DNA from: Curvularia clavata
Lineage: Eukaryota
Direction of reading: 5' to 3'
Assembly (NCBI GenBank): GCA_023920165.1
Contig: CP089279.1
Span: 558,001-622,000 of the forward strand
DNA: 64,000 nt
Shown here: in pieces, positions 1-64,000 of the stretch
Layout of the letters: each line of letters begins with the position of its first letter
How positions within the stretch are numbered: the stretch's first letter is position 1
The notes under the pieces: generated by a model
Seen by the model: only the letters and a program-made list of their open reading frames with translations
Told to the model about the DNA's origin: nothing
The model's database searches: none
Made by a program: the position numbers and the translations under genes

Positions 1-6
1 CTCCCA

Positions 7-805
7 ATGGACTACCAAGCACCTGCTCCCGCTGCCGGCGCCGGTGGTCGTGGCTGCTACAACTGTAAGTTGGACAGCACACCCCCCCAGCACCGCACAA
101 CACATGTCGCCACCATAACCCCGCAATCTACAGGCTACCCAGTCGACAATGATTTTTTCCAAGAATTGAACCTCTCGCCTCAGCCGCATTGCCAACCTCG
201 GAGCCGTTTTTGTTTGCTAACTTGTAATGTCTAGGCGGCGATGCCTCCCACCGTGCGGCCGATTGTCCCACCAAGGGCACCCCAACCTGCTACAACTGTG
301 GCGAGAAGGGTCACGTTAGCCGCGAGTGCACCTCTCCCCAGGCTGAGAAGACTTGCTACCGCTGCGGCGGCACTGGCCACATCTCCCGCGAGTGCACCAA
401 GGACGGCGGTGCTGCCATGGGTGGCCGTGGTGCTGGCAACCAGGAGTGCTACAAGTGCGGCCAGGTTGGTCACATCGCCCGCAACTGCTCTCAGGGAGGC
501 GGCTACGGCAACGGCGGCTTCGGCGGTCGTGGTGGCTATGGCGGCGGTGCCGGCTACGGTGGTGCTCGCCAGACCACCTGCTACTCCTGCGGCGGCTTTG
601 GCCACATGAGCCGTGACTGCACCCAGGGCCAGAAGTGCTACAACTGTAAGCCGACATGACATCAAGCGAATGCGACCATCACTGACTTTTTCTAGGCGGC
701 GAGGTTGGCCATCTCTCCCGCGACTGCCCTCAAGAGACTTCTTCGGAGCGCGTCTGCTACCGCTGCAAGCAGCCTGGCCACGTCCAGAGCGCCTGCCCCA
801 ACTAG
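7..805 (+). CDS. CNBP/Gis2/Byr3-like CCHC zinc-knuckle nucleic-acid-binding protein; exons 7-64, 235-645, 696-805
   Basis: The spliced product has seven CX2CX4HX4C knuckles ([14 protein letters not shown] ... [14 protein letters not shown]) plus a Gly/RGG-rich linker. Introns 65-234 and 646-695 are GTAAG..CTAAC/CTGAC..TAG. Confidence 0.93.
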
Positions 806-1683
806 GTGCTTCCAGGATGCCGTCGATGTTTTGAGAGAGTTTCGATGCACCAGCCTCAGAGATTGCCCCCACCATGACGATTCATCGACATAATTACGAT
901 TTTCCTTCTAGTATATTTACATTCTGCGGCTCGCTGCCGTTTTTTTCAACGCTTCACGAAAAGCATATCGTCGCCCGGGCATGATTGGATGGCCTCTTCG
1001 ATAATCGACAGCTCTGTCAAGGGAGTCAGTTGACCATCGGAAGAAGCCTTGATCCAGGAAGAGCGTTTGGTGGGGGATTCAAAAGTGGGTGGATAGGAGA
1101 AGCGGATCCTTTTTGCGAGCAATGAATGGGGGAAGTGCGTCGTGTGCACTACAGGAGAGTGAGGTTTCTTTTTGGCGGATGGCTAGGCTTTGGGCTTGCG
1201 ATGGTGCAGCCCAGGACTCTGACTGAGGTTGAATAAAGAAACCAGAAAAGTCCCCGCGAATGGATGGGCTCCTTAGCTTATATGTATTGCGCCAATGCTA
1301 TGCACCGTGATGGACATGCGCTAACCTGTATTGACTGGTCGTGTAGGATAACGGACATGCAGTGCTCAGCTGGGTGGGGTGCCACGGAGCTATGGCGGAC
1401 AAATTTAGTGGGCTACGAGCAAGAGGTACAGCAGCGTCGGGGAGGAGGTTAAGCAGCATGGCATGGTGGTTGGCTAGATACTTGAGCTAGCTAAGCGGGG
1501 ATTTGCCAGTGTAATGCAGGGAGTGTGCGATTGCATTGTGTTGTAGTATTTCCAGTCCAGGCTCTGGTGGGACAGAACAGACGTTCGCCAAGCCAAATAC
1601 GCCCGCATGTATTCTTTGACATCCCACCCAACCCCAAACAACGTACAACAAGCGTCATCCGCAACTCGACATAAACACAAGCG

Positions 1684-1708
1684 ACGCGTCAACCGCTGCA
1701 ACACGCGT
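1684..1708. promoter_or_regulatory. Two MluI cell-cycle boxes (ACGCGT) just upstream of CENP-C
   Basis: ACGCGT at 1684-1689 and 1703-1708, 30-55 nt before the ATG at 1739. MCB elements are the established MBF G1/S motif. Confidence 0.6.
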
Positions 1709-1738
1709 GTTCGACCCCATCGATCACTTCCCGGCACA

Positions 1739-4693
1739 ATGGCGCCCCCAAAGAAACGCGAAAATCGCGAAAACAATTATTACAACGTTGGTGTACAGGG
1801 AAGGTATGCATAGACGCTTCGCAACTTTGCGCGCGCATACTTACACTGCGCAGAAAGACAGGTATCACTCTGGCCGACAAAGGCGTTTACGACGAACATG
1901 GCCTCGAACCAATTTCCGGCATCTTCTCGTCACCGGAGAAGTCCCCGCCTAGGCGCACTGGGAACGCGACCGGATCAGAGTCGATGGATATACAGGAAAG
2001 TGCGTTTTTCCCACTGCGCTCACCCGGCGCAATGTTGCGCGCGCAAAAAAGCGCATTCTGACGCCGTAATTAGGTTCCATTCCAGAGTTCACGACGGCAA
2101 GCCAGCTGCGCAACGGTCGACCAAATATCCCTCCCCCTCGAATGTCATCGCCCAAGAAGTTTATGCTAGGTTCTTCGCCGCGACGACAATCCTCCATGGT
2201 GCCCAGGGGAAGCTCGGCCGCCCCTTCGAGTCCCATCCGCGCCTTGTCGCATCCGATAGCGAGAAGGCTCGATTTCGAACAAGACGAGTCCAGCCTGCAG
2301 GAATCACCGGCACTGAGTGGGTCAGGCGCGCGACGCGGAAAGCGTACAAGCGTATATGAAATTCCCGAGGATGGTGAAGAATCCCCGCTGCCAGAGCCAA
2401 GCGCAATGCTAGAAGAGAGTATTGTGCAACAAGAAATTACAGAGAACGAGGATTCTGCAGTTCTCGCAGAGCAGAGTCTTTTTGCGCAGATTGAAGAAGA
2501 ATCAGTGGCGGATGCCGAGGATATCGAGGAAGTGGCTGAGCAAGAAGAGTCGGAAATCACCCCAGAACCTGTAAAACAGCCGGCCAAGAGGGGCAGGAAG
2601 CGGAAGAGCGAAGCTGTAGACACTCCAGAGGGGCAGGAAGCAGTTACAGAAAAACCACGGAAACGTGGACCCGGTGCGCAATCAACAGAGTCACAGAAAG
2701 GCAAAAAGAGTGCGACTGCGTCAACTGCCCCACCACGAAGATCCCAACGTGTTTCTGATGTCAGCGAACTGGAAGCCAATGCCAGCGAAGTACCTGCCGA
2801 TACTACCTTGGATCAACCTGAAGATATACCTGTGGCACCGAAACGTCGAGGACGCCCGCCACGCGCACAGGCTGCCGCAGAGAAGGAGAATACAGGGTCA
2901 ACAAAAACAGCAAAGAATGCAGTTGCGAAAGACAAGGAGGAAGAAGCATTCAAAAAGCCTGCAAAGCCTCCGGGTAGACCCAAAGCCAATCCCGAGGCCA
3001 AAGCCAAGCCAGGACCCAAACCAAAAGAGAGCTCACAAGCGAAATCAAAAGAGAAGACGCCCCTGGATGACGAAGCTGCTGGCAAACTCGTCGATGTCTA
3101 TGGCAACCCACTCAGTAAACATGACATTGACCAGATGTCCACCACATCAGCCGGCTCAAGATTCGGCCGTGGGCGACATTTGTCAGTCTTCCGAGAAATT
3201 GACCCAGAAAACGTTGCCCGTGTTGGACGAACCGGCCGGCATCGTGTTGCACCAATTGATTTCTGGAAGAACGATCACATTTCGTATGACGTTGACGGCA
3301 GCATGACATCGATTGTGAAGAGTGCGGCGGTAGAAGAGACGCGGCGACAAACAAAGAAGTATAACTCCAAGAGCAAGAAGAAGAAACTTGCTGCAGTAGA
3401 AGAGGAAGAGATTGAGCTCGATCCTTGGGAGGAGAACGATGGTAGGCTTGTAGGCAACTACAAAGGCTACGATCCTGTCACTCAGAGCGCGTCAGACGAG
3501 ATTATTGAGGATGGTAAGTCATGTCTTGCACGCATAATGAAGCTCTGGCTAATTTGCAATAGATATTGCATGGGCAGACAAGGGCATTCAACCTCGAGAA
3601 GTCGGCGATGGGGGCTTCAAATTTGCAAAGATTGGATCCAGTGGTTCCTTTTTCAACTGGGGTATCATTGAGCTGGGCCCTGACCAGATGAAGCGAACAA
3701 AGAACTCGCGCTTCATGCACATGGTCTTCCACGTACAGTCTGGCACTGTCGAAGTCCGTGTTCACGAGAACGAGTTTACCATACACAAGCATGGTATCTG
3801 GCAAGTTCCACGAGGTACGTTGACTCTTCCGTTTTCCTTAGCTTCTATCCGTCTTTCTGTCTAGCCCATTCCTTCTTAACCGGTCACTTCGCTTTTCTTT
3901 CTCTCTGTAATTCCTTTTTCCCACCCTTTCCGCGCCTGGCTGTACGACCGCCGTCAATTTACGCTCGAACGCCCAGCCGGCATGTTGCATACAGCCCCAT
4001 GGGCGTTATGCAACGTCACACTGCCTTGGTGCGCCAGGAACACATACACACAACAAAAGCCGCACATCGGCCGGGGCCGAAGATGTGCCAAGCGAGTCAA
4101 ACGGTTGCCAAAATGCCGCCAGTCATGGGTTGCAGAAGGCTACTGCTGTTGCGTGGATACACTGCATGCTGCGTTGCTACTTGCTAGACACCATGCATGT
4201 TGTCCCCGTTTTTTTTTTCAAACTCGCTTGTTGAGGCCAATCTGTCGTTTGGGGCGGCTACCGCGCGCGTGCAGTCGGTTGGCCAACTGCCAATTGCCAA
4301 CGAAGACCTCTCCCCCCAACGAACGCCTTGTACCCTTTTTTTCTTCTTTTGGCAGCCCCGTTTCTTTGCCCTGCTCCTCCCCTCTTTTTATACTTTTCTT
4401 CTTTTCTACGTACCTGTCGCCCTTGGCGCGTTTGCCGTAGCCTTCCCTGCCTCTATCCCCTTTTCTCGTACCACCCTGCATACGCTTTCTGATTGGCTCA
4501 ATCGCCATCTCTAAGTCACATACACATACACATGCAGAAGAACATTCTTTTACTCTTCGTTGAACAAAAGCTAACGCATACGCTTTGTTTCTTTTTCACA
4601 GGAAATACATACAGCATCAGGAATATCGGCAGTACCACGGCGCGAGTCTTTTTCGCGCAGGCAAAGGAGAAGCCCGTCGAGTTGGAGGAGTAG
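1739..4693 (+). CDS. MIF2: Centromere protein CENP-C/Mif2; exons 1739-1803, 1854-1999, 2074-3513, 3563-3814, 4602-4693
   Basis: N-terminal Mif2_N-like RKTGITL..DEHGLEPISGIFSSP, AT-hook KRRGRPPR, CENP-C motif RTGRHRVAPIDFWKND, and a C-terminal cupin (KRTKNSRFMHMVFHVQSG...WQVPRG|NTYSIRN...ARVFFAQ). All introns are GT-AG and in frame. The last intron is 787 nt. Confidence 0.92.
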
Positions 4694-7600
4694 TTTGTTG
4701 TTAGTTGTTGATCAACGGAACCAAAGGGGTTTTTTGTGGGGAGAGATATGCAGCGTTCGGCTTTTTATAGGGAAACCGGGTCCTTACAACTATGTGTATA
4801 CGTTACTTGTTTCTTTTTCTCGTATGCTCTACCACGTACGTGTGTATGTGTGTTGGATACATACGTGGACGGGGGGCGACATGGGGACTGTTGATATCCA
4901 ATGCTGTGGGAAATGCAGAGTTCTTCTTCTCCTTCTCCTTCTCCCTCTCCCTTCCCTACCTTTGTCTCTCCTGGGTACTTGCGTGCTTGCTTTTTTCACC
5001 TACGTTCAGACACCTCTAGAAACCAGCGGTGTAATGTACGACTGACTCACTGACTGTATAACGCTCTTTTTTTTTGTATGTGTGTGTGACTCTTCAGGGC
5101 GGTCAAGTCGTGCAGACATGCATACTTTTTTGTTGGCCTTTCCCTTCTATCCGCTTCCTCTTTCTCGCTTTTCGCCTTCCTACCTCTCCTCCCCTCCCCG
5201 CCATTTTCGTCTGCATATTCACTGCCGTCGGCGCTGTTATCAGTACTAGTACTTCCTTTCCTCTTTTGCGGTCGGATTCATCTATCTACGCGCCCAAGTG
5301 GGTCCCTTCTTCTTACTCAGCGAGGAAGGTGTTTATGTAGATTAACCTAGATATGCTAATGTCTCCACAATCCGGGTTCATTTTCTGGATTAAGTATTTT
5401 GGGGGATTGGCGCTTCGAGCGCCTCGTGAGGAATGTGTGGTATAGAGAAGGAGAGGGCAGGAGAGTATTGGAGTAGGTATGGGTTAATATAGGGTGTTAA
5501 TTTGGGGTAAGAATTGGGGTAGGTCAGAATATCCGATACATGTACTCTCTCATCCTCGCCGTCCCTTTGTGTATGTGTATGTGTTGGGCAAAGTGATGAC
5601 ACTTTTCTACAATGTAAAAGAAATTGGGATACATGTTGTGACTTCGTGGACACTTTACCGTCCGAGCTCTCATTCTGAGAAAGCGGGATAAGTAGGTAAG
5701 GTCTTTCGGTGAGTGTGACAAGGGGAGTGAAGTAAAATGTATGAATGCTATATCAACTAAGAGGGGCGGGCGGATGTAAGGTAAGTCCTGGCGTAGAGTA
5801 AGGAAAAATCTAGCATGTACGGGGTGCGGGTTTCTTTTCTCAGAGGGGTGGGAGATCTGAAGGAGTGTTGGTATGCGTGTTTGTACGTTTGATTTCTGAC
5901 ATGTACTACTTTTCCTTCTCTTTCTAAACCAATAATTGCGGTACATATGGGACTTTTAAAGGGAGGGTTTGGGCAATACGCATTACTCCCGTTCTCATTA
6001 CTATACACTCATGAAGTTAGGAAACGGGTGGTATTGCTGATACTCAATGTCCTTGTTGAGTGACAGAGTGGCTACAACGAATCTGCCGAATTATCAAGCA
6101 TATCTATCAATTCATAGATGTGTACCACCGCCTTGTCCTTGTATAAGGCTTAGGAACTCATTCATCACCTCTGCACTGCATCTCCATAGCCAAAGCAGTG
6201 TGAATCGCTCTCCTTATATTCAACCATCTAATCCAAGCCCGAGATGTCCTCAAACTCATCCAAAATCCCATTCCTTGCCCTCAACACCACAACCTCCTCA
6301 TCCCAAATTCAAGTGTCCATCCAGCCACGAATATAAATCTCCACCCAGCCACCTAGCTACGTTCTTGCATTCTACATTCTGCAATGCATCTTTGCACATG
6401 CGCCACAATCTTCCAGAACCCACCATTCCACCAGCTAAAAAACCCAACCATCATGCTGTCAGCAAAGACACGGCTGGTGTCAATCTACACAAGCGGTGAG
6501 CCCATTAGTCCCAGCCCGTCCATCTCGCCTGCTGCGCAAACCACACCGATTCTCTTGTCAAAAAAAAAAGAAGCCATCACTAACTCATAGATTGGCAACC
6601 ACCAAATGGGGCAGTGATAAACGAACGTCAGAGTAGTGTTTGAGTTCAGCTACAATGGGTAGTCGGGAACACGGGATGGTGTACTCTGTAGTTTAGGCGG
6701 TGAGAAGCGGTGTAGAAGGCGACGGACGGGCCCTGCATCATCAATTGTAATCGACTAGCAAGTACCATGATCGTTCCTGACATGGTTTGTCCGGTGAAGA
6801 TGGGGACCCATCGACTACAAACTACGTGATCCTTGTTGTTTGAACTAAAGACGCAATAGAGAGGATGTGTTGTAGAGGGAAAAAATTACAAGCCGCCGGA
6901 CCCGACAGTCGAGGCGGACCTGGACTGGACTTGGTGAAGGTTAGTGCCTGGGGCACGTGTGCATGGTTGTCTCTTGCTTAGTAGTGTTTAGTTCGCGCGT
7001 GGCTTGTTTGTAGTAGTGCACCTTCTGGTGGCGTCTCTAGAGAGAGAGAGCGATGATGAGAGGGGCGTTCTGGTGACACGCGCCATGGTGTGTCTTTAGC
7101 AAGAAGAACTTGACACAATGAAGGGCAACTGTCATTGTTGCAAGACAGCCCTATGGGTGGGTGTTCGAAACGGGTGTAATTTTGATTTCTTCCCTGTCCA
7201 AACCAAACGAAACGAGCCAACGCTCTACGAGGCACTCTTTTTTGAATTTGGCTGCCTCAGTCATCAAAGGTCAAACATACGCAAGTGGATTTGACTCTAG
7301 GTAGTGGTTTCATTCGCGAGGATGACAGCACAGCACACCAAGAGCTGCTTTGGCTGTGGAGTAGGCTGGGTCTGGGAGGTGCGCACAGCGCGAAATAATG
7401 TCCATGCTGCCAGCTCTTCATGTCACGAGGATGACCTCGCATAAGCAGTTGGTCGCCGTCTACTAGTCCGGCGGTTGACGACATTTCTTTTCAGGTAACG
7501 GTAAAGGCCGGCCGTGGTAGAAGGGTACTAGTACTACTAGAGGTGCATGAATCACGGTGAAATTGGGGCGTGGACAGATTCGGCAGCTTAGCGGCGATAT

Positions 7601-9110
7601 TCCTGACTAAGTTCCGATGAACTGGCAGCGAACTACTCGATCGGCGACATCTGGCAAAGCGCTACACTGGTGCTATTGTTAGTCCATGTACAGAAGGGGG
7701 AGAGGGATTTGGCATGTAACGCGGGATTGGTGTTTCATGTGCGACTGCCGGGGCGTATGTAAGAAGTTTTAGTCGGGTGGCCCGTTGCATTGTGCCGAAC
7801 AGCAATGCTTTTAATGCAAGTGGCACGTTGGGGGCCTGAGTAGGAAGGTGTCTACAGCTGGGGTGCCGCGGCTTTTGTTTGGGAAAAGCATGCTCTGCGA
7901 CGCCTCAGGTTGTGTTGTGCGGGCAAGACGAGCAGTGTGGTTGTGCTCAGAACATGGGCATGCAGTACATGGACAAATACAGACGCACGGGTCGGATGCA
8001 TGTAGTCGGGGATAGGGCTGGCGCCAGGCCAAAATTTGCCCGTTACGAGGCCGAAATTGGAACGGACAATGGGTGCATGTTTCCTACGGGCGCTAGGGTA
8101 GGCGCCAAAAAAAAAGGGCTGGCGAGGAGCAGGAGGTTGCAAACGTGTGGGTAGGAACGGCATACCGAGCCATGGTTCATGACTGATGCAGGTTCGTGGG
8201 TGGCCCTAGTTTGCATGGAACGGTTTTCGAATCGCGTGCCCCTTGGTGGGTTCCGGCCGTGAGGCAATGATCATCGATCCCGGGCGATCAGAAATCCCGT
8301 CTTTGGACCTCTGTCGGGGCATGCCTACAGGGAGCGGAGAACGGGAATCATGGCAATGAGGCCACGGGCAACGAAAAGGGGAGGGATGCCGCCCGGAGCG
8401 GTGGGCTAGGGGCGGGCAATGGTCATGTGACGTATGCAAGTGCACAAGGTTCGGTTGGCCAGGACGGGAACGCCCTGGTTAGCGAGCGAGGAAAGCCAGG
8501 CAGAGCCGCTGGCGAACCTGAACATGAGCTGAAGAGGAGTTGTGTGTCGTCATGTGTGTGTGTGGCATGAGTCGCATTTGGCGAACAGGTGGGAGATTCG
8601 ATTTTGGCCGCATTAGGAAGGCTTCTCGAAGCCACGCACGACCAGGGGGCGGCACCGACGCCTGTGCAGTGGTGTGTGGCCTTGGGCACACGCACCAGCG
8701 TCCCGTGCGCGGCTTTTTTCATCTTCTATTTCGCTTATTGTGTACTTTGTGTGGACAGTGCGAGTCGTGCGCACAGAGTCAGATAGCACATGGCCATGCA
8801 CAGGCGGACTGAGCGGTGACGAGTGCTTGGTCATTGGCAGATGGATAGTTGGTGGAATGCGAACCGCAACAGGCGTGTGTGCAGGGCCGATGCCGAAGAG
8901 AGGGCGACCGGGCACCCGAGGCAGAGCATGTCGCAGGTGGGTGGTGTTCGCGTAGTGTTGCACGCATTGATTGCGATGTTCGTGTATGACGAACAAGGCT
9001 GGGCTGGGCGTCGGGGTGGTTGGGTTGGGGAACGGGCGACGGGTATGCCGTGCAAGGGCTACTGTCATGCTAGCGGCCTTCTAGAACAAATGGTCGAAGG
9101 ACCAGGGCTG

Positions 9111-9146
9111 CAAGGCTGGCAAGGCTGGCAAGGCTGGCAAGGCTGG
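9111..9146. repeat. 9-bp tandem repeat (CAAGGCTGG)x4
   Basis: Four perfect units read directly from the sequence. Confidence 0.9.
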
Positions 9147-11803
9147 CCTGACGCCCAGGGCACAAAGCTCGCTCTTGTTGACTAGGCTGTTTCAACCCCG
9201 TTGGCCAGTACGGCGTCGTCGTCGTAGTCGTCGTGGTGGTGGTGCTGTCATGGCCGAACGCGCGCCTGGGGCCGGGGATGCGTGAGCACATGTAAGAAGC
9301 ACCAAAAGAAACGACGCAGCCAGCAAAGTAAAAAAGAAAACGCCAGCGAGACAGTCAGTGGCTGCTGTGGTGGTGGCCAAAAGAAAGACGACGCCACCGG
9401 ACATGGGATGACATGGGATGGCATGGCATAGCATGGGAGGTGTGATATCGATAAGCCCTACACAGGTCAAACACAGGCCAACGCCGGCGGCGCTCCTTTT
9501 CTTTTGCTTTTGCGGGGCCGACGAGCGCCAGAACCATGACACACACATTGCACAAGAATAGCAAAGGACCATGCACACACACTCACACGCACCCATCCAC
9601 GTCATGCAAGGACAGCGAACCGTTCATGCAACCCGCACTTGCTTCCCTTTTCTCTCTCGTCGCCCAATCGCCCGCCCGCCTCGTGCCCTCCCCACCCAAG
9701 TGGACCCAGAAAAAAACGCGCGCGTGGACCCATTGGGCCAACGCACTGCTACACCCTCCCACATGCTCCCAAACAAAAAAATACTCCAAACACACGACCG
9801 ACTTGCTAACTGGCGTCGGAAAATTTTTCATCATCCGTCCTGCTCTGGCGCTGCTTGCTCCCAGTTCTGACTCCACACACCCCTGCCACTTTCTAGCGGT
9901 GACAGCCACCCCTCAGCGTCGGCCACGTAGACAGCTGCTTGACCGCACTTCTCGACTCTGCCACTTTGCCCGCCTTGTTACGTCATCAGCGCCCCAGCTA
10001 AAGGCCCTACCCGGCCAAGTAAACGCCAGTCTGGGGTAGACGAGAACCACCGTACCTTGCTCCATCCATCCATCCAACTTGTCTGTCCATGTGCTGTATG
10101 GGTGTGTGACTATTCTAACAGAGCGGTGGGAGGCTGCTTCTTCACCGCCACATTCTGCTCTCTTCCCCTCCTTTTCTGCAAGGGAAATGCCTGACTACAT
10201 GGCATTTGCTGGGGGGGACGTGTTCACTGTTGGGCTTCTGCGAGGGGGGGAGGGCGAAGCAAAAAGAAGGGCAGAGAAACTGAGACTGCGTCGATTAGAG
10301 AGGAATTGACTCTCCTGACATACGTGTGCACGACGTTGGGCTGGTATGGAATCGTGCATCATGGTCGTCGTGTTGTCCTGCAGAGCAACTACCTCGTTGC
10401 AGCAGAAGAGATTCTAGTACCTTCTGTTTAGATTCCCGAAACAGAGGGAGGGGGCGTTTCCCCCAAAGCAAAGACGTTGCAAACACACACAAGGAAAAGA
10501 AAAACTGTAGTTTGAACACTTGCAAATGAAACATGAACAGCATCATACGAGAGTGGCGAACATGTTCTATGTCAATTAAATCTGTAGACCGTTTAACACA
10601 ACAGCCATGGAACAACCGTCTATCTGAGCAAAGAAAGGAAACTAGACCCCGTCATGGTGGTACCACACAAACTCAAAACGCACAATCATTAATCTAGTCC
10701 AACTACCCACCAGCCAACCATCCATCTTGCCGAGACACACGCTGATGCAGATGATTGGAAAAAAGCACACAAAAGCCAAAATAACAAAATAGGGGGGGTG
10801 TGAGTGAGAGAGGGAACAACAAAAGAACCAGCCAAAAACCAAGCGCTAATGCTGTGTTTTCCCGCAAATGCCCAATAAGAAAAGAGACTAGAGAAAACAA
10901 TGCAAGACTGGAAGAGAAAAGAAAAAGGAACAGGTAGGAAGATGAACCGTAGAAAAGCAAAAAGAAAACAGGATATAGTAGACAAAAAACCGTACACACA
11001 CCACCACCCTACCCACGCTAAATGCCAAAATAAACCATCATAAATCTTTGCATAAACGGGTGGTGAAGGGAAAAAAAGAGGGGGGCGGGAGACAGAAGAG
11101 ACAAAAAAGGGATGGAGAAGAAGACATCCATCCCCTCCGATCCATATTCTGTCCCTCCATCCACAACCCCCCTTGAACCCCACCAATGCCTGAGCTGGTC
11201 TTTCCCTGATCTAAAAAGTTCCTTCTTTCTTTCTTCGTATGTATGTGCCGTCATCCGTATGGGCCAGGCGTGAGACCTCATGTTGTGTGGGTAGTAAGGT
11301 AGGTCCGGCTGTCACCCAACCCCCCCACCCATCCACTCTGCACCACGCGACGCCCTTTAACCCTTTCCCAAGCTCCTTGAAAACAAACGTCTTCTCCTTC
11401 TTCTTGCACCCTCCTCCTTCTCCCAAGTCTTATCTTGCGCCAGTGTAATGAATTCCCAGACTCCTCCTTCCATACCCCCACCCCCCAAACCCTACCCTTC
11501 ATTACGGTGCCTGCCCGAATTTGCTACTTTGGTTCTGCGCGAAGCAGCACCAAAACGCCATGTGTATATGTGAACGTCAAGTACAAAAAACAAAACAAAA
11601 CAATCAATCAAATAAAACAAACAAGTCTATCCCAGGTTTTTTGCCAAAACATCTAATGTAAAAGAAATTCGTCTTTTGCGTTAGAGAAACAAAGCGGATG
11701 ATGCTGCTAATCGATGCTGGTGACGTAGATGGTGCCCACCATCTCATTCACTTCTCTCAACTACTCTTTCGTCGTTGTCCTAGTTCTTTCTTTAACTCTT
11801 GTC

Positions 11804-13473
11804 TCATGGGACCGTCGATGCTGGCCGCTCATAAGGTGTGGATGGCTGGGGTGGGGAAGGCATAGTTGATCTGCGGTCTCCGTCTTCGGGATCGCGTTTC
11901 AGGCTCTTGATGCTACCCGCGGCACTGTGCTGTGACATTCTGTCCGGGCTCCTCATATCGTGACTTCGTAGATCCGATGGGTCGGATCTTGGCGGGCCTG
12001 CTGCAGGTGCTGATGCTGACGACGCAGTCTCGTCGTCTTGCTGCCGCCGCCGTTGGTACAGCTCCATGTAGCTAAGCCCTTCGCCCTCTCTCTTCATCGA
12101 CCCCGCCATGTCGGGCACAGGCGCCGTCCTGGCACCGCTGACTAAGTCTTCTTCAGATCGTAGTTGGATCTGTGGGAGCGGCTGGCCTAGTTGCGGAGGC
12201 ACACTCGATCGGGAACGAGTGTCTGCCCGCCGCCTACTAAAAGAGCTGTTTCGCCTGCGCCCAATGCCACCATTACCGCCACCAGCGCTGGAGCCACTGT
12301 CTGTGCGGTGGTGGTAGCCGTGTATGGGGCCTTGAGGCATAGGCGGAGGAGGTGCCTGGTGAAGCTGAGGGGGCATCGGCGGTGGGTTCGGCATCAGCTG
12401 GGCGGCGTTTGCGGGAGTAAAGCCATGTGGTGCAGACGCAGGTATGACAGGCACTTGAGAAGGCGAGCTCATGCCTGTTCCCGTTGCAGATGGGTGGAGC
12501 TGAAACACTGGCGCGTTGGCGCGCGCGCTCATCTCTTGCTCCCCCAGCTGCCAGTGCATCGACTCGGCAGAACGCCAGGGAATACCCATCTCTGTAGCAA
12601 CCTTCTGCCACATTTGGTCCTTGAATCTATTTGCCAGAAAAAATCGTCAGTATTTGTTTTTGTTGCCCTTGTGCTGTCGCACGTCTGTGTGAGACTGGTC
12701 TCGTGCGGCCAGCCCGAGAGTGAACAAACACCAAAATCAATGATTGCAGTCTCGGGCCGTCCAAAAGAAACTCGTGTCTTTCCGCCTTGTAGTACGTACC
12801 GAGCATAGAGTCGCGCAAGCTTATTCTTCTTTTCTTCGTCCCAGATGGCCCGCTTTTCCAGGTAATTTTGGTATCGCAGCCGGCACGAGATGGAGCTTCG
12901 TCCAGGTAGTCGCTTCGCAATGTCGTCCCACTTCATTCCCTGGCCCCGCAGTTCAATGGTCAGGTTGTCCTCCTCGGGGGTCCATTTCGACTGTTTCTTC
13001 GCTGGGCTCTCGTCGGGGAGTGGGGTTTGGGAAGCCTGGCGCTTCAGTGTTGATGGGGGAGAAACATTAGTGCCGGCTGGGCTGTTGTGGATGGGCGCGG
13101 ATCCATGGGGTCCGGAATAGAGTTGTCGAAACTGTGGAAGTGCTGGATCATTACGTCGGTGTAGCTCTGAGATTGCAGGTAGAACAGGACCTCCAAGCAT
13201 TGGTGCAGATCCCTTGGGAGCCGATGTGGGTGCCTGGGGAGGGTAGGCAGCCATGGGAGCATAGTGTTGAGGTGCTGTTGCGTAACCACCGGGAGATCCA
13301 GTAGCATAGGCGGGGGATGCCCTTTGGGCGGGGGATTGTGTGTACGCTGACGGTGCCGTGGTGTATCCTCGTGTGGCTCCTGTTGAGTGAGATGCGTTGG
13401 ACACTGAGCTCTTCTTGCTAGCCGGTGACTCGGAGCCCCGCGCTCGGGGCTCGAGAAGAAGATTGATATCCAG
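11804..13473 (-). CDS. Myb/SANT-domain transcription factor; exons 13473-12800 and 12626-11804; start proposed at CUG 13473 (first in-frame AUG is 13254)
   Basis: Myb repeat KQSKWTPEEDNLTIELRGQGMKWDDIAKRLPGRSSISCRLRYQNYL is followed across intron 12799-12627 (GTACGT..CTGAC..TAG) by WDEEKKNKLARLYAR|FKDQMWQKVATEMGIPWRSAESMHW. The gene is secure; the start codon is inferred. Confidence 0.88.
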
Positions 13474-15861
13474 GGTGAACGAAAAGGACCAGCGTCAAGC
13501 CAGCCCATAAAACAGTAGTCGAGTTCGTTTACGTCTCCAAATTCCACCTAGATTCCAAGATTCCCGACGACGAGTAGGCTCCTGGTAGTTGGCGGCGGTA
13601 AGTAAGGAGATCGAAAGAGCCAAGTCCTAGCGGCGGGGTGTTTAAGCAGATGAGGGCGACGACTATCTGCAGAGATGTGTTTGTGTGTATGTAAGGTGAG
13701 TGACGTTGATGGTAAACAACAACGATGACGAAGGGGGGTGGGCGGGAGATGAACAGGAGAGGACAGGCGTGGGAGAGGGAGTGAGGTTCGGATAGACTAA
13801 ATGTGCCGAAGAGGGAACCAAGTAGCCAGTTGCAAAGTACTTTGGATGATTCACGCTCTGAATGGTCGATCGAAGTCGAGCTATTTGGGAGATGGGTCGG
13901 GGCCCGGGGAGCAGGGGGTGAAACAGGCCAACCACCTGGTCTGATGAAAGATGGTCGTGCTGAGCCACTGACTTTTGCAGGTCGAGCAGGTCGGGGAGGA
14001 TAGCGTTGGAGGGATGGTGGATGCGGTCTGGTAGGAGCAAAGTAGGGTCTGAGGGTCTAAGGTACTTTGTCGAGCGAGCATGGGTGCAAATAGAGAGAGT
14101 TAGCGTACGACTGTAATGCTAATAACAGGCATCCTTGCAAGGCCCTGGCTGGCGCCGCATCATCGTCCGCGGTAGGGATAGGGATTCCGGGGGCTTGGGA
14201 TCAGGATGTACCCTTTGCGTCTGTGACTTGACTGACTACGCTGTGCGCTTGACGCCTTGTCGACTCGTGCTGGCGGCGCGCCACATTAACGACCCACAGA
14301 CCACGACGACACCCAAGCTGATCTGATCTAGGGAAGCATGTCTGCCGGAGATTTTAGCGAGCGCCCAAGAAGAAAAAGGACACACGCTCCACGCTCCCCC
14401 CCTCTTACTCAAATTGCAGCTAGCTAGCAGTTGGCTGCTAGTTGCTAGCCTGACACAAGAAGCACGACACCCGTTCTCGCTGGCAGCGGCGCTAGGATGA
14501 CGTGTCTTGATGGTGTTTCTACGTCTTGCTCTGCCCTTCTCTCGCGCAGCTCCTTTTTTTTGCTCGCCCTGCCCTACTGCTCCGCTGCCCTGATCCCAAG
14601 CTTGAGCCGCCGTTGACGACCAGCCGTCACCGCAGCCCTCCTCCAATCGTGGTGACGGCTTCGTATTTTGGCACGCCCCAGACGGTCGGCGCCGGATGTC
14701 ATTTGCTGCCCTCTTGTTTCGTCAGGCCTCAATGCGCGTGCCCAAGACAGGGCTGGCGGCGAGGGCGGCGAGGGCGACAGCGGCGTTTGCAGAGCAACAA
14801 GAGAGCATCGGCTACAAAGCCACCTCTAGGTCACGATCGTCGACAGCACTGCTGGCCAAGGCAGCGAATCAAGCCCAACACAAGCGGTGAACAGCCTCAG
14901 GGATTCGCGCAGACGGTTCGGGTTCGGAGAGCACAAGCGCCATGACATGGAAGATCTGCAGCATGCTCGCCCTGCTCCGGCTATCTGTGACGCCAGGCGC
15001 GTCGCTACCGAAAGCCTTGCGAACGGCTGACTGACTTCATTGTAGCGGTGCATATTTGGTGATGTGTTCACGCCAAAGGGCTGCCAACGGCCACACTGGC
15101 TCCACGTCCTGCAATATCTGCCTCGACGGCTCCGGTCAAGCCCCCCCACTGTGGGCGCCGGGCGATCCATTGGAAAGCATGCCATGCACAGCACAGAGGA
15201 GCGGTGAACTGCGGTGAACTGCCGGCCACGGGCGTGACGTCTAGCTCGCTCGGATGGGGCCCTGGGGCTCTTCGCCGTCGTTGCCTCTCGGCCTGATCCG
15301 TATTCGATTTGCTGTTGTGCTGGCCTTGTGTTTGCCCGAGAGCCACGTTGTATGCCGTATACATTGACTCCCCCATGATGAGGCGCGGCCCTGCCAGGTC
15401 ATCTCTGCGTGCGCCGCGCTGCCAGGCAACCCGTCAGCGCTGTCTAATTGCATCACTGCTTCGCCGTGGCAAGGGTTCTAATGATGCACATGGAAGCGGT
15501 GAGGACTGCCTGAATCCGTGCATGCGTTGTTCCATGCTACTATTCGAGTGAGGTTGGATAGAGCACGCCCCCTCACCCCCCTCCACGCCCCTCCTCTCGG
15601 TCAGTTAGACGTGCATTAGCCATGAACACTGTCCCCGTGCGTCCGTGAACGCTCGAGTCAATCGAAAGCGAAAAAAGGGCTTTTTATCGGCGATACAGTA
15701 AGGCAACCCGATTCCCCTCCCCCCCAAAGGGCGATACGTGTTCGGCATTGCCATGATGGGGTTTCTCCTTGGAGGTCGCCGTCTGGATCCGCAAATGCCT
15801 TTCTGCGCCGACGTCTGCGTCCATGGTGTCACAGCCTCCACGTCCCTTGGTTTCTGCATAC

Positions 15862-15898
15862 GCCGGCCGGCCGGCCGGCCGGTCGGCTGGCTGGCTGC
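15862..15898. repeat. GC-rich (GCCG)n/(GCTG)n microsatellite, partly palindromic
   Basis: gccggccggccggccggccggtcggctggctggctgc in the Myb-TBCB divergent intergenic region. Confidence 0.8.
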
Positions 15899-16702
15899 TT
15901 AGCTAGACGCGGGTGCACACATCAATTTATAGGTGCAAGTGCGGGCGCAGCACCACCGTCTTATCCCATCTCGACATGTGTAGAGGGCCTACGCATTGCA
16001 TCCAAGAAGCGGTGAGACGAGCAAAGGGGCTGGGTGCAAGCGCTGGCTGCTTGTCCACCATAGCCCCATTGGCGTGGCGCGCTCATCTTGTGGCAGAGAA
16101 GTAGTAAGACGTGCGATCCGCCGGCGGCTCTCGCTCGCTGTGTGCCTGTGTGCAAGATTGTGCTGTGTCTTGGCTGAGCGATGATGCTTTCATTTGGCGC
16201 GCGTTCCTCGACGGCTGAGGGACAAGTGACCTGCGCAGAGACATAATTGCCAACGCATGGCGCGGGATCGCCACTGCAGCTCCCACGGTGACGAGTGGAA
16301 TGATTGTGAGCGCGTGGGGTTGACGTGGGCAACGGGCGTTCGTCATGTGTTCTGCGACATTCACTGCAGTTGGAGTCGTGGGGCTTGGCGCTCGCTTGAC
16401 ATGCCCTATCAGGGCAACAACAGCCCTATCCAGTGCCTCTGGCCGGCACAACTCCAACTCATCTCCAGCCAGCCCGCATACCGAGCGGGTCACCTGTCAG
16501 GACTAGACAAGTCATCGTTTGCCGGCGTGGGTTCACTCGCTGCTGCAGGGCTGCTGAGCTACGCGGCGGCCCTATCGCATAACCGCTCCTAGCCTTCTTC
16601 GCAACCATTGGCGCTCCCATCACGGCACCACCTCCAGCAAAGGAAATTCATCTCGCTCTGCTAACTCTGCACTCTCGCCTGCCGGCTAGCTCGCTGCCCA
16701 TC

Positions 16703-19128
16703 ATGTCTTTCCAGGCCGCGGCAGACGTGCCACTCCTCATTAGCTCGCCAAACTCGTCGTCTGAACGCCGCATCTCCCCCTCGTGGTCCATCGCCCATCT
16801 CAAGACACGCCTTGAGCCCATTACGGGCATCCCGGCCGCCTGCCAGCAGTTGTCCTTGCGCGTTGCATCACAGGATCCCGTTGCTCTCGCGGCCTCAGAT
16901 GAAGAAAACACGCAGCTTGCTGCCTTTCCACTGCAGCCGTATGCGGAGATAGCCGTAAGTGCTTCTTCTTCTTATTTACTATCCAGCCCTGTCCTGGACC
17001 AGTTTGAAATGCGGTCCTCTCGAAAGCTGCCACATCTCCTTGCTCTCTCATTCCTCCCGGCTTGGCTTCATACTCCCCTTGAAACTGCTCTACTTACTCA
17101 GTAGGTGCATGCACTGTGTCTTCTCCCCTCTTATTCGCCGCCTACGTACATTGTGTCATGTCCGCATATCCTGTCTTGCCCCGCTATGCACTTTCAATCT
17201 TTGTCAGCCTGCCTATGGTCCAAAACCCATGCTTCGGCTCCTCCGCTATCGCCTGCTCACCCTGAAGCACGGAGCTTTGGATGCTGAGCAGCGCGCGTCT
17301 CCCTGTCTTCATGCTCATCCTCCTGTCCTTTCTTCTCTTATTCTTTCTCTCCTTTTCTTTTTTCCTCGGCGAATCGGGCTTATTGCGCTTTCTCATCTTG
17401 CTGCATGACGCGACCCCTGCACCTACCGTTCAGCTTCATGGTTCTTCTGACAGGGCTATCCGAACAAATCATTGCTCATACATGTGCACTTGTGTTGACA
17501 TGCAATCTATAGGTTGTAGACACGCGCCCTCCCGGTGCACGTATAGACTTCAATGACCTGTCAGCCGTTGAGAAGTATGAAATGCCAGTCGCAGAGTACG
17601 AGCATCGGACCGATAGTGTCCTTGCATGGAAGAAGGCTCAGAAGCTTGGACGATTCGATCCTAATGCTCCTAGCATAGAACAACAAAAGATCCGCGCCTC
17701 TGAGCGTGAAGTAGAGGAGAGAGGTAAGCGCAGCACTCTTTTTCTTTTTTGCATGTTTCAGGCCACACAAACTCGTACGATTGTGGCGACTCTGCTTTGA
17801 AAAAGCAAGTCTGGGAACTTCCATTTTGGCGGGCGACTGCTTGTGCTCAGCCTTTGTCGTTGGAGCAGATGGGACGAACATGCTTCAAACCGTTTACAAG
17901 CCGGCTGCAAATATCCGATTCCGTGGCTCCGTCATAGACAGGTCGCCTCCACGTTGCAGGTTTCATCTTGTCATGAACCATCGACCAGGACGCATGCATG
18001 TCAGACAGCCTGTTTTCTCAAAGCTGACGCCGTCTCACCGAACGCGTCGTACATTGCTACTCTTTTCAGCATGCTGCATGGGGCCCTGGACCCTGTTTGC
18101 CAGGGACCAAACGACAAATACGACTGCGTCTAGACCATTCAATCGACAAAGCACACCTCGAGACAAACACATTCCAAGTTTCGGTATGCTCAATGAGATC
18201 ATTTGCAGCTCTCTCGCTTTAATAATCCCGCCTCGTCTCGCTACCCGTCCCGCTGGGAACTAGGCATCGGGATCGGGAGCCCCGAAACTCAATTCAATCT
18301 TGAACCTGCCAGCCTCATACTCGAGCTTCTCGAGTCTATGAGAAGTTGAATGTCTCAGGCACAGGATCACAGCGAGCGAGTAGTAAGGCTCGTATCAGTT
18401 GACAGGCTAGAGCCTGGAAGCCTTTATGAAGAAAGTGTGTCGCCTGTGCGTTTTCATAACGAACGCCCCATACATCTCAAAAAGACTCGTGCATTACGGC
18501 CTCGCCTGGGAATCCCGTCGGTACGCTTATAGACTGTCGATTACCGACCGCTTCCCCATTTGCATCTCTCGGCCCCTCGCAACACGGCGCTTCCTACATG
18601 TAATCTCCGTGTCAGAGGCAGGTTGGCGACCCAGACCTGCACAACCCGAATCAGTTGCCCAGAGGCATCTCGCTTGATCATCATCTTCACGATTTGGTAT
18701 TTTAACTTCACTATTGGAACGAACTGCATTGGGGGTTGTTGCATGACGCGAGCTCCACCCTTTTTCTCGCTACTGATCAGCAGATCTGGACATACGCTTT
18801 ACTGACTGACCCACACCAATACTTGGAAAGCGATCGCTAACAGATCCTACTAGGTCTGTCAGTATCGAGTCGTGTTCGCCTGCTTCCCGAATCCGACGCA
18901 CGTCGTGGTACAATTTCATACATTGGATTGGTGCCCGAAATTCCCGGCATTGGCGTGTGGGTCGGCGTCACTCTTGATGAGCCGACAGGCAAGAATGATG
19001 GCACAGTCAAGGGCAAGCGATACTTTGAATGCGGCAACAACTATGGCGTGTTTGTGCGCCCTGAGCGATGCGAGGCTGGGGATTTCCCACCGCTCGACAT
19101 GGGTGACGAAGATCTCGAGGAATTGTAA
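16703..19128 (+). CDS. TBCB: Tubulin-folding cofactor B (Alp11/TBCB); exons 16703-16954, 17513-17723, 18854-19128 (245 aa)
   Basis: N-terminal ubiquitin-like domain (ERRISPSWSIAHLKTRLEPITGIP), middle VEKYEMPVAEYEHRTDSVLAWKKAQKLGRF, CAP-Gly with WVGVTLDEPTGKNDG, and acidic tail EEL. Introns 16955-17512 and 17724-18853 restore the frame. Confidence 0.92.
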
Positions 19129-19468
19129 CGTGCGTGATAACCTTCTGATCACGCTACGAGGCAATAAGATTATCTCGATATTATGTCGCGGGTGTGTTCC
19201 CTGTACGACACGGACACTTAATATCGAAATTTATACATGTGCAAAGACGACATGCGTTCTCCGCATGTACATAACAAATGCCTGAACCTCGTCAATGATA
19301 GCAATGTAGCATTGCGTGCATTCTACGGGAATCATACGTTGCGTTTTAGTAGCACAATCATTCATTTTGTGAAACGACGACAGAAATTCCAAGCCTTGAG
19401 ATTTTGTCACCAAATCTCTACAGCTCACACCATCAGCTCGCACACCACATGCTAGCCTAACCATCCAA

Positions 19469-20950
19469 CTACAATGGCAAGACCCACTCGCCCTCATTCT
19501 TTGGTTTCGCCAAGCTACTCTGATCCCTCTTGACAAACTGCCCATATCCCTTCTCACCCACCAGCCCCCCATTATCTCTGTCCCAAACCACCTTCCCCCT
19601 CAAAACCGTATATCTTGGCCACTGCGTCAGCCGCCGCCCTTCAAATGGCGTATAATCCACATCATGATGCAGCATATCGTTCGTCAATAGAAACGGCTGC
19701 ATCTTGCCCTCAGGATACCAAACATTAATATCCGCATCCGACACACCTTCCTTCAGCGCCCCCTTTCTCGGATAAAGCCCATACAGCTTCGCCGGATTGG
19801 CCGATGTCAACTCCACGAACTTTGTGAGCTTAAGTCGCTGCTCGCTGAGTACAAGCGCGAGTCTCGTTTCTATGCCCGGACAACCATTGGGAATGTATTT
19901 GAAATGTCCGTTGGGAAACTCAGGCGAGATGCTGGATTTCTTGCCTGTGGCGCTGTCGTCGTAGCGGAAGGGACAGTGGTCAGATGAGAGGATGGTAAAG
20001 GTGCCGTTTTGCAGTCCGGTCCAGATGACGTCGCAGTCTGCCTCTGTCGCGCGTGGTGGCGGCGAACACACGCATTTTGCGCCTTCGAAACCGGGTTGAT
20101 CAAGGGAGCGCGCGGTCAGGAAGAGGTATTGTGGACAGGTTTCCGCGTAGATGGGGAGACCACGGTCCTGCGCTGCTTTGATATGTGCGGTTGCAGCTGG
20201 AGTGGAAACGTGTACGATGAGGATGGGGGCGTCCATGAATTCGGAGAGGCTGATGGCACGGTAGGTAGCTTCTGTTTCGGCCATGGGAGGATGCGAAGAA
20301 CCGTGGTATTTTGGGGCAAAGAGTTTCTGTTTCTCGAGCTGTGCCGTCATCCAGTCAATTACTTGGCCATTTTCGGCGTGGATCATGGTCGTGATGCCTT
20401 GTCTTCGCGCTTCGAGGAGTACGTCGAGGATTTGGCCGTCGTGCAGCTGGAGGGCCTCGTACGTCATGTAGATTTTCAGAGAAGAAATGCCTTCGGAGCG
20501 GAGGGTTTTGAATTCTGAGAGTGCTTTTTCAGAGGGATTGCCAACAAGCAGGTGGAAGGAGTAATCGATGTAGCAATTGTCTTTTGCCCGCTCGTGAGTC
20601 GCTGCTAACGTATCGAGAAGCGTGTCTTCAGTCTTCTTTTGCGGAGCAAACGTGACCATGGTTGTTGTGCCACCGCATACAGCTGATCGACTGCCTGTCT
20701 CGTAGTTGTCTGCTGTTGACCCTTTGCCAAATAATGGAGGCTCTTGGAGATGGACATGGGCATCGACACCTCCAGGCATCACGTATCCGCCCTCGGCATC
20801 TATTGTCTTTGCTGCATTTGTATTCTTAAAGCCCCCTCTTGGAGCCACCTTTGCAATCTTCTCATCCTTGATGGCGATATCCAGCTCTTGAGTATCGGTC
20901 TCGGAAACCACTATTCCATTGATGATGAGCAAATCATATTCGGTCGCCAT
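19469..20950 (-). CDS. Dihydropyrimidinase / D-hydantoinase (amidohydrolase superfamily), intronless
   Basis: MPGGVDAHVH metal motif, SLKIYMTY carboxylated Lys, IHAENG, IVHVS, ETCPQYL, SSDHCPF and NPAKLYGL. Confidence 0.93.
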   Translation of the reverse strand: MATEYDLLIINGIVVSETDTQELDIAIKDEKIAKVAPRGGFKNTNAAKTIDAEGGYVMPGGVDAHVHLQEPPLFGKGSTADNYETGSRSAVCGGTTTMVTFAPQKKTEDTLLDTLAATHERAKDNCYIDYSFHLLVGNPSEKALSEFKTLRSEGISSLKIYMTYEALQLHDGQILDVLLEARRQGITTMIHAENGQVIDWMTAQLEKQKLFAPKYHGSSHPPMAETEATYRAISLSEFMDAPILIVHVSTPAATAHIKAAQDRGLPIYAETCPQYLFLTARSLDQPGFEGAKCVCSPPPRATEADCDVIWTGLQNGTFTILSSDHCPFRYDDSATGKKSSISPEFPNGHFKYIPNGCPGIETRLALVLSEQRLKLTKFVELTSANPAKLYGLYPRKGALKEGVSDADINVWYPEGKMQPFLLTNDMLHHDVDYTPFEGRRLTQWPRYTVLRGKVVWDRDNGGLVGEKGYGQFVKRDQSSLAKPKNEGEWVLPL

Positions 20951-21315
20951 TGGGTTTTAGCGTTTCTTCTAATCCTTGAACCAAACGACAAGAGAAATTT
21001 AATTGATAGAAACGTTTGCAGATTCATATTGCCGGCTTCATGGTAATGACAAGGGTACTAGTCCAGGATAGTGAGGTGCGTATCTTAACCCCTCACTGGC
21101 ACTGCCCCACCTGCCATCCCCTCGTCTTCCGTGTCTTATCAGCGGGTCGGCGCATGTTCACGGATTCGAGTGACAAAGGCATATCCAGGGGTTTTGTACA
21201 GTCATAAACTGTTGTCATACTAACAAATAAGCGCTATTTGGGAGTTATACACTGGTAAGAGCTCAGTCACCATTATATATCTCCTGTTAAGCCACAACAC
21301 CACCAAGTCTGTACA

Positions 21316-22671
21316 ATGGCTGGAATGACATACGAATCACTCAAGATCAATGGGGACAGGCTAAATAGTACGCTGCAAGATACCTGCACGCAATATGGTG
21401 CTCTTGCAGCTCCTTCAACGGGCATGTGCCGTCTTACCCTTACCCAAGAAGACAAAGCTGCCAGAGACTGGTTAGTCGCCGAATGCAAGAGCCTAGGATG
21501 CGAAGTCAAGGTGGACCAAATGGGGAACATCTTTGCCATACGTGCAGGCACAGCAAAGGACAAAAAACCAATTGGTATGGGCAGCCATATGGATACCCAG
21601 CCTGCAGGTGGGAGGTATTAACGTATTCCAGCCTACTGAAAATTGGATCAAGAAGACCGCTGACTTGGATATAGATACGATGGCATTTTGGGTGTACAAG
21701 CCGCGCTCGAGGTCCTACGTATCTTGCATGAAAATAATATCTCAACCCACTGTCCTCTTGCACTAGTAAACTGGACCAACGAAGAAGGCGCCCGTTTCCC
21801 AGGCGCCATGATGTCCTCTGGCGTCTGGAGCGAACACTCATCTACCCCTTTATCTGCCTGCTGGGCCATCCAAGACAATGCTGGCATCAAGCTCAAAGAC
21901 GCCTTGCAAGAAATCAACTACCTGGGCGAGACGCCCTGCTCCTATCAGGAGAACGGCCTAGAGTGCCATTTTGAACTGCACATCGAGCAAGGCCCTCTAC
22001 TAGAGCGCGAGGGAAAAACCGTCGGTGTCGTTCAAAGCGTCCAAGGCATGAAATGGTACGCCATCCGCGTGCTAGGTAGAGAAGGCCATTCGGGAACGAC
22101 GCCTATGCCCGACCGATCAGATGCACTCGTTACGGCTTCTCGTCTCATCACCGCCGTGCGCGATACAGCACACCAGACAGGCTTGGGCGTTGCTACAGTC
22201 GGCGTTATAAACAGTGACACCGCATCCCAAGCCACCATTCCTGCAGGCGTCAATTTCATCATCGACATCCGCTGCTCAACTGACGACCTCGTGGAGCAGC
22301 TCTCAACTGCAATCTTCGCTGCATTTGACGCTATCATTGCGCAAGAAGCAAACCAAACATCCTACCAAGTGCAACGTACATGGGGTTTACCCGAATCAAA
22401 GTTCCATCCCCATTGTATCGACGCAGTGCGCAGTGCTGCTGTCAAACTAGTAGGCGACGATCAAGTCATGAACATGATGAGTCGAGCGGGACATGATAGC
22501 GCGTGGACGAGTCGCGTCGTTCCTACGAGCATGATCTTTGTACCTAGTAGAGCAGGCATCAGCCACAATCCAGAGGAATACACGAGTCCCGAGCACTGTG
22601 CACTGGGGGCCCAGGTGCTGCTTGATGCTGTGCTCGAGTATGATGGCAAGGTTGCAAAAGGCGAGTATTGA
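21316..22671 (+). CDS. Beta-ureidopropionase / N-carbamoyl-amino-acid hydrolase (M20, hydantoinase/carbamoylase family); exons 21316-21614, 21675-22671
   Basis: GSHMDTQPAGGR|YDGILGV, NWTNEEGARFP, ELHIEQGP, HSGTTPM, AGHDS and SHNPEE. The intron is 60 nt. Confidence 0.93.
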
Positions 22672-22893
22672 AGCCTGGAACTGAGCGGGGAAAACATCTT
22701 AGTATGGACCAATGCCACAAATATGTATTTCAACGTTTGATTCTCCAAAGAAGTGAAAGAAGATGGAGAACAGTAAATGTATCTACAAAGAAGCGTCCAC
22801 CATCACGTAGGGACTTTAAAGAGCCGCCTTCGAATCGTCATCATCCTTTCCTTTCCTTCCCCCTTCGACCAAAAGCCGTGCTCCTTAAGCCTC

Positions 22894-23699
22894 CTAACCA
22901 GAGTAGACAGCAGGTCCAGGGCTGACGTACTTGAAGCTGGAGTCGTAGATAGCCTTTGTGAAGAGCGGGTCGCTCAGTTTGTATGCGCCAGGGAAGCTAA
23001 CACCAGAGGGTGTGGCACTGCCTCCGCCAGTAACCTTAACCTGGAAGCAGCTGACGTACGGCTGGGGGCTTCCAGCACCAGCGTGCAGAGCAATTGCCTC
23101 AGCGCGGACAAGGTAGTCGCCAGCCGCAAGGTTCTTGGGCACGGTGAAGGCGCGCTTGCCGCAGTTTGCGTTGAGGATCTCGGTGCCCCAGCTGGCGGTG
23201 GTGCCGGTATAGCCGTCCTCGGCTACCTTGAAGAAAGAACCCGAGCTGGCGGTTTTGGCGTCGTTGACTTTGGCCATGTAGATGAGGACGGGGCCGTAGT
23301 GGTTGCCGCCGATGGCGGGCTGCGAGCAAGAACGCGCGCCGGGCTGGGCGTGCATTTCTACGGTCAGGGAGCTGCCAGCTGAGAAAGACAATGTTAGCTG
23401 CATGTTTGACATAAAACGAGGGGCGAGTGGTAAGGATTTTGTTTTCTTTTTGCTCCTATTGGGGCGGAAGAGTTTGTGTTTCGAATAGACTTACCAGCAA
23501 CTTCGCAGACGCCGGACGAGGAAGCGGGACCACGGCCGCAGAACATGTCACCAGAAGACAGGCTGTCGATGGGGCTGTTGTCCTTGACTGTGCGGGTGCA
23601 GGTAGAGCCCTTGTCCGTGCTACCAACCCAAAGTTGCTGCCATGTCGAGTGGGCAGAGGCAGTAGCCGCAGCGGCGAGGAGGATGGTGGCGTACTTCAT
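22894..23699 (-). CDS. AA9 (GH61) lytic polysaccharide monooxygenase, secreted; exons 23699-23495, 23378-22894
   Basis: Signal peptide MKYATILLAAAATASA followed by His1 (HSTWQQLW), second His in NHYGPV, YLVRAEAIALH, QPYVSCFQ, FPGAY and PGPAVY. Confidence 0.93.
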
Positions 23700-24476
23700 G
23701 ATTGATGATGTGTAGTTGATGAGAGAAGGGCTGAGAGTGAACGACTGTATTGTGTACTCCAAGGCAAAGGCAGAAGATTGCCTTTATTTATTTCTTATGT
23801 TCCTAAACCCACACATCTTGCTGGTCAGCGATATGCAATCTAACAGCAACGATGTTGATCCGGGCCGCCATACCAGTAGCACGACTGAAGCATGAATCAT
23901 CACCGATCCTTGAATCTGTGTGATTTGTCGCCCCTAGCCAGTATCTTCACATATGTTGATTGCATCGCTCCAACCAAGCTTTCTTGGCACCAGTGAAGTA
24001 GCGCGTGCTCATCAGCACCCAATTTGCATCTATGTCTACCATTCGTCGGGACAACACTGCAAGCCCCAGAATTTGCCTGATTGGGCACGGCATTGTTTTT
24101 TGTGTCGGGTGTTGCATCATTTGGCGTTGTTTCGAATGCAGTGGTGCCCCGCAATATGAGGCTGGACTTATTGTGCAAGGTCACTTGGACGACACTGTTG
24201 TGGCGATGAGAGACATCTCGTAAGCGCTGCAATCTGGGTTATTCGTTGATGCCGGGGTCTCGATGTCTTGGAAACCTCATGCGCCGCCTATTCTGTATCT
24301 GCTGCATGTTCCGAGCTTAGTTGCTGAGTTCGTCGTAGTTGACTGATGGAGTGGCGGTTAATAACCATCCTCGACAAGCGACCCACTAAACCCACCTCAT
24401 CGATATTTGAAACGTACTGCACTAACTGTAGCTTCGATCACCGCTTCTACGTTTCCCGCGCCCAGACATGATCTTC

Positions 24477-24490
24477 CGGATTCGAGGCCG
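24477..24490. promoter_or_regulatory. CGG-N8-CCG inverted repeat (ClrB/CLR-2-type Zn2Cys6 site) upstream of the AA9 gene
   Basis: CGGATTCGAGGCCG about 780 bp upstream of the AA9 ATG. It is a short motif and could be chance. Confidence 0.3.
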
Positions 24491-24709
24491 AAAGGCCGGA
24501 CCGCGGCCAACTCGAGGATGCGAATGGACGTCACTAGCTGACCAGTTCATTTCTGAGGCGAAAGGATTAGATTGAATATTTTCAAGTACCGAATTGCTGC
24601 CGCAGCCACTTCATCGTGTAACTGGTCTCACTGGTGCGGCCTCCACACGGCGGCAGCAATGCCGGCGCCAATCCGTTGTGGTGCATGAGTGGGAGAAACA
24701 GTGCCTCGT

Positions 24710-26227
24710 CTACCCACTCTTGACCTTTGCATTCTTGCCGAAGTAGTTGGCGAGTGTGTTCTTCTGCGTTGGCTTGACTTTGGTGGCAGCAGGCTCCGTC
24801 TTCTTTGCACGGTCTCCAACACCCATCAATTTTTTGAACTCTTCCCATTCCTGCTTTCCCACTATACCGCCACTGGCCTCTTTGTGCCCTCTTGCAAAAC
24901 TCTCTCCTAGTCTAGCTCTCAAGTCCCTGTCCTCGGCAACAATGTTCTCGAGCTTCTTGATAATGTCAACCTTCTCCTCTCCTTCCTTCGCCCGCGCACA
25001 TTTAGCGACTCGACACGAGAAATTGACTTTGTCGGGAAGATAGCCTTCGTTGGCACACATTACGATTTCCAGCTTATTTGACTTTAGAGTACCCGACCAA
25101 CGAGTCGCAATGACGGGATGAATCTGCGCAGCCGAGGATATTGAAAGCAGGGCTATGGTAGCGTCCGCGGAGAACTTGGGCGGCGTATGTGTCCATCGCT
25201 CGGTTTCGCGTCTTACCTCCAAAGACGCGTCGCGGAGTCTTCCGTTCTGGATAACAGAGCCAGGGGTTTTTGCAGAAAGCACTGCATCCCACGCGTCTTC
25301 GACATTGTAAGCTGCTGAGCGTCTCGGCGCGTTTACTAACGCCACTGCGTCATTGATCGCCTTCTTCGTGTGTTGTTTAAAGGTGGCTGTCATATCTGGG
25401 AAGGGCGGTTCCCACTTAATGGTGGTTCCCAAGTCGCCATGAGTGCCTAGCGCAGCCAGCCAGGAGATCTTGTCGCCCAAGTCTGAATGCAACGGTAGGC
25501 ATATGCTGTAGGTTAGGAGAGCACTCGTCGCAACTGGGGGGCAGTCGTGCGCTGTTACATATTCGGCGCCCTCCGGGAAACCTCCTTCGTCTGCAAAGTG
25601 GTGATCTATAACAAGGCATGTGTGCGGTAAGTCGAATAGTGACGGACTCTTTCTACTACCTTGGTCCAGGACAAAAACATACGCTGGCGATCTAGCAGTC
25701 AGAGCTTCTTTTGTATTTTCATCGTGAACATTGGAGCCTTTTGGGGGAAAGTACACCGATATGAGATCAGGCGATAAGCCTAGGGTAGTGAGGGTGTGAT
25801 GCAGTATTGCACCAGATGAAAGGCCATCTGCATCCTTATCTGGGATAATAACAGTCGGCTTCTCGGCTGCGGCACTGCTGGTATTCAGTACAGTGCAGAG
25901 TAGACGTTCATAACTTATAGCTCACCATTGTTTGATGATGTCCCGTGCACGTTCGATTTGCTCACGCCTGGCAGGCCACACAGTCTCGCCGCTGTCATCC
26001 TGTCTCGAAGGAGCAAGATGATAAGCAGGTATTTCAAACTTTGGTTTTTTCGATTTAGGCGACGAGGAGCCTTTGTCGTGCTTGCGCTTCAATAGGCTCA
26101 TTGCGCATGCAGACTCGTGAAGCAGTCGGGCTTGTGATACTGAGATGAGTGTAGAAGGCCGTATCTGATAACAGGAAACCGGCAGTGTATGGTACGACTT
26201 TGCCAGCCCTTGAGAGAACAATCTCAT
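24710..26227 (-). CDS. RecJ-like DHH/DHHA1 phosphoesterase; intron 25925-25878 (or -25875); in-frame ATGs at 26290, 26227 and 26101
   Basis: Motifs PDKDADGLSS, VLDQGS, VIDHH, ALGTHGDL, NAPRR and RGHKEASGG match the RecJ/DHH motif order. Confidence 0.85.
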
Positions 26228-26401
26228 TATCCTCGCGTGTAGTGGTATAGTAACACGCAACAAGCTGAGATGCAATTGACAAAGGTACATCGTAGTCAAT
26301 GACGTCGTCGACACGCTAGTTCAGATCTAGCCCAACCGCCCAATAGTGGAATGAATGGTTGAATGTACCGTGCAAGCTAGAACACTTTAAAGTGTTGTAG
26401 T

Positions 26402-28564
26402 TTAGAAAGACATATGTAGCTCTCTGCTGTCTTTCGCAAGAGTTTGTCCGTCGAAGCTTACACCGATAAGTTCAAATGTGACAGTCTCTCCCATGTTCTG
26501 TTCAACGAATGCTTTTTTCAGAATATGCTCCAATGCATATACTTTACCGAGCATCGCTCCGTTTGCGTAGATAGCAAAATGTGAAAAAGGTCCGGTGATG
26601 TTGCTGTAGGGGATTCCCGCATCTTTCCACTCGGCTTCTATGCCATGCCTGAAACTCCAAGACAACCGTACATGCTCACAGTCTCCTTCTCCCTGCTTTT
26701 CAAGTCGCATTTGGTCAATCGAGAATGACGACGGCATTTGCAATGTAGATATTGGCACGATCCGGACGGTCATGATCTCCAGCAACGGCAAAGCTTTGCC
26801 TAGAGTAGTACCAAGGGAGCCTTTCAGACAAACTCCTAGCTCTTGAATACGAGTGTTAGGTATTGGAGACTTCGGCACATCAATCGTTCGTTGAAGCCCT
26901 TTTCCTGGTGCGATATCTGAAAAAAGAACACCTTCTGTGGTTCGGATGTAAAAGCTGACAACGGAGTGGCCCGCTGGCAGTGACACGTTGCAACTGCATA
27001 TCTCGACCTGCAAAGAACCATTTGCTGGCATGTCAAGTTTGAAGAGCGGTAGCCAGACTTCTGTTGTGTCATCGATGTCCAATCGAGTTTGCACGGCTTC
27101 AATAACTAGACAAGAAAGTCTCGTCGTGCTGTGTAGACGGTGCCAGAGTTTGACAGGCTGATTACTGTATTCAATCATGGTTGGAAGTGGGAGAATGGAC
27201 TGGCTGCTTAGTTGTGCATGAATGCTACAGCCGCTGAATAGATGATTGGATGCCTCGTTATGCGTAGCGAAGGCCCGACTAAAGTCAGTATAGAAGAAAT
27301 TCTCCGAGCCAGCTACACGCTCTTTTGCATTTTTCAGGATGGCAAATGCCTGATTTGGTCGATGACGCGACAAACAATCTCCGCAAGAGCAGTCGAGATC
27401 ATGTGGAAGCAAGGTGCCCCGCCAGACCGCACGTTCAACATCCCTCCCATGGCCGGGAAAATGCTCAAATGACCAGGCAGGGGCAAATATTCCTGCTGAT
27501 AGACCCAGGCCCCCAAGTTTAGCCACAGCGATGCCTGTATTAGTACCACCACCTCCATATTCAGGATAGGTAACACGCGGATGTGTAAAACTAGATTTGT
27601 TTTGTGCCCACACATCGATGCCGAAGAAAATGTTTTCGGGTGGGAATTCACTTGATAGGGCGAGCTGGAGCGAGTTCTCAGCATCGGCATCTTTCCAGCA
27701 ATAGTTTGTGAGTATGCTTCCGCAGGCCGTCGCAAACTTGATGTTGGAAGTATTCAGCGCGTTTTGATATGATATCTTGTTTGATATGGTAAGAGCATCG
27801 TACCTAAGCTGCTGTTATACTGTCTGAATGGCTAGGGCAGGTACTTATCTAACCTACCATATAAGCCTCTTTGCTTCATCCATCTCGTTCTTTAGCTGAT
27901 GGAGAAACGCTTCAAGGATTTCCGATTTCCAGGAGTCACTCGGAAATGGCTTCTCAATATTCACCAACCAGCCATCGAAACCATAGCTATCAGCAATCTT
28001 CGCTAGTGTTTTTGCCAGGGGAAAATCCTTTTTTCGTCCATCGTGCGTGTGTTGCAGTAGACGCTCAGAGCCCTCAGTTTGTGGCTCAACCAGAATTGTA
28101 CCCAAAACATTGACACCGTTACGATGAAGTGTATTCGTCCATGTCGGAGGTGGTACGCACACTAACTTGTGCGAGAAGTAGATGAACACATCAACAAATT
28201 GAAGATACTCACAGGAATAGAGGTCTTTGTCCACACCCACCGCCTGCACGTTCTCATACTCGTGGTAATTTCCCGAGTAATCATGGATCAAAAGAACGTC
28301 TGCCTTGCTGGAGTCGTTGTTCGCGCCTTGATTCTTTGCTCGTAAGCACGGCGTATTGGCTTTTTGGAGGGGGTCACAGGCATCTTCGTTCCAAGATTCC
28401 AGCTGGTCAAACGTGTCAAAGTATGTGAAGCCTTTAAGTCGATCTAAATCCCGTTGCTTGCGCCTCTCATCAGGCGTCGGCCCTGTATCTGGTGAGGGGA
28501 ACAAATGGCGGTACCCATCACGAATCGGTCTCAGGATGTCCTTCCATCCCAGTAGATAGGCCAT
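26402..28564 (-). CDS. GH85 endo-beta-N-acetylglucosaminidase (cytosolic ENGase); exons 28564-27858, 27803-26402
   Basis: HDYSGNY, FIYFSHKLVCVPPPTWTNTLHRNGVNVLGT, catalytic YGFDGWLVNIE, IW|YDAL, TNYCW, FFGIDVW and SAGIFAPAWSFE. Confidence 0.9.
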
Positions 28565-29048
28565 GGCGGCGCTAAGCAGAATCAAATTTATCGACCTTGA
28601 TCATTTGGTGGGTGTTCCAAATAGGTGAAGTCTAGCTTGGGTTATTTCCTACAGGGATCCATGGACGTTTCGAAGCGTAGAAGCTGCGTCAGATCCTCAA
28701 TGCGCCTGATGTGAATTGCAGTGATGATCAGCTTGTTGAAGAATTTTCCGTTCGCAAGTGCTTCTTCAAAATGTGATATTGACAAGACAAGATTGGCTGT
28801 GGATGTACCGTAGATAGGCACTTGTTGAGTATGCGAACCACTGCGGGAGCGGCGACGATCAAAGTGACGTTCCTGACGGGGGTCGGGCTTGGCAAACAAG
28901 GGCTACGTAGCTCCATCCTTACGTACATACTAGCTGCCGGAACGTGTCTTTTTATGTGGAAAGTCGAGAATCTCTCCACACACCCACCACCTCCTGTCGC
29001 CAAACATCTGCTGCTTTATTGGAAGCGCCTAGCGACACATCCGCTGCA

Positions 29049-29944
29049 ATGATGAATCTCTTCCGACTCTTGGGTATGCACAATGGATGCAAGGGCCATC
29101 GCGACCGAAGGGGCGCCCTTGAGAAGAATGATCGCATTGCTGACTTTGTACAGGGGATTTGTCCCATTTGCTCTCTATCCTGATCCTTTTACATAAAATG
29201 AAATCGTCGAGCGTACGTCGAGCCAGCCTGCCATTGCGGCGCAACGACTCGAGCTAACGCGTCCACAGAGCGCCTCCGGTATCTCATTCAAGTCGCAATT
29301 CCTGTACTTGGTTGTCTATCTCACGCGTTACGTCGACCTCCTATGGACCTTTTACGAACCAAAATCGCTCTACCTGACCGTCTTCAAAATCATCTTCATT
29401 TCCACGTCCGCATACACCGTCTACCTAATGCTCAATGACTACAAACCGACGCACGATCCAAATTTGGACACGTTCAAAGTGCAGTATCTTGTAGGAGCTA
29501 GTGCCGTATTGGCCATCTTGTTTCCGTACAAGTACACATTCTCCGAGGTATGGGATGCTCAGTTATGGTTACAGAACCATGCTAATAAGGCATAGATTCT
29601 TTGGGCCTTCTCCATCTGGCTAGAGTCGGTCGCGATTCTGCCCCAGCTCTTCATGCTTCAGAGAACTGGCGAGGCGGAGACAATCACAACGCACTATCTT
29701 TTTGCGCTGGGTGCGTACAGGGCGTTGTACATTCCCAACTGGATCTACCGCTACATCTTCGAAGTACCCAAGTTCTACGACCCTATTGCTGTGATTGCTG
29801 GTATCATTCAAACCATCCTATACTCTGATTTCTTCTACATCTACTACACCAAGTAAGTCTAGTTGTGCTCACTGATGTAGGACGCACTGCTAACCAACGT
29901 TCGCCAGGGTCATTCAAGGCAAGAAGTTCAACTTGCCCGTATAG
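29049..29944 (+). CDS. ERD2: ER lumen protein-retaining (HDEL/KDEL) receptor; exons 29049-29073, 29154-29212, 29269-29547, 29596-29852, 29908-29944
   Basis: [79 protein letters not shown] and KFNLPV. Four canonical introns. Confidence 0.95.
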
Positions 29945-30816
29945 ACGGCTTCTTTACGAGCAGTGCTCTCTTTCTGCTGCCGGCGGCCGAGTACGGCGTC
30001 ACTTTGGCTTCCTGTACTGCTATATCTACTTAGGGAGGCGTTTTATGGGCATTTTGTTGCATGGGCGGGGACGGAAACGGTCAAGGAAAGATATGCGAGA
30101 GTTGCCTAGACGGGTGTTGTGCATATCGAGTGAAATAAGGCGATGAGCTGTAGACGAACTCTGTGTTACTGTACCAATGGATGTATATGGAGAAATAGCA
30201 TGAAGTACAAGTAAATCCATCCAGCTGAGCCAGGCACGTGATGTGGAGGCTGCCAAGCCCTGCCAGCTGCGCACTGCTGACGTGCAGACAATTGTAAACA
30301 TCTTGGGCATACTTATGGCACAGCGAATTTGCTGACAATTGTGTGCTCAACAGTTGTCTGCCATTATCGAGAATACATCATGGGCTTGGCTAGTGACAAG
30401 TGCCAAAGCACGTGAGCAAGAGTGCGTCCGTCCTTGTGCGTGCAAGCGCCACTCAGCTGCGGCAGCGGAGGTGCTTGACTATGAAGCGACCCTAGCCTGC
30501 CGCCAACAGCTCCGCACTACTTCGTCTCACTAGCAGCCTTCCCATCCTTTTTGCCCTCATACCCCATATTAATATTATCTTCGTTCGCTGTTTTCGTTCA
30601 CCACACGTCTTGGGCCCGTCCTATATCCACCCGTACCTTCATCGAGTGATTAGAAATCAGCGTGCCCCGTGTCTCGACTGCGCTCCTGCTGTAGACCGCT
30701 GCTCTGCCTCTCATACGACCACTCCGAAGCCACTCCTAAGGTCACTCCAAGGCCCTCGAGCAAGATAGCGCGCGTGCGCGCCTAGTCACCGGCGGTTGCT
30801 TGAATCTCTACACACA

Positions 30817-31307
30817 ATGTTTTGTCTGCGAAGCTGGATACCAGTACTCTTTTTCTTGTAAGCCAGGCTTCTTGTCGCCCCTCTTGACTGTGTGACGCTT
30901 TGCAGCTACTGACTGCCTTTACTAGATTGCGAACTCATGCCTCTCCTGTCTACCTCGTCCTTTTTATATCGGCCACGTACTTCCTGAACCGACCGTGTGT
31001 TTATTGTTCGCTCCTCCTTTTCATCCTTGTCGTTGCGCTCTTCGATTTCCACACGCCATGGTTTGACGCGCCGCTGTCGGATAGCGCGGAACTGGCGCTC
31101 AATGGCACTGTGTCAGAAACAGCAGGCATGCTCGCACAAGCTGCAAACCACACAGCACAGGTCGTGGTCAAGGCTGCAGTTGAAGGAGTCAAGGGGAAGG
31201 TGGGCTTGGGCCAGGCGAGTGAGGCGCAGAGCTACGAGTGGGTCAAGGGCTTGCTGGGGAAAAAGGAATGGCGAATCCAATGCCTTGACGTGCTCATCCG
31301 CGTCTGA
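30817..31307 (+). CDS. BLCAP/BC10-family small membrane protein; exons 30817-30857, 30926-31307
   Basis: MFCLRSWIPVLFFL...YFLNRPCVYCSLLLFILVV resembles BLCAP (MYCLQWLLPVLL...RKPCTICALVF). The intron is GTAAGC..CTGAC..TAG. Confidence 0.75.
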
Positions 31308-32157
31308 GGAAAGAGGAGGATGCAATATGTAGCAGCCTACTTCAGGAATGCAATGATTTGCGCAGCATTTTGTGGCCAGAGACTGCTTGGTTGGATGCGA
31401 TAAAACGCCACCACACGAAGCGGGAGTGAATTGAAGCATTTGTACGGCGCAACGGGGACTCCAGGGATATAAATGCTACATCGTCTGCCACAATTTACCG
31501 GGTCGCGTCAGCACATGATGTATGCTATGCCACTGAAAGAAGACGACGAGTCACAGCGGCGAACGGCTCAATCTGTCTAGTTCAGGGTCACCGTGATCTG
31601 ACCATATGTGGAATGCATCCATCCATCGATCCATACCAGCACACTCATGACGTATTTCACGTGTCGAAACCACCGCCAGCCTCTCTTTGCAACCATTCTC
31701 AATGGATACTAGATGCATCCCAAGAACCCCGCGCTAAACACCCAGCCGCAGGGATCGTCTCGAGAGGTGGGGCAGGGCGGCATGCCGCACGCGCACCTTC
31801 CCCTCCGAGCCCTCGTCTTGTGCCATTGAAAGCCGTTCTTGTGTAATCCAGCCCCTCCTTTCGCTCGACAAACTGGCTGCCCTCTCTGCTTCTGCGAGAC
31901 TCTGTTCTCGACAACTGGTTCGTGCCAGGCTTGACACCAAAACCACTCCGCGTCTGCTATTCACCAGCCCGCTTTTGCCCTCTGCTTCGCCCTACCTCTG
32001 CTTGACCCACCTTGAACGCTCTAGAAGCTTCTCATCAGCAGCTAAAGAGCTTCAATCTGCCTCGCGTACCCAATTGCGACCACGACCTCGGTTGGCTGCA
32101 GCACTTGGTAGTCAAAAGAGATTTTGTCAAAGCGAAGTCACAAGCAGCTTCGTAAAC

Positions 32158-35148
32158 ATGGCTTCGGATCGCGATGTTCTCCCAGCATGGTCAGTCCATA
32201 CACAAATACCACAAGCATCCATCTGTAGTTGGGATGAGCAAAGGCTGACAATGTTTGGATAGGGCCAAGCCCTCGCACTATACCCTCTCCCTCTACGACC
32301 TCGAGTTCGGCGGCAAGTTCGGCTACCAAGGTACCGTCAAGATCAACACAAAAATCACCAAGGATGATGGCTTCAATACCCTGGTTCTGAATGCCCATCA
32401 GCTTAAGCTCAAGAGCGCCACGCTGAAGGCTGGCGATAAATCATACTCGGCCAAAGACTTTAGCTATGACGAGAAGAGGCAGCAGGTCACGCTCGATTTT
32501 GGCGACAAGATTACCTACACTGGCGAGACTGAGCTCGAGATCCAATTCCAAGGCGCCGTCAACAACGTCATGGCTGGTTTCTACCGCTCCAAGTACAAGC
32601 CCAAAGGAGAAGTCCCCGCGTCTGTAGCCAAGGACGACGAATTCCACTACATGTTCAGCACCCAGTTCGAAGCTTGCGACGCCCGCCGTGCTTTCCCTTG
32701 TTTCGATGAGCCCAACCTCAAGGCTACTTTTGATGTCGAGCTTGAGGTGCCAAAGGATCTGGTTGCGCTCAGCAACATGCCTGAGAAGGAAATCAAGCCT
32801 AGTAAGCGTGAGGGCTTCCACACTGTTGCATTTGAAAGGTCGCCTATCATGTCGACATACCTTTTGGCCTGGGCGATTGGAGACTTCGAATATGTCGAGG
32901 CTTTCACTGAGCGCAAGTACAACGGCAAGAGCATCCCCGTCAGGGTCTACACCACTCGTGGTCTGAAGGAGCAAGGTCGCTTTGCTTTGGATAACTGCCA
33001 CAAGATTGTGGACTACTTCTCTGAAGTTTTCCAGATTGATTATCCTCTCCCAAAGGTCGACCTGCTGGCCGTCCATGAATTTGTAAGTATGACTATAATG
33101 TGCACAGAACATTGCGTTGACTCTTCAGCCAATTATACGTGCAACCCTCTGTTGTTACTGAATTACGCTGACCGTTGATTTCTAGTCACACGGTGCCATG
33201 GAGAACTGGGGTCTTATCACTTACCGGTACGATTCACATAACTACTATTTGGTCATGGCACTGACACAAATTTAGAACCACCGCACTGCTTTTCGACCCC
33301 GCGACATCTGCTGACAGCTACCGAAACCGCGTGGCCTATGTTGTAGCTCACGAACTTGCTCACCAGTGGTTTGGCAACCTTGTCACCATGGACTGGTGGA
33401 GCGAGCTCTGGCTCAACGAGGGTTTTGCCACCTGGGTCGGATGGTTCGCCATTGATTATCTTTACCCTGGTATGTTATTCATCTGTATATCTTGAAATGC
33501 GATAACTGACAAGAAGGTCAGAATGGAACGTTTGGGGACAGTTTGTCGTACGTCACAAATCTCGAGGTATCTACTCTACTAGCCTGCTGACATTTCCTCC
33601 CAGACTGATTCCGTGCAACAAGCCTTCGCTCTTGACGCTCTGCGCACCTCTCACCCCATTGAAGTGCCTGTATATGATGGTTTGGAGGTTGACCAAATCT
33701 TCGACCACATCTCGTACCTGAAGGGATCATCGGTGATTCGCATGCTGAGTGCCCACCTTGGCGAGAAGGTCTTCTTGCAGGGTGTTGCCGACTACCTCAA
33801 GGCTCACCAGTACTCAAATGCAACCACCAATGATCTGTGGTCTTCATTGAGCAAGGCTTCCGGCCAGGATGTCAACAGCTTCATGGATCATTGGGTCCGT
33901 AAGATAGGTTTCCCTGTCATCACAGTCGCCGAGGAGCCAGGCCAAATCGGACTTCGTCAGCAACGCTTCCTTCTCGCAGGCAACGTGAAGCCTGAAGAGG
34001 ACCAAACTACTTGGTGGATCCCACTGGGTCTTCATACCGGTAGCTCACCCTCTACTGCGTCTGTTCACAAGACTACCGCCATGACTCAAAAAGAGGACAC
34101 CGTCCGGGACGTTAGCCAGGACTTCTATCAGCTCAACAAGAACCTAACCGGCTTCTACAGAACCAACTACCCTCCAGATCGTCTGAAGAAGCTTGGAGAA
34201 GCCCGTGACCAGCTCACTGTACAAGACAAGATTGGTCTTGTTGGTGATGCGTACGCCAACGCCGTCGCTGGATATGGCTCTACTGCTGGTCTCCTCGCGC
34301 TGGCAGAGCGCTTCCAGGACGAGTCTGACTATCTTGTCTGGTCTCAAATTCTCACTAACATTGGCAATGTCCGCAGCGTCTTCTCCGGCAGGGAGGATAT
34401 CAGTGAAGCTCTAAAGAAGTATCACCTTAAGCTCATCACGCCGGCTGTTGAGAAGGTTGGCTGGGAGTTCAAGGATGGTGAGAGCTACCTAGTGGGTCAG
34501 CTGCGCGCCAGCTTGCTCCTATCCGGTGGTATTGTTGGCCACCAGGCTACAGTTGACGAGGCATTGAAGAGGTTTGACGCGTACTTCAATAATGGAGACA
34601 AGACTGCTATCCATCCTTCGCTCCGCCGCGCTGTCTTTGCCACGGCCATCAAGAATCGTGGCGAGTCAGCAGTCAAGGCTGTGCAGAACGAATACCTCAA
34701 CACAACATCCATTGACGGCAAGGAAATCTGTCTGGGCTCACTTGGTCGCGTACAAACCCCTGAGCTTGCCAAGCAAATCATGGACTTCGTCTTCTCTGAC
34801 GCCGTAGCCATGCAAGACAAGCACTCCCCAACTATTGCTCTCGCAAACAACTCAAAGGTGCGCATTGAAGTATGGAACTACATCCGTGACAACTGGGACT
34901 CCAAGGTCCACCCCGCGCTTTCTGGAAATCCTGTTGTGCTAGAGCGATTCTTGAGATTTGGTCTCAACAAGTTTACCGATGCTGCCGTCGCAGACGACAT
35001 CCAGAAGTTCTTCTCGAACAAGGATATCCGAGGCTACAACAAGGGTCTTGAGGTCGTAGATGACACGATCCGTAGCTATGCTGCTTATGCTGCGCGAGAT
35101 GAGAAGGTGGTGCGGGAATGGCTCAGTGCTAACGGCTACTTGGGTTGA
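32158..35148 (+). CDS. M1 alanine/arginine aminopeptidase (Ape2/Aap1-like); exons 32158-32189, 32263-33082, 33186-33226, 33276-33469, 33522-33547, 33604-35148; possible CUG-initiated extension from 31873
   Basis: [56 protein letters not shown] (HEXXH-X18-E), [10 protein letters not shown] and an ERAP1-like C-terminus. Confidence 0.95.
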
Positions 35149-35611
35149 CTGGGTGCGGAGTTGTAGGTTGGTTGTTGTATAAGAAAGTAAGCCCCAGCCT
35201 GAAAATTGTGCAATATATGTAAACAAAAGAATTCTGCTTGAGCCAAAGAAATGCAAATCAAATGTACAGCTCATTCTCCCTCCTTGGTGATCGCAAAGCT
35301 AGTCGATCACTGCCAACTGCCCTTATCTTATCGGACACTGATACAGCTTGCATATTACCCCGTTCTCGCTTCCTTCGCGTCTGTGCATATGCGGTGCGAC
35401 TGTGGTAACGTACTGCAGCTGATACAATGACTAAAAGCATGCAATCGTCCCGGAGATAACCTATCAAAGCCTGATAGCCCACCTGACTTCACATCTACCC
35501 ACAATCTGTAATGCGGAGCCAATAAAGATTACTACCCATGGAAATGGTTGGACTTGAACTGAGAGGTGCTTTCCGATACTTTTGAGCCCAACATTGGTGT
35601 TTCCATAAATC

Positions 35612-37455
35612 ATGGCGAGCCCAGAGGTATCCGTGGAGTATGCTGATGTCTTGGTGGTAGGTGGTGGTCCAGTCGGTATATACGCACCTCTATACTTTTG
35701 CCTTCTCACCCCTGATATCTCCAAATAGGTCTTGTTACGGCATACCAACTTGCACGTAATCTCAGCCACTCAAACCACTGCATCAGAATCATTGAACAGC
35801 ATGCCAAGTCCTCGCAAGATCAATATGGCCGAGCTATTACTCTCTTTCCTCGCAGCTCAGAAATGCTTGACCAGCTTGGCCTCGCAGACTCTCTTGCTCA
35901 CCAAGCCTTTGCCTGCCGTGAAACCGTCAACTTTGACAGCCATGGCAATGAAGTCGAGGGCAGGGGCTGGGCGTTTATGCAAAACATGAAGGACACGCAA
36001 TGGGATTTTGCGTTGGTCCTCAGGCAAAAGTACCAGGAGGATGTATTCCGAAAAGCGATGAAGAAAGAAGGAGTGGAGATCCAAGCACCCTATGCGCTGA
36101 CGGATATCCAAGTATTGCAAGATGTTAAGCCAGGGGATTATCGGATCCTGGCTACTATCGAACATGGAGAAACACGGGTCAAGAGCATAGTCAAATGTCG
36201 GTATCTCGTTGGTGCGGACGGAGGGAAATCGTTTGTTCGTCGCGCGATGAAGATACCGTTTGATGGCTCATCTACTGAAGACAAATGGGTCCGTATTGAC
36301 GGCGTAGTCGAGACGAATCACCCAAAGCCGCGATCCTACTGTGCTATCGAAAGTCCTACACACGGTAACGTCCTTTGGGCGGCCTTGGATCGCGGCGCTA
36401 CTCGTATCGGCTTCGCATTCACCAGCGAGCGGCAAAAAGCATACAAGGAATTCAACGAAGAAGCTGCTGTACAAGAAGCCATTGCATCCGTGCAACCTTT
36501 TAGCCTCAAATTCAAGCAAGTGGACTGGTGGACTATCTACATTGTTGGCCAGCGAATCGCTCGCTCGTTCTTCGTCGACGACTGTATCTTCCTAGCTGGC
36601 GACGCATGTCACACACACAGCAGTGGAGCAGCCCAAGGCATGAATACCGGAATCCACGACGCTGTTAATTTGGGCTGGAAATTGTCTCTTGTAATTCAGG
36701 GTCTCGCCAGCCCAGCTCTTTTACACTCGTATGAGGCGGAGAGATTACCAAACGTACGCCGTTTGATCGACTATGACAAAGCCATTTCCCGCCTTATGAC
36801 AATGCAGCTCCCTGAGAACTGGACCGGAGATCCAAAAGCAGATCCGAATGAGGTTCTAGGCAAGGTCATGGCTGAAGCAGCGCCGTTTAGTAGTGGTCTG
36901 GGCATCTACTACGAACAAGACGGGTATCTGAACGTCTCTGCTCCTCAGACTGAGCATATTTCAAGTACAGTACAACCTGGCCATCGCGCTCCAGACATCA
37001 CACTGCACAAACCGGGAACGTTTGAATCTACAAGGCTGCAAACTCAGACTCCGAATGTGGCTTCCTTTTACATTCTGGTTTTCACGGGCGATGTGGAGAG
37101 AACTCGGCCCCATCTTGCTTCTTTTACAGAAGCTGTGTCGAGTTTGGCTTGGCTGCATGGAGATAAAGCACCGATATTGTGGATGACTGTTATCCCGAGA
37201 CTGGGCGCAGCGTCGGCATATGAAGTGTTGGGGAATAGGATGCCGTTTGGACGTGTGTTTTACGACAGGGATCACAGTGCGCATGCAAGGTATGGGGTTG
37301 ATAGGGAGATGGGTGCTGTGTTTGTGCTAAGGCCGGATGGGTGGGTGGGCACTGTGTTAGCACTGGATGCGCTTGCTGGGGAGATGTTGGAGAGATATTT
37401 TGGGGGGTTCTTGGTGGATGTGGGTGTGGGTGGAGAGGGTAGGGCGAGGTTATAG
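35612..37455 (+). CDS. FAD-dependent monooxygenase (phenol hydroxylase-like) with C-terminal PTS1 ARL; exons 35612-35675, 35729-37455
   Basis: VLVVGGGPVGL, YLVGADGGKS, FLAGDACHTHSSGAAQGMNTGIHDAVNLGWKL and VLRPDGWVG; ends GRARL. Confidence 0.92.
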
Positions 37456-37895
37456 GCATGAAGGGAATAGGTTACAATTTGCATGCAAAAGATATATAGT
37501 ATGCGGCGACTTGTTCTTAGAAATGGTATTCCTAAGAAGATTTACCCTTGTCACTTTATAATGAAAGGCAGAGACGGGATGCGATACACACAAGTTCGTC
37601 TTCTATCACAGAGGGCATAAACGGTAGTCTGATGCTCGCTGTATTCGTTCAATCTAATTAATAACCATTTTCCCATCAGGCAGATACATGCTATTGCAAT
37701 CTAGCAAGTCTAAATAAAAAGCCAACATGTGGGGTAGAGGAGATCTAGGGGCGCATCACGTCGCTAATCTGCCAAGTCTGCACGCAGGATGACGTACCCC
37801 GCGTCTTGTCCGCGCCTCCGCGTCAGTCCTCATCGTCGACCAACAATGGGTTCGCTCCAAGTTTCTAGCCCTGGCACTTTACACTTTGCACAGCC

Positions 37896-40058
37896 ATGTC
37901 CACACCCAAACCCCTGACACCCGCGCAAACACATGCCCTCTTCGACATTCTGATCCACCACCAGGTCTACGCCGAGATTGAAGCCTTCAAGTACCCCGCT
38001 ACTATCGATCAATATGGCTACCCATTTCGCAAAGCCGACGGCGTGCAGTCGACGAGCCCGTTGCTGCAGAACATGCTTAACAAGTTTGCACTGTGCAACC
38101 CGGCCATCAGGAACTTTGGAGAAGCATGGTGGTCCGAAAAGATCCAGACGCTGGTCGCAAGGATGGCCGAAGCCGAACTGAGTGAGAGTTACGACAAGGG
38201 CGCTATTGGTAGTAGAAAAGCGCTCGCAACTGCAGCAAGCAGTATTGCCGAATACGTTGCGAGGGGCATGTTGGGTGGGTATTCGCGTGCGAGAACGAAC
38301 GAGGGCAAGAAAGAGTACGACACCAGCAAGCCCGAGGACGTCATCCAGGGCTTTGAAGAGCTCGTGCATGAATCAATATATGGCAACGCTCTCGACGACT
38401 TGTGTGAAAAGGTCAAGGCAACTCCAAGACTTGAGGACCATTCCAGTAGCCTACAGGCAGCGCATGAGTATATGTTACTCAAGTGAGTGCTCCATACAAC
38501 GTTCATGAATGTGACTGACAGCAACAGTGCTGCCTCTTTCCTCCATCACGTCTTCGTCATGTCGCCCGATGGCCAGTACCTCGTCCGCCTCCTCGAGAAC
38601 CTACACCGTCTCATACCATACACTGTCATCAAGCAAACACTCCGCGTGGGTAATGCTGCTACAATGATAAACGGGATGGTCAGGCTAGTCCTAGCCAAGC
38701 TGTCTGTCACAGCTATGACAAACTGGATAGGTCTCACAAATAACACCAACGATGGTATGAACCTCCTACAGCAAATCATCTCGACAGTGCTAGCCTGGGA
38801 CACGTCCGAGTTCCAAAAGCGCGCATCGAAGCTCGAGACATCACGCAATGCGCCGGACAAGAAGGTCTTCAAGGCCATCAAAACCTTTGTCTACGCCTCG
38901 CGAGAGAAGCACGAAGCGGCACGAAGCCAGTCCATCTCAGAATCAAAGTCCATTGTAGCTGTCATCCTTGAGACCGCTGACCCACCGTACAAGATCGATG
39001 CTGAATCACTTAATGAACACCAACATAGTGTGGCCATGGAGTACCTCAGTACCTATCTTTCCATCCGAGACCGCGAGGAACTAACCAAAGTACTTTGCAA
39101 ATCCAACCCTGACGTCCTGACTTCCACAATCCGAGACGCTGTCGCAGCCATGGATCCTGTCATCCGGGCCATCCATAATGCTGTCGACCTGTCAGGTACT
39201 GTCACAGACGCTGAGGCTTTCATCACGGATCTGATCAAGACGGCAAAACCCAAGAAGAAGGGTGGCTACCGAAGCCGGGACGCTTCCAAGTCGCGGCCAA
39301 GCTCACCAGATCCAGCCAGCATCATGGACCAAGAAGCAAGTGATGCTCCTACGGTGGAAGAATTCGTCCAGCTACTAAAGAAACATGCGCCTTCAATGCA
39401 CAAGTTCCTACACCAGGTGACCAAGAACGCACCAGATCTCGCAGACGACTATCTAGTCTATGCTAAGCGCATATTCTCCGAATTCCGAGTTGACCAGCGT
39501 GCACTAGAAGCAGAAGAGCGAGGCGAGGGCGGTGCAGGAAATATGACGGCACCACTACATTCTATATTCGAGACCCTGAGCAAAGAGAAGCAAGAAGAAC
39601 TAAAAGAACTTCTCGACAAGCACGAAAAGCACCTCAAACATCTCAAATCAACATCACAATCACGACTAGAATCTATCATGCGACCAACACCGTCATCATC
39701 TCAAAATAACAACGGCACAACCCACGGCCCCGGCATGTACCTCGCCCGCTGGAACGCGCTTCTTGACAGCACGCTCATATCCCCTGCTACCATCCACGGA
39801 CCCGTCCGCAGAGGCTGGGAAGTCAAGGGTGAACTCGACGGCAAGGGTCTCAAAACTAACACGACGCTCCTGAGCGACAGGCCGAGCAAACGTGACCGTG
39901 TCAGCGCCATGATGGCGGATGGCACGGGCGATCGCATCGAGCGCAAAGAAAGGAAGCGTGATGGGCTTGAGGAAGAGAGCATGGAGGTTGTTTGGGAGAG
40001 CTTACGAGATGGTTGGGTAGGCGTTTGTAGGGGCTTGGAGATCATGGGGCCGGATTAG
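37896..40058 (+). CDS. PX-associated (PXB) / DUF3818 domain protein; exons 37896-38482, 38528-40058
   Basis: LTPAQTHALFDILIHHQVYAEIEAFKYP..YGYPF and HRLIPYTVIKQTLRVGNAATMINGMVRLVL...MNLLQQIIS. A 45-nt intron joins the two long ORFs in frame. Confidence 0.8.
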
Positions 40059-41083
40059 ATTTCTTTTCTGGAAATGCATAGAGCATCTTGGAAGGCGCTT
40101 ATGTGAAGAACGAATGTTGTAATGCATACACGAGGGAAATGTGGAGTGCATAATCTAGCCTTTTCCTCTCTTCTTTTTCTTTTTCCTTGCCTTGCTTCCG
40201 GACGCTTTCCGTTTTTTCTTCCTCCGTGTTGATATCAGACTCGGAGTCCACACGCTCCCGTCACCTGGGTGCTCGGAACCTCGGAATGCGAGTGTATCCG
40301 GGACCCGAGCGAGAGTGAGACATGACGGAGAGAAAACCGTGGGGCACAATTGAGTTTCTAGTTGATCATCCACTTTTAGTTCATGTGGGGTTGTTTCGAG
40401 GATCTTTTTCTGGGTTTTTCTTGATCATGAGTGGTCTTGGCGTTTAGACTTGTGTGGTGAGAGCGGGACGGACGGGCGGCCGGATAGGACGGACGAAAGT
40501 TATTCGTGCATATGCGAAGGAGATCTGGACTCCGGGGTCTAGGGTCAGGATTTTCTTTGCTGTAGTGAAGAAAATTGAGTCAGAAGAACGATATTTTGCT
40601 TGAGGGTGCTGGATTAAGCAGTGGAGACTAGTGCTGATGATGAGATTCCGTCCGTTCTAAGCTGTAGATGGTCAAGTGCTGAGATACAGGGTACTTACGA
40701 TAAAGGGGGTTAGATACTAGCAATACAGAGAAAATAAAAGAAACAACAGCGTCTAGCGTACAGAAATTAATGATATTTCGTATAGAAAAAAGTGGCATCT
40801 CGTACAGACATAAGTGGTATCTCGTAGAGATGTGTGAAAACGCCTGCCTGCAACTCGCACCTCGCTTGCATCCAAACAATAACATTTCAAATCACAATTT
40901 CCGCTCCCTTCTTCTCTCTAGGTTTTTGATTTTCGAAAACCCCAAATAATGACACGAGAAAATCATCAGACGCCGAAAGACAACAAGTATAAGAAATTCG
41001 TCCGTGATCAGCGCACCCCCAGCGCACGACTCCAAATAATACATACAACTTGGCACGTGAAATACCATGTCACAACCTGACAA

Positions 41084-42973
41084 TCATGACATGACGATCT
41101 TGTCCCATCCCTCAAGATCCGGGATCCGAAAGTCCCCCTGCTCGTCGTCACCCCATGCTACGACATCCACGCTCAGCGTCCAGGCTACGAGCACCATGCG
41201 CGCCACAAACGCGATAGTCGGGACGTCTAGTGGCAATTCGGATTTTAGTACGCGTTCCAGTTGCTTGGCTAGAGTCTGTTCGCTGTCTTCGTTGGATGAA
41301 ATTTGGCTTGCGTCTGAAGGGCTGGTGTTATTGGATAGAAGACTGGAGCGGTTGGAGCGGCTGGCTGGACTGTGAGGGGGGGACATAGAGCGGCGGAGTG
41401 GTTGTGGTGCGGAGCGGCGACGAAGAGTTATTGACGCTGCGCTTGCTGGGTTTGAGCGGGGAGTGTGTGCCGAGACGGTACGGTTGTACGAGCGTTGGAC
41501 CTCGAGTTTTGTGGCTTCTTCTACTGCTTTTAGCACGGTGTGCGGTTTCATGTCCGGGACGAGGGCCATTAAGCGTTCTAATAGTGTAATGTAACGGGAC
41601 ATGCGGGCTGTCTTGTCAGCACGGGTGTCTGGTGTCGGTGGGTCGCTGGCGAGCTTGCTAAGACGAACGCGCTCGCGGTACAGTGCTCTTCCGTTTCGTG
41701 GCTCGTATAGTGGACCAAAAATGTCTAGTTGGGGTGAGTGTCGGTGTACTTTGTCGACAAGACCTTCGAGGCGTTGGAGGAGCTTTCCTGGGGGCAAGTC
41801 GCCTGATGCAATGAACTGAACAGTTTGGATGAGTGGTCTTGAAGCAAGAGGTGCAAGACCACCAGAGAATGGCAGAGCGGCAATGGCGTCCAACAACGTT
41901 GTGGATGTATGTGTTTCGGCTGATGTGACGAGGTCATAGAATCTGAGCTCGCGTGAGTTGGGTAGGGAGTCGAGAAGCTTGGACTGAGATCTTGGTGCAG
42001 AGGACGGTTGTGTATCAAGAGATACCCCTGACTGCAAAGCATTGAATGTATCTTTGTTTATGAGGATACTATGAATGCCGTGGTTATCTTGGGAAAAGGG
42101 CAAAGAGCCGACTGCAAGGTGCTTCGCGAAGAGTGGCGAGACTCCTGATCCACGGGCATGCTGTTGTGATCTACTGCGCTTGTTTTGTGTGAGTTTAATG
42201 TGGTATTTGGATCCGTTCGTCTGCATAGCGGCAACTGAGATGTTATAAGCGCCAGTGTCCGAAGACGACTTGCAGTCCACGTTCTGACTCAGTTCGCTCC
42301 CAAGAACTATTAAGAGAGCTACAAGCTCTGATCTTGTGAGGGTTATTCTTGTCTTGGATTCTTGATGAATTCCCTTCTGTCCTTCTCTTGTCCATGACTT
42401 TTGTGCGACGTGATGATTGCTCTCGTCTCGAAGTCCATTACGCATCGAAAGCAGAGGCGACGCCAACCTTCTTACAACAAGACTCCTAGATCGACCAATC
42501 TCCGGAACTGACGGGTCCATGCTCTTCCTTCGTGACTTCAAGTTGGTTTCTGGACGCATAGGCTGCGATGTCGACTTTGATCGGTTGAGCCCCCCTGCAG
42601 GTTTCCTCATTCGAGCAACAAACTTAGTCATGTCTCCGGCGTAGGAATATCTCTCAGCGACGGGGTGAGTGTAGATTTCGCTGGCGAATTTTCGATAAAG
42701 ATCATCCAGTGACACTTCTCCATCCTCTCCTTTGAGGGCTGAAAACAGTGCACAAGAAATTAGACCTTCATCCCCAGCTTTAATAACAGCCGAGATGTTT
42801 GGAACCCATAAATTAGCGACTGCATCCTGTTTTGGACCAAGGAAGCGCTTGAGAGAGTTGGGAGCCTGCATGACTTGAGGTTGCTGCTCAAATTCTTCGT
42901 CCGGGACGAGCTTGTGTGGGCTCACGGCAATTTTAGGTGACTTGGGTAGTAGGAAACGAGTAACGATAGCCAT
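41084..42973 (-). CDS. Fungal hypothetical protein, 629 aa, intronless
   Basis: Long ATG-initiated ORF with mixed globular and low-complexity segments. No family recognised. Confidence 0.75.
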   Translation of the reverse strand: MAIVTRFLLPKSPKIAVSPHKLVPDEEFEQQPQVMQAPNSLKRFLGPKQDAVANLWVPNISAVIKAGDEGLISCALFSALKGEDGEVSLDDLYRKFASEIYTHPVAERYSYAGDMTKFVARMRKPAGGLNRSKSTSQPMRPETNLKSRRKSMDPSVPEIGRSRSLVVRRLASPLLSMRNGLRDESNHHVAQKSWTREGQKGIHQESKTRITLTRSELVALLIVLGSELSQNVDCKSSSDTGAYNISVAAMQTNGSKYHIKLTQNKRSRSQQHARGSGVSPLFAKHLAVGSLPFSQDNHGIHSILINKDTFNALQSGVSLDTQPSSAPRSQSKLLDSLPNSRELRFYDLVTSAETHTSTTLLDAIAALPFSGGLAPLASRPLIQTVQFIASGDLPPGKLLQRLEGLVDKVHRHSPQLDIFGPLYEPRNGRALYRERVRLSKLASDPPTPDTRADKTARMSRYITLLERLMALVPDMKPHTVLKAVEEATKLEVQRSYNRTVSAHTPRSNPASAASITLRRRSAPQPLRRSMSPPHSPASRSNRSSLLSNNTSPSDASQISSNEDSEQTLAKQLERVLKSELPLDVPTIAFVARMVLVAWTLSVDVVAWGDDEQGDFRIPDLEGWDKIVMS

Positions 42974-44172
42974 GGCAGCAGCAAAACACTAAACCAAGAC
43001 GACAACAGTTATGATGATATTCCTCGTTTGCGTTTTTTTATATGCGGGCACCAATGTTTTATACTAAGGACCCTTGGTGAGTTGATAGGTCGTTAGACCC
43101 TGGCTGACGCCACGGGACATAGCGTGTGAGCCAATCGGAAGCCTGGGAAGCGGCAAGCAGCCACAGGTCATCATCTCGGACAAGCAGGAAAAGGCTTCGG
43201 ACATAACAGATAATCGGCCTTCTTGTGGTTCGCTCGGTTTGTCAGAGTTGAAGACCTTGTGAGGTCACTAGCTCCTCGCCCTCGCGCTGACAGATTCGAA
43301 TCATTTACGGCAATTACTTGCTGTTCTCTCACTCACATGCATATATGTGCGTCAATCAATGGGTACATGTCAGCATTTCTCTAAAATCTCTCAAAACTTA
43401 GCTCAACGTCACTGTAAGCAGAAATTCCGACCGCACTGTCGTTGGTGCCACTACATCCTACGCCACATTGGTCGTTTAAAAAATAGTCGCGATTCTATAA
43501 CTGCAGAATTGACTGCCCTATGGCATGCCTGTCGTGATCAGCGGAGCAACGGATGAAACGGACCAAAGAAGCTTCCCACACACACTCCCGGGCCCATGTA
43601 CGCATGGGTCCGTTAGAGGCGGTCAGTAGAAGCAAAGAGAGTACCGCTGTCAAGTGACCAGCCAAGAGTGATGGTTGAACATGTGCCCCTCGCGTAAATG
43701 ATACTGAACCAGCGTGGCCCGCCAGGCGCGGCGGATGGTGCCTAGCCGAAACACCGTGTGTAGCTTCCAATAAGCAAAGCTCGAATGTGAGCTGTCATCC
43801 GAGTATGTCCGCACATCCCGTTGGCCGAAATCATGGGAGGGCGCGGGAAGGACAGTGAGTGCTCGTGCATCATGGGGTGTTGACTGTACAATTCCATGGG
43901 GCACTAGACAATCACTCAGCAAGTGCCATAGTCGATGTGGCTGACGTATTCCTTCTCGACAATTGTGATTCATGAGTGCCGAGCGTACGGGCTGACTTTG
44001 TGTCCAATTTAAAGTGATCAAGCCTTTGCGACGTCAACGGCACGCCTTGGCGAGAGCTGGGCGTCGTCACTACCTATGCTCGTGCAGACCATTATCCTCG
44101 TACTTTTCTGGAATTGAACACCCTCAGCCCGCGTATGGAAATGCAGGTGTCTTTTCCTCTTTCCATGTTGGG

Positions 44173-46217
44173 CTAGTGACCATCGATATCATCGCGCCTA
44201 CCGACCAGTTCTTGTATCTTGAGAAGTTTCTCCTGTGCCGCCAAGAGGGGTCTTGCGTGATCGAACATCAGCTTGATCATCGTTCGCGAAGAATAGACCA
44301 CAAGACAGCGTTGCACCCATTTGGCGTAAATGGCGTCTCTGGACTGCTGCTGGAGTTCATGAAGAGTTGGAGGCAAGCGAGCTGCAGCAGCACCAACGGT
44401 GCTCACCCAGTAAAAAACACCGGACATCTTGTTCCACATGTCTCCAACATTAGTGCGCTGCAGTGCCTTGAACAACGCTTCGCTCAGGTGGGTGTTGAGC
44501 AAGCTAAACTCGGGCCCGACACAGTTGAAGGCCTCCGATTCCGCCACGAGCGGATTTCGGCATGGATTAGCAGCGGTAGAAAACGGTAGGCGCAATATCA
44601 CCGATGCGGCATATATCAATGCGGTGATGCGACACGCTTCGTACACCCAGTCGTTCGAAGTCGGGAGGCCTGGGATATGCGCTGCAGGGAGCCTGGTCAA
44701 GCACTTCCGTATAGCCGCGACTCGACTGTTGTACTCAACATCTCGCTTGTGGATATGGGCTGTATCCAGCTCATGATTATCCCGAAGAATCTCAAATGCC
44801 GCTTGATGTGAAATGGAGAGATCGGTCAAGTCCCGCATACCCTTGAGTAGATTGCATGTGTCAGTGGAACAGTGCAAGTCCGCTGAGACAGTGGTGAAGT
44901 CTGCTCTTGAGCAAAACAGAGGTGACTCGGGTATTGGAATGTCGCAATCAATCGATGGGACCTCAGCTAGTGTATATGCAGCAAGGGCCGGTAAAGGCTC
45001 GTTTTCAAAAATCAAGCTCCCATGATAGCAGCACCTAATATGCGGGGTCAGCACAATATTGAACCGTTCCAATGGCTGGCTCACACGGCACACGCTTCTG
45101 CTAGTAGCTCGTTTCCCAAACAACGTATCCCACCACGATGTAGAATCAATTTAGCGATGCCACGCTCGTGTACGCGAATTGCGGCCTCGTTCGAAGCTAA
45201 TACCTCACCCACAAACAAGTGAAGTACGACCATAATAGTCGCATCCGATGATTGTGTATTTGAATGCTGCAATCGCTCATTGATCATGCCAATGATTTCA
45301 TCCTTGAGCAGGTAGGTCTGTTTGCTATCAACCGGTTTGCTCGAAAGTGTGTCCAACCAGACCGAAGCTATAATCGATGAACTGAGGAGAAGATGTGGGT
45401 GAGATAGCAACATGGGAAGCCACTTGACGTAGAACGAATCACTTGCGAACACCCGGATGCCTAGTTAATCAAGCGTGAACAACAAAGACGGGATCAATAG
45501 GGACATGGGTACCTACAATGCCGCTTAAGGCCGAGCGAGTTGATCTCAGGGCTTTTGAAATTAGGCAGCACAAGAAAAGGATCTACTCCATCTCCAATGT
45601 GGGATAATGTAGGCATTGTGGTCATGATAAAGCGCAGAATCTGCTCTTCCTGACTCCGTGTGTAACTAGATCCTTTTGAATCGGCATCTTGTCTGGTTAA
45701 TTCTGTTGGTAGAGTGCACGTAGCAGCAAAAAGACGTCGCTGGGTCTGGGGTGTTCGCTCGAATGTGGCGCCTTCATGGACCACCCAGCCCGTCCTTAGC
45801 GCCGTCTCATTCCCGTGTCGCTGCTGCTCCAAGTGCTGTCCCAGTTCGTCTGGCGCATTTATGTGGCTTCGCCCCTCGTACGAGATTCGTTCTACTAGGA
45901 TGGAGGTTGTCGGGCCTTTTCTTGTGGCTGGTGCATCATATCCCTCCTTCCTCGGCCTATTACGGTGGTAAGCCATTGCATGAGAACGCACGCTGCGTCT
46001 GGTATCCTCGTTCTTGAAGTGGGAGGGGTCAGTTGCAGTGAGAAACTGCAATTGTAATGGTCCATTATGTCTCCTTCGTCGACGTGATATCCGTTTCTTT
46101 ACTTGGTTCTCTCGGGACAAGGGGTGGTCTGGACACGGAAGTCAGTGCCTGGGAACATTCACAAGGCTGCTGTTACGTACCGGTAGTTACATCGGACCAG
46201 CTTGATGTCGAAGCCAT
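44173..46217 (-). CDS. Fungal transcription-factor-like protein (Fungal_trans_2-type, no Zn cluster seen); exons 46217-46181, 46128-45517, 45460-45085, 45034-44173
   Basis: LQFLTATDPSHFKNEDTRRSVRSHAM, GDGVDPFLVLP, KDEIIGMINERL..SSDATIMVV, HERGIAKLILHRGGIRCLG and VYEACRITALIY. Three GT-AG introns join the ORFs in frame. Confidence 0.78.
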
Positions 46218-47049
46218 GGCGTGCAACTGACAGCTTCACGTAGTGGCAGAAATCAAGGGGCGTGTCCCTTCTATCGTCCGTGATCTGGGGATAGACGATG
46301 ACTTCTCGCTAGCTTGGAGCGCATGATTGCATACCGCGCCTGTCCAAGGCTGCCTTATTGGACAAATCAGAAGTTTGCTGGCTGGTTTTGGTATAGTTAG
46401 GGCCTATCCAGATCCGTTTCCTGAGGCTGTCTCACATCAGCATTTGGGGGCCAAATGCCGTGTTTGTCGACGGTCTGCATGACGTTGATCGGGCAGCAAG
46501 ACGACAGCCCCGAAGCCTCGAAGATATCATCTTTCCCATGCTGAATCCCTGGAGTCAGTTCTTTTCTGTTCGTGTAGTTGGCCATCAGCGAAGAATGGCA
46601 CGCAGATGCGCGAAGCGGTAACGGAATCACGTGCGGTAGACGTCGTACTGGTTGGTTTAGCTCCTGCTGCACGTGATTGCCGTGCCACACACATGCATGG
46701 CGAAGGATTCACGCCCCACAGTTGTCAAATTGGATATGCGCGCGACAAGTAATCTACAACCAACAACAGCTGTCGGATGCTAGGCCAGCTGAAACATGCC
46801 CGGCAGTCCAATCTTGTCTGACAAGTGCTCAGCTGGGTGCGCAGGGTACTTGAATTGCATTTGAATTTTGTTGATCATTAATATCTCACTAGCATGATAA
46901 CTGGTAGACTCCAGTATGGGTCATGCGCGGCTGTACATGTTCAGACTTATCACCTGCTTGGCATAGTAATCCTGACTTTAACAGAAACCTACTTCGCGTG
47001 GTCTCAAATACGAAACTTACGACCGTGTGGTAAATATCCCTTTCTCTTT

Positions 47050-47966
47050 ACACAACCGTAGTGCCGCATTCGTCCTCTCGGTATTGTATCCCTGAGTTTG
47101 TTTTGCTTTTATACATCTCCTTCCCCCAAGGTTCTTCTTCAATCAAGCTGAATGTCTGTCTTCCATTGCAAATACGACAGCAGCTGCTTGACCACCTGTT
47201 CGAGATACAGTCCACGGACGGGCTGATCATTCAACCTCCTCAGCGCCGCCCCAATATCTGTTTTATATACCTCCTCATAGACACAGTATCCGTTCGCCTT
47301 CATAATGTCTTTTGCTCTTTTTTATCTTGCTTCCATCTCAAACAACTTCGCGTTTTTTTTCCTCTTTGGCGCTGTCGGCTTCTTTAGCAACAAGTACGAT
47401 AACGCGGACCACCTTCTCAGGCAAGTTCTTGTAAGGAAAATGCTTTTGCTCGTCGTTTATGCGGGATTCGATCTTGGACTTGATTTAGGGATATGGGGTG
47501 TCGATAACTGCCTGCCGCATCGTGAAAAGATGAGAGATGAGATGTCGCTTGATGTACAAGTTAGCGTAGCGTGTAGTTCGCGTTAGGATTGAGGGGAGTG
47601 TCGATATGGACGTGCGATGACGCGTACAGCTGGTTGTCTTTCTTACTGCGTTTGATGCAGCTGATGAAGGAAGAGGAGACAACACAGGAGGCAGGAGCGA
47701 CTCTGAAGGGTATGCCAAGCGTGTAATAATTCTTTCGTAAGGGCTGTACTTGAATGCGTGAGGCGTGTGTGGTTTTATCGTGCCCTTGTATCCTCTACTC
47801 GATACTGTCGCCCATCTGATCTCTCGCCATGTTTACCCCATGGCGTTGGTTCCCAGTTCACTGGCGATGTCACATCACTGGTTGATAAATCAAGTCCTTT
47901 GAGCAAGTATTCGTCTTCGTTCCAGCTAAGAGTCAGAGCGTTGGGAATTCCCGGAACAGGGTCCAT
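47050..47966 (-). pseudogene. Possible decayed gene fragment
   Basis: Protein-like segments (MDPVPGIPNALTLSWNEDEYLL..., ERIITRLAYPSE..., KSKIESRINDEQKHFPYKNLPEKVVRVIV..., GLYLEQVVKQLLSYLQW) are broken by stops and frameshifts, with no clean introns. Confidence 0.3.
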
Positions 47967-48845
47967 GTCGCCTACCAGTCATAACAATCGAAACACTATG
48001 AGAGGCTTTCTTGCCGAACAGTGCCTCAATATTAGGAATTTGAGAGCGACACCAGGTAATGCGGTGCTTAGAAACTCTCAGAACCCCTGGATAGTATAGA
48101 TAAGCTATACCGTGTAGCAATAATATACGGGCCGAATAGTATAGCTAGATTGGCTGCTTGTAAAAGCTAAAATGGACAAATTCATGAAAGTGGGTTTCAA
48201 AAGCAAGCGAGCCATCGTCTTCGTGTTTGGGGGACACACTAGTTTTGGTGATTAGTGAGGGCTGATGAACGTAAACAGCAGTGCCGTGATTGAAAATCGG
48301 TGAGTGTGAAGGATTGTTACTAATCGTCCCATTTTTAGTACTGGAAATGTTATTTTGTTATTACCAAGCTCTGAATGCTGATTTCCCTTCGACAACGAGA
48401 ATATGTTGCCGCTCACTTTCACTGACTTGTTGACGTAAACATATCGTCGGGTGTACCTTGAATCCGGCAATCAATTTATTTTCAAGTGGTGATTCAGACT
48501 CTCTATCCTCGTTAGACCTTTTCTTTCAGCCCCAGACGATCCCATGAGTTATCTCATCACACAAATACATGCCCATAACCAAGGAGCAGAAGCTGTGAAT
48601 ACGCCGCGCATGAACCTGATAATACATTCTATCTCATTATGACGTACAACCAGAAGTTTGGCCATATAAACTTTTGACTTATAATGAGACGCCAAGAAAA
48701 TACCTAGCACAAAGAAGATATCTGCTGTGATACTAAGATGCGTAATAGGCTAGTCCACATTGAGGAAAGTGCTATTTGGGGTTCTTCTTTAATCGACGGC
48801 CACATAGCTTATGAACCTTACACGTCTTTGTCTAACGGTACATGA

Positions 48846-49211
48846 ATGTCTGATCTACGCAACCGTAAACTTATTCTGGATTCCGAGAAGCCGCCAGTCC
48901 CGCCTAAACCATATGCATCGAATACTACATCGACAACGCATCGTCGTCTCGCATCTGCGACATCGATTCATGGCGCTGTGTCGAAGCCACTTCCACCAGC
49001 TCCAGGCTCTCGGCCAGGGAATACAGCTAAAGCCGATTTCGCACGTAAACCACTGCCAAGACCTCCCAAGACCTCAATTCTACGAGGGACTCTGCTGTGG
49101 ATCTTGGTGTTTCTCATTTGGTTCATGCTAATCGTGGTCTTACTGCCTGTGATCACAGAAAAAGACGCAATGCCTGGGTTCAACAAATGGCTTCGAACCT
49201 GGCGAAAGTGA
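48846..49211 (+). CDS. Small proline-rich protein with one C-terminal transmembrane helix (121 aa)
   Basis: ATG ORF with KPPVPPKP, KPLPPAP and RKPLPRPP, then LLWILVFLIWFMLIVVLLPVI. Confidence 0.6.
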   Translation: MSDLRNRKLILDSEKPPVPPKPYASNTTSTTHRRLASATSIHGAVSKPLPPAPGSRPGNTAKADFARKPLPRPPKTSILRGTLLWILVFLIWFMLIVVLLPVITEKDAMPGFNKWLRTWRK

Positions 49212-49310
49212 ACTACAGAAAGCGAGGACGCATGGCTAATGAGATAACGAACGACCATCGACACACTACAATCAGACTACAGCGAAGCTTCAATTGCCCG
49301 GCCGAACACA

Positions 49311-50684
49311 CTACAACTTCGACTCAGTCTTTGTCGCATCCACCAGGCTCTTCCTACCACCAAAGCCGAATAGATATGCCGCCACCTTGCGCATCTGGAT
49401 CTCCTCGCTACCCTCAGTAATTCTGTACCGCCTGTGATGTCTCCATATGTGTTCAAACGGGTAGTGCCGTGAGTATCCATTACCGCCATGGACCTGTATC
49501 GCCCGGTCGGCTGCCTCAGTACACAACCGATTCGCATAGTAATTGCACATGGAAACCTTATCACCAATCCGCTTCTCAATATCATTGTGCGGCATAGAAT
49601 CCATTTCCAATGCGGTTTTCCGTATGAGCTGGCGCAACATCTCGCATTGAGTCGCAAGCTCGACCAGCGGGAACTGGATGCCCTGGTTATGGGAGAGGGG
49701 TGTCCCGAAAGGTGCACGTTCATTAGCATATTCGACAGACTGCTGAACACAATATACAGCAGCGCCAAGCGACGAAGCAGCTTGTCGGATGCGGTTTTCG
49801 TGGACAAAAGCTTGAGCGACTCCCAATCCATTGTGTATGGGTCCTAACGCTGCGGTTTCGGGGACCCACACATCCTTAATCGAGACGGTTGCATGATCGG
49901 TGGGCATGTTCAGAGTCCTGCGATCAGCGATCAGCATATCTTCACAACAAACAGCATATCATACGCACCACTCATATGATTCTGCTTTGAGACCAGGCGT
50001 ATCTGCCGGGACAATGAAGCAAGAGATGCCCTTGATCTCGCCATCCTTTCCTGATGTTCTCGCGAAGATCGAGCAGTGGGTGGCATGGTGCATACCCGTT
50101 TGCCATTTCTTGTATCCATTCAACACCCAGCCTTTGACCCCATTCCTAGTCTCTGGCCTCCCCTTTGTAGCCATGTGCGTGGCATCCGATCCATGACCAG
50201 GCTCCGTCAAACCGAAGGTCATCCTGAACTTTCCCTGCAGCCGCAACGGTATGAGCTCTTTCTTCTGTTGCTCATTCCCGAAATTCATGAGCATAACAAC
50301 ATCTGGGAAATTTCCGACAATCGAATGTTCCGTCTGAAGATCGTTGAACAGTCCCAGTCCCTTAGCTGCAAGGTGCTCTCTAATCACGGCCATCCAGAGA
50401 TTGCTTCCACGCCCGTCGGCATTGCTATGCCCGCCGTACTGTTTTGGCAGCGAAAATCTGTAGAAGCCAGCTTCATCGGCGAGTCTTCTAGACTCAGCCA
50501 ACAGTTCTTCCCATTCTTTGCGCGGCAATCCGCCATTGTCCCAGTCGGTTCGAGCGTGTTCACGACGGTGATCGAAGAATCGGTTGTTATCGTCTTTGTT
50601 TTGCAACGGGATTATCTTTTCTTCAATAAATCTATCAATATCTGTAAGGTATTGCTTGAGGTCACCGGGAATGGAGAAGTTCAT
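49311..50684 (-). CDS. Acyl-CoA dehydrogenase, peroxisomal (PTS1 SKL); exons 50684-49969, 49917-49311
   Basis: FGLTEPGHGSDA, WVLNGYKKW, RAPFGTPLSHNQGIQF, AIQVHGGNGYS and RRYRITEGSEEIQ; ends TESKL. Confidence 0.93.
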
Positions 50685-52469
50685 CGTGTGCGATAATAAC
50701 ACTGTGGTTCTGGGGAGAAATGGTAGCTGTGTTTGAAAGGGTTTCCTCAGCGATTGCGATAATCCCTAAAGGCGGGGAACAGCTCGGAGAATCGTAGTGT
50801 GTACGTAAACTTTGAAGCGCGCATCTTGACGATTCTGGCCTTATTCGTGGACATCCTCTGTACAGAGAGACGCGTTGCGGGGAAGCATACGCACGGACCA
50901 GGTGGAGTCGTGAACCTCGGTCTTCTGCATTCCAACCATGCCTTCACAAAACATCACGGGTCACGATAGCCTGATTGAAAGCACTGAGGAATTCTCGCTT
51001 ACAGTAGTACTTCACTCGCCTCTTGAACTTATTTCATGCCCAACATACCTGATAATTTCTACAATGTCAATTTTAAGCATCTTTCTCTTCTCTAACAAGG
51101 ACTTTCGGAGGACCTTGCCCTACCGTGTACGCTACTCTACTCGAACTCCAAACATCCTACGAATTAATCTCTCCCAAGCATTCAAATACTTAGGTGCTAA
51201 TCGTTTCTCAAGGAAAAAATGTTAGCGTAGATTCATCCTTGTGTCACTGAAATGCTTCTCTAGCCATTTATCAACATACCTCATTTGACTTATGGCTTGC
51301 AATTCATCGTTGTTGACGGAAGAAGAAGATCGTAGAGACTTTTGCAAAGGCATTCTGCTCCAGCTGATCGCAGTTCACACCACTGTTTCTTCGTGTATTC
51401 TCATTTGACGGACGCGGCCTTGAAACGCCAGGGATCTCATAAATGATGCCGTTCGATTCATCACAATACGGTGTGTGCTGTCCGTCGTAATTCGAATAAT
51501 TCCCACAAGACTGGTTATTTCGAATCGATATGGTACATACATTATTGGAAACCCTCGCGTACACATGTTGATTCTGAATTCGGGAGTGCAAGGTGTCTCG
51601 AGCTGGCCGGCGGAAATACAGTGGTTCACACAGACGTTCGTTCTCTGAACACATCGACGGAGCCTCGTTGGTTATAGGCGATGGCTGGAACAGAAGAGGA
51701 CTCTCAATCTCTTAGATGTATTGCAAAATGGTGCGGGCGGATTTGTTACTGGGCTAGAAATGATTACTTAAGAACTTCCGGATGACTGTAATGTGAAGTG
51801 TCTGGAAGCTTCGTGTAGCTTATTTCATCATTGCATTACTATAAGTTCACTGTATGGCAACGGGTTTGGTGAAGGATGTAGTATTGATGAGTAAAACACC
51901 AGAGAGTCGTGAGCTGTGTGTATCGGTGACCATACCCACAAATGACAAATCCGCGAACAAACGAGCGAATCTGATGGAGTTAGCGGGTTTGGATCTCTCC
52001 TAACAGCAATATTCCGCTTGCTACGTCTGTCACATCATTTTGCTATGTCGGTGTTACGTTACTTGGTTCAAAGCTTTCTATAACATGTTAACTTTTACGC
52101 TATGCTTCTATGCTGTATGCAGTCAAATAGCCTCCGAAAAATAGAAACGTAATTTGCAATAAGATCTCTCAAGTTTCCCGTGTCATCTGCAACTTCTCTC
52201 CTGACACTTCGATATAAGCAATCAAAAATCATTTCAAAAATGTGCATTGAGAGAAGCAAAACCCCAACGCCATGCTATGCTAAGTATGCAAAATAGAGTA
52301 GTGTTTGCTGATACCCAAAAATACCAAGGTCGATGCTTCAAGAAAAAATGCTGTCATGACCTGACCTACGTACGCCATATCCCATAAAGATGCTGAGACT
52401 TCATCCACAAGAATCTCTGTTCTTTTTCCAGAAGCGAAAAACCAGTCCTGAACCGTATCGGTTGGCTCG

Positions 52470-53993
52470 CTACGATTGAGGTCCTTTACTGCCATCGTAG
52501 AGCCTGCTGCCGCCGTCTGCTTCGCTAACATCGCTGTCAGCTTCAGCACCAGGTGATGGCTTTGATTCATCTGAGGAGATGATACGCAAAGCTCCAAGTT
52601 TGTGTGTGGCATCTTCGGTCTCGTTGAGTGCATGATCCTCGTTTGTATCCTGAGACTGGCTGGCATTGTCGTCATGCTCGCTTTCCACTAGCCTCTTTGT
52701 CCAATCGGTACTAAAGCTTGGCTTGTACTGCTCATTCAGGCCCAGATCGCGTAGACGGGCTTCTAGTCGCGGATGCTTTTTCATCAAGGCGTACATGTCT
52801 TCGTCGACTCCCCGAATGACTTTTGAATCGTGTCCTTCGTGCTCTTGTATTCTCTTGCCAACAACCTTGATTGCCGCATAGACGTATCGGCTCTCTCCAC
52901 CGAGGCAGTTCCACAAGGATTCCAGTTCTCCTGCAAAGATTGGTCGGACGAAGTGATTGCTCACAATAGTATGGTCAACACGAAGTGCATCCTTGTGCAG
53001 GCCAAATAGCTCCATTGTTTGAGCTAGGGAGCAGGCAACGAACGTCTTTTCAGGGACGTGAATCGGCTTCATGGTACTCATGGTACTGAGCTGGCAAGCC
53101 CTTATCATCCAGGCTATCAGAATTCGTATCGCTGACTTGCTGCTTTTACCACGAGGGAGTCTCATTTCCTGGTGGGTTGGCATAGTCCGGATATACTTCT
53201 CAATGACTTTCCGACCCAGAAATAAGACCAGCATCTTCTTGGGAACTTGATAGCCAAACACAACCCCAGTATCCTGCTCAACAATGTCAATTTTCTGCTC
53301 TTTGAGTGCGTTCAGTTTTCGCTCTGGTTGCAGACATGGCAACAGGCTGTGTAAAGTGTGCATATGACGAATCGTTTCCGGATCCGGATAAGGGTGAGCT
53401 ATATTTGAGAGGGAAGTCCAGCCAGCATAGCCCAGTGTGCTTTCAGAATCAGCACGTGAGCTGTCTGGGTAGCCAGATGACCCATGTTCGTCGCCAGACC
53501 AATGGCTCCGCTGCGTGGGATCTGAGACAGCGCTGCTGTCAAACGACTGACCTTCTTGCTGATGTGGAAGATTCTGATCAAGATAGACACCTTGCCCAGC
53601 AAGTGCGGGGTAACACGCCTCCCGGTGTGCGAGATAGGCTCCAACAATGTCTTCATGCTGCTCATGTGAGGCGGTGCCTTCAAAGCCAGCTGCGAAGACA
53701 CGGGCGTTAGGGTTCATATGAGAAGACGTGACTGTGCCATCTTTGTTGTACAGATAATAAGTCGTCATGTTGTCTTCTCGGTTTGGACAGCGCTGTCGTA
53801 TGTAGTGATGTTGGCTGTGGCGAGCAGGGGTCGAATTTGCTGAGTAGAAAGGACTTTTCCGGCGGGAACTTCGCTGAACAGTTGAAATTGTCGCCGATCC
53901 GGTTGTATTCTCTTGATTACAGTTGTAGTAGAAGTGAGGGCGTGATGAGATTCCAGGGCTACGCCCTGGATATACGGGCGCAGGAGGGCTCAT
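52470..53993 (-). CDS. Hypothetical protein with PAM2-like motif and degenerate BTB-like region (true start may be ATG 53768)
   Basis: 507-codon ORF containing SHMNPNARVF and VPKKMLVLF...MRLP...AIRILIAWM. Confidence 0.7.
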   Translation of the reverse strand: MSPPAPVYPGRSPGISSRPHFYYNCNQENTTGSATISTVQRSSRRKSPFYSANSTPARHSQHHYIRQRCPNREDNMTTYYLYNKDGTVTSSHMNPNARVFAAGFEGTASHEQHEDIVGAYLAHREACYPALAGQGVYLDQNLPHQQEGQSFDSSAVSDPTQRSHWSGDEHGSSGYPDSSRADSESTLGYAGWTSLSNIAHPYPDPETIRHMHTLHSLLPCLQPERKLNALKEQKIDIVEQDTGVVFGYQVPKKMLVLFLGRKVIEKYIRTMPTHQEMRLPRGKSSKSAIRILIAWMIRACQLSTMSTMKPIHVPEKTFVACSLAQTMELFGLHKDALRVDHTIVSNHFVRPIFAGELESLWNCLGGESRYVYAAIKVVGKRIQEHEGHDSKVIRGVDEDMYALMKKHPRLEARLRDLGLNEQYKPSFSTDWTKRLVESEHDDNASQSQDTNEDHALNETEDATHKLGALRIISSDESKPSPGAEADSDVSEADGGSRLYDGSKGPQS

Positions 53994-55419
53994 TGTAGCT
54001 TGGAAGCATGAATGTTAACAAATAATGTCGTTAACATCGACTTCTCAATCGTTCCAGAGTCGCGCATTGTGTATGAACATTATGGTCAGAGGTGTGAGTG
54101 GGCATAGTGAAACAGTAAAGAACTAACCACTCGAATGCGGCCGTGCGCCCAACCTTGGCGCGGCTACATCTGTTAAGAAAGCAGGTGAACGATTCGCCAA
54201 GACAATGTCACGTGCAAGAACATCGTATTCCGTCTCTACAAAAATCGGATGGCTTCTAGTAGAGCCTTGATAACGACAACAAATGCGCTTGTCATAGATG
54301 GCTTTTCTTATTATCCAAATAAGAGATTTGATGTTTTACTGTCATTATTGTAGCAAAAATCTTTGCGAATTCTCCATATAGGTGGAAAACAACGTGGCAA
54401 TATCGGGAGATAAAGAAAAGAAAAGGATAACAATTACTTCCAATAGAACAGCGCCAAAGAGACATATTGAAGAAATTCAGAAGCACAATGTCAGGAAGTG
54501 AAAAATGCCAAAATGTAGCGTCCCACTATCACAAAAACATTATCAATATCGTAAAGACCCACAACCGACTTCTATGGGCAGGAACACGGTCACGTAGATG
54601 CAAGTAAATATTGATAGACTGACAGTTTCGATCTCTTCAGTTTGTACCAATAAGCCGACTTTACCACCATGAGCTTTGTGCGGCTCTAGATCAGATCATA
54701 GGCTTATCCAGTCACTGGGACTCGACAGCAAAGAACGGCCATTAAGACAGTCCTGTGCTCAGTGCCTCTACTAGATGGCTCGAGAAACTGTTCAAACTAA
54801 CTTTCCGACTAAGGTGTATGTTCCAGAATTTAAGATTTCGTATAGTCTTTCGTGATGGAATATCGACGTGGCTGCACGAGTCGGTAGCGAAGGAATCCCT
54901 TTTCTGTCTCAAGAATACAATCGCGTCAAACCAAACACGCATGCACTTCTTGGTATATGAAGGGTCTGCTTCGGAGAAGCATGCTCCGTAGATGCCTCTA
55001 CTATTACCCGGCCACTCGCAGTGGAATACTCATTCTTCCACAGATGAGTATGCATATTCTCACCTTGACCCGGGATTTGATCAATTTTGGAGTTGGACCG
55101 CTAGTTGATTCTACAGCGAGTGGGTACTCATCCATTGTTGAATCGTTGTGTTGAGAAAAGGGGGATGCGAGGCCATGGAAGGATTGCCGCTTTCTCTGGC
55201 GAAATTTATGCGCTCCTTGATATGGGAGATTGTGAAGAACAACAAAGCGCTGCAGGCGATGTTCAAGTTGAGAACGCGCAAATGCTACCGTCAAAGACTA
55301 CCGGTCTTTCGCCACTAGTATTTGTATCACTTTTTCCTTTATAGAATCAATAGTTGCACCTACATTGCGTTGATTAAGAACGCCCAGCGCTGCACGACGT
55401 GGAGCTGTCGGTTCGTTAC

Positions 55420-56174
55420 CGGCTAAATGGCTATTGTCTGATTGGCTAGCGATCCTTAAACCATAGCTTCCTACGCTAAAATAGCATAGGGCAGATGGTG
55501 GCTTCACACCTGAGCCAGACACACAGCCATTCTCATCGTCATGGAAGTCTGGGGAGGTTTGACGGTGAGTGACACGGTGGCGAGTTGAGAGTGAGGAAAC
55601 ACGTTGTTAGATTTGGCCCGGGAAGATGATGAAATCGAATAGCTGTTGAACTCAATGCAGATCAACTGCATAATAGATTATTGTGCATGCTGATCATGCT
55701 TGGGACGTGTTGTAGATCAGTCCTGTGTTGACCGAGAACGGTGCGCCACAACACGTCCTTTACTTCACCTTTTGCCATTAGCTTCACGACGAGAGTCTTG
55801 GAATACACGAATGCCATCGGGCTAACGGACGCAGGTAATTATAATGGCGAACCTTCTACATTATTAGCCGGCAAACTCCTATTCTCATTGTTGCCTGTCC
55901 TGTACGCACCCTTCCCAGGGCCGGTGGGACCTGCATTTCACATAGTCAGTCTATACCCCAGACGTACGCTTCGTTTAAGCGCAAGAACCATTGCCCAGAC
56001 CGTCTACCCCAGAAGCAGGTCCTAGTGTCAATGACACCGAGGTCCAAGCCGGTTGATTTGTGGGTTAGTCTGGAGAATCTCCACATGCCACTAGTGTTGG
56101 CGCCACGGCGTGGAGTCCAAGAACGTACAGTACCTAGACGATATGCAGGCGTTGGAGCCAAAGACCCGGTTAAA
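55420..56174. promoter_or_regulatory. Cluster of XlnR/Xyr1-type sites in the xylanase promoter
   Basis: CGGCTAAA 55420-55427, GGCTAG 55444-55449, GGCTAA 55820-55825, ATTAGCCG (reverse complement CGGCTAAT) 55863-55870 and CGGTTAAA 56167-56174. A TATA-like TATATAT lies near 56263 and SYGGRG CreA-like sites are also present. Confidence 0.6.
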
Positions 56175-56345
56175 CTACCCTGCTAGATTAGAGATGTACC
56201 GCAGGAGCGGAATGATTGATTAAACATGCAGACACTAGACTTCTAGAATAACCGTCGAGCGCTATATATTTAGGAATGGGATCTGTACCTTGAAAGCTCC
56301 CGTGGCAGACAGCTTCAATTGAAACAAGTCCCAGCACCAGACACA

Positions 56346-57466
56346 ATGCACTTCTCCAGCATCCTCGCCAGCTTGGCTGTTGTCAGCTCTGCTGTTGCCA
56401 GCCCGTGAGTAGCATCAAACGCCCAACCATAACTATACTGTACTGACATTAACCCAGTCTGAACCCTCCTCCGGGAAATGGCAACAGCGATAGCCTCTAC
56501 AAGGCTATGAGGAAGGCAGGAAGGGATTTTATCGGCACTGCTCTCACCCTCAGGAACTCGAGTCAGGAAGACGCAATCATGCACTCCGACTTCAACTCCT
56601 TCACCCCCGAGAACAGCATGAAATGGGAGTCTACTGAGCCATCTCGCAACAACTTCACCTTTGCGGACGCCGACCGCTATGCAGCATACGCGAAGAAGAA
56701 CAACCTGGAGGTGCATTGCCACACTCTAGTTTGGCACTCTCAACTCCCCGTCTGGGTTTCCGAGGGCGGTTTCGACAACAAGACGCTCATCAGCATTATG
56801 GAGAACCACATCAAGACGTTGATGACCCGTTACAAGAGCGTCTGCACCCGCTGGGACGTAGTAAACGAGGCCCTCAACGAAGACGGAACCTACCGCAAGT
56901 CCGTGTGGTACGACACTATCGGCGAGGCTTTCCTGCCTATTGCATTCCGTTTCGCCAACAAGTACCGTGGAACCGCTAAGCTCTTCTACAATGACTACAA
57001 CCTTGAGTACAATGGTAACAAGACTGAGGGTGCTGCCCGCATCGTCAAGCTCATCAAGTCCTACGGTGTTCGCATTGACGGTGTTGGCTACCAGGCCCAT
57101 CTTGCCAGCGAGCCCACCCCCACCGCCCCTGGCGCTGCTCCCGACCAGGCCACTCTCGAAGCTGCTCTCCGCGCCACCGCAAACCTCGGTGTCAAGGTCG
57201 TCTACACCGAGATCGATCTCCGCATGAACACACCCGCCACCCCCGAGAAGCTCCAGGTCCAGGCCGATGCTTACGAGCGCGTTGCCAAGTCTTGTTTGGC
57301 CGTTAAGCAATGCATTGGTATGACCGTTTGGGGTATCTCCGACCTGTACTCTTGGATCCCCGGTGTTTTCGCCGGCGAGGGTGCTGCCCTTCTCTTTGAT
57401 GACAAGTACAACAAGAAGCCTGCTTATGCCGGTTTCTTGAAGGGAATCAAGGCCAAGAAGAACTAG
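56346..57466 (+). CDS. GH10 endo-1,4-beta-xylanase, secreted; exons 56346-56404, 56458-57466
   Basis: Signal peptide, TPENSMKW, HTLVWHSQLP, WDVVNEA (acid/base), YNDYNLE, IDGVGYQAH, YTEIDLR (nucleophile) and TVWGISDLYSW. Confidence 0.96.
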
Positions 57467-57849
57467 ATACACTAGTAGAAGCATAGAAATTATTAGAGTA
57501 CATTGTATCATGAATTGAACGCTTGGCAAATTGTCGATGAACTGTCATTGGTTGCTCTCATATGTTGGTGTTCTAATGAGGCTAATTACAAGCATTTGCT
57601 ATAATTACCCTATCCAGAAAGGAGCCGTTAACAAGCTTTTTGGGTAGACAACCGCACCCGTTCATCATTCCCATACTAGTGACTCGTTTCATTCTCTTAT
57701 TGTCGAACGCGGATGAGATGTAAATTGCTTCTGCTAGATCATTCCCACCATCTTCCTTACAGTAGGTTCTCCATTTCTGTGTCGTGTCTTTTCCTCTTCT
57801 GAAAAAGCTTTAGCAGATGCAGTATGGATTGAATAAGCTTGATGCTGCG

Positions 57850-58976
57850 CTAATTAGGCACAGTGTAGGAGTCTTCGAGAAATTTGTTGGCAAATGCTTG
57901 GAATGCCTCGGAGACTGCTCTATCACCCTTACCTGGATTCGTTAGCTCGTAATCTTTCGCCGCCTGAAACTCGGTGTCAAATCGATTGGCTGTAATAAAA
58001 GAGCGGATAGCATCATTCACTGTCTTCAGAAGGCTATCCTTGGACTCCTTATATCCCTCTTCGTCCAGAGTGATGAGCTTGGCCAAGCTCAATTCGTGAT
58101 GACTTATCCATGTCTTGATCGCTGCGTTGACATGATCGCTCGCCATACACCCTATCTTCAACCATAGACCAAGGTTTCCAGGTGCCTTTTCTCCTACCGA
58201 AGCTAAAGCTCTGTTCCAGCCGAATGGATGCCGGGCGACACCCTTCGCCATATGTGCTTTCTCGTAATCAACCCATACCCATAATGCACCAGAGATGCCG
58301 TATTGTTCGCCAGTAATGTCAATCACCCATTGTTTCCTGGTCTTGGTAGACTTGACGCGAAGAATGTCATGGAAACAATTTGGCCAGTTCATTTCAGGGG
58401 GATCAGGTGAACTGTCAAAGATCACTGCTCTATGAATGTTCCCGAGGCCAACGCTGATTTCCTCGATTTCGACATCCAGACCTATCATAACCGAATTAGC
58501 AACTGAGTCAAGGATGCTACGAGAATTGAATTACCTTTGAACAAAGCTGCGAACAGTTCATGCATCCATGTCAGTGGCTCTCTGCAACCTGTCGCGAAAA
58601 GTATGGCACGCTCAATCTCCTTGGTTGGAGCAAGATGCCGTGGAAAGTCGACAAAGAAACTAGTCTTTTCCATGAAACGCTTATTGTGGAGTTTCAGAAA
58701 GCATTCTCCAATATCAGCGTTCATGGTAGGCGTGCTCCAGGTCGCTTTGCGGAAGTGGTAGCAAGCTTGCTTCACGATCTCGGCGATCCGCTTGAGGGCC
58801 TTCTCCAGATGTAGATTCTGGGCATCATGACATGCTTTCTTATGTTTCGGCCAGTCCCTGACCTGGCATACTTTGCCACAATAGTAAATTGAGCTCGTAT
58901 CTGACCTGCAGCCGGCACACTTGTTGGACGCTGGATTTCCACAAACAGCGCAGACTGTCTTGTCGTTGGAAGTCAT
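57850..58976 (-). CDS. MYND zinc-finger protein; exons 58976-58535, 58481-57850
   Basis: CAVC...CAGC...YYCGKVCQVRDWPKHKKAC. A 53-nt GT-AG intron joins the two ORFs in frame. Confidence 0.85.
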
Positions 58977-59872
58977 TTCCGCAATGGCGAATGGAGAATA
59001 GCTACGACGGGTTGAATTTGAAAGTCATGTCAAAAGCAGTCGATAAAGAATTATTAATTTTGGAGCGGAGATTCGTTTGACAAGGCTTGCTACGAGCAAA
59101 CGGGGAGGTGAATGGTGAGGTGTGGAGGCAGCCATGCGTTTGCCCAACGACACTTCGTAATAATCCCATACCCAAGCATTCCCCCCTCCAATTGATTCAC
59201 ATATTGTAAAACACAACTCATCTTACTACTAATGTAAAAATCTATCGTTGCTAGAAGTCTCTATCTGAGGGTTGAGCACGATCGATGACTATTGATATTC
59301 CGTTGTGGGTTAGTAAAACAGCCGAAAGACTGAATTGGTCTGTAGAAGAAAGTGAGGATGAGTGATGGAAACAGCAAATAGTACATCCATCTTATCAAAC
59401 ATGCTCGAATAAGCATTGCTATGAGTCGCAGTATTTTAAAAGCACATAGGGCCAAGGCGCTATGCCTAAATAAGTGATTAGTCGGTCATTCCACCCATTT
59501 ATTCAATCCAGTATGTGCAGGAAGGCTTTCAAATGGGTAATGGGATATCAAAATCGCCATATTTTGGTGAATTATGAACTACTGCTAACAATACTGAATG
59601 CTGGTGGTAAAAGGCCAGCATTCTGAAGTTCTGCAGAAGGACGGAACCTCGGTGGCTCCCCACGATGATCAGGGACGCGACTGGGATGTTGACGCACATT
59701 CGCTAGCTCCTACGTCATTGTTCCGCAACGCAAGCTCCCCAGAGTACATAACACCACTTCTTTCCTCCCCAGTCCTTGTCAGCTACACAAAACTTGGATC
59801 TCCAGCTCCAGCATCACTCCTACTATCTTCACGAATCCCAATTCCTCTACTTCATCTCAATTCTCTTCCACA

Positions 59873-60490
59873 ATGGGTTGGTTCAGCTCCGACGAGAAGT
59901 CCACTCTCGCGACGCATCCCGTCAACGTCGACGTCACAACAAAGTCAGGCTCCGCTGCTGAACAAGACCGCTATGGTCAGCACTTTTCATCTGATGCCAT
60001 CAGGCGGGGTGTCGATCGAGGTCTCGACAAGCTCCAGAATGCTGCCAATGCTGCTGGTTCTGGCGCCGAACAAGATCGCTACGCCTCGCATCTCAGCGTT
60101 GGCGACCGCATCCACAGGGCCATCAAAGAGGCTGCCAGGTACCAGGGTGATGGCGCCGAACAAGACAGGTACAATGCGCACTTCAGCCCTGCGCTGCATA
60201 GCACGGATTCTTTCAAGGCTCTTCAGGCAGCGGGCAGCGTTGCTGCCAACGGAGAGAAGAACGCTAGTTGGTTTGGACTGGGTTATGATGGGCAACAAAG
60301 GGCCAAATTGATGGCTGGTAGCGGCATGGGTGCGGAACAGGTACGGTCTCCATCACAAGTCTGATGGCAACAGCACACTAATGTTGTATAGGATCGTTTG
60401 GGATCACATTTCAGCCTCAGCAAGGACAGTGTTGTCAATGCTGCGCAGAGAGTAAAGGAAGGCGCACAGGATGTTCTTTCTAGGCGATAA
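59873..60490 (+). CDS. Small hydrophilic repeat protein with four G-x-[GA]-AEQDR[YL]-x-x-H[FL]S motifs; exons 59873-60340, 60392-60490
   Basis: ATG in ACAATGG context. Intron GTACGG..CTAAT..TAG splits the fourth repeat (GAEQ|DRLGSHFS) and splicing restores it. Confidence 0.85.
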
Positions 60491-62587
60491 GCGATAGTTA
60501 TATCATGGGACCGCAAAACACCAGTAATAATCAGAGCGAACACGTGGAGAGCGACTTTTACGGCCTTGAAAATATAATGTAAAACGGGACCTACCAATTT
60601 GGGAAAAGCCATGGAAATATCTGCATCGGAACATTACACTTCTTTGTATATGAATGAATGAATTCATTATGCGACCACACATCCAGAATGACAGACACAT
60701 GGTACATGTACTTGGATCCCATAGCGATTGTGGGAAGATGACACAGAGCTAGCTAGAGTGCGTTGCAGGTGGTAAATTTTTGAAGAATTGAAGACAACTG
60801 TGAGCTAATGAGATGTTCGAGATCGCCTTGCGATGCATTGCCCAAGGTTGTAGACTACTCGAATTTTCAGCCTCACTAGTTCAGCGAATGATTTAATTTC
60901 TCGGCTACATACGCAACCAAATAACTCACACACCTCGAAACCTTTTCACTTGAAAACATCCTCAGCTCATGTAGGGCCAAAGTATAAGGTCTGGTGCTGG
61001 CTTTGTAAGACAGCGAGATGCTGATGGACTTGATGAGCTAGCCACTCTTCCTGTTACGGCATGATCTGCGTTCACAGAGGCATTGGCGTTGCGTTACCCC
61101 GGCGGTGCTTACGTACACCTCATTCTTTCGTCTCTTGGACTATGATCATTCCGAACTGCCTTGCCAACTCGCGCTGACCTGCATTATTTTGCCAATAAGA
61201 CAGTAAAATAATGTCCCACCTTGTTGGTAAGAAGGCCCCACATTGAGCATTGCCTGGACAGACATCCACCAAGCGGATACCCTAGGCCTTCGAGAAGCCG
61301 ATCGATCACTTGGTCGTTACCAATCTCAACCCCTGGACTGCATACTTGGCCATCCAGATGTACCGCTCAGCTCCAACATGGTTGAGTGCTTTACGCTGAT
61401 GCCGTGCGCTTCCGGCTTTGTAAAGTTCCCCAAGGCCATGTCTCCTCATCAAAACAATGTTTGTTCATTTGATTGTTTCCGACATATCCGAGTCTGAGCC
61501 TCAATCATTCATCAGAGTTGGCTGAGTATGCATCCCCCAGTTATTTCTGACTGCCCTGACGGAGTGCGCCTTGATCTGTGTACAGACCGGAATACCATGG
61601 CTTCCCCGCACATCCGATGAACCTTGGTCCGCATTGGCACTTGTCATCGCGACCCAATAACGGGAAAATGTAATTCTTGTCCCACAAACTCCGTCCCGTT
61701 CCGCTCGGCGTTCTTACACGGCTGTAGGGAGATCGACACGAAGCCTCCTTGCGTTGTCCTACGCTGGGCAATGACCAATGGCGCCTTGGCTCAGCTGTAC
61801 CATCATTTCAACTGTTTGTGCGACTCCCACACTTTTCACAGCTACTGCAAGTTTATGTATGAAGTGCGTATCTCTGTAATTATGAAAGTTTACTGATGGG
61901 AGAGTGAGAGTATAGCGTAGGCGTTTGAAATTATTTATGAAGTTTAGAAGCTGTCTCTATACATTAGCACAAAACTGAGCTACTGCAACGCTAAGACGTC
62001 GTGAAATCGGCGAACAGACTAAGTAATGGTGCTACACAGGGCTCAAATATTGGATCACATATCTGAGCATCTTCCTTTCCACTTCATCGCCAAATGTCGG
62101 TGAAATATCAACTCATGGACACGGTCCCGGCAGTCGCTTGAAAACGGCGAGGACCAAGCAATTTACTATGAACAGAATTCAACAAGCCATCATTCCGAAA
62201 CCTTGTGAGATCTCGTTGATCAAGCTGATATGAGCAAACACTGCCTTTACAGAAACTAACCCGATTTGACTCTAGCAGACTCAGCCCCGGTAAGGTTGAT
62301 TGTGCAATTGACGCGGCTGATGGTAACAATTAAGCAATGAGCCTTGCTTACGGAGAAACTACCGCTTTGACTATCAAGGCCGGCAACCTTTGACCTCATA
62401 GTCTTACGAGCATGTCTTGGCCATAGTAGTGGCATATATATATCAGGCGTCAGAACGGGCCGATGAACATAAAAGCTACATCTTGGCTGACATTGCCATC
62501 TCTGTGCCTTCTTCTTGCTGCAAGGCTTGAGCTATAAGTCTCCAAATAGCATTTTGTCCACGAGTATTTGCCTTCCTCACCCAGAAG

Positions 62588-64000
62588 ATGCGTCATCTTA
62601 CTATTAGTCAAGCATCGACATGCGTCTTGCTGACGCTGTCTTCACTGCTCACTGTAACTACAGCATGGCCAGCATCAAATCCATACGATTCCCAGTTTGC
62701 AAAGCGTCATGGCTCGAATGATTCTCCACCTCAGAACAGTACAGATGGCGAGCAGCCTTATAACGAAGAATATGATTTCATCATTGCTGGAGGTATGTTT
62801 TCTTCCTCTGACTCCCTTGCACAATGTATACCAATAATTTGCAGGAGGGACAGCTGGGCTCGTATTGGCAAATCGCCTCACTGAGTCTGGTCGCTTTTCT
62901 GTGCTAGTTCTCGAGGCTGGGCCAAATCCAGAGCGAGTGCTGGCATACGAGTCTCCAGGAGGTAACCAATTCATCAAGGGAAGTGCGATCGATTGGGGTC
63001 TCATTACTGAGCCGCAAGTACATTTGAACAATCGCACCCTACAATACCTTCGCGGAAGAGCCCTTGGAGGTTCCAGTGCAACCAATGGTCTTTACTACGC
63101 TCGTGGCTCAGCCAGTGTGTACGACCACTGGGCCAAGCTTGGAAACCCTGGGTGGGCCTGGCACGACGTGTGGCCTCTTTTCAAAAAGAGCACAACGATT
63201 AACTCGCCAACTTCAAACGCAGAGCTCTCAGCCTTTAGCCAAAACTACAAGACTTTTGACGTTAGCGCCTACGGAAATGGACCGCTTCAACTCGGATTCC
63301 AGGGATATGTTCCTCCAGCCACTGAAGCCTTCGTCGTGGCTTGCAGCGAAGCTGCCAGCATCCCTATCGTTCAGGATCTGAACCTTGGAGATAGTCTGGG
63401 TGTTAAGCACGGAACTACGACGATGGATAGCAGACTTCGAAGAAGCTCAAGCTACGATAGCTTCTACAAGCAGGCTCGCGATCGTCCCAACCTCACAGTC
63501 TTGCACGAGTCGCCAGTCACCGGTATTAGACTGAGCAAGCCATCCAGCAATGACGGTTCAACCAATTCCACTAGCAGCCAACCTCGTGCCGTCGGCGTCA
63601 ACTACGTCCACCACGCCACCGGCTTCGTCAACATAGCTCGTGCCCGGAAGGAAGTCATCATCAGTATGGGGGCCTTCCACTCTCCACAGCTCCTCATGAC
63701 CTCCGGCATCGGCCCTGAAGCTGAGCTCAAGAAATTCGGCATCACGCCCGTCGTGGTCAATGAGAACATAGGACAACATCTCAACGACCACTCCGTCTTC
63801 TCCATCATGGCGCGAGCTCAAGCCTCAGCCTCAACAACAGACATGTCTCGCGGCACTGAAAACCTACGTGCGGCTCAAGAAGCATTCTACCAGAACCTCA
63901 CAGGCCAGTACACTGCTCCTTCAGGTGTCACCAACGGCTTCCAGAAGTTCAGCGAGCAAGAGCTGCGCGACATCGGTGCTCAAGCTGTTATCGACGCTGG
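62588..64000 (+). CDS. Secreted GMC oxidoreductase (AA3_2-like), 3' end outside the window; exons 62588-62792, 62845->64000
   Basis: Signal peptide, YDFIIAG|GGTAGLVLANRLTE..VLVLEAG, RGRALGGSSATNG, ARKEVIISMGAFHSPQLLMTSGIGP and IGQHLNDH. Confidence 0.93.

What the first reader, a model, noticed from the sequence alone, without database searches (positions are those of the whole stretch)
3815..4601. 787-nt structured intron splits the CENP-C cupin dimerisation domain
Seen: the other CENP-C introns are 49-74 nt. This one has pyrimidine tracts at both ends (about 3820-3930 and 4330-4480) around a core of stems. These are GTTGCATA 3984-3991/TATGCAAC 4007-4014 with inner GCCC/GGGC; CCTGGC/GCCAGG enclosing it; GCACATC 4062-4068/GATGTGC 4082-4088; CAAGCGAGT 4089-4097/ACTCGCTTG 4222-4230 stacked on AAACGG/CCGTTT; GCAGT/ACTGC 4271-4290; and TCGTT-GGGG 4245-4254/CCCCAACGA 4314-4322. 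Retention reads into TAG 3862-3864 and removes the last cupin strands. Established: the CENP-C cupin mediates dimerisation. Inference: a regulated-splicing element or hosted ncRNA that sets CENP-C dose or yields a monomeric isoform. I do not recognise it as a known RNA family.
Basis: partly seen in the sequence, partly recalled or inferred. Interest (0 to 1): 0.72.

Follow-up and report, generated by a model that had tools for sequence, protein, structure and literature searches.

The report
Conserved RNA element inside CENP-C intron
The unusually long last intron of the centromere gene CENP-C in this mould holds a roughly 300-letter non-coding element that related fungi have kept; it matches no catalogued RNA family, and its base-pairing pattern fits best with an RNA read in the opposite direction to the gene, which has not yet been shown to be made.

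Summary
The 787-nt intron is real: it is spliced in 4 of 4 runs and splits the CENP-C cupin. Alone it folds no better than shuffles (z +0.17), and its perfect stems occur at chance numbers. Comparison changes the picture. All 15 complete orthologous introns are 519-739 nt. They share a core of ordered blocks (window about 3929-4270) that scores 38-163 bits leave-one-out, against 5.7 or less for the intron flanks. Two 8-bp consensus helices stand out on the minus strand (0-2 of 400 shuffles; plus strand 25-256). A TGGCGC..ATTGG pair lies upstream on that strand in 7 of 10 lineages. There is no Rfam match, and H/ACA, C/D, RNase P and tRNA tests fail. Best reading (0.4): a nested antisense structured RNA. 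Rivals: a sense-strand element controlling intron retention (0.3) or a DNA regulatory cluster (0.2). Strand, expression and function are not shown. Some lineages have a short intron here.

The parts
1739..4693 (+). CENP-C/Mif2 gene; exons 1739-1803, 1854-1999, 2074-3513, 3563-3814, 4602-4693; 664 aa
   Evidence: joints in 4 runs; translation; Pfam Mif2_N and CENP-C_C; 100% to a 664-aa Curvularia clavata protein over the region searched
3815..4601 (+). intron 4, 787 nt, phase 1, between cupin profile positions 65 and 67
3862..3864 (+). TAG reached on retention (16-aa tail, 650 aa)
3929..4270 (-). conserved non-coding core; strand inferred from pairing pattern only
   Evidence: held-out profile match 3939-4267, E 2.3e-12; held-out covariance model 3931-4096, 46.6 bits; strand tests
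3941..3964 (.). block A, the best-conserved block; 3942-3949 is one arm of helix a; the invariant TGT reads ACA on the minus strand
   Evidence: the only 0-mismatch hit of 22 in the genome
   Evidence: 3 of 5 pairs with a change on both sides
4009..4021 (.). block C; partner of block B (4009-4013) and of block A (4014-4021)
   Evidence: helix a 92.7% of cells paired on the minus strand; the 7-bp version 79.8% on the plus strand
4033..4038 (.). block D, GCCAGG; complementary to 3935-3940
   Evidence: pairing in orthologues judged by eye only
4039..4087 (.). lineage-specific insertion holding the GCACATC/GATGTGC hairpin
   Evidence: gap in all other rows
4088..4096 (.). block E, invariant AAGCGA; can pair with block F (minus-favoured) or block I (plus-favoured)
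4122..4135 (.). block F, degenerate in the window (5 of 8 pairs of helix b)
4164..4177 (.). block H (GCATGCTG)
   Evidence: 84 of 100 cells paired on plus, 76 on minus, anchors hand-chosen
4253..4261 (.). block J (GGCGGCTAC); present in 9 of 10 lineages
4424..4496 (-). TGGCGCG (4424-4430) plus ATTGG (4492-4496; CCAAT on minus): candidate promoter upstream of a minus-strand RNA
   Evidence: pair found in 7 of 10 lineages, shuffled mean 0.01, maximum 1 in 1000; promoter role is inference, pattern chosen after seeing the alignment

Best explanation
The intron is long because it houses a conserved structured non-coding RNA of about 220-330 nt, most likely read from the minus strand, antisense to CENP-C. 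Shown: the intron, the conserved core with unconserved flanks, a single copy, and two consensus helices that pair better on the minus strand. Inferred: the CGCG/CCAAT pair at 4424-4496 is its Pol II promoter; the RNA runs from about 4270-4330 to about 3930; it folds into two domains (helix b, then helix a with a stacked 5-bp helix) and needs protein to hold that fold. Further inferred, and weaker: its transcription or pairing slows splicing of intron 4, so part of the CENP-C mRNA keeps the intron, meets an early stop and loses the last cupin strands, lowering the dose of dimer-competent CENP-C. It could equally be a passenger RNA with a job elsewhere.
For: Core 38-163 bits leave-one-out against 5.7 or less for both intron flanks in 10 lineages. 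Blocks keep their order across variable-length spacers. Best 7-8 bp consensus helix against 400 conservation-class column shuffles: minus 0-2 in both domains, with and without the window and with two alignment modes; plus 25-256; the lowest of 10 control strand-alignments is 13. Leave-one-lineage-out picks the same helix 10 of 10 times on minus (held-out 74 of 80 and 70 of 80 paired), against unstable picks on plus (48 and 49 of 80). Domain 1 on minus: 86% paired, 5 of 17 pairs changed on both sides, covariation score reached by 0 of 500 shuffles; a 21-pair plus version gives 74.6% and 18 of 500. Changes are of the G-U/A-U/G-C kind on minus. The promoter-like pair lies on the upstream side in 7 of 10 lineages. 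The genome's own RNase MRP RNA has a folding z of only -0.8, so a flat z does not exclude an RNA.
Against: No stranded expression data. No segment folds better than shuffles (Stouffer |z| at most 2.3 over 14 tests), and alignment folding z is -1.0 and -1.5 on minus. Helix a reaches mean probability above 0.8 in only 2 of 10 lineages on minus and 1 of 10 on plus, and in none when the whole core is folded. Helix b has no two-sided change and is degraded in the window (5 of 8). The E/I helix and the small hairpin after block A favour plus (84 against 76 of 100; 15 G-U against 2 A-C). The pair-count tool warns that related sequences beat its shuffles in 5-25% of unstructured alignments, and column shuffles do not model inverted protein-binding sites. 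One contig spans the intron and both flanking exons evenly, as a retained pre-mRNA would; in another run cover is highest 3' of the core and absent over 3829-4197. The intron is short in some lineages.
Confidence: 0.4

Rival explanations
1. A sense-strand pre-mRNA element: the folded intron binds a regulator, possibly CENP-C itself, and sets how often intron 4 is retained, sending part of the mRNA to decay or to a cupin-truncated protein.
For: Contigs through intron 4 in 3 of 4 runs (mean depth 6.3 against 76-104, 8.5 against 34, 2.9-11.6 against 16.6), with no unspliced piece listed for introns 1-3 (depth is a poor measure and 5 pieces were not shown). Block A sits 115-163 nt from the 5' splice site in 9 of 9 lineages measured. 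The E/I helix pairs in 84 of 100 cells on plus. Retention meets a stop inside the intron in 12 of 12 rows. Such autoregulatory intron structures are proposed for other fungal genes (PMC8216456, passages).
Against: Best-helix test not significant on plus. No conserved internal splice site or branch point and no alternative joint in 4 runs. A long last intron is expected to be seen unspliced more often. The CGCG/CCAAT pair has no obvious role in splicing. Retained tails are unconserved.
Confidence: 0.3
2. A DNA-level regulatory cluster (intronic enhancer or internal promoter): the blocks are transcription-factor sites, and inverted copies of similar sites mimic helices.
For: No folding signal. 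Blocks reuse short words such as GTCAC, TGACG, GGCGG and CGCG in both orientations. Further conserved GCGGTG motifs follow the stop codon in 8 of 8 orthologues aligned, and a long ORF-poor stretch follows the gene.
Against: It does not explain the strand bias of mismatches (12 A-C against 2 G-U in helix a), the two-sided changes in the B/C helix or the nested order of complementary blocks. Pattern copies elsewhere in the genome are at control level (22 against 29).
Confidence: 0.2
3. A very divergent known RNA, chiefly nuclear RNase P RNA (not found elsewhere in this genome) or an orphan H/ACA RNA.
For: The size fits. SRP, MRP and telomerase RNAs are found elsewhere in the genome but RF00009 is not. 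Intron-embedded RNase P RNA has a precedent in insects (PMC4287351, PMC6797745, search listing). An invariant ACA ends the minus-strand core.
Against: No conserved CR-I or CR-V on either strand (consensus recalled). No RNase P or H/ACA hit at E up to 10, even on 360-370 nt stretches. The H-box-like word fails in 3 of 10 lineages, and no rRNA pocket target is shared by more than 5 of 10. The failed RF00009 search rang nowhere and shows no absence. An essential RNA would have had to move in the short-intron lineages.
Confidence: 0.07
4. Neutral sequence or a transposon remnant.
For: Folding like shuffles. Strain substitutions are not significantly rarer in the core (5 in 342 against 12 in 445, p 0.32).
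Against: Conserved across lineages whose intron flanks no longer align; single copy.
Confidence: 0.03

Closest known systems
ies6 motif of filamentous fungi (Li and Breaker 2017, PMC5640933, section read)
   Same: A conserved fungal RNA motif drawn antisense to a gene involved in chromosome segregation, with strand argued from structure; an antisense transcript was detected there by RT-PCR.
   Different: ies6 is one extended hairpin with a GNRA loop adjacent to its gene. This is a multi-block element of about 300 nt inside a cupin-splitting intron, with no Rfam match.
Conserved intronic structures of Pezizomycotina: metacaspase 1B intron, lysyl-tRNA synthetase intron, intronic H/ACA snoRNA (Gao, Jones and Rivas 2021, PMC8216456, passages and Table 1)
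   Same: Single-copy conserved structure tied to one intron of one gene; cis element or hosted RNA left open.
   Different: Those are 60-177 nt with 4-20 significant covarying pairs. None of the 17 is in a CENP-C gene, and the screen started from five model genomes, none a Dothideomycete. Covariation here is suggestive only.
Box H/ACA RNAs, including orphan ones of about 300 nt in Neurospora (PMC2780460, passages)
   Same: Two-domain layout ending in an invariant ACA on the minus strand; similar length.
   Different: No H box between the two domains, the H-like word is not invariant, no guide target, and the ACA overlaps helix a.
Intron-embedded RNase P RNA of insects (PMC4287351, PMC6797745; search listing and one passage)
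   Same: A structured RNA of about 300 nt that forces a host intron to stay long.
   Different: No CR-I or CR-V motif here.

Membership tests
CENP-C/Mif2 (host gene) | Mif2_N and C-terminal cupin CENP-C_C domains | tested here: met
   PF15624 E 8.6e-8 and PF11699 E 1.5e-19; exon 4 matches the S. pombe Cnp3 cupin 6O2D, E 3.8e-4
Any Rfam 15 family | covariance-model match at or near the gathering score | tested here: not met
   window 3000-5500, nine orthologous loci and two short stretches: no hit inside the core above 11.9 bits
Box H/ACA RNA | ACA three nt from the 3' end, after a hairpin | tested here: inconclusive
   invariant ACA on minus in 12 of 12 rows, but its A and C are paired in helix a and the 3' end is unknown
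Box H/ACA RNA | H box ANANNA in the hinge between two hairpins | tested here: not met
   the ACAGCA-like word fits in 7 of 10 lineages (fails in L008, L011 and the window homologue at 4164-4177) and lies inside domain 2, not in the hinge
Box H/ACA RNA | bipartite guide to an rRNA uridine 14-16 nt before a box | tested here: not met
   best shared target in 4 of 10 lineages (ACA) and 5 of 10 (H), using this genome's rRNA; snRNA targets not tested
Box C/D snoRNA, U3 | conserved RUGAUGA and CUGA boxes; 10-21 nt antisense to rRNA | tested here: not met
   no box C within one mismatch in the window intron; only 9-10 nt matches with G-U at chance level
Nuclear RNase P RNA | CR-I and CR-V forming helix P4 | tested here: not met
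   no conserved match on either strand (consensus recalled)
Nuclear RNase P RNA | no other RNase P RNA gene in the genome | tested here: inconclusive
   RF00009 found nothing; 1 of 24 CR-I pattern hits had a downstream CR-V-like word, not followed up
RNase MRP, SRP, telomerase RNA | the element is the genome's copy | tested here: not met
   each found on another contig (telomerase as a partial match)
tRNA or tmRNA | ARAGORN cloverleaf | tested here: not met
   0 genes in 7 of 7 loci
Sm-class snRNA | Sm site | tested here: not met
   none in 12 of 12 introns on either strand
Poison exon or twin intron | conserved internal splice sites, or joints inside the intron | tested here: not met
   no conserved internal donor or branch site; only the 787-nt joint in 4 runs (contigs drop rare forms)
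Antisense structured RNA (ies6-like kind) | a transcript from the opposite strand | not testable with these tools
   only unstranded contigs were on offer
Conserved structured RNA | significant phylogeny-corrected covariation | tested here: inconclusive
   5 of 17 pairs with two-sided change, 0 of 500 for the score, without tree correction; helix b none; R-scape not available and 10 lineages give little power

The most novel reading that the evidence does not exclude
A new class of structured RNA, kept across Pleosporales and probably wider Dothideomycetes, is transcribed antisense from its own promoter inside the CENP-C cupin intron and acts on CENP-C itself, either by tuning removal of that intron or by binding the protein at centromeres.
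Probability: 0.15. Interest if true: 0.85.

Novelty: new variant of a known kind. Interest (0 to 1): 0.62.

Why it matters
CENP-C is the hub of the inner kinetochore and its cupin dimer is needed for function (bioRxiv 10.1101/2022.08.17.504347, passages). A conserved non-coding element placed between the exons of that domain gives a concrete, deletable handle on whether RNA regulates a fungal kinetochore protein. It also points to structured RNAs missed by screens seeded from Aspergillus, Neurospora and yeasts. Lineages with a short intron at the same position are natural comparisons. If the element proves to be only an enhancer, the interest drops to a conserved intronic regulatory site.

Tried and rejected
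Single-sequence folding as evidence: flat. RNAalifold on the gappy plus-strand alignment predicted 0 pairs. One search used a structure string that was one column off and was replaced. Structural aligners were not installed. RNase P, MRP, SRP, telomerase, H/ACA, C/D, tRNA and Sm-class identities were rejected or unsupported. A likeness of block H to a short word in the genome's MRP RNA was not supported by the profile search (no hit on MRP, SRP or rDNA). No conserved retained peptide and no shared ORF position. Second copies: none in 217 kb of held DNA or in 21 pattern loci; the whole genome could not be searched with the RNA model. One contig ends at 3939, next to the ACA, but this is one run and contigs cannot show ends. 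The sigma-70 promoter scan does not apply to fungi. Synteny of the downstream Myb gene could not be tested. The two Neodothiora isoforms differ at the N-terminus, not at this intron. Six look-ups of earlier findings gave nothing on this element.

Full report
Gene and intron. The window encodes CENP-C in five exons. Contigs of 4 of 4 public runs join across introns of 50, 74, 49 and 787 nt (the runs are RNA by guess, but the joints are spliced). The protein is 664 aa and is 100% identical over the searched region to a 664-aa Curvularia clavata protein. Exon 4 holds cupin profile positions 1-65 and exon 5 positions 67-85; exon 4 matches the solved Cnp3 cupin. Cupin dimerisation is taken from passages of bioRxiv 10.1101/2022.08.17.504347. 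Retention would end at TAG 3862-3864 after 16 foreign residues.

Whole-intron z is +0.17, core z is +0.9, and perfect stems occur at shuffled numbers. Rfam gives nothing in the intron.

Orthologues. A scan with exon 4 gave 17 metagenome loci from 94 candidate stretches. Fifteen hold the whole intron at the same position, 519-739 nt long; L007 is cut short and L018 lacks it. Intron 3 was 49-79 nt in 7 of 8 rows checked. For lineage counts I dropped the near-duplicates L003, L007, L009, L010, L016, L017 and one of L011/L012, leaving 9 lineages plus the window; the 12-row alignments still include L003 and L016. By nearest named protein these are Pyrenophora-, Alternaria-, Plenodomus-, Parastagonospora- and Setomelanomma/Paraphoma-like, plus one distant lineage at about 50% (family and order names are recalled).

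Conservation. Ordered blocks with variable spacers form a core of 221-327 nt from block A to block J. A profile built without the window finds the window core at E 2.3e-12, and each of the other 9 lineages is found when left out. A covariance model built without the window scores it 46.6 bits. The core scores 38-163 bits leave-one-out, the two intron flanks 5.7 or less, and the 320 nt after the stop up to 38. Among conspecific strain differences the core is not significantly spared (5 in 342 against 12 in 445).

Breadth. Gene callers often read through into this intron, which shows it in translation. Of 81 such tails of 45 aa or more, 29 carry a block A signature (shuffled 0.13), 22 a block E signature (3.1) and 17 a block H signature (0.8). 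The patterns were set after I had seen the tails, and the 81 include my own lineages and five members of one cluster, so this shows breadth and is not an independent count. Named carriers include Decorospora, Parastagonospora SN15, Ampelomyces, Periconia and Polyplosphaeria. Unnamed carriers P0221 and P0185 lie nearest to Alyxoria, Lepidopterella and Thelocarpon at about 60%, so the element probably reaches beyond Pleosporales. Against universality: P0118 (nearest Macroventuria and Didymella) reaches exon 5 after about 18 codons, P0202 after about 79 codons without blocks, and four proteins nearest Chlorociboria or Bisporella or unplaced after 15-28 codons.

Structure and strand. On sequence-only alignments the best consensus helices are significant on the minus strand only. 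For 7-8 bp helices, 0-2 of 400 column shuffles reach the observed value in both domains, with and without the window; plus gives 25-256 of 400, and ten control strand-alignments give 13 or more (first seen). Leaving out one lineage at a time picks the same helix every time on minus, with 74 of 80 and 70 of 80 held-out pairs, against 48 and 49 of 80 on plus. Helix a (3942-3949 with 4014-4021) stacks on a 5-bp helix in which 3 of 5 pairs change on both sides; the minus model has 86% of cells paired and a covariation score reached by 0 of 500 shuffles, a 21-pair plus model 74.6% and 18 of 500.

Results against that reading. The tool's shuffles ignore relatedness. Helix b has no two-sided change and pairs 5 of 8 in the window. 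The E/I helix, with hand-chosen anchors, favours plus (84 against 76 of 100), and it is the top partner of block E in 4 of 10 lineages. No segment folds better than shuffles. Helix a is rarely dominant in single-sequence ensembles. Alignment folding z is not significant on either strand. The genome's RNase MRP RNA also has a weak z (-0.8), while its SRP RNA has -3.3. Structure is therefore likely but not proven, and the strand is a lean, not a result.

Promoter-like motifs. TGGCGC followed within 10-70 nt by ATTGG lies in the distal intron in 7 of 10 lineages (shuffled mean 0.01). It would sit about 150-230 nt upstream of a minus-strand RNA in the window. The pattern was chosen after seeing the alignment. 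The labels CCAAT box and MCB-like are recalled.

Expression. Contigs cover intron 4 in 3 of 4 runs: 3786-4629 at depth 6.3 (spliced 76-104), 3939-4629 at 8.5 (34), and 4198-4359 and 4388-4629 at 2.9 and 11.6 (16.6). No unspliced piece is listed for introns 1-3, and no alternative joint (5 pieces not shown). Contigs give neither strand nor ends, so this fits retention, slow splicing or an overlapping antisense RNA.

Identity. There is no Rfam family match. SRP, MRP and telomerase RNAs lie elsewhere. RNase P RNA was not found anywhere, but the core lacks its conserved regions. H/ACA, C/D, Sm and tRNA tests fail. The element appears single-copy.

Literature. Ten searches listed no paper on this intron; subscription journals are mostly outside the library. 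PMC5640933: abstract, outline, term search (no Mif2 or CENP) and sections on ies6, hexA and the atypical snoRNA read. PMC8216456: term search and passages with Table 1 read, supplement unreadable. PMC2780460 and PMC1636426: passages. PMC4287351: listing and one passage. PMC6797745: listing only. That CENP-C binds RNA in other organisms is recalled and untested here.

Verdict. This is a real and apparently undescribed conserved non-coding element that explains the long intron. Most likely it is a nested antisense structured RNA (0.4), otherwise a sense-strand splicing element (0.3), a DNA regulatory cluster (0.2), a divergent known RNA (0.07) or neutral sequence (0.03). Interest 0.62; a new variant of a known kind.

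Noticed in passing
L004, L005, L006, L008, L012, L013, L014, L015, within about 200 nt after the CENP-C stop; window about 5024-5041: A tandem GCGGTG..GCGGT motif follows the stop codon in 8 of 8 orthologues aligned. The window lacks it at that spot but has a similar word about 330 nt after the stop, followed by the same 8-mer that starts block A.
   Followed up: partly
window 4694-11803: About 7 kb without a convincing ORF between the 3' ends of CENP-C (+) and a Myb-domain gene (minus, 11804-13254). No Rfam hit of note, and no contig cover at 4925-5600 in 4 runs. Orthologous loci also lack long ORFs for up to 2.5 kb downstream.
   Followed up: partly
window 8-805 and 835-1180: The upstream neighbour is a CCHC zinc-knuckle gene, syntenic in L002, L010, L012, L013 and L014, with a conserved 3' region.
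   Followed up: partly
window about 1683-1707: Two ACGCGT words just upstream of the CENP-C start, resembling cell-cycle MCB boxes (label recalled).
   Followed up: no
G000 whole genome; L037 (G000:C6:424871): No nuclear RNase P RNA was found with RF00009. One of 24 CR-I-like pattern hits has a CR-V-like word about 500 nt downstream and could be checked.
   Followed up: partly
proteins P0010, P0016, P0023, P0028, P0032, P0047, P0051, P0060, P0067, P0127: Several public CENP-C annotations go wrong at this intron, reading into it or adding false exons and losing the cupin end.
   Followed up: partly
window 4039-4055, 4517-4533 and about 4838-4856: CA-rich microsatellite-like words in the intron are complementary to a GT-rich word in the 3' UTR; the 4527 repeat varies between strains. 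Not seen in orthologues.
   Followed up: no
G000:C8:1306412-1306520: A weak partial 5.8S rRNA-like match away from the rDNA array.
   Followed up: no

Follow-up and report, generated by a model that had tools for sequence, protein, structure and literature searches.

The Myb gene and its transcript

The minus strand of the window (the whole 64-kb stretch of DNA analysed here) carries a gene that encodes a Pezizomycotina Myb transcription factor. Its features are as follows, with the basis of each in brackets.

13474..13995, minus strand: unspliced 5' leader of at least 522 nt (RNA contigs, list of ATGs)
13506..13508, minus strand: out-of-frame upstream AUG in weak context, T at -3, 35 nt before the CUG (sequence and relatives)
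13044..13508, minus strand: overlapping uORF of 154 codons from the ATG at 13508 (ORF reading)
13486..13506, minus strand: leader hairpin between upstream AUG and CUG, 8 bp, with a 5-nt loop holding the in-frame TGA (RNAalifold)
13495..13497, minus strand: in-frame TGA, 8 codons 5' of the CUG (sequence reading)
13465..13479, minus strand: near-cognate start codon CTG (13473-13471) in a context of A at -3 and GATATC at +4 to +9 (codon and context statistics)
13453..13473, minus strand: N-terminal (M)DINLLL motif (alignment and loci)
13429..13455, minus strand: hairpin within the coding region, from +19 after the CUG onward (folding against synonymous shuffles)
13255..13473, minus strand: N-terminal extension of 73 codons, absent from the 425-aa database model (dN/dS, comparison with P0006)
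13260..13307, minus strand: out-of-frame ATGs at 13307 (C at -3) and 13262 (A at -3), in the uORF frame, before the annotated start (sequence)
13252..13254, minus strand: first in-frame ATG, the annotated start, from which a 425-aa isoform lacking the N-terminal tag may be made (sequence)
12859..12987, minus strand: Myb repeat PF00249, at residues 163-205 when counted from the CUG (Pfam match, alignment)
12627..12799, minus strand: GT-AG intron of 173 nt (RNA joint in four of four runs)
11804..12626, minus strand: exon 2, ending at the stop codon (ORF and translation reading)

Translation from the CUG would yield 498 aa; the database model P0006 has 425 aa and is identical from 13254 onward. 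The Myb repeat scored above the curated Pfam cut-off of 24.4 bits (44.3 bits for exon 1, 52.4 bits for P0006), and the conserved Myb core extends past the PF00249 segment and across the intron. In its own genome, the Myb protein has two matches, one of them strong and the other distant.

The RNA evidence consists of assembled contigs, to which start sites and minor isoforms are invisible. The 12626/12800 splice was present in contigs of all four RNA runs. No joint 5' of 12800 was found in the contigs of these runs, including two single contigs, X1 (12800-14600) and X9 (12800-13995), which cross the CUG region and come from two studies. The leader reaches 13995 in X9, 13939 in X10 and past 14600 in X1, and the ATG list has no entry on the minus strand from 14080 to 13509. 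The differences of X1 and X9, listed or implied by depth, lie near 13650-13675 and 14395, with none at the CTG codon. An assembly error at the CTG was ruled out, as the RNA contigs agree and a related locus, L003, shares the context.

An earlier note, made from the letters of the window, had proposed that translation initiates at this CUG. Its minus-strand positions were all correct: the TGA at 13497-13495, the CTG at 13473-13471 (-3 A, +4 G), the first in-frame ATG at 13254 (codon 74, C at -3) and the out-of-frame ATGs at 13307 and 13262. Its inventory of upstream ATGs was incomplete, because it missed the weak ATG at 13508, and the ATG at 13262, with A at -3, is not weak. The note had also raised a spliced-in upstream AUG exon and a transcription start 3' of 13473 as alternatives; the exon was sought in the RNA contigs and is absent, and the leader extends to 13995 or beyond.

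The near-cognate codon and N-terminal extension in relatives

Before codon 20, the reading frame from the TGA to 13254 holds only two near-cognate codons, the CTG at 13473 and an ATC at codon 3. Counting both strands, the window has 617 matches to CTG or GTG in strong context, so a CTG seen in a single sequence is within chance. By contrast, its conservation across 61 clusters of related sequences is beyond chance. We counted the codon in the window and in 74 of the 80 related metagenome loci (75 sequences having the motif) and clustered them at 90% nucleotide identity into 53 non-AUG and 8 AUG clusters. Six loci were omitted: four stop inside the frame without reaching the motif, in L021 the ATG-DINLL is shifted out of frame by one base, and L020, a short contig without an ATG-DINLL site, is identical to L021 in translation across the displayed stretch. 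Only DNA loci were tallied; database proteins starting MDI were excluded as evidence for AUG because their M may stand for a start at CTG or GTG.

The codon preceding DIxxL was exclusively GTG (58), CTG (9) or ATG (8), giving 45, 8 and 8 clusters, respectively. Among other codons of the same exons, GTG accounts for 66 of 227 Val codons and CTG for 147 of 779 Leu codons. A purine was at -3 in 53/53 non-AUG clusters and G was at +4 in 61/61 clusters. GATATC occurred in 50 of the 53 non-AUG clusters versus one of the eight AUG clusters (Fisher p 2e-6, computed on clusters that are not independent), and relatives that start with AUG retain D-I-x-x-L-L via synonymous changes. An in-frame stop lies upstream with no in-frame AUG between in 38/53 non-AUG clusters. 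In 12/53 there is an open in-frame ATG upstream, mostly in weak context, from which some of these lineages could reach the motif. On a quick tree, in which 7 of 74 branches are starred, the GTG/CTG/ATG pattern requires at least nine changes; switches to AUG account for four, at least three of them forced. Since AUG is used in 8/61 clusters, the near-cognate start is not essential.

The extension has a dN/dS of 0.05-0.08 (0.08 over 820 codon pairs) and the annotated linker 0.135; differences in the extension are distributed 124/106/471 over the three codon positions. The earlier note had held that a lack of coding conservation 5' of 13254 would speak against its proposal, and the extension is under coding constraint. 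It had also named a conserved near-cognate codon before DIxxLL as support; this codon is kept in relatives, mostly as GUG instead of CUG. Comparative evidence for CUG initiation is strong in start codon, context and constrained extension, and we consider it very probable that translation starts at the near-cognate codon.

The N-terminal motif is in frame in 74/80 loci, is conserved outside the DNA-binding domain and fits the pattern [VI]xx[IL][LM]. This pattern was used in a screen described in PMC4943189, which gives EH1 as FxIxxIL and MATalpha2 as IxIxxLL. That the MDIxxLL tag is a Tup1-type co-repressor motif is slightly less likely than not. Copley 2016 reports that the EH1 Phe would clash with the Tup1 pocket and that the motif is weakly enriched in fission yeast. 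A complex predicted between residues 1-32 of P0170, a close MDINLL protein, and the WD40 domain (244-592) of P0373, a Pleosporales Tup1, scored 0.03 in a run without alignments or folded controls and counts neither for nor against binding. A Pfam Tup_N search of the fungus's own genome gave a single match, below cut-off, and Tup1 was found by pattern.

AUGs and hairpins around the near-cognate codon

An ATG lies 33-53 nt upstream of the start in 45/59 clusters and is lacking in 14/59. Its -3 base is a pyrimidine in 44/45, compared with 198/348 for other upstream ATGs. Position is also restricted, with an ATG in the 30-55 nt bin in 38/49 clusters and in 0-8/49 for each of twelve other 26-nt bins. 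No Pfam match was found in the 154-codon uORF of the window. We ruled out a conserved uORF peptide or a frameshift from the upstream AUG, as the frames are split 22/13/10 and lengths vary. The upstream AUG is reasonably likely to be a selected attenuator.

Among 13 Pleosporales-like loci, RNAalifold gave the leader hairpin eight pairs with one-sided changes only (G-U/G-C and U-G/U-A) and no two-sided compensatory change. The hairpin has a z of -2.4 in the window and a z below -1 in 28/47 non-AUG clusters, as against 6/47 and 12/47 for upstream control windows. It is weak in Sordariomycete-like and Eurotiomycete-like loci, and in Leotiomycete-like loci the bases of the upstream AUG are paired within the stem. 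The hairpin at +19 has a predicted energy of -19.7 kcal/mol in the window (z -2.4 against synonymous shuffles). It has a z below -1 in 19/53 non-AUG clusters, being clear in Pleosporales-like loci and weak in other lineages.

Downstream, the Met at 13254 is missing from several close relatives. An in-frame ATG ahead of the Myb repeat is present in 43/53 non-AUG clusters, and a strong out-of-frame ATG is in the way in 20/53, as with 13262 here. Many Sordariomycete-like and Leotiomycete-like loci share an in-frame ATG that has A at -3 and lies immediately ahead of the Myb repeat.

Orthologues, models of initiation and known systems

From sequence comparison, this gene is probably orthologous to MYT1 of Fusarium and MoMYB5 of Pyricularia. 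The Myb core is 71% identical over 115 aa to Fusarium graminearum FGSG_00318 (MYT1), and a published table pairs MYT1 with MoMYB5 (MGG_15357), whose 456 aa match the length of P0135. A VD[IF]xxLL stretch is in frame in longer models of both; in the MYT1 model P0339 it reads VDFAALL, with F replacing I, as read from the protein model and not from the codon. Beyond the Myb core and this motif, MYT1 and MoMYB5 do not align with the present protein. MYT1 has been described as 294 aa from a downstream AUG, in contrast to the 498-aa CUG form here. Three other candidates were dropped: MYT2, a separate locus (FGSG_07546, 323 aa); BZcon1, which has no introns and carries its Myb repeats at the N-terminus; and MoMYB1, which is paired with rca-1.

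MYT1 GFP fusions under the native promoter gave no signal in 16 strains, and MYT1 overexpression abolished perithecial initials, an effect that differs from deletion (PMC3184970). The forward primer for overexpression starts at the annotated ATG, 57 residues past VDFAALL of P0339, and the tag is missing from this published construct and from many database models. This suggests that the published overexpression and GFP-localisation strains made the tagless short form only. The MYT1 data are circumstantial evidence for low translation and a distinct short form; dose alone could also account for the overexpression phenotype. The earlier note had asked whether characterised Fusarium or Neurospora Myb genes are orthologues with reported non-AUG starts: a likely orthologue, MYT1, was found, but not a reported non-AUG start. 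"Start codon" has no occurrences in the MYT1 and MoMYB main texts, and a targeted literature search, beyond whose reach Wei et al. 2013 lay, found no published report of this non-AUG start. A reported non-canonical start for MYT1 or MYT2 was looked for and not found.

The whole is best explained, and quite likely so, by a near-cognate start damped by the upstream AUG, with a long tagged and a short tagless form. Scanning ribosomes would first reach the weak AUG and the small hairpin 35 nt upstream, where part of the flux would be lost. A minority of those remaining would initiate at the CUG to give a low-abundance long protein, whose initiator Met would complete the MDIxxLL tag, probably docking to the Tup1 co-repressor propeller. 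Ribosomes passing the CUG would meet the out-of-frame AUGs or the downstream in-frame AUG, the latter giving a tagless form with an unchanged DNA-binding domain. This layout would hold the dose low, with scanning fidelity setting the ratio of long to short form. The earlier proposal that output follows start-codon stringency is incomplete, as it ignored the upstream AUG. Relaxed stringency would raise use of this AUG too, opposing the CUG, and may leave total output buffered while the isoform ratio shifts. Regulated, condition-dependent switching is doubtful.

A serious possibility, though one we favour somewhat less than its opposite, shares the core claim and differs on regulation only: the near-cognate codon is real and nearly the sole productive start, and with the weak upstream AUG it serves just to limit the amount of a dosage-sensitive regulator, without regulated switching or a short form that functions. 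The repeated switches to AUG indicate that regulation through the near-cognate codon is dispensable, 10/53 non-AUG clusters lack any in-frame ATG ahead of the Myb repeat, 20/53 have the strong out-of-frame ATG, and MYT1 protein is undetectable from its own promoter and harmful when overexpressed. Against this, the in-frame ATG with A at -3 recurs in many loci of two lineages, and a fixed-spacing upstream AUG combined with a near-cognate start exceeds what low dose requires.

Two further explanations dispense with near-cognate initiation. The conserved TGGATATC and the upstream ATG could be a DNA or RNA element (a binding site or structure), with the protein made from a downstream AUG and the extension little or not translated. 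GATATC is nearly invariant in non-AUG loci and the upstream AUG is stem-paired in Leotiomycete-like loci, which speaks for this. It is nonetheless very unlikely given the third-position bias and low dN/dS of the extension, the synonymous retention of D-I-x-x-L-L in AUG-start relatives, a first base limited to G, C or A, a -3 base that obeys the initiation consensus, and the clusters without an in-frame ATG before the Myb repeat. Even less probable is that splicing adds an upstream exon with an AUG, the assumption behind many database models, and makes the L/V codon internal. The motif is indeed internal in 66/77 database proteins that have it, behind varied leaders; these modelled leaders fail to align with one another. 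No upstream joint exists in the four RNA runs, and the view that no good branch point and acceptor are present was borne out, with no AG before the codon and no CTRAY branch site in 14100-13250. An internal Val would also not be GTG in 45/45 clusters.

Known systems resemble the near-cognate start model in part. Neurospora cpc-1 and Podospora idi-4 likewise encode transcription factors of filamentous fungi in which near-cognate codons in favourable context are conserved, and a CUG start has been proposed for idi-4; their products are bZIP proteins rather than Myb (PMC5487733). In cpc-1 there is a main AUG with several near-cognate codons and GCN4-type uORFs, and near-cognate output in vivo is less than 1% of AUG output (PMC5487733). 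Here, by contrast, one codon at a fixed position is apparently the main start and defines the N-terminal motif. The eIF5 mRNA also has an upstream AUG in conserved poor context, and eIF5 upstream AUGs are inhibitory at lowered stringency (PMC3326321). Its main start is an AUG, whereas the downstream start here is itself near-cognate, so that, unlike in eIF5, upstream AUG and start would respond in the same direction. As in our model, one mRNA for mammalian C/EBP gives long (LAP) and short (LIP) factors with a common DNA-binding domain and a ratio set at initiation (PMC5487733). The C/EBP proteins are unrelated, and their short form lacks activation domains where the short form here would lack a putative repression tag. 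The tag shares the spacing hydrophobic-x-I-x-x-L-L with the EH1 and MATalpha2 Tup1-Groucho motifs (PMC4943189); as a putative binding motif, it differs in having the initiator Met at position 1, at the extreme N-terminus.

A further, unlikely version holds that weak upstream AUG, hairpin, GUG/CUG with GATATC and near ribosome-length spacing form a leader module that, through scanning fidelity, switches between a Tup1-recruiting repressor, its Met being part of the motif, and a tagless competitor. If true, start-codon stringency would be a developmental input in filamentous fungi, GATATC would be a selected +4 to +9 enhancer of near-cognate initiation, and the module would be common to several Pezizomycotina classes and govern a fertility regulator. 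The near-cognate start itself gives a corrected N-terminus to a conserved transcription factor of fungi for which databases are inconsistent, with truncated models or unrelated leaders. GATATC is a candidate downstream context that is relaxed once the codon becomes AUG, and the lineages that use GUG, CUG or AUG, some having the upstream AUG and some lacking it, form a natural series for comparing regulatory with dose-limiting near-cognate initiation in fungi.

The probable near-cognate start codon and its conservation

The earlier note had proposed that this Myb gene initiates at a CUG. The sites concerned lie on the minus strand, and its stop, CTG and downstream ATG positions were all confirmed when the sequence was read again:

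13508-13044, minus strand: upstream reading frame (uORF) opened by a weak-context, out-of-frame ATG at 13508 (uAUG)
13497-13495, minus strand: in-frame TGA
13473-13471, minus strand: CTG, putative start, with A at -3 and G at +4
13307 and 13262, minus strand: out-of-frame ATGs
13254, minus strand: first in-frame ATG, start of the annotated 425-aa model
12799-12627, minus strand: sole intron

With the intron removed, the frame from the CTG encodes 498 aa. Residues from 13254 onward are identical (425/425) to P0006, a database protein labeled Curvularia clavata, and the Myb repeat scores above the Pfam cut-off. Because purine-NN-[CG]TG-G sites are common in the window (617 matches), the case for a CUG start rests on comparison. 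Only one further purine-NN-NTGGATATC match occurs in the window (20884, minus strand); it appears to lie inside a different coding frame and probably arose by chance.

We scanned metagenomes for related loci and used the best 80 of the 149 that were confirmed. A D/E-I-x-x-L-L/I/M motif was found in the Myb frame of 74. Four loci ending 5' of the motif were left out of the codon count, as were L021, whose ATG and motif are shifted by one base relative to the Myb frame (by either a frameshift or a small intron), and L020, where the ATG and motif site was not seen in the locus. These two and L017 are divergent copies that begin at a true ATG and lack the uAUG, the site itself being unseen in L020. 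In the 74 loci plus the window, the codon before the motif was GTG in 58, CTG in 9, and ATG in 8 of 75 sequences, with no other Val or Leu codon at this position; among other Val codons in the same exons, GTG accounts for only 66 of 227. Grouping at 90% identity gave 61 clusters (GTG 45, CTG 8, ATG 8).

Within these best 80 of 149 loci, G at +4 was found in all 61 clusters and a purine at -3 in 53/53 non-AUG clusters (50 with A) versus 6/8 AUG clusters. The next six bases were GATATC in 50/53 non-AUG versus 1/8 AUG clusters (Fisher p 2e-6, which overstates independence since the clusters are related); AUG clusters retain Asp and Ile through synonymous codons. Upstream and in frame, the non-AUG clusters had a stop without an ATG in 38 of 53, an open ATG, mostly in weak context, in 12, and incomplete sequence in three. 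A quick tree of low support, which took in database proteins from several Pezizomycotina classes, required at least nine changes among GTG, CTG, and ATG.

Of 120 database proteins listed, the motif occurs in 77, where the residue before it is V (57), M (11), L (8), or A (1); most of these models place it behind leaders that cannot be aligned with each other. P0170 starts MDINLL, and its sister Alternaria models begin farther downstream. The P0146 model is 5'-partial and reads through this stretch; P0148 and P0149, also partial, have similar lengths. Such models suggest that annotators faced an open frame lacking an ATG. Taken together, the comparison argues for a near-cognate start that is real and deeply conserved and that comes with an additional leader module.

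Coding constraint and the transcript leader

The earlier note named three findings that would count against a CUG start, and we looked for each. Coding constraint, not its lack, was found upstream of 13254. Comparison of codons 2-73 with 12 close loci gave 124/106/471 differences at positions 1/2/3 over 820 codon pairs, with dN/dS of 0.08 (0.05 for codons 2-24). This extension is more tightly constrained than the annotated linker (0.135), stops are present in the frame upstream of it, and the Met at 13254 is missing from several relatives.

The other two, a spliced-in AUG exon and a transcription start 3' of 13473, were sought in assembled RNA contigs from four of 22 listed runs. All four contain the joint 12626/12800 and therefore derive from spliced RNA. 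In X1 and X9, runs from separate studies, a single contig leads from the intron past the CUG as far as 14600 and 13995, respectively, with no second joint in either; contig pieces from X10 reach 13939. Thus, in these runs neither alternative is the main form, although assembled contigs lose rare variants and cannot fix where the transcript truly begins. Between 14080 and 13509 the leader contains no ATG; the one at 13508 had been overlooked in the earlier note. A 5058-nt spliced contig in X1 overshoots both ends of 11300-14600, either because the leader and 3' end are longer or because neighboring transcripts were merged. A CCATGC/GCATGC-type site at 14079-14081, just past the ends of two RNA contigs, recurs about 610-720 nt 5' of the start in close relatives (about 620-720 nt in L004, L006, L007, and L008) and is possibly a promoter element.

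The upstream AUG and hairpins

In the best 80 of 149 loci, 45 of the 59 clusters with sufficient sequence have an ATG 33-53 nt 5' of the start (41/51 non-AUG, 4/8 AUG). The 30-55 nt bin contains an ATG in 38 of 49 long-flank clusters, and each of twelve other bins in 0-8. The uAUG has a pyrimidine at -3 in 44/45 clusters versus a background of 198/348; positions -2 and -1 vary. Its frame also varies (22/13/10 across the 45 clusters), with 20 reading frames overlapping the start out of frame, 19 ending before it, and six open in frame. Position and poor context are conserved; a peptide is not. In L030, L034, L044, L054, and the AUG-start loci L050 and L066, the weak uAUG is open and in frame and would add 11-14 residues before the motif instead of causing inhibition. 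In the window the uORF spans 154 codons and extends beyond both downstream in-frame ATGs. Its stop (13044-13046) lies approximately 245 nt ahead of the intron, so that initiation at the uAUG could make the mRNA subject to nonsense-mediated decay.

An 8-bp hairpin separates the uAUG from the CUG. Across 13 close loci, the changes that preserve it are all one-sided G-U changes; none is two-sided and compensatory, and the broken pairs fall in the two AUG-start loci. Among non-AUG clusters of the best 80 of 149 loci, the fold z for -50 to -4 was below -1 in 28/47, versus 6/47 and 12/47 in upstream control windows and 21/47 downstream. Because of these counts, support for the upstream hairpin is moderate and depends on lineage. 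A second hairpin begins at +19 in the window and close relatives and is weak in other lineages; non-AUG starts have been reported to be aided by a hairpin 14-18 nt downstream (PMC5666671).

The putative N-terminal tag, fertility, and start-codon choice

Cluster look-ups named, among the Fusarium homologues, FGSG_00318 (294 aa; 71% identity over the 115-aa core), which is MYT1, reported to be required for female fertility (PMC3184970). A longer protein model of this locus has an in-frame VDFAALL 57 residues upstream of the annotated Met. The overexpression primer in that study starts at the annotated ATG, and the strains, which formed no perithecial initials, therefore made the short, tagless form. 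MYT1-GFP from the native promoter was undetectable in 16 strains (PMC3184970). A supplement table pairs MYT1 with the 456-aa MoMYB5 (PMC8660761), the length of P0135.

With Met at position 1, the N-terminal tag is spaced like EH1 (FxIxxIL) and like IxIxxLL, the MATalpha2 motif that touches the Tup1 propeller (PMC4943189). That paper expects the EH1 Phe to clash with the Tup1 pocket, which may accept Phe-less motifs, and describes its own enrichment test as weak (PMC4943189). For these reasons, we give a putative co-repressor role for the tag slightly less than even weight. The Tup1/RCO-1 orthologue of this genome (L084:744-2024, minus strand) is 95% identical to P0373 over the queried exon.

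Beyond the layout, its conservation, and the unspliced leader, which are shown here, we infer that the weak uAUG would capture a fraction of scanning ribosomes and that a minority would initiate at the CUG, generally the most efficient near-cognate codon, followed by GUG. The remainder would continue to ATGs that are out of frame (13262 among them, with A at -3) or to an in-frame ATG farther downstream; 43 of 53 non-AUG clusters (best 80 of 149 loci) have such an in-frame ATG ahead of the Myb repeat. By leaky-scanning logic, relaxed stringency would increase initiation at the uAUG as well as at the CUG, so that the amount of long form, initiated at the CUG, would be buffered and the long/short ratio would rise. 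Since both sites would respond, the direct coupling of output to stringency suggested in the earlier note is too simple. The main rival to such a stringency-responsive ratio is a static dampener without a regulated switch, and the repeated moves to an AUG start favor it.

We found no report of a Myb regulator with a non-AUG start in Fusarium or other fungi in the literature covered; most subscription papers were outside that scope, as was Wei et al. 2013, a study of start-codon stringency in Neurospora that may include this gene. Among fungal transcription factors, a conserved near-cognate start is known for cpc-1 and has been proposed for idi-4 (PMC5487733), and poor-context uAUGs are conserved in eIF5 (PMC3326321). 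What is added here is a leader module at the near-cognate start of a Myb regulator.

Follow-up and report, generated by a model that had tools for sequence, protein, structure and literature searches.

In budding yeast, YRA1 and DBP2 contain long introns with an autoregulatory role. For these genes, and for feedback of the RPL30 type, action of the protein on its own pre-mRNA has been demonstrated. Some long introns of yeast have zipper stems, by which the 5' splice site is drawn close to the branch point. In animals and plants, introns can hold conserved non-coding elements or intronic enhancers. To our knowledge, conserved intronic elements have rarely been described in filamentous fungi, where introns are mostly too short for them.

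Regulated intron retention combined with nonsense-mediated decay (NMD) is also reported from fungi, for cellulase genes of cellulolytic fungi (PMC9118705) and for Cryptococcus (PMC5006051). Intron lengths in Neurospora peak at 60-69 bp (PMC4317165). Introns of filamentous ascomycetes are usually some ten to twenty times shorter than the intron considered here, which has 1130 nt. No published description of a fungal intron of such kind in the same gene was found in open-access text.

The intron lies in a stretch of 64,000 nucleotides from Curvularia clavata (contig CP089279.1, positions 558,001 to 622,000 of the forward strand), which is called the window below. Its host gene, at 16703-19128 of the window, is fungal tubulin-folding cofactor B (TBCB, also Alp11 or Alf1). 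The product is encoded by 84 + 70 + 1 split + 90 codons in the frames of the open reading frames (ORFs) and has about 245 residues. From the N- to the C-terminus, Pfam matches and ORFs give a ubiquitin-like domain, a linker, and a CAP-Gly domain. This is the TBCB architecture set out in the relevant passage of PMC3442407. Exon 2 matches the relatives at 80-93% (tblastn), and exon 3 codes for the CAP-Gly domain, so that intron 2 does separate the CAP-Gly exon from the rest, as a preliminary description of the locus had it. The features of the gene are collected in Table 1.

Table 1. Features of the TBCB gene and its two introns (positions in the window).
Feature	Positions	Strand	Basis
TBCB exon 1, 84 codons, ubiquitin-like	16703..16954	+	ORF frame; Pfam Ubiquitin_2 PF14560, E 4e-18
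Intron 1, 558 nt, GTAAGT..TAG	16955..17512	+	sequence; RNA joint skipping 558 nt
Intron 1 element CAGCCCTGTCCTGGA	16984..16998	+	7/8 relatives, at most 1 mismatch per 9-mer
Intron 1 element AAGCTGCCACATCTC, core 10-mer GCTGCCACAT	17024..17038	+	at most 1 mismatch in 8/8 relatives
TBCB exon 2, 211 nt, linker or coiled-coil region	17513..17723	+	ORF frame; tblastn; RNA joints at both ends
Intron 2, 1130 nt, U2-type GT-AG	17724..18853	+	sequence; RNA joint
Intron 2 motif CGTACGATTGTGGC, 14 nt, close to the 5' end	17774..17787	+	alignment of the first 100 nt, 9 lineages
In-frame TGA reached when intron 2 is retained	17798..17800	+	ORF 17513..17800; product without CAP-Gly
Block that aligns with L001, the closest relative	17878..18310	+	blastn E 1e-40; 70.6% over 442 columns
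Conserved island of about 110 nt: CCCGTCCCGCTGGGA, CGG..CCG, CCGAAAC, GCCAGCCTCAT	18231..18341	+	nhmmer
Branch-point consensus CTAAC, 13 nt upstream of the 3' splice site	18837..18841	+	sequence; CTRAC likewise placed in relatives
TBCB exon 3, CAP-Gly, stop TAA at 19126-19128	18854..19128	+	ORF; Pfam CAP_GLY PF01302, E 8e-26

Intron 2, placed between the exons for the linker and for CAP-Gly, is a genuine spliceosomal intron of the U2 type. It starts with GTAAGC at 17724 and ends with TAG at 18851-18853, with the branch-point consensus in between. RNA contigs from three of the four runs (X6, X15, and X16) contain a joint that removes exactly 1130 nt, from the GT at 17724-17725 to the AG at 18852-18853, and the limits given in the preliminary description are thereby correct. 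The joint of intron 1, from 16954 to 17513, is likewise present in contigs of three of the four runs (X3, X6, and X15). X3 and X6 are presumed RNA libraries; they do contain RNA, since spliced joints occur in them, and DNA carry-over is possible in both. Cover ends at 19323 in X3, which also lacks the joint between exons 2 and 3, and has gaps across the introns in X16; these gaps are uninformative. Two further splicing products were considered and dropped. No contig had a joint to match a cassette or poison exon, whether in the island or at 18070. Nor did any contig have one for a mini-intron ending in AG before CTGCCACAT, the AG of which is absent in two of nine lineages.

The unusual length of the intron is not peculiar to the window. 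The relatives available for comparison are metagenome contigs, and the depth of the clade they form is known from sequence divergence only. In all eight distinct full-length relatives, long introns occur at the same two positions with the signals GT..CTRAC..AG. Intron 2 measures 679, 959, 1054, 1195, 1045, 1116, 1465, and 1343 nt, and intron 1 from 344 to 647 nt. Five partial contigs give lower bounds, with introns of at least 431-1136 nt, and none has shrunk toward the usual size. These lineages are well diverged. Exon nucleotide identity is 0.70-0.83 in most pairs, and pS in exon 3 is 0.66-0.81, i.e. synonymous sites are saturated. More distant lineages do have short introns (126 and 101 nt in L017; 290 and about 111 nt in L020), and the intron position is common to them. 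Judged from these sequences, the length is not random, both TBCB introns having stayed long in every related lineage that could be examined.

Length could also persist without a function. Both TBCB introns may have been enlarged, by insertion or expansion, in the ancestor of the clade and then stayed long because deletions are rare or weakly selected. Such a neutral origin is a possible explanation, if a doubtful one. The conserved length could be inertia, which counts against a regulatory role. The composition of intron 2 also fits a neutral origin, as it equals the window average. In addition, the contigs of X3 and X6 differ from the window at three positions across the 1130 nt of intron 2 and at none in the coding exons, as expected without constraint. 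However, none of the eight full-length and five partial lineages has shrunk, despite saturated synonymous sites and evident indel turnover. Moreover, it is both TBCB introns that are long, while the neighbouring GH85 gene has a short one.

The preliminary description explained the intron differently. It regarded intron 2 as densely base-paired and as a candidate undescribed structured element, and it proposed a splicing switch or a stable intronic RNA that limits cofactor B, possibly by sensing the state of tubulin. All ten of the arm pairs that were checked do exist where it had placed them. Nevertheless, the RNA of intron 2 is no more base-paired than dinucleotide shuffles of the same composition. 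For the whole intron, the minimum free energy (MFE) comes to -326.3 kcal/mol, while shuffles average -332.4 (sd 8.1). On the plus strand z is +0.76, with 24 of 30 shuffles reaching or exceeding the stability of the intron; on the minus strand z is -0.19. Over the intron, 26 windows of 120 nt have a mean z of +0.21 (plus) and +0.06 (minus). A single one of them, at 18284-18403, stands out with the lowest value, -2.12, and counts in favour of a structured RNA. When seven of the listed hairpin regions are cut out tightly, z is -0.90, -0.33, -0.66, -1.82, -1.63, -1.74, and -2.16; these values are unremarkable because the segments were picked for holding a hairpin. Orthologous introns behave in the same way, with mean z from -0.26 to +0.31 in the eight relatives and 3 of 135 windows below -2. 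Scores near zero, which the preliminary description itself had named as a refutation of its proposal, were therefore obtained both in the window and in the eight orthologous introns. For intron 1, the folding z is -1.03.

Comparison between lineages points the same way. RNAalifold energies for the island are -10.7 and -12.3 kcal/mol, and the covariation term is positive, i.e. penalising, although the covariation comparisons rest on 2-5 sequences and have low power. Among the MFE pairs of the window that are altered in L001, 17 of 74 still pair and 57 of 74 are broken; substitutions in this closest relative thus break pairs at the chance rate. No Rfam 15 match lies inside intron 2 at E<=10, which agrees with the preliminary description, where no telomerase template, TPP-riboswitch core, or C/D box pair had been found, and none of 11 related loci has a match at the gathering score.

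Individual hairpins are also lost. The hairpin CTCATACTCGAG..CTCGAGTCTATGAG, of low z in the window, reads CCTCATTCTCCAGCTTCATTCGTC in L008 and L015, where it is not palindromic. The GCCACA arm that faces TGTGGC in the window is missing from the relatives. In the CGG..CCG hairpin of the island, one pair has changed on both sides in two of five sequences, which is a point in favour of a fold. A mild excess of short inverted repeats is another. With loops of up to 120 nt, intron 2 contains 165 inverted 5-mers against 124.6 +/- 12.9 in shuffles, a count equalled by none of 300, and 47 inverted 6-mers against 31.8, a count reached by 9 of 300. A second set of shuffles gave a z of about 2.5 for short inverted repeats, and z is 2 or higher in only one of 56 window tiles of equal size. 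This excess at 5-6 nt is mild. It is gone at 7-mers and 8-mers, it has no effect on the folding energy of intron 2, and at 5-mers it is not repeated in the eight related introns (z -2.55 to +2.19). Hairpins like those listed can be expected in any 1.1-kb sequence with 51% G+C, and the listed ones are not conserved. A large structured RNA is therefore very improbable.

Pairing over longer distances was likewise considered. As in the yeast introns with zipper stems, the intron is a long fungal one, and its global MFE structure joins the first 7 nt to a segment near the 3' end. Unlike in those introns, there is no energy excess over shuffles, and no conserved complementary pair was found. Pairing of a GCCACA in intron 1 with the TGTGGC of intron 2 was rejected, as changes in L011 and L019 are uncompensated. 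The 3' splice site is also covered by a stem of 12 nt (18800-18811 with 18853-18864), for which z is -3.9 in the window and -2.1 to +1.5 in 13 relatives. It was dropped as a conserved feature because it is strong in the window only.

What is conserved in the introns is linear sequence. Across lineages, intron 2 is mostly unalignable apart from short blocks. In the closer pairs, 29-55% of it can be aligned, compared with 72-100% of intron 1 and 85-100% of the upstream region; in distant pairs, blastn covers 0-15%. The unalignable bulk of intron 2 agrees with a neutral origin. So does its lower conservation relative to intron 1 and the upstream region, which also counts against a regulatory role. 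Conservation of 9-mers irrespective of position is close to the shuffle null in intron 2, where null maxima reach 4-5 of the 8 relatives, so that only aligned blocks are trusted there.

One strongly conserved element is in intron 1. Its core GCTGCCACAT lies 72-100 nt downstream of the 5' splice site; the window has a single exact copy of this 10-mer, and so do six of the eight distinct relatives, within intron 1. In intron 2, close to its 5' end, GTACGATTGT is present in five of the eight relatives, and the match with L007 at the CGTACGATTGTGGC motif is exact over 13 nt. This motif overlaps the TGTGGC arm of the hairpin mentioned above, and the partner arm is not conserved. Further downstream, the block shared with L001 is more similar than exon-3 synonymous sites between the same two sequences (pS 0.67, i.e. 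about 33% identical). This difference counts against neutral persistence. The island is found by nhmmer in the window with E 2e-26, in L001, L008, L015, and L019 with E 5e-26 to 2e-39, and in L007 with E 0.009. Between L008 and L015 it contains an exact match of 32 nt, whereas the longest exon match of this pair is 22 nt. Short invariant blocks in an otherwise unalignable intron, at fixed positions and on one strand, are what the intronic elements of animals and plants look like as well.

Such blocks can be read in more than one way. If the intron is neutral, they would be transcriptional elements, such as promoter-proximal sites or an enhancer within the intron, or otherwise unrelated to splicing. 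Invariant runs of 8-15 bases and the CGG..CCG of the island resemble DNA binding sites; the latter we take to be similar to sites of zinc-cluster factors.

Alternatively, the middle of the intron (17878-18341) might belong to a separate transcript hosted by the intron, for instance an antisense RNA or a non-coding RNA, small or long. This fits a block that is better conserved than synonymous sites against L001 and an island kept in 4-6 lineages, and RNA contigs from within the intron do exist. A non-coding product is also suggested by the lack of a conserved ORF there, with no Pfam match and tblastx matches in several frames simultaneously. A hosted transcript is improbable nonetheless. Rfam gives no match to the region at E<=10, neither folding energy nor covariation provides a signal, and no conserved C/D-box-like motif was seen in the aligned island. 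The intronic contig of the metatranscriptome X15 spans 18424-18616 and falls outside the block, and such contigs tell neither strand nor ends.

Introner-like elements exceed regular introns in size, and the length of intron 2, unusual for fungi, could suggest a mobile or formerly mobile element of this kind, a MITE, or another transposon remnant. Most observations argue against this origin, which is very unlikely. The window has no second copy of the intron, and nhmmer found no second copy of the island in 52 related loci. As the preliminary description had noted, intron 2 lacks terminal inverted repeats and a credible ORF (none of its eight ORFs has a Pfam match, to a transposase or otherwise); it also lacks long direct repeats. 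The sole tandem array, a 15-nt CT-rich one, is located in intron 1. RIP indices of intron 2 are normal, without RIP-like dinucleotide skew. In addition, the intron position is shared with the distant lineages that carry a short intron, and folding is not above the stability of shuffles.

Evidence for retention of intron 2 comes from unspliced RNA contigs. In X6, a contig of 1186 nt (17696-18881) spans both borders of the intron with a depth of 38.4, compared with 130.6 for the contig with the spliced junction and 174.8 for an exon-2 contig; these depths are single figures per contig and unfit for ranking parts of a gene. In X3, a single contig of 1811 nt runs through exon 2, intron 2, and exon 3. 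The oligo-dT run X16 shows the spliced form alone. Unspliced contigs with a premature stop are thus present in X3 and X6, the two runs in which DNA may have been carried over. The stop itself lies where the preliminary description had predicted it. If intron 2 is neutral, the unspliced RNA would be ordinary pre-mRNA.

These observations suggest the following mechanism. In a genome tuned to introns of about 60 nt, intron 2 would be spliced slowly or incompletely. An unspliced transcript would give no CAP-Gly protein, because the TGA at 17798-17800 ends its translation, and it would probably be degraded. Retention and decay could then hold down the dose of TBCB, too much of which does harm. Factors that set splicing or transcription may bind the conserved linear blocks. 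The preliminary description had stated that microtubules are destabilised by excess TBCB, and a passage in PMC3442407 agrees. The idea that cofactor B is limited by splicing survives in a loose form, with long introns in 8/8 relatives, conserved blocks, unspliced RNA, and a premature stop; the structured RNA that had been thought to bring this about does not.

Taken as a whole, an authentic long intron with unstructured RNA, a non-random length, non-random blocks, and a proposed cis-regulatory role is the reading we consider probable. By itself, the proposal that intron 2 acts as a cis-regulatory long intron is tentative and rather doubtful. A more specific version is rather unlikely as it stands. 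It holds that, in this clade of filamentous fungi, the two oversized introns throttle the TBCB dose by slow splicing, and that GCTGCCACAT, CGTACGATTGTGGC, and the island recruit candidate tuning factors. Such factors might divide the pre-mRNA between productive splicing and retention with destruction, and they might do so according to the status of microtubules or tubulin.

A cis-regulatory long intron in TBCB would have several features in common with known systems. It shares with YRA1, DBP2, and RPL30 an exceptional intron length kept in relatives, a product that is harmful in excess, and incomplete splicing as the proposed throttle. It differs in that the gene is TBCB of a filamentous fungus, and feedback has been demonstrated only in the yeast genes; we know of no RNA-binding activity of TBCB. 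The retention systems of PMC9118705 and PMC5006051 are alike in that the retained intron carries a premature stop, that unspliced RNA occurs beside spliced RNA, and that the host gene is dose-sensitive. Unlike in those systems, decay and regulation are what we infer for TBCB, and intron 2 has about 10-20 times the length of typical retained fungal introns, a length kept across the clade.

The locus can be of use whichever reading holds. By eye, a dozen hairpins of 6-8 bp can be picked out in any kilobase with a balanced composition, and the failure of the structured-RNA claim is a useful reminder of this. A fungal gene with a product toxic in excess retains two introns of 5-20 times the normal size, together with invariant blocks, despite saturated synonymous sites. 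Should the length or the blocks turn out to matter, TBCB would offer a clean model, confined to one gene, of dosage control that depends on intron length in filamentous fungi. If slow splicing does throttle the dose, this would be a conserved, intron-length-dependent control of a tubulin chaperone. If neither length nor blocks matter, the locus would be a case of long neutral sequence persisting in compact genomes.

Some observations concern the surroundings of the gene. A crude survey of the window by splice signals and ORF joining gave 20 candidate introns of up to 150 nt, the credible ones being 45-91 nt long, and 167 candidates of more than 400 nt, which are mostly chance ORF joins. A tblastx comparison with five related loci, too noisy for intron lengths, found synteny upstream and none downstream. 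The neighbouring GH85 gene is divided over two ORFs about 40 nt apart, at positions 140/141 of the Pfam profile.

The TBCB gene, on the + strand, is made up of three exons, as judged from sequence and ORF frames (see table). Its ubiquitin-like and CAP-Gly architecture is that described for TBCB in PMC3442407. RNA contigs of three of the four public runs (X3, X6 and X15) carry the exact joint skipping the 558-nt intron 1, and those of three of the four (X6, X15 and X16) the exact joint skipping the 1130-nt intron 2. Intron 2 is a genuine, very long intron. The preliminary description had its boundaries right, as splice signals and spliced joints both show, and the Pfam match of exon 3 bears out its CAP-Gly statement. 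The stop it predicted on retention of intron 2 is a TGA at 17798-17800 in the ORF frame. If intron 1 is retained, the exon-1 frame stays open for 50 more codons (16955-17104, stop at 17102-17104), and the resulting 50-residue tail is not conserved as protein. Relative to the window, X3 and X6 show differences at 16660, 17294, 17941, 18243 and 18541, plus CTT inserted after 16961. None of the six lies in the 738 coding nt; all are in introns or the 5' leader (region 16400-19400).

Features of the TBCB locus, in window coordinates
Feature	Position	Strand	Remarks
TBCB exon 1	16703-16954	+	TBCB-type ubiquitin-like domain, PF14560, E 4e-18 (Pfam)
Further intron 1 conserved elements	16984-16998 and 17462-17477		
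Intron 1 conserved element	17024-17038	+	contains GCTGCCACAT
TBCB exon 2	17513-17723	+	
TBCB intron 2	17724-18853	+	GTAAGC at 17724, CTAAC at 18837-41, TAG ending at 18853
CGTACGATTGTGGC	17774-17787	+	recognisable in most lineages
Conserved island	18231-18341	+	about 110 nt; profile from five sequences
TBCB exon 3	18854-19128	+	CAP-Gly, PF01302, E 8e-26 (Pfam)

Intron 2 had been proposed to be a densely base-paired RNA. The inverted repeats cited for this are real (10 of 10 pairs checked), and short ones are mildly enriched: 165 5-mers with loops of at most 120 nt against 124.6 +/- 12.9 in shuffles, and 47 6-mers against 31.8. A separate shuffle set gave z of about 2.5 for both lengths, and z of at least 2 was reached in only 1 of 56 equal-sized window tiles. 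The excess is gone at 7-mers and 8-mers, brings no gain in folding energy and is not reproduced in related introns.

Base pairing does not exceed chance. The whole intron folds at -326.3 kcal/mol, against a mean of -332.4 (sd 8.1) for 30 dinucleotide shuffles, 24 of which fold as well or better (z +0.76, negative values being more stable); the reverse strand has z -0.19. A sliding 120-nt window (step 40; 26 positions, with 100 shuffles at each) gave an average z of +0.21 for the + and +0.06 for the - strand. The sole low window is 18284-18403 (z -2.1), all others being at or above -1.25. Segments cut around the proposed hairpins gave -0.90, -0.33, -0.66, -1.82, -1.63, -1.74 and -2.16, values that such tight cutting biases downward. 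Rfam had no match inside intron 2 at E<=10. By the folding test that its own author had proposed, the structured-RNA interpretation is refuted.

Searching metagenome contigs for the exon-3 peptide brought up 52 related loci. Mapping of the three exons by tblastn, with a splice-signal check, left eight distinct full-length orthologues: L002 (= L003 = L004), L005 (= L006), L007, L008, L010, L011, L015 and L019. Their amino-acid identity is 80-93%, and each of the eight carries both introns, placed as in the window and bearing GT..CTRAC..AG signals. Intron 1 measures 344-647 nt and intron 2 measures 679, 959, 1054, 1195, 1045, 1116, 1465 and 1343 nt; for the latter, five partial contigs set minima of 431-1136 nt. 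Since intron 2 is long in eight of eight orthologues, it is not short or absent in sister taxa, an objection that the preliminary description had itself raised and that falls away as to length. Most pairs of long-intron lineages show exon identities of 0.70-0.83 at the nucleotide level, and synonymous difference in exon 3 is saturated at 0.66-0.81 per site, even for L001, the closest relative. By these measures the lineages are far apart, and both introns have stayed long throughout a fungal clade of deep divergence. In two lineages further away the introns found in the same places are short (126 and 101 nt in L017, 290 and about 111 nt in L020), and no gap separates exons 2 and 3 in L018. For scale, Neurospora intron lengths peak at 60-69 bp, according to PMC4317165, and the two ORFs of a GH85 gene in the window lie only about 40 nt apart, with the break at Pfam profile positions 140/141. 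No published account of a long intron in fungal TBCB was found in the open-access literature searched.

Most of intron 2 is unalignable across lineages. In distant pairs blastn covers 0-15% of its length; the two closest pairs reach 29-55%, less than for intron 1 (72-100% in close pairs) or the upstream kilobase (85-100% in closer pairs). A handful of linear elements within it are conserved. The island profile matches the window, L001, L008, L015 and L019 with E-values from 5e-26 to 2e-39 and, more weakly, L007 (E 0.009), in the orthologous place only, and the island core GCCACCAGCCTCA is also found in L005. Within the island, L008 and L015 are identical over 32 consecutive nt; between their exons the longest such match is 22 nt. 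Against L001, 17878-18310 aligns throughout at 70.6% (E 1e-40), and for the last 100 nt the figure is about 85%; only about one third of exon 3 synonymous sites are identical.

The conserved elements of intron 1 are sharper. The window holds a single copy of GCTGCCACAT (17026-17035), and six of the eight distinct relatives likewise hold one exact copy on the same (+) strand, 72-100 nt past the 5' splice site; the remaining two are one base off. GCCAC(A) is present in three conserved intronic motifs (17026-17035, 17782-17787 and 18308-18319), once as the reverse complement. Pairing of the intron 1 GCCACA with TGTGGC of intron 2 across exon 2 is unsupported, changes in L011 and L019 being uncompensated.

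The conserved part of intron 2 gives no signal of structure. Mean window z in the eight orthologous introns is -0.26 to +0.31, with 3 of 135 windows below -2. RNAalifold on the island, run across about 200 columns, returned -10.7 kcal/mol (+) and -12.3 (-); its covariation term was positive. The window's only low-z hairpin, CTCATACTCGAG..CTCGAGTCTATGAG in the island, has no palindrome in L008 or L015. When the window's MFE structure for 17870-18350 is projected on L001, 80 of 137 pairs can form, mostly with both sides unchanged; only 17 of 74 changed pairs still pair, no better than a control with partners slid by 1-3 columns (37-49 of 137 pair).

One pair of a small CGG..CCG hairpin in the island changes on both sides. 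Such unchanging CGG and CCG triplets around a spacer of variable length would, however, fit a DNA binding site equally well. At 18270-18290, invariant CGG and CCG are followed by an invariant CCGAAAC in the window, L001, L008, L015 and L019, with a CGG-CCG spacing of 11 nt (window, L001, L008), 13 nt (L015) or 16 nt (L019), a pattern that we take to resemble fungal zinc-cluster factor sites. The main alternative to the cis-regulatory splicing role favoured below is that intron 2 is long but mostly neutral, with transcription as the target of its conserved blocks.

Alongside the spliced joints, some contigs contain intron 2 sequence. An X6 contig (17696-18881, depth 38.4) spans both intron 2 borders; the spliced-junction contig has depth 130.6 and the exon-2 contig 174.8, about the sum of the two, contig depths being crude. 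One 1811-nt contig of X3 is continuous across exon 2, intron 2 and exon 3, and X15 has a 193-nt contig within the intron. The RNA label of X3 and X6 is a guess; their spliced joints prove RNA content, and DNA carry-over may contribute. We take the intron-containing contigs as presence of the unspliced form and as no gauge of retention level. We favour a cis-regulatory intron 2 that would be spliced inefficiently, the retained form being unproductive and so limiting TBCB. Overproduced TBCB destabilises microtubules, as the preliminary description stated and PMC3442407 supports.

Intron 2 has no second copy in the 64-kb window, no inverted repeats at its ends, no long direct repeats, no Pfam domain in its eight ORFs and no RIP-like skew. 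A 12-nt stem, 92% complementary (18800-18811 with 18853-18864), encloses its branch point and 3' splice site; z is -3.9 in the window and -2.1 to +1.5 in 13 relatives, and the stem is probably chance or strain-specific. Synteny stops just past the TBCB stop codon (19129-21000), with 0-2% of the 3' flank alignable, and the convergent amidohydrolase gene (19469-20956, minus strand) has no counterpart downstream of TBCB in related loci. Upstream, a Myb-domain ORF (12529-13491, minus strand) is divergent from TBCB, and 12500-16500 shows nucleotide-level conservation with relatives, which tblastx picks up in several frames simultaneously.
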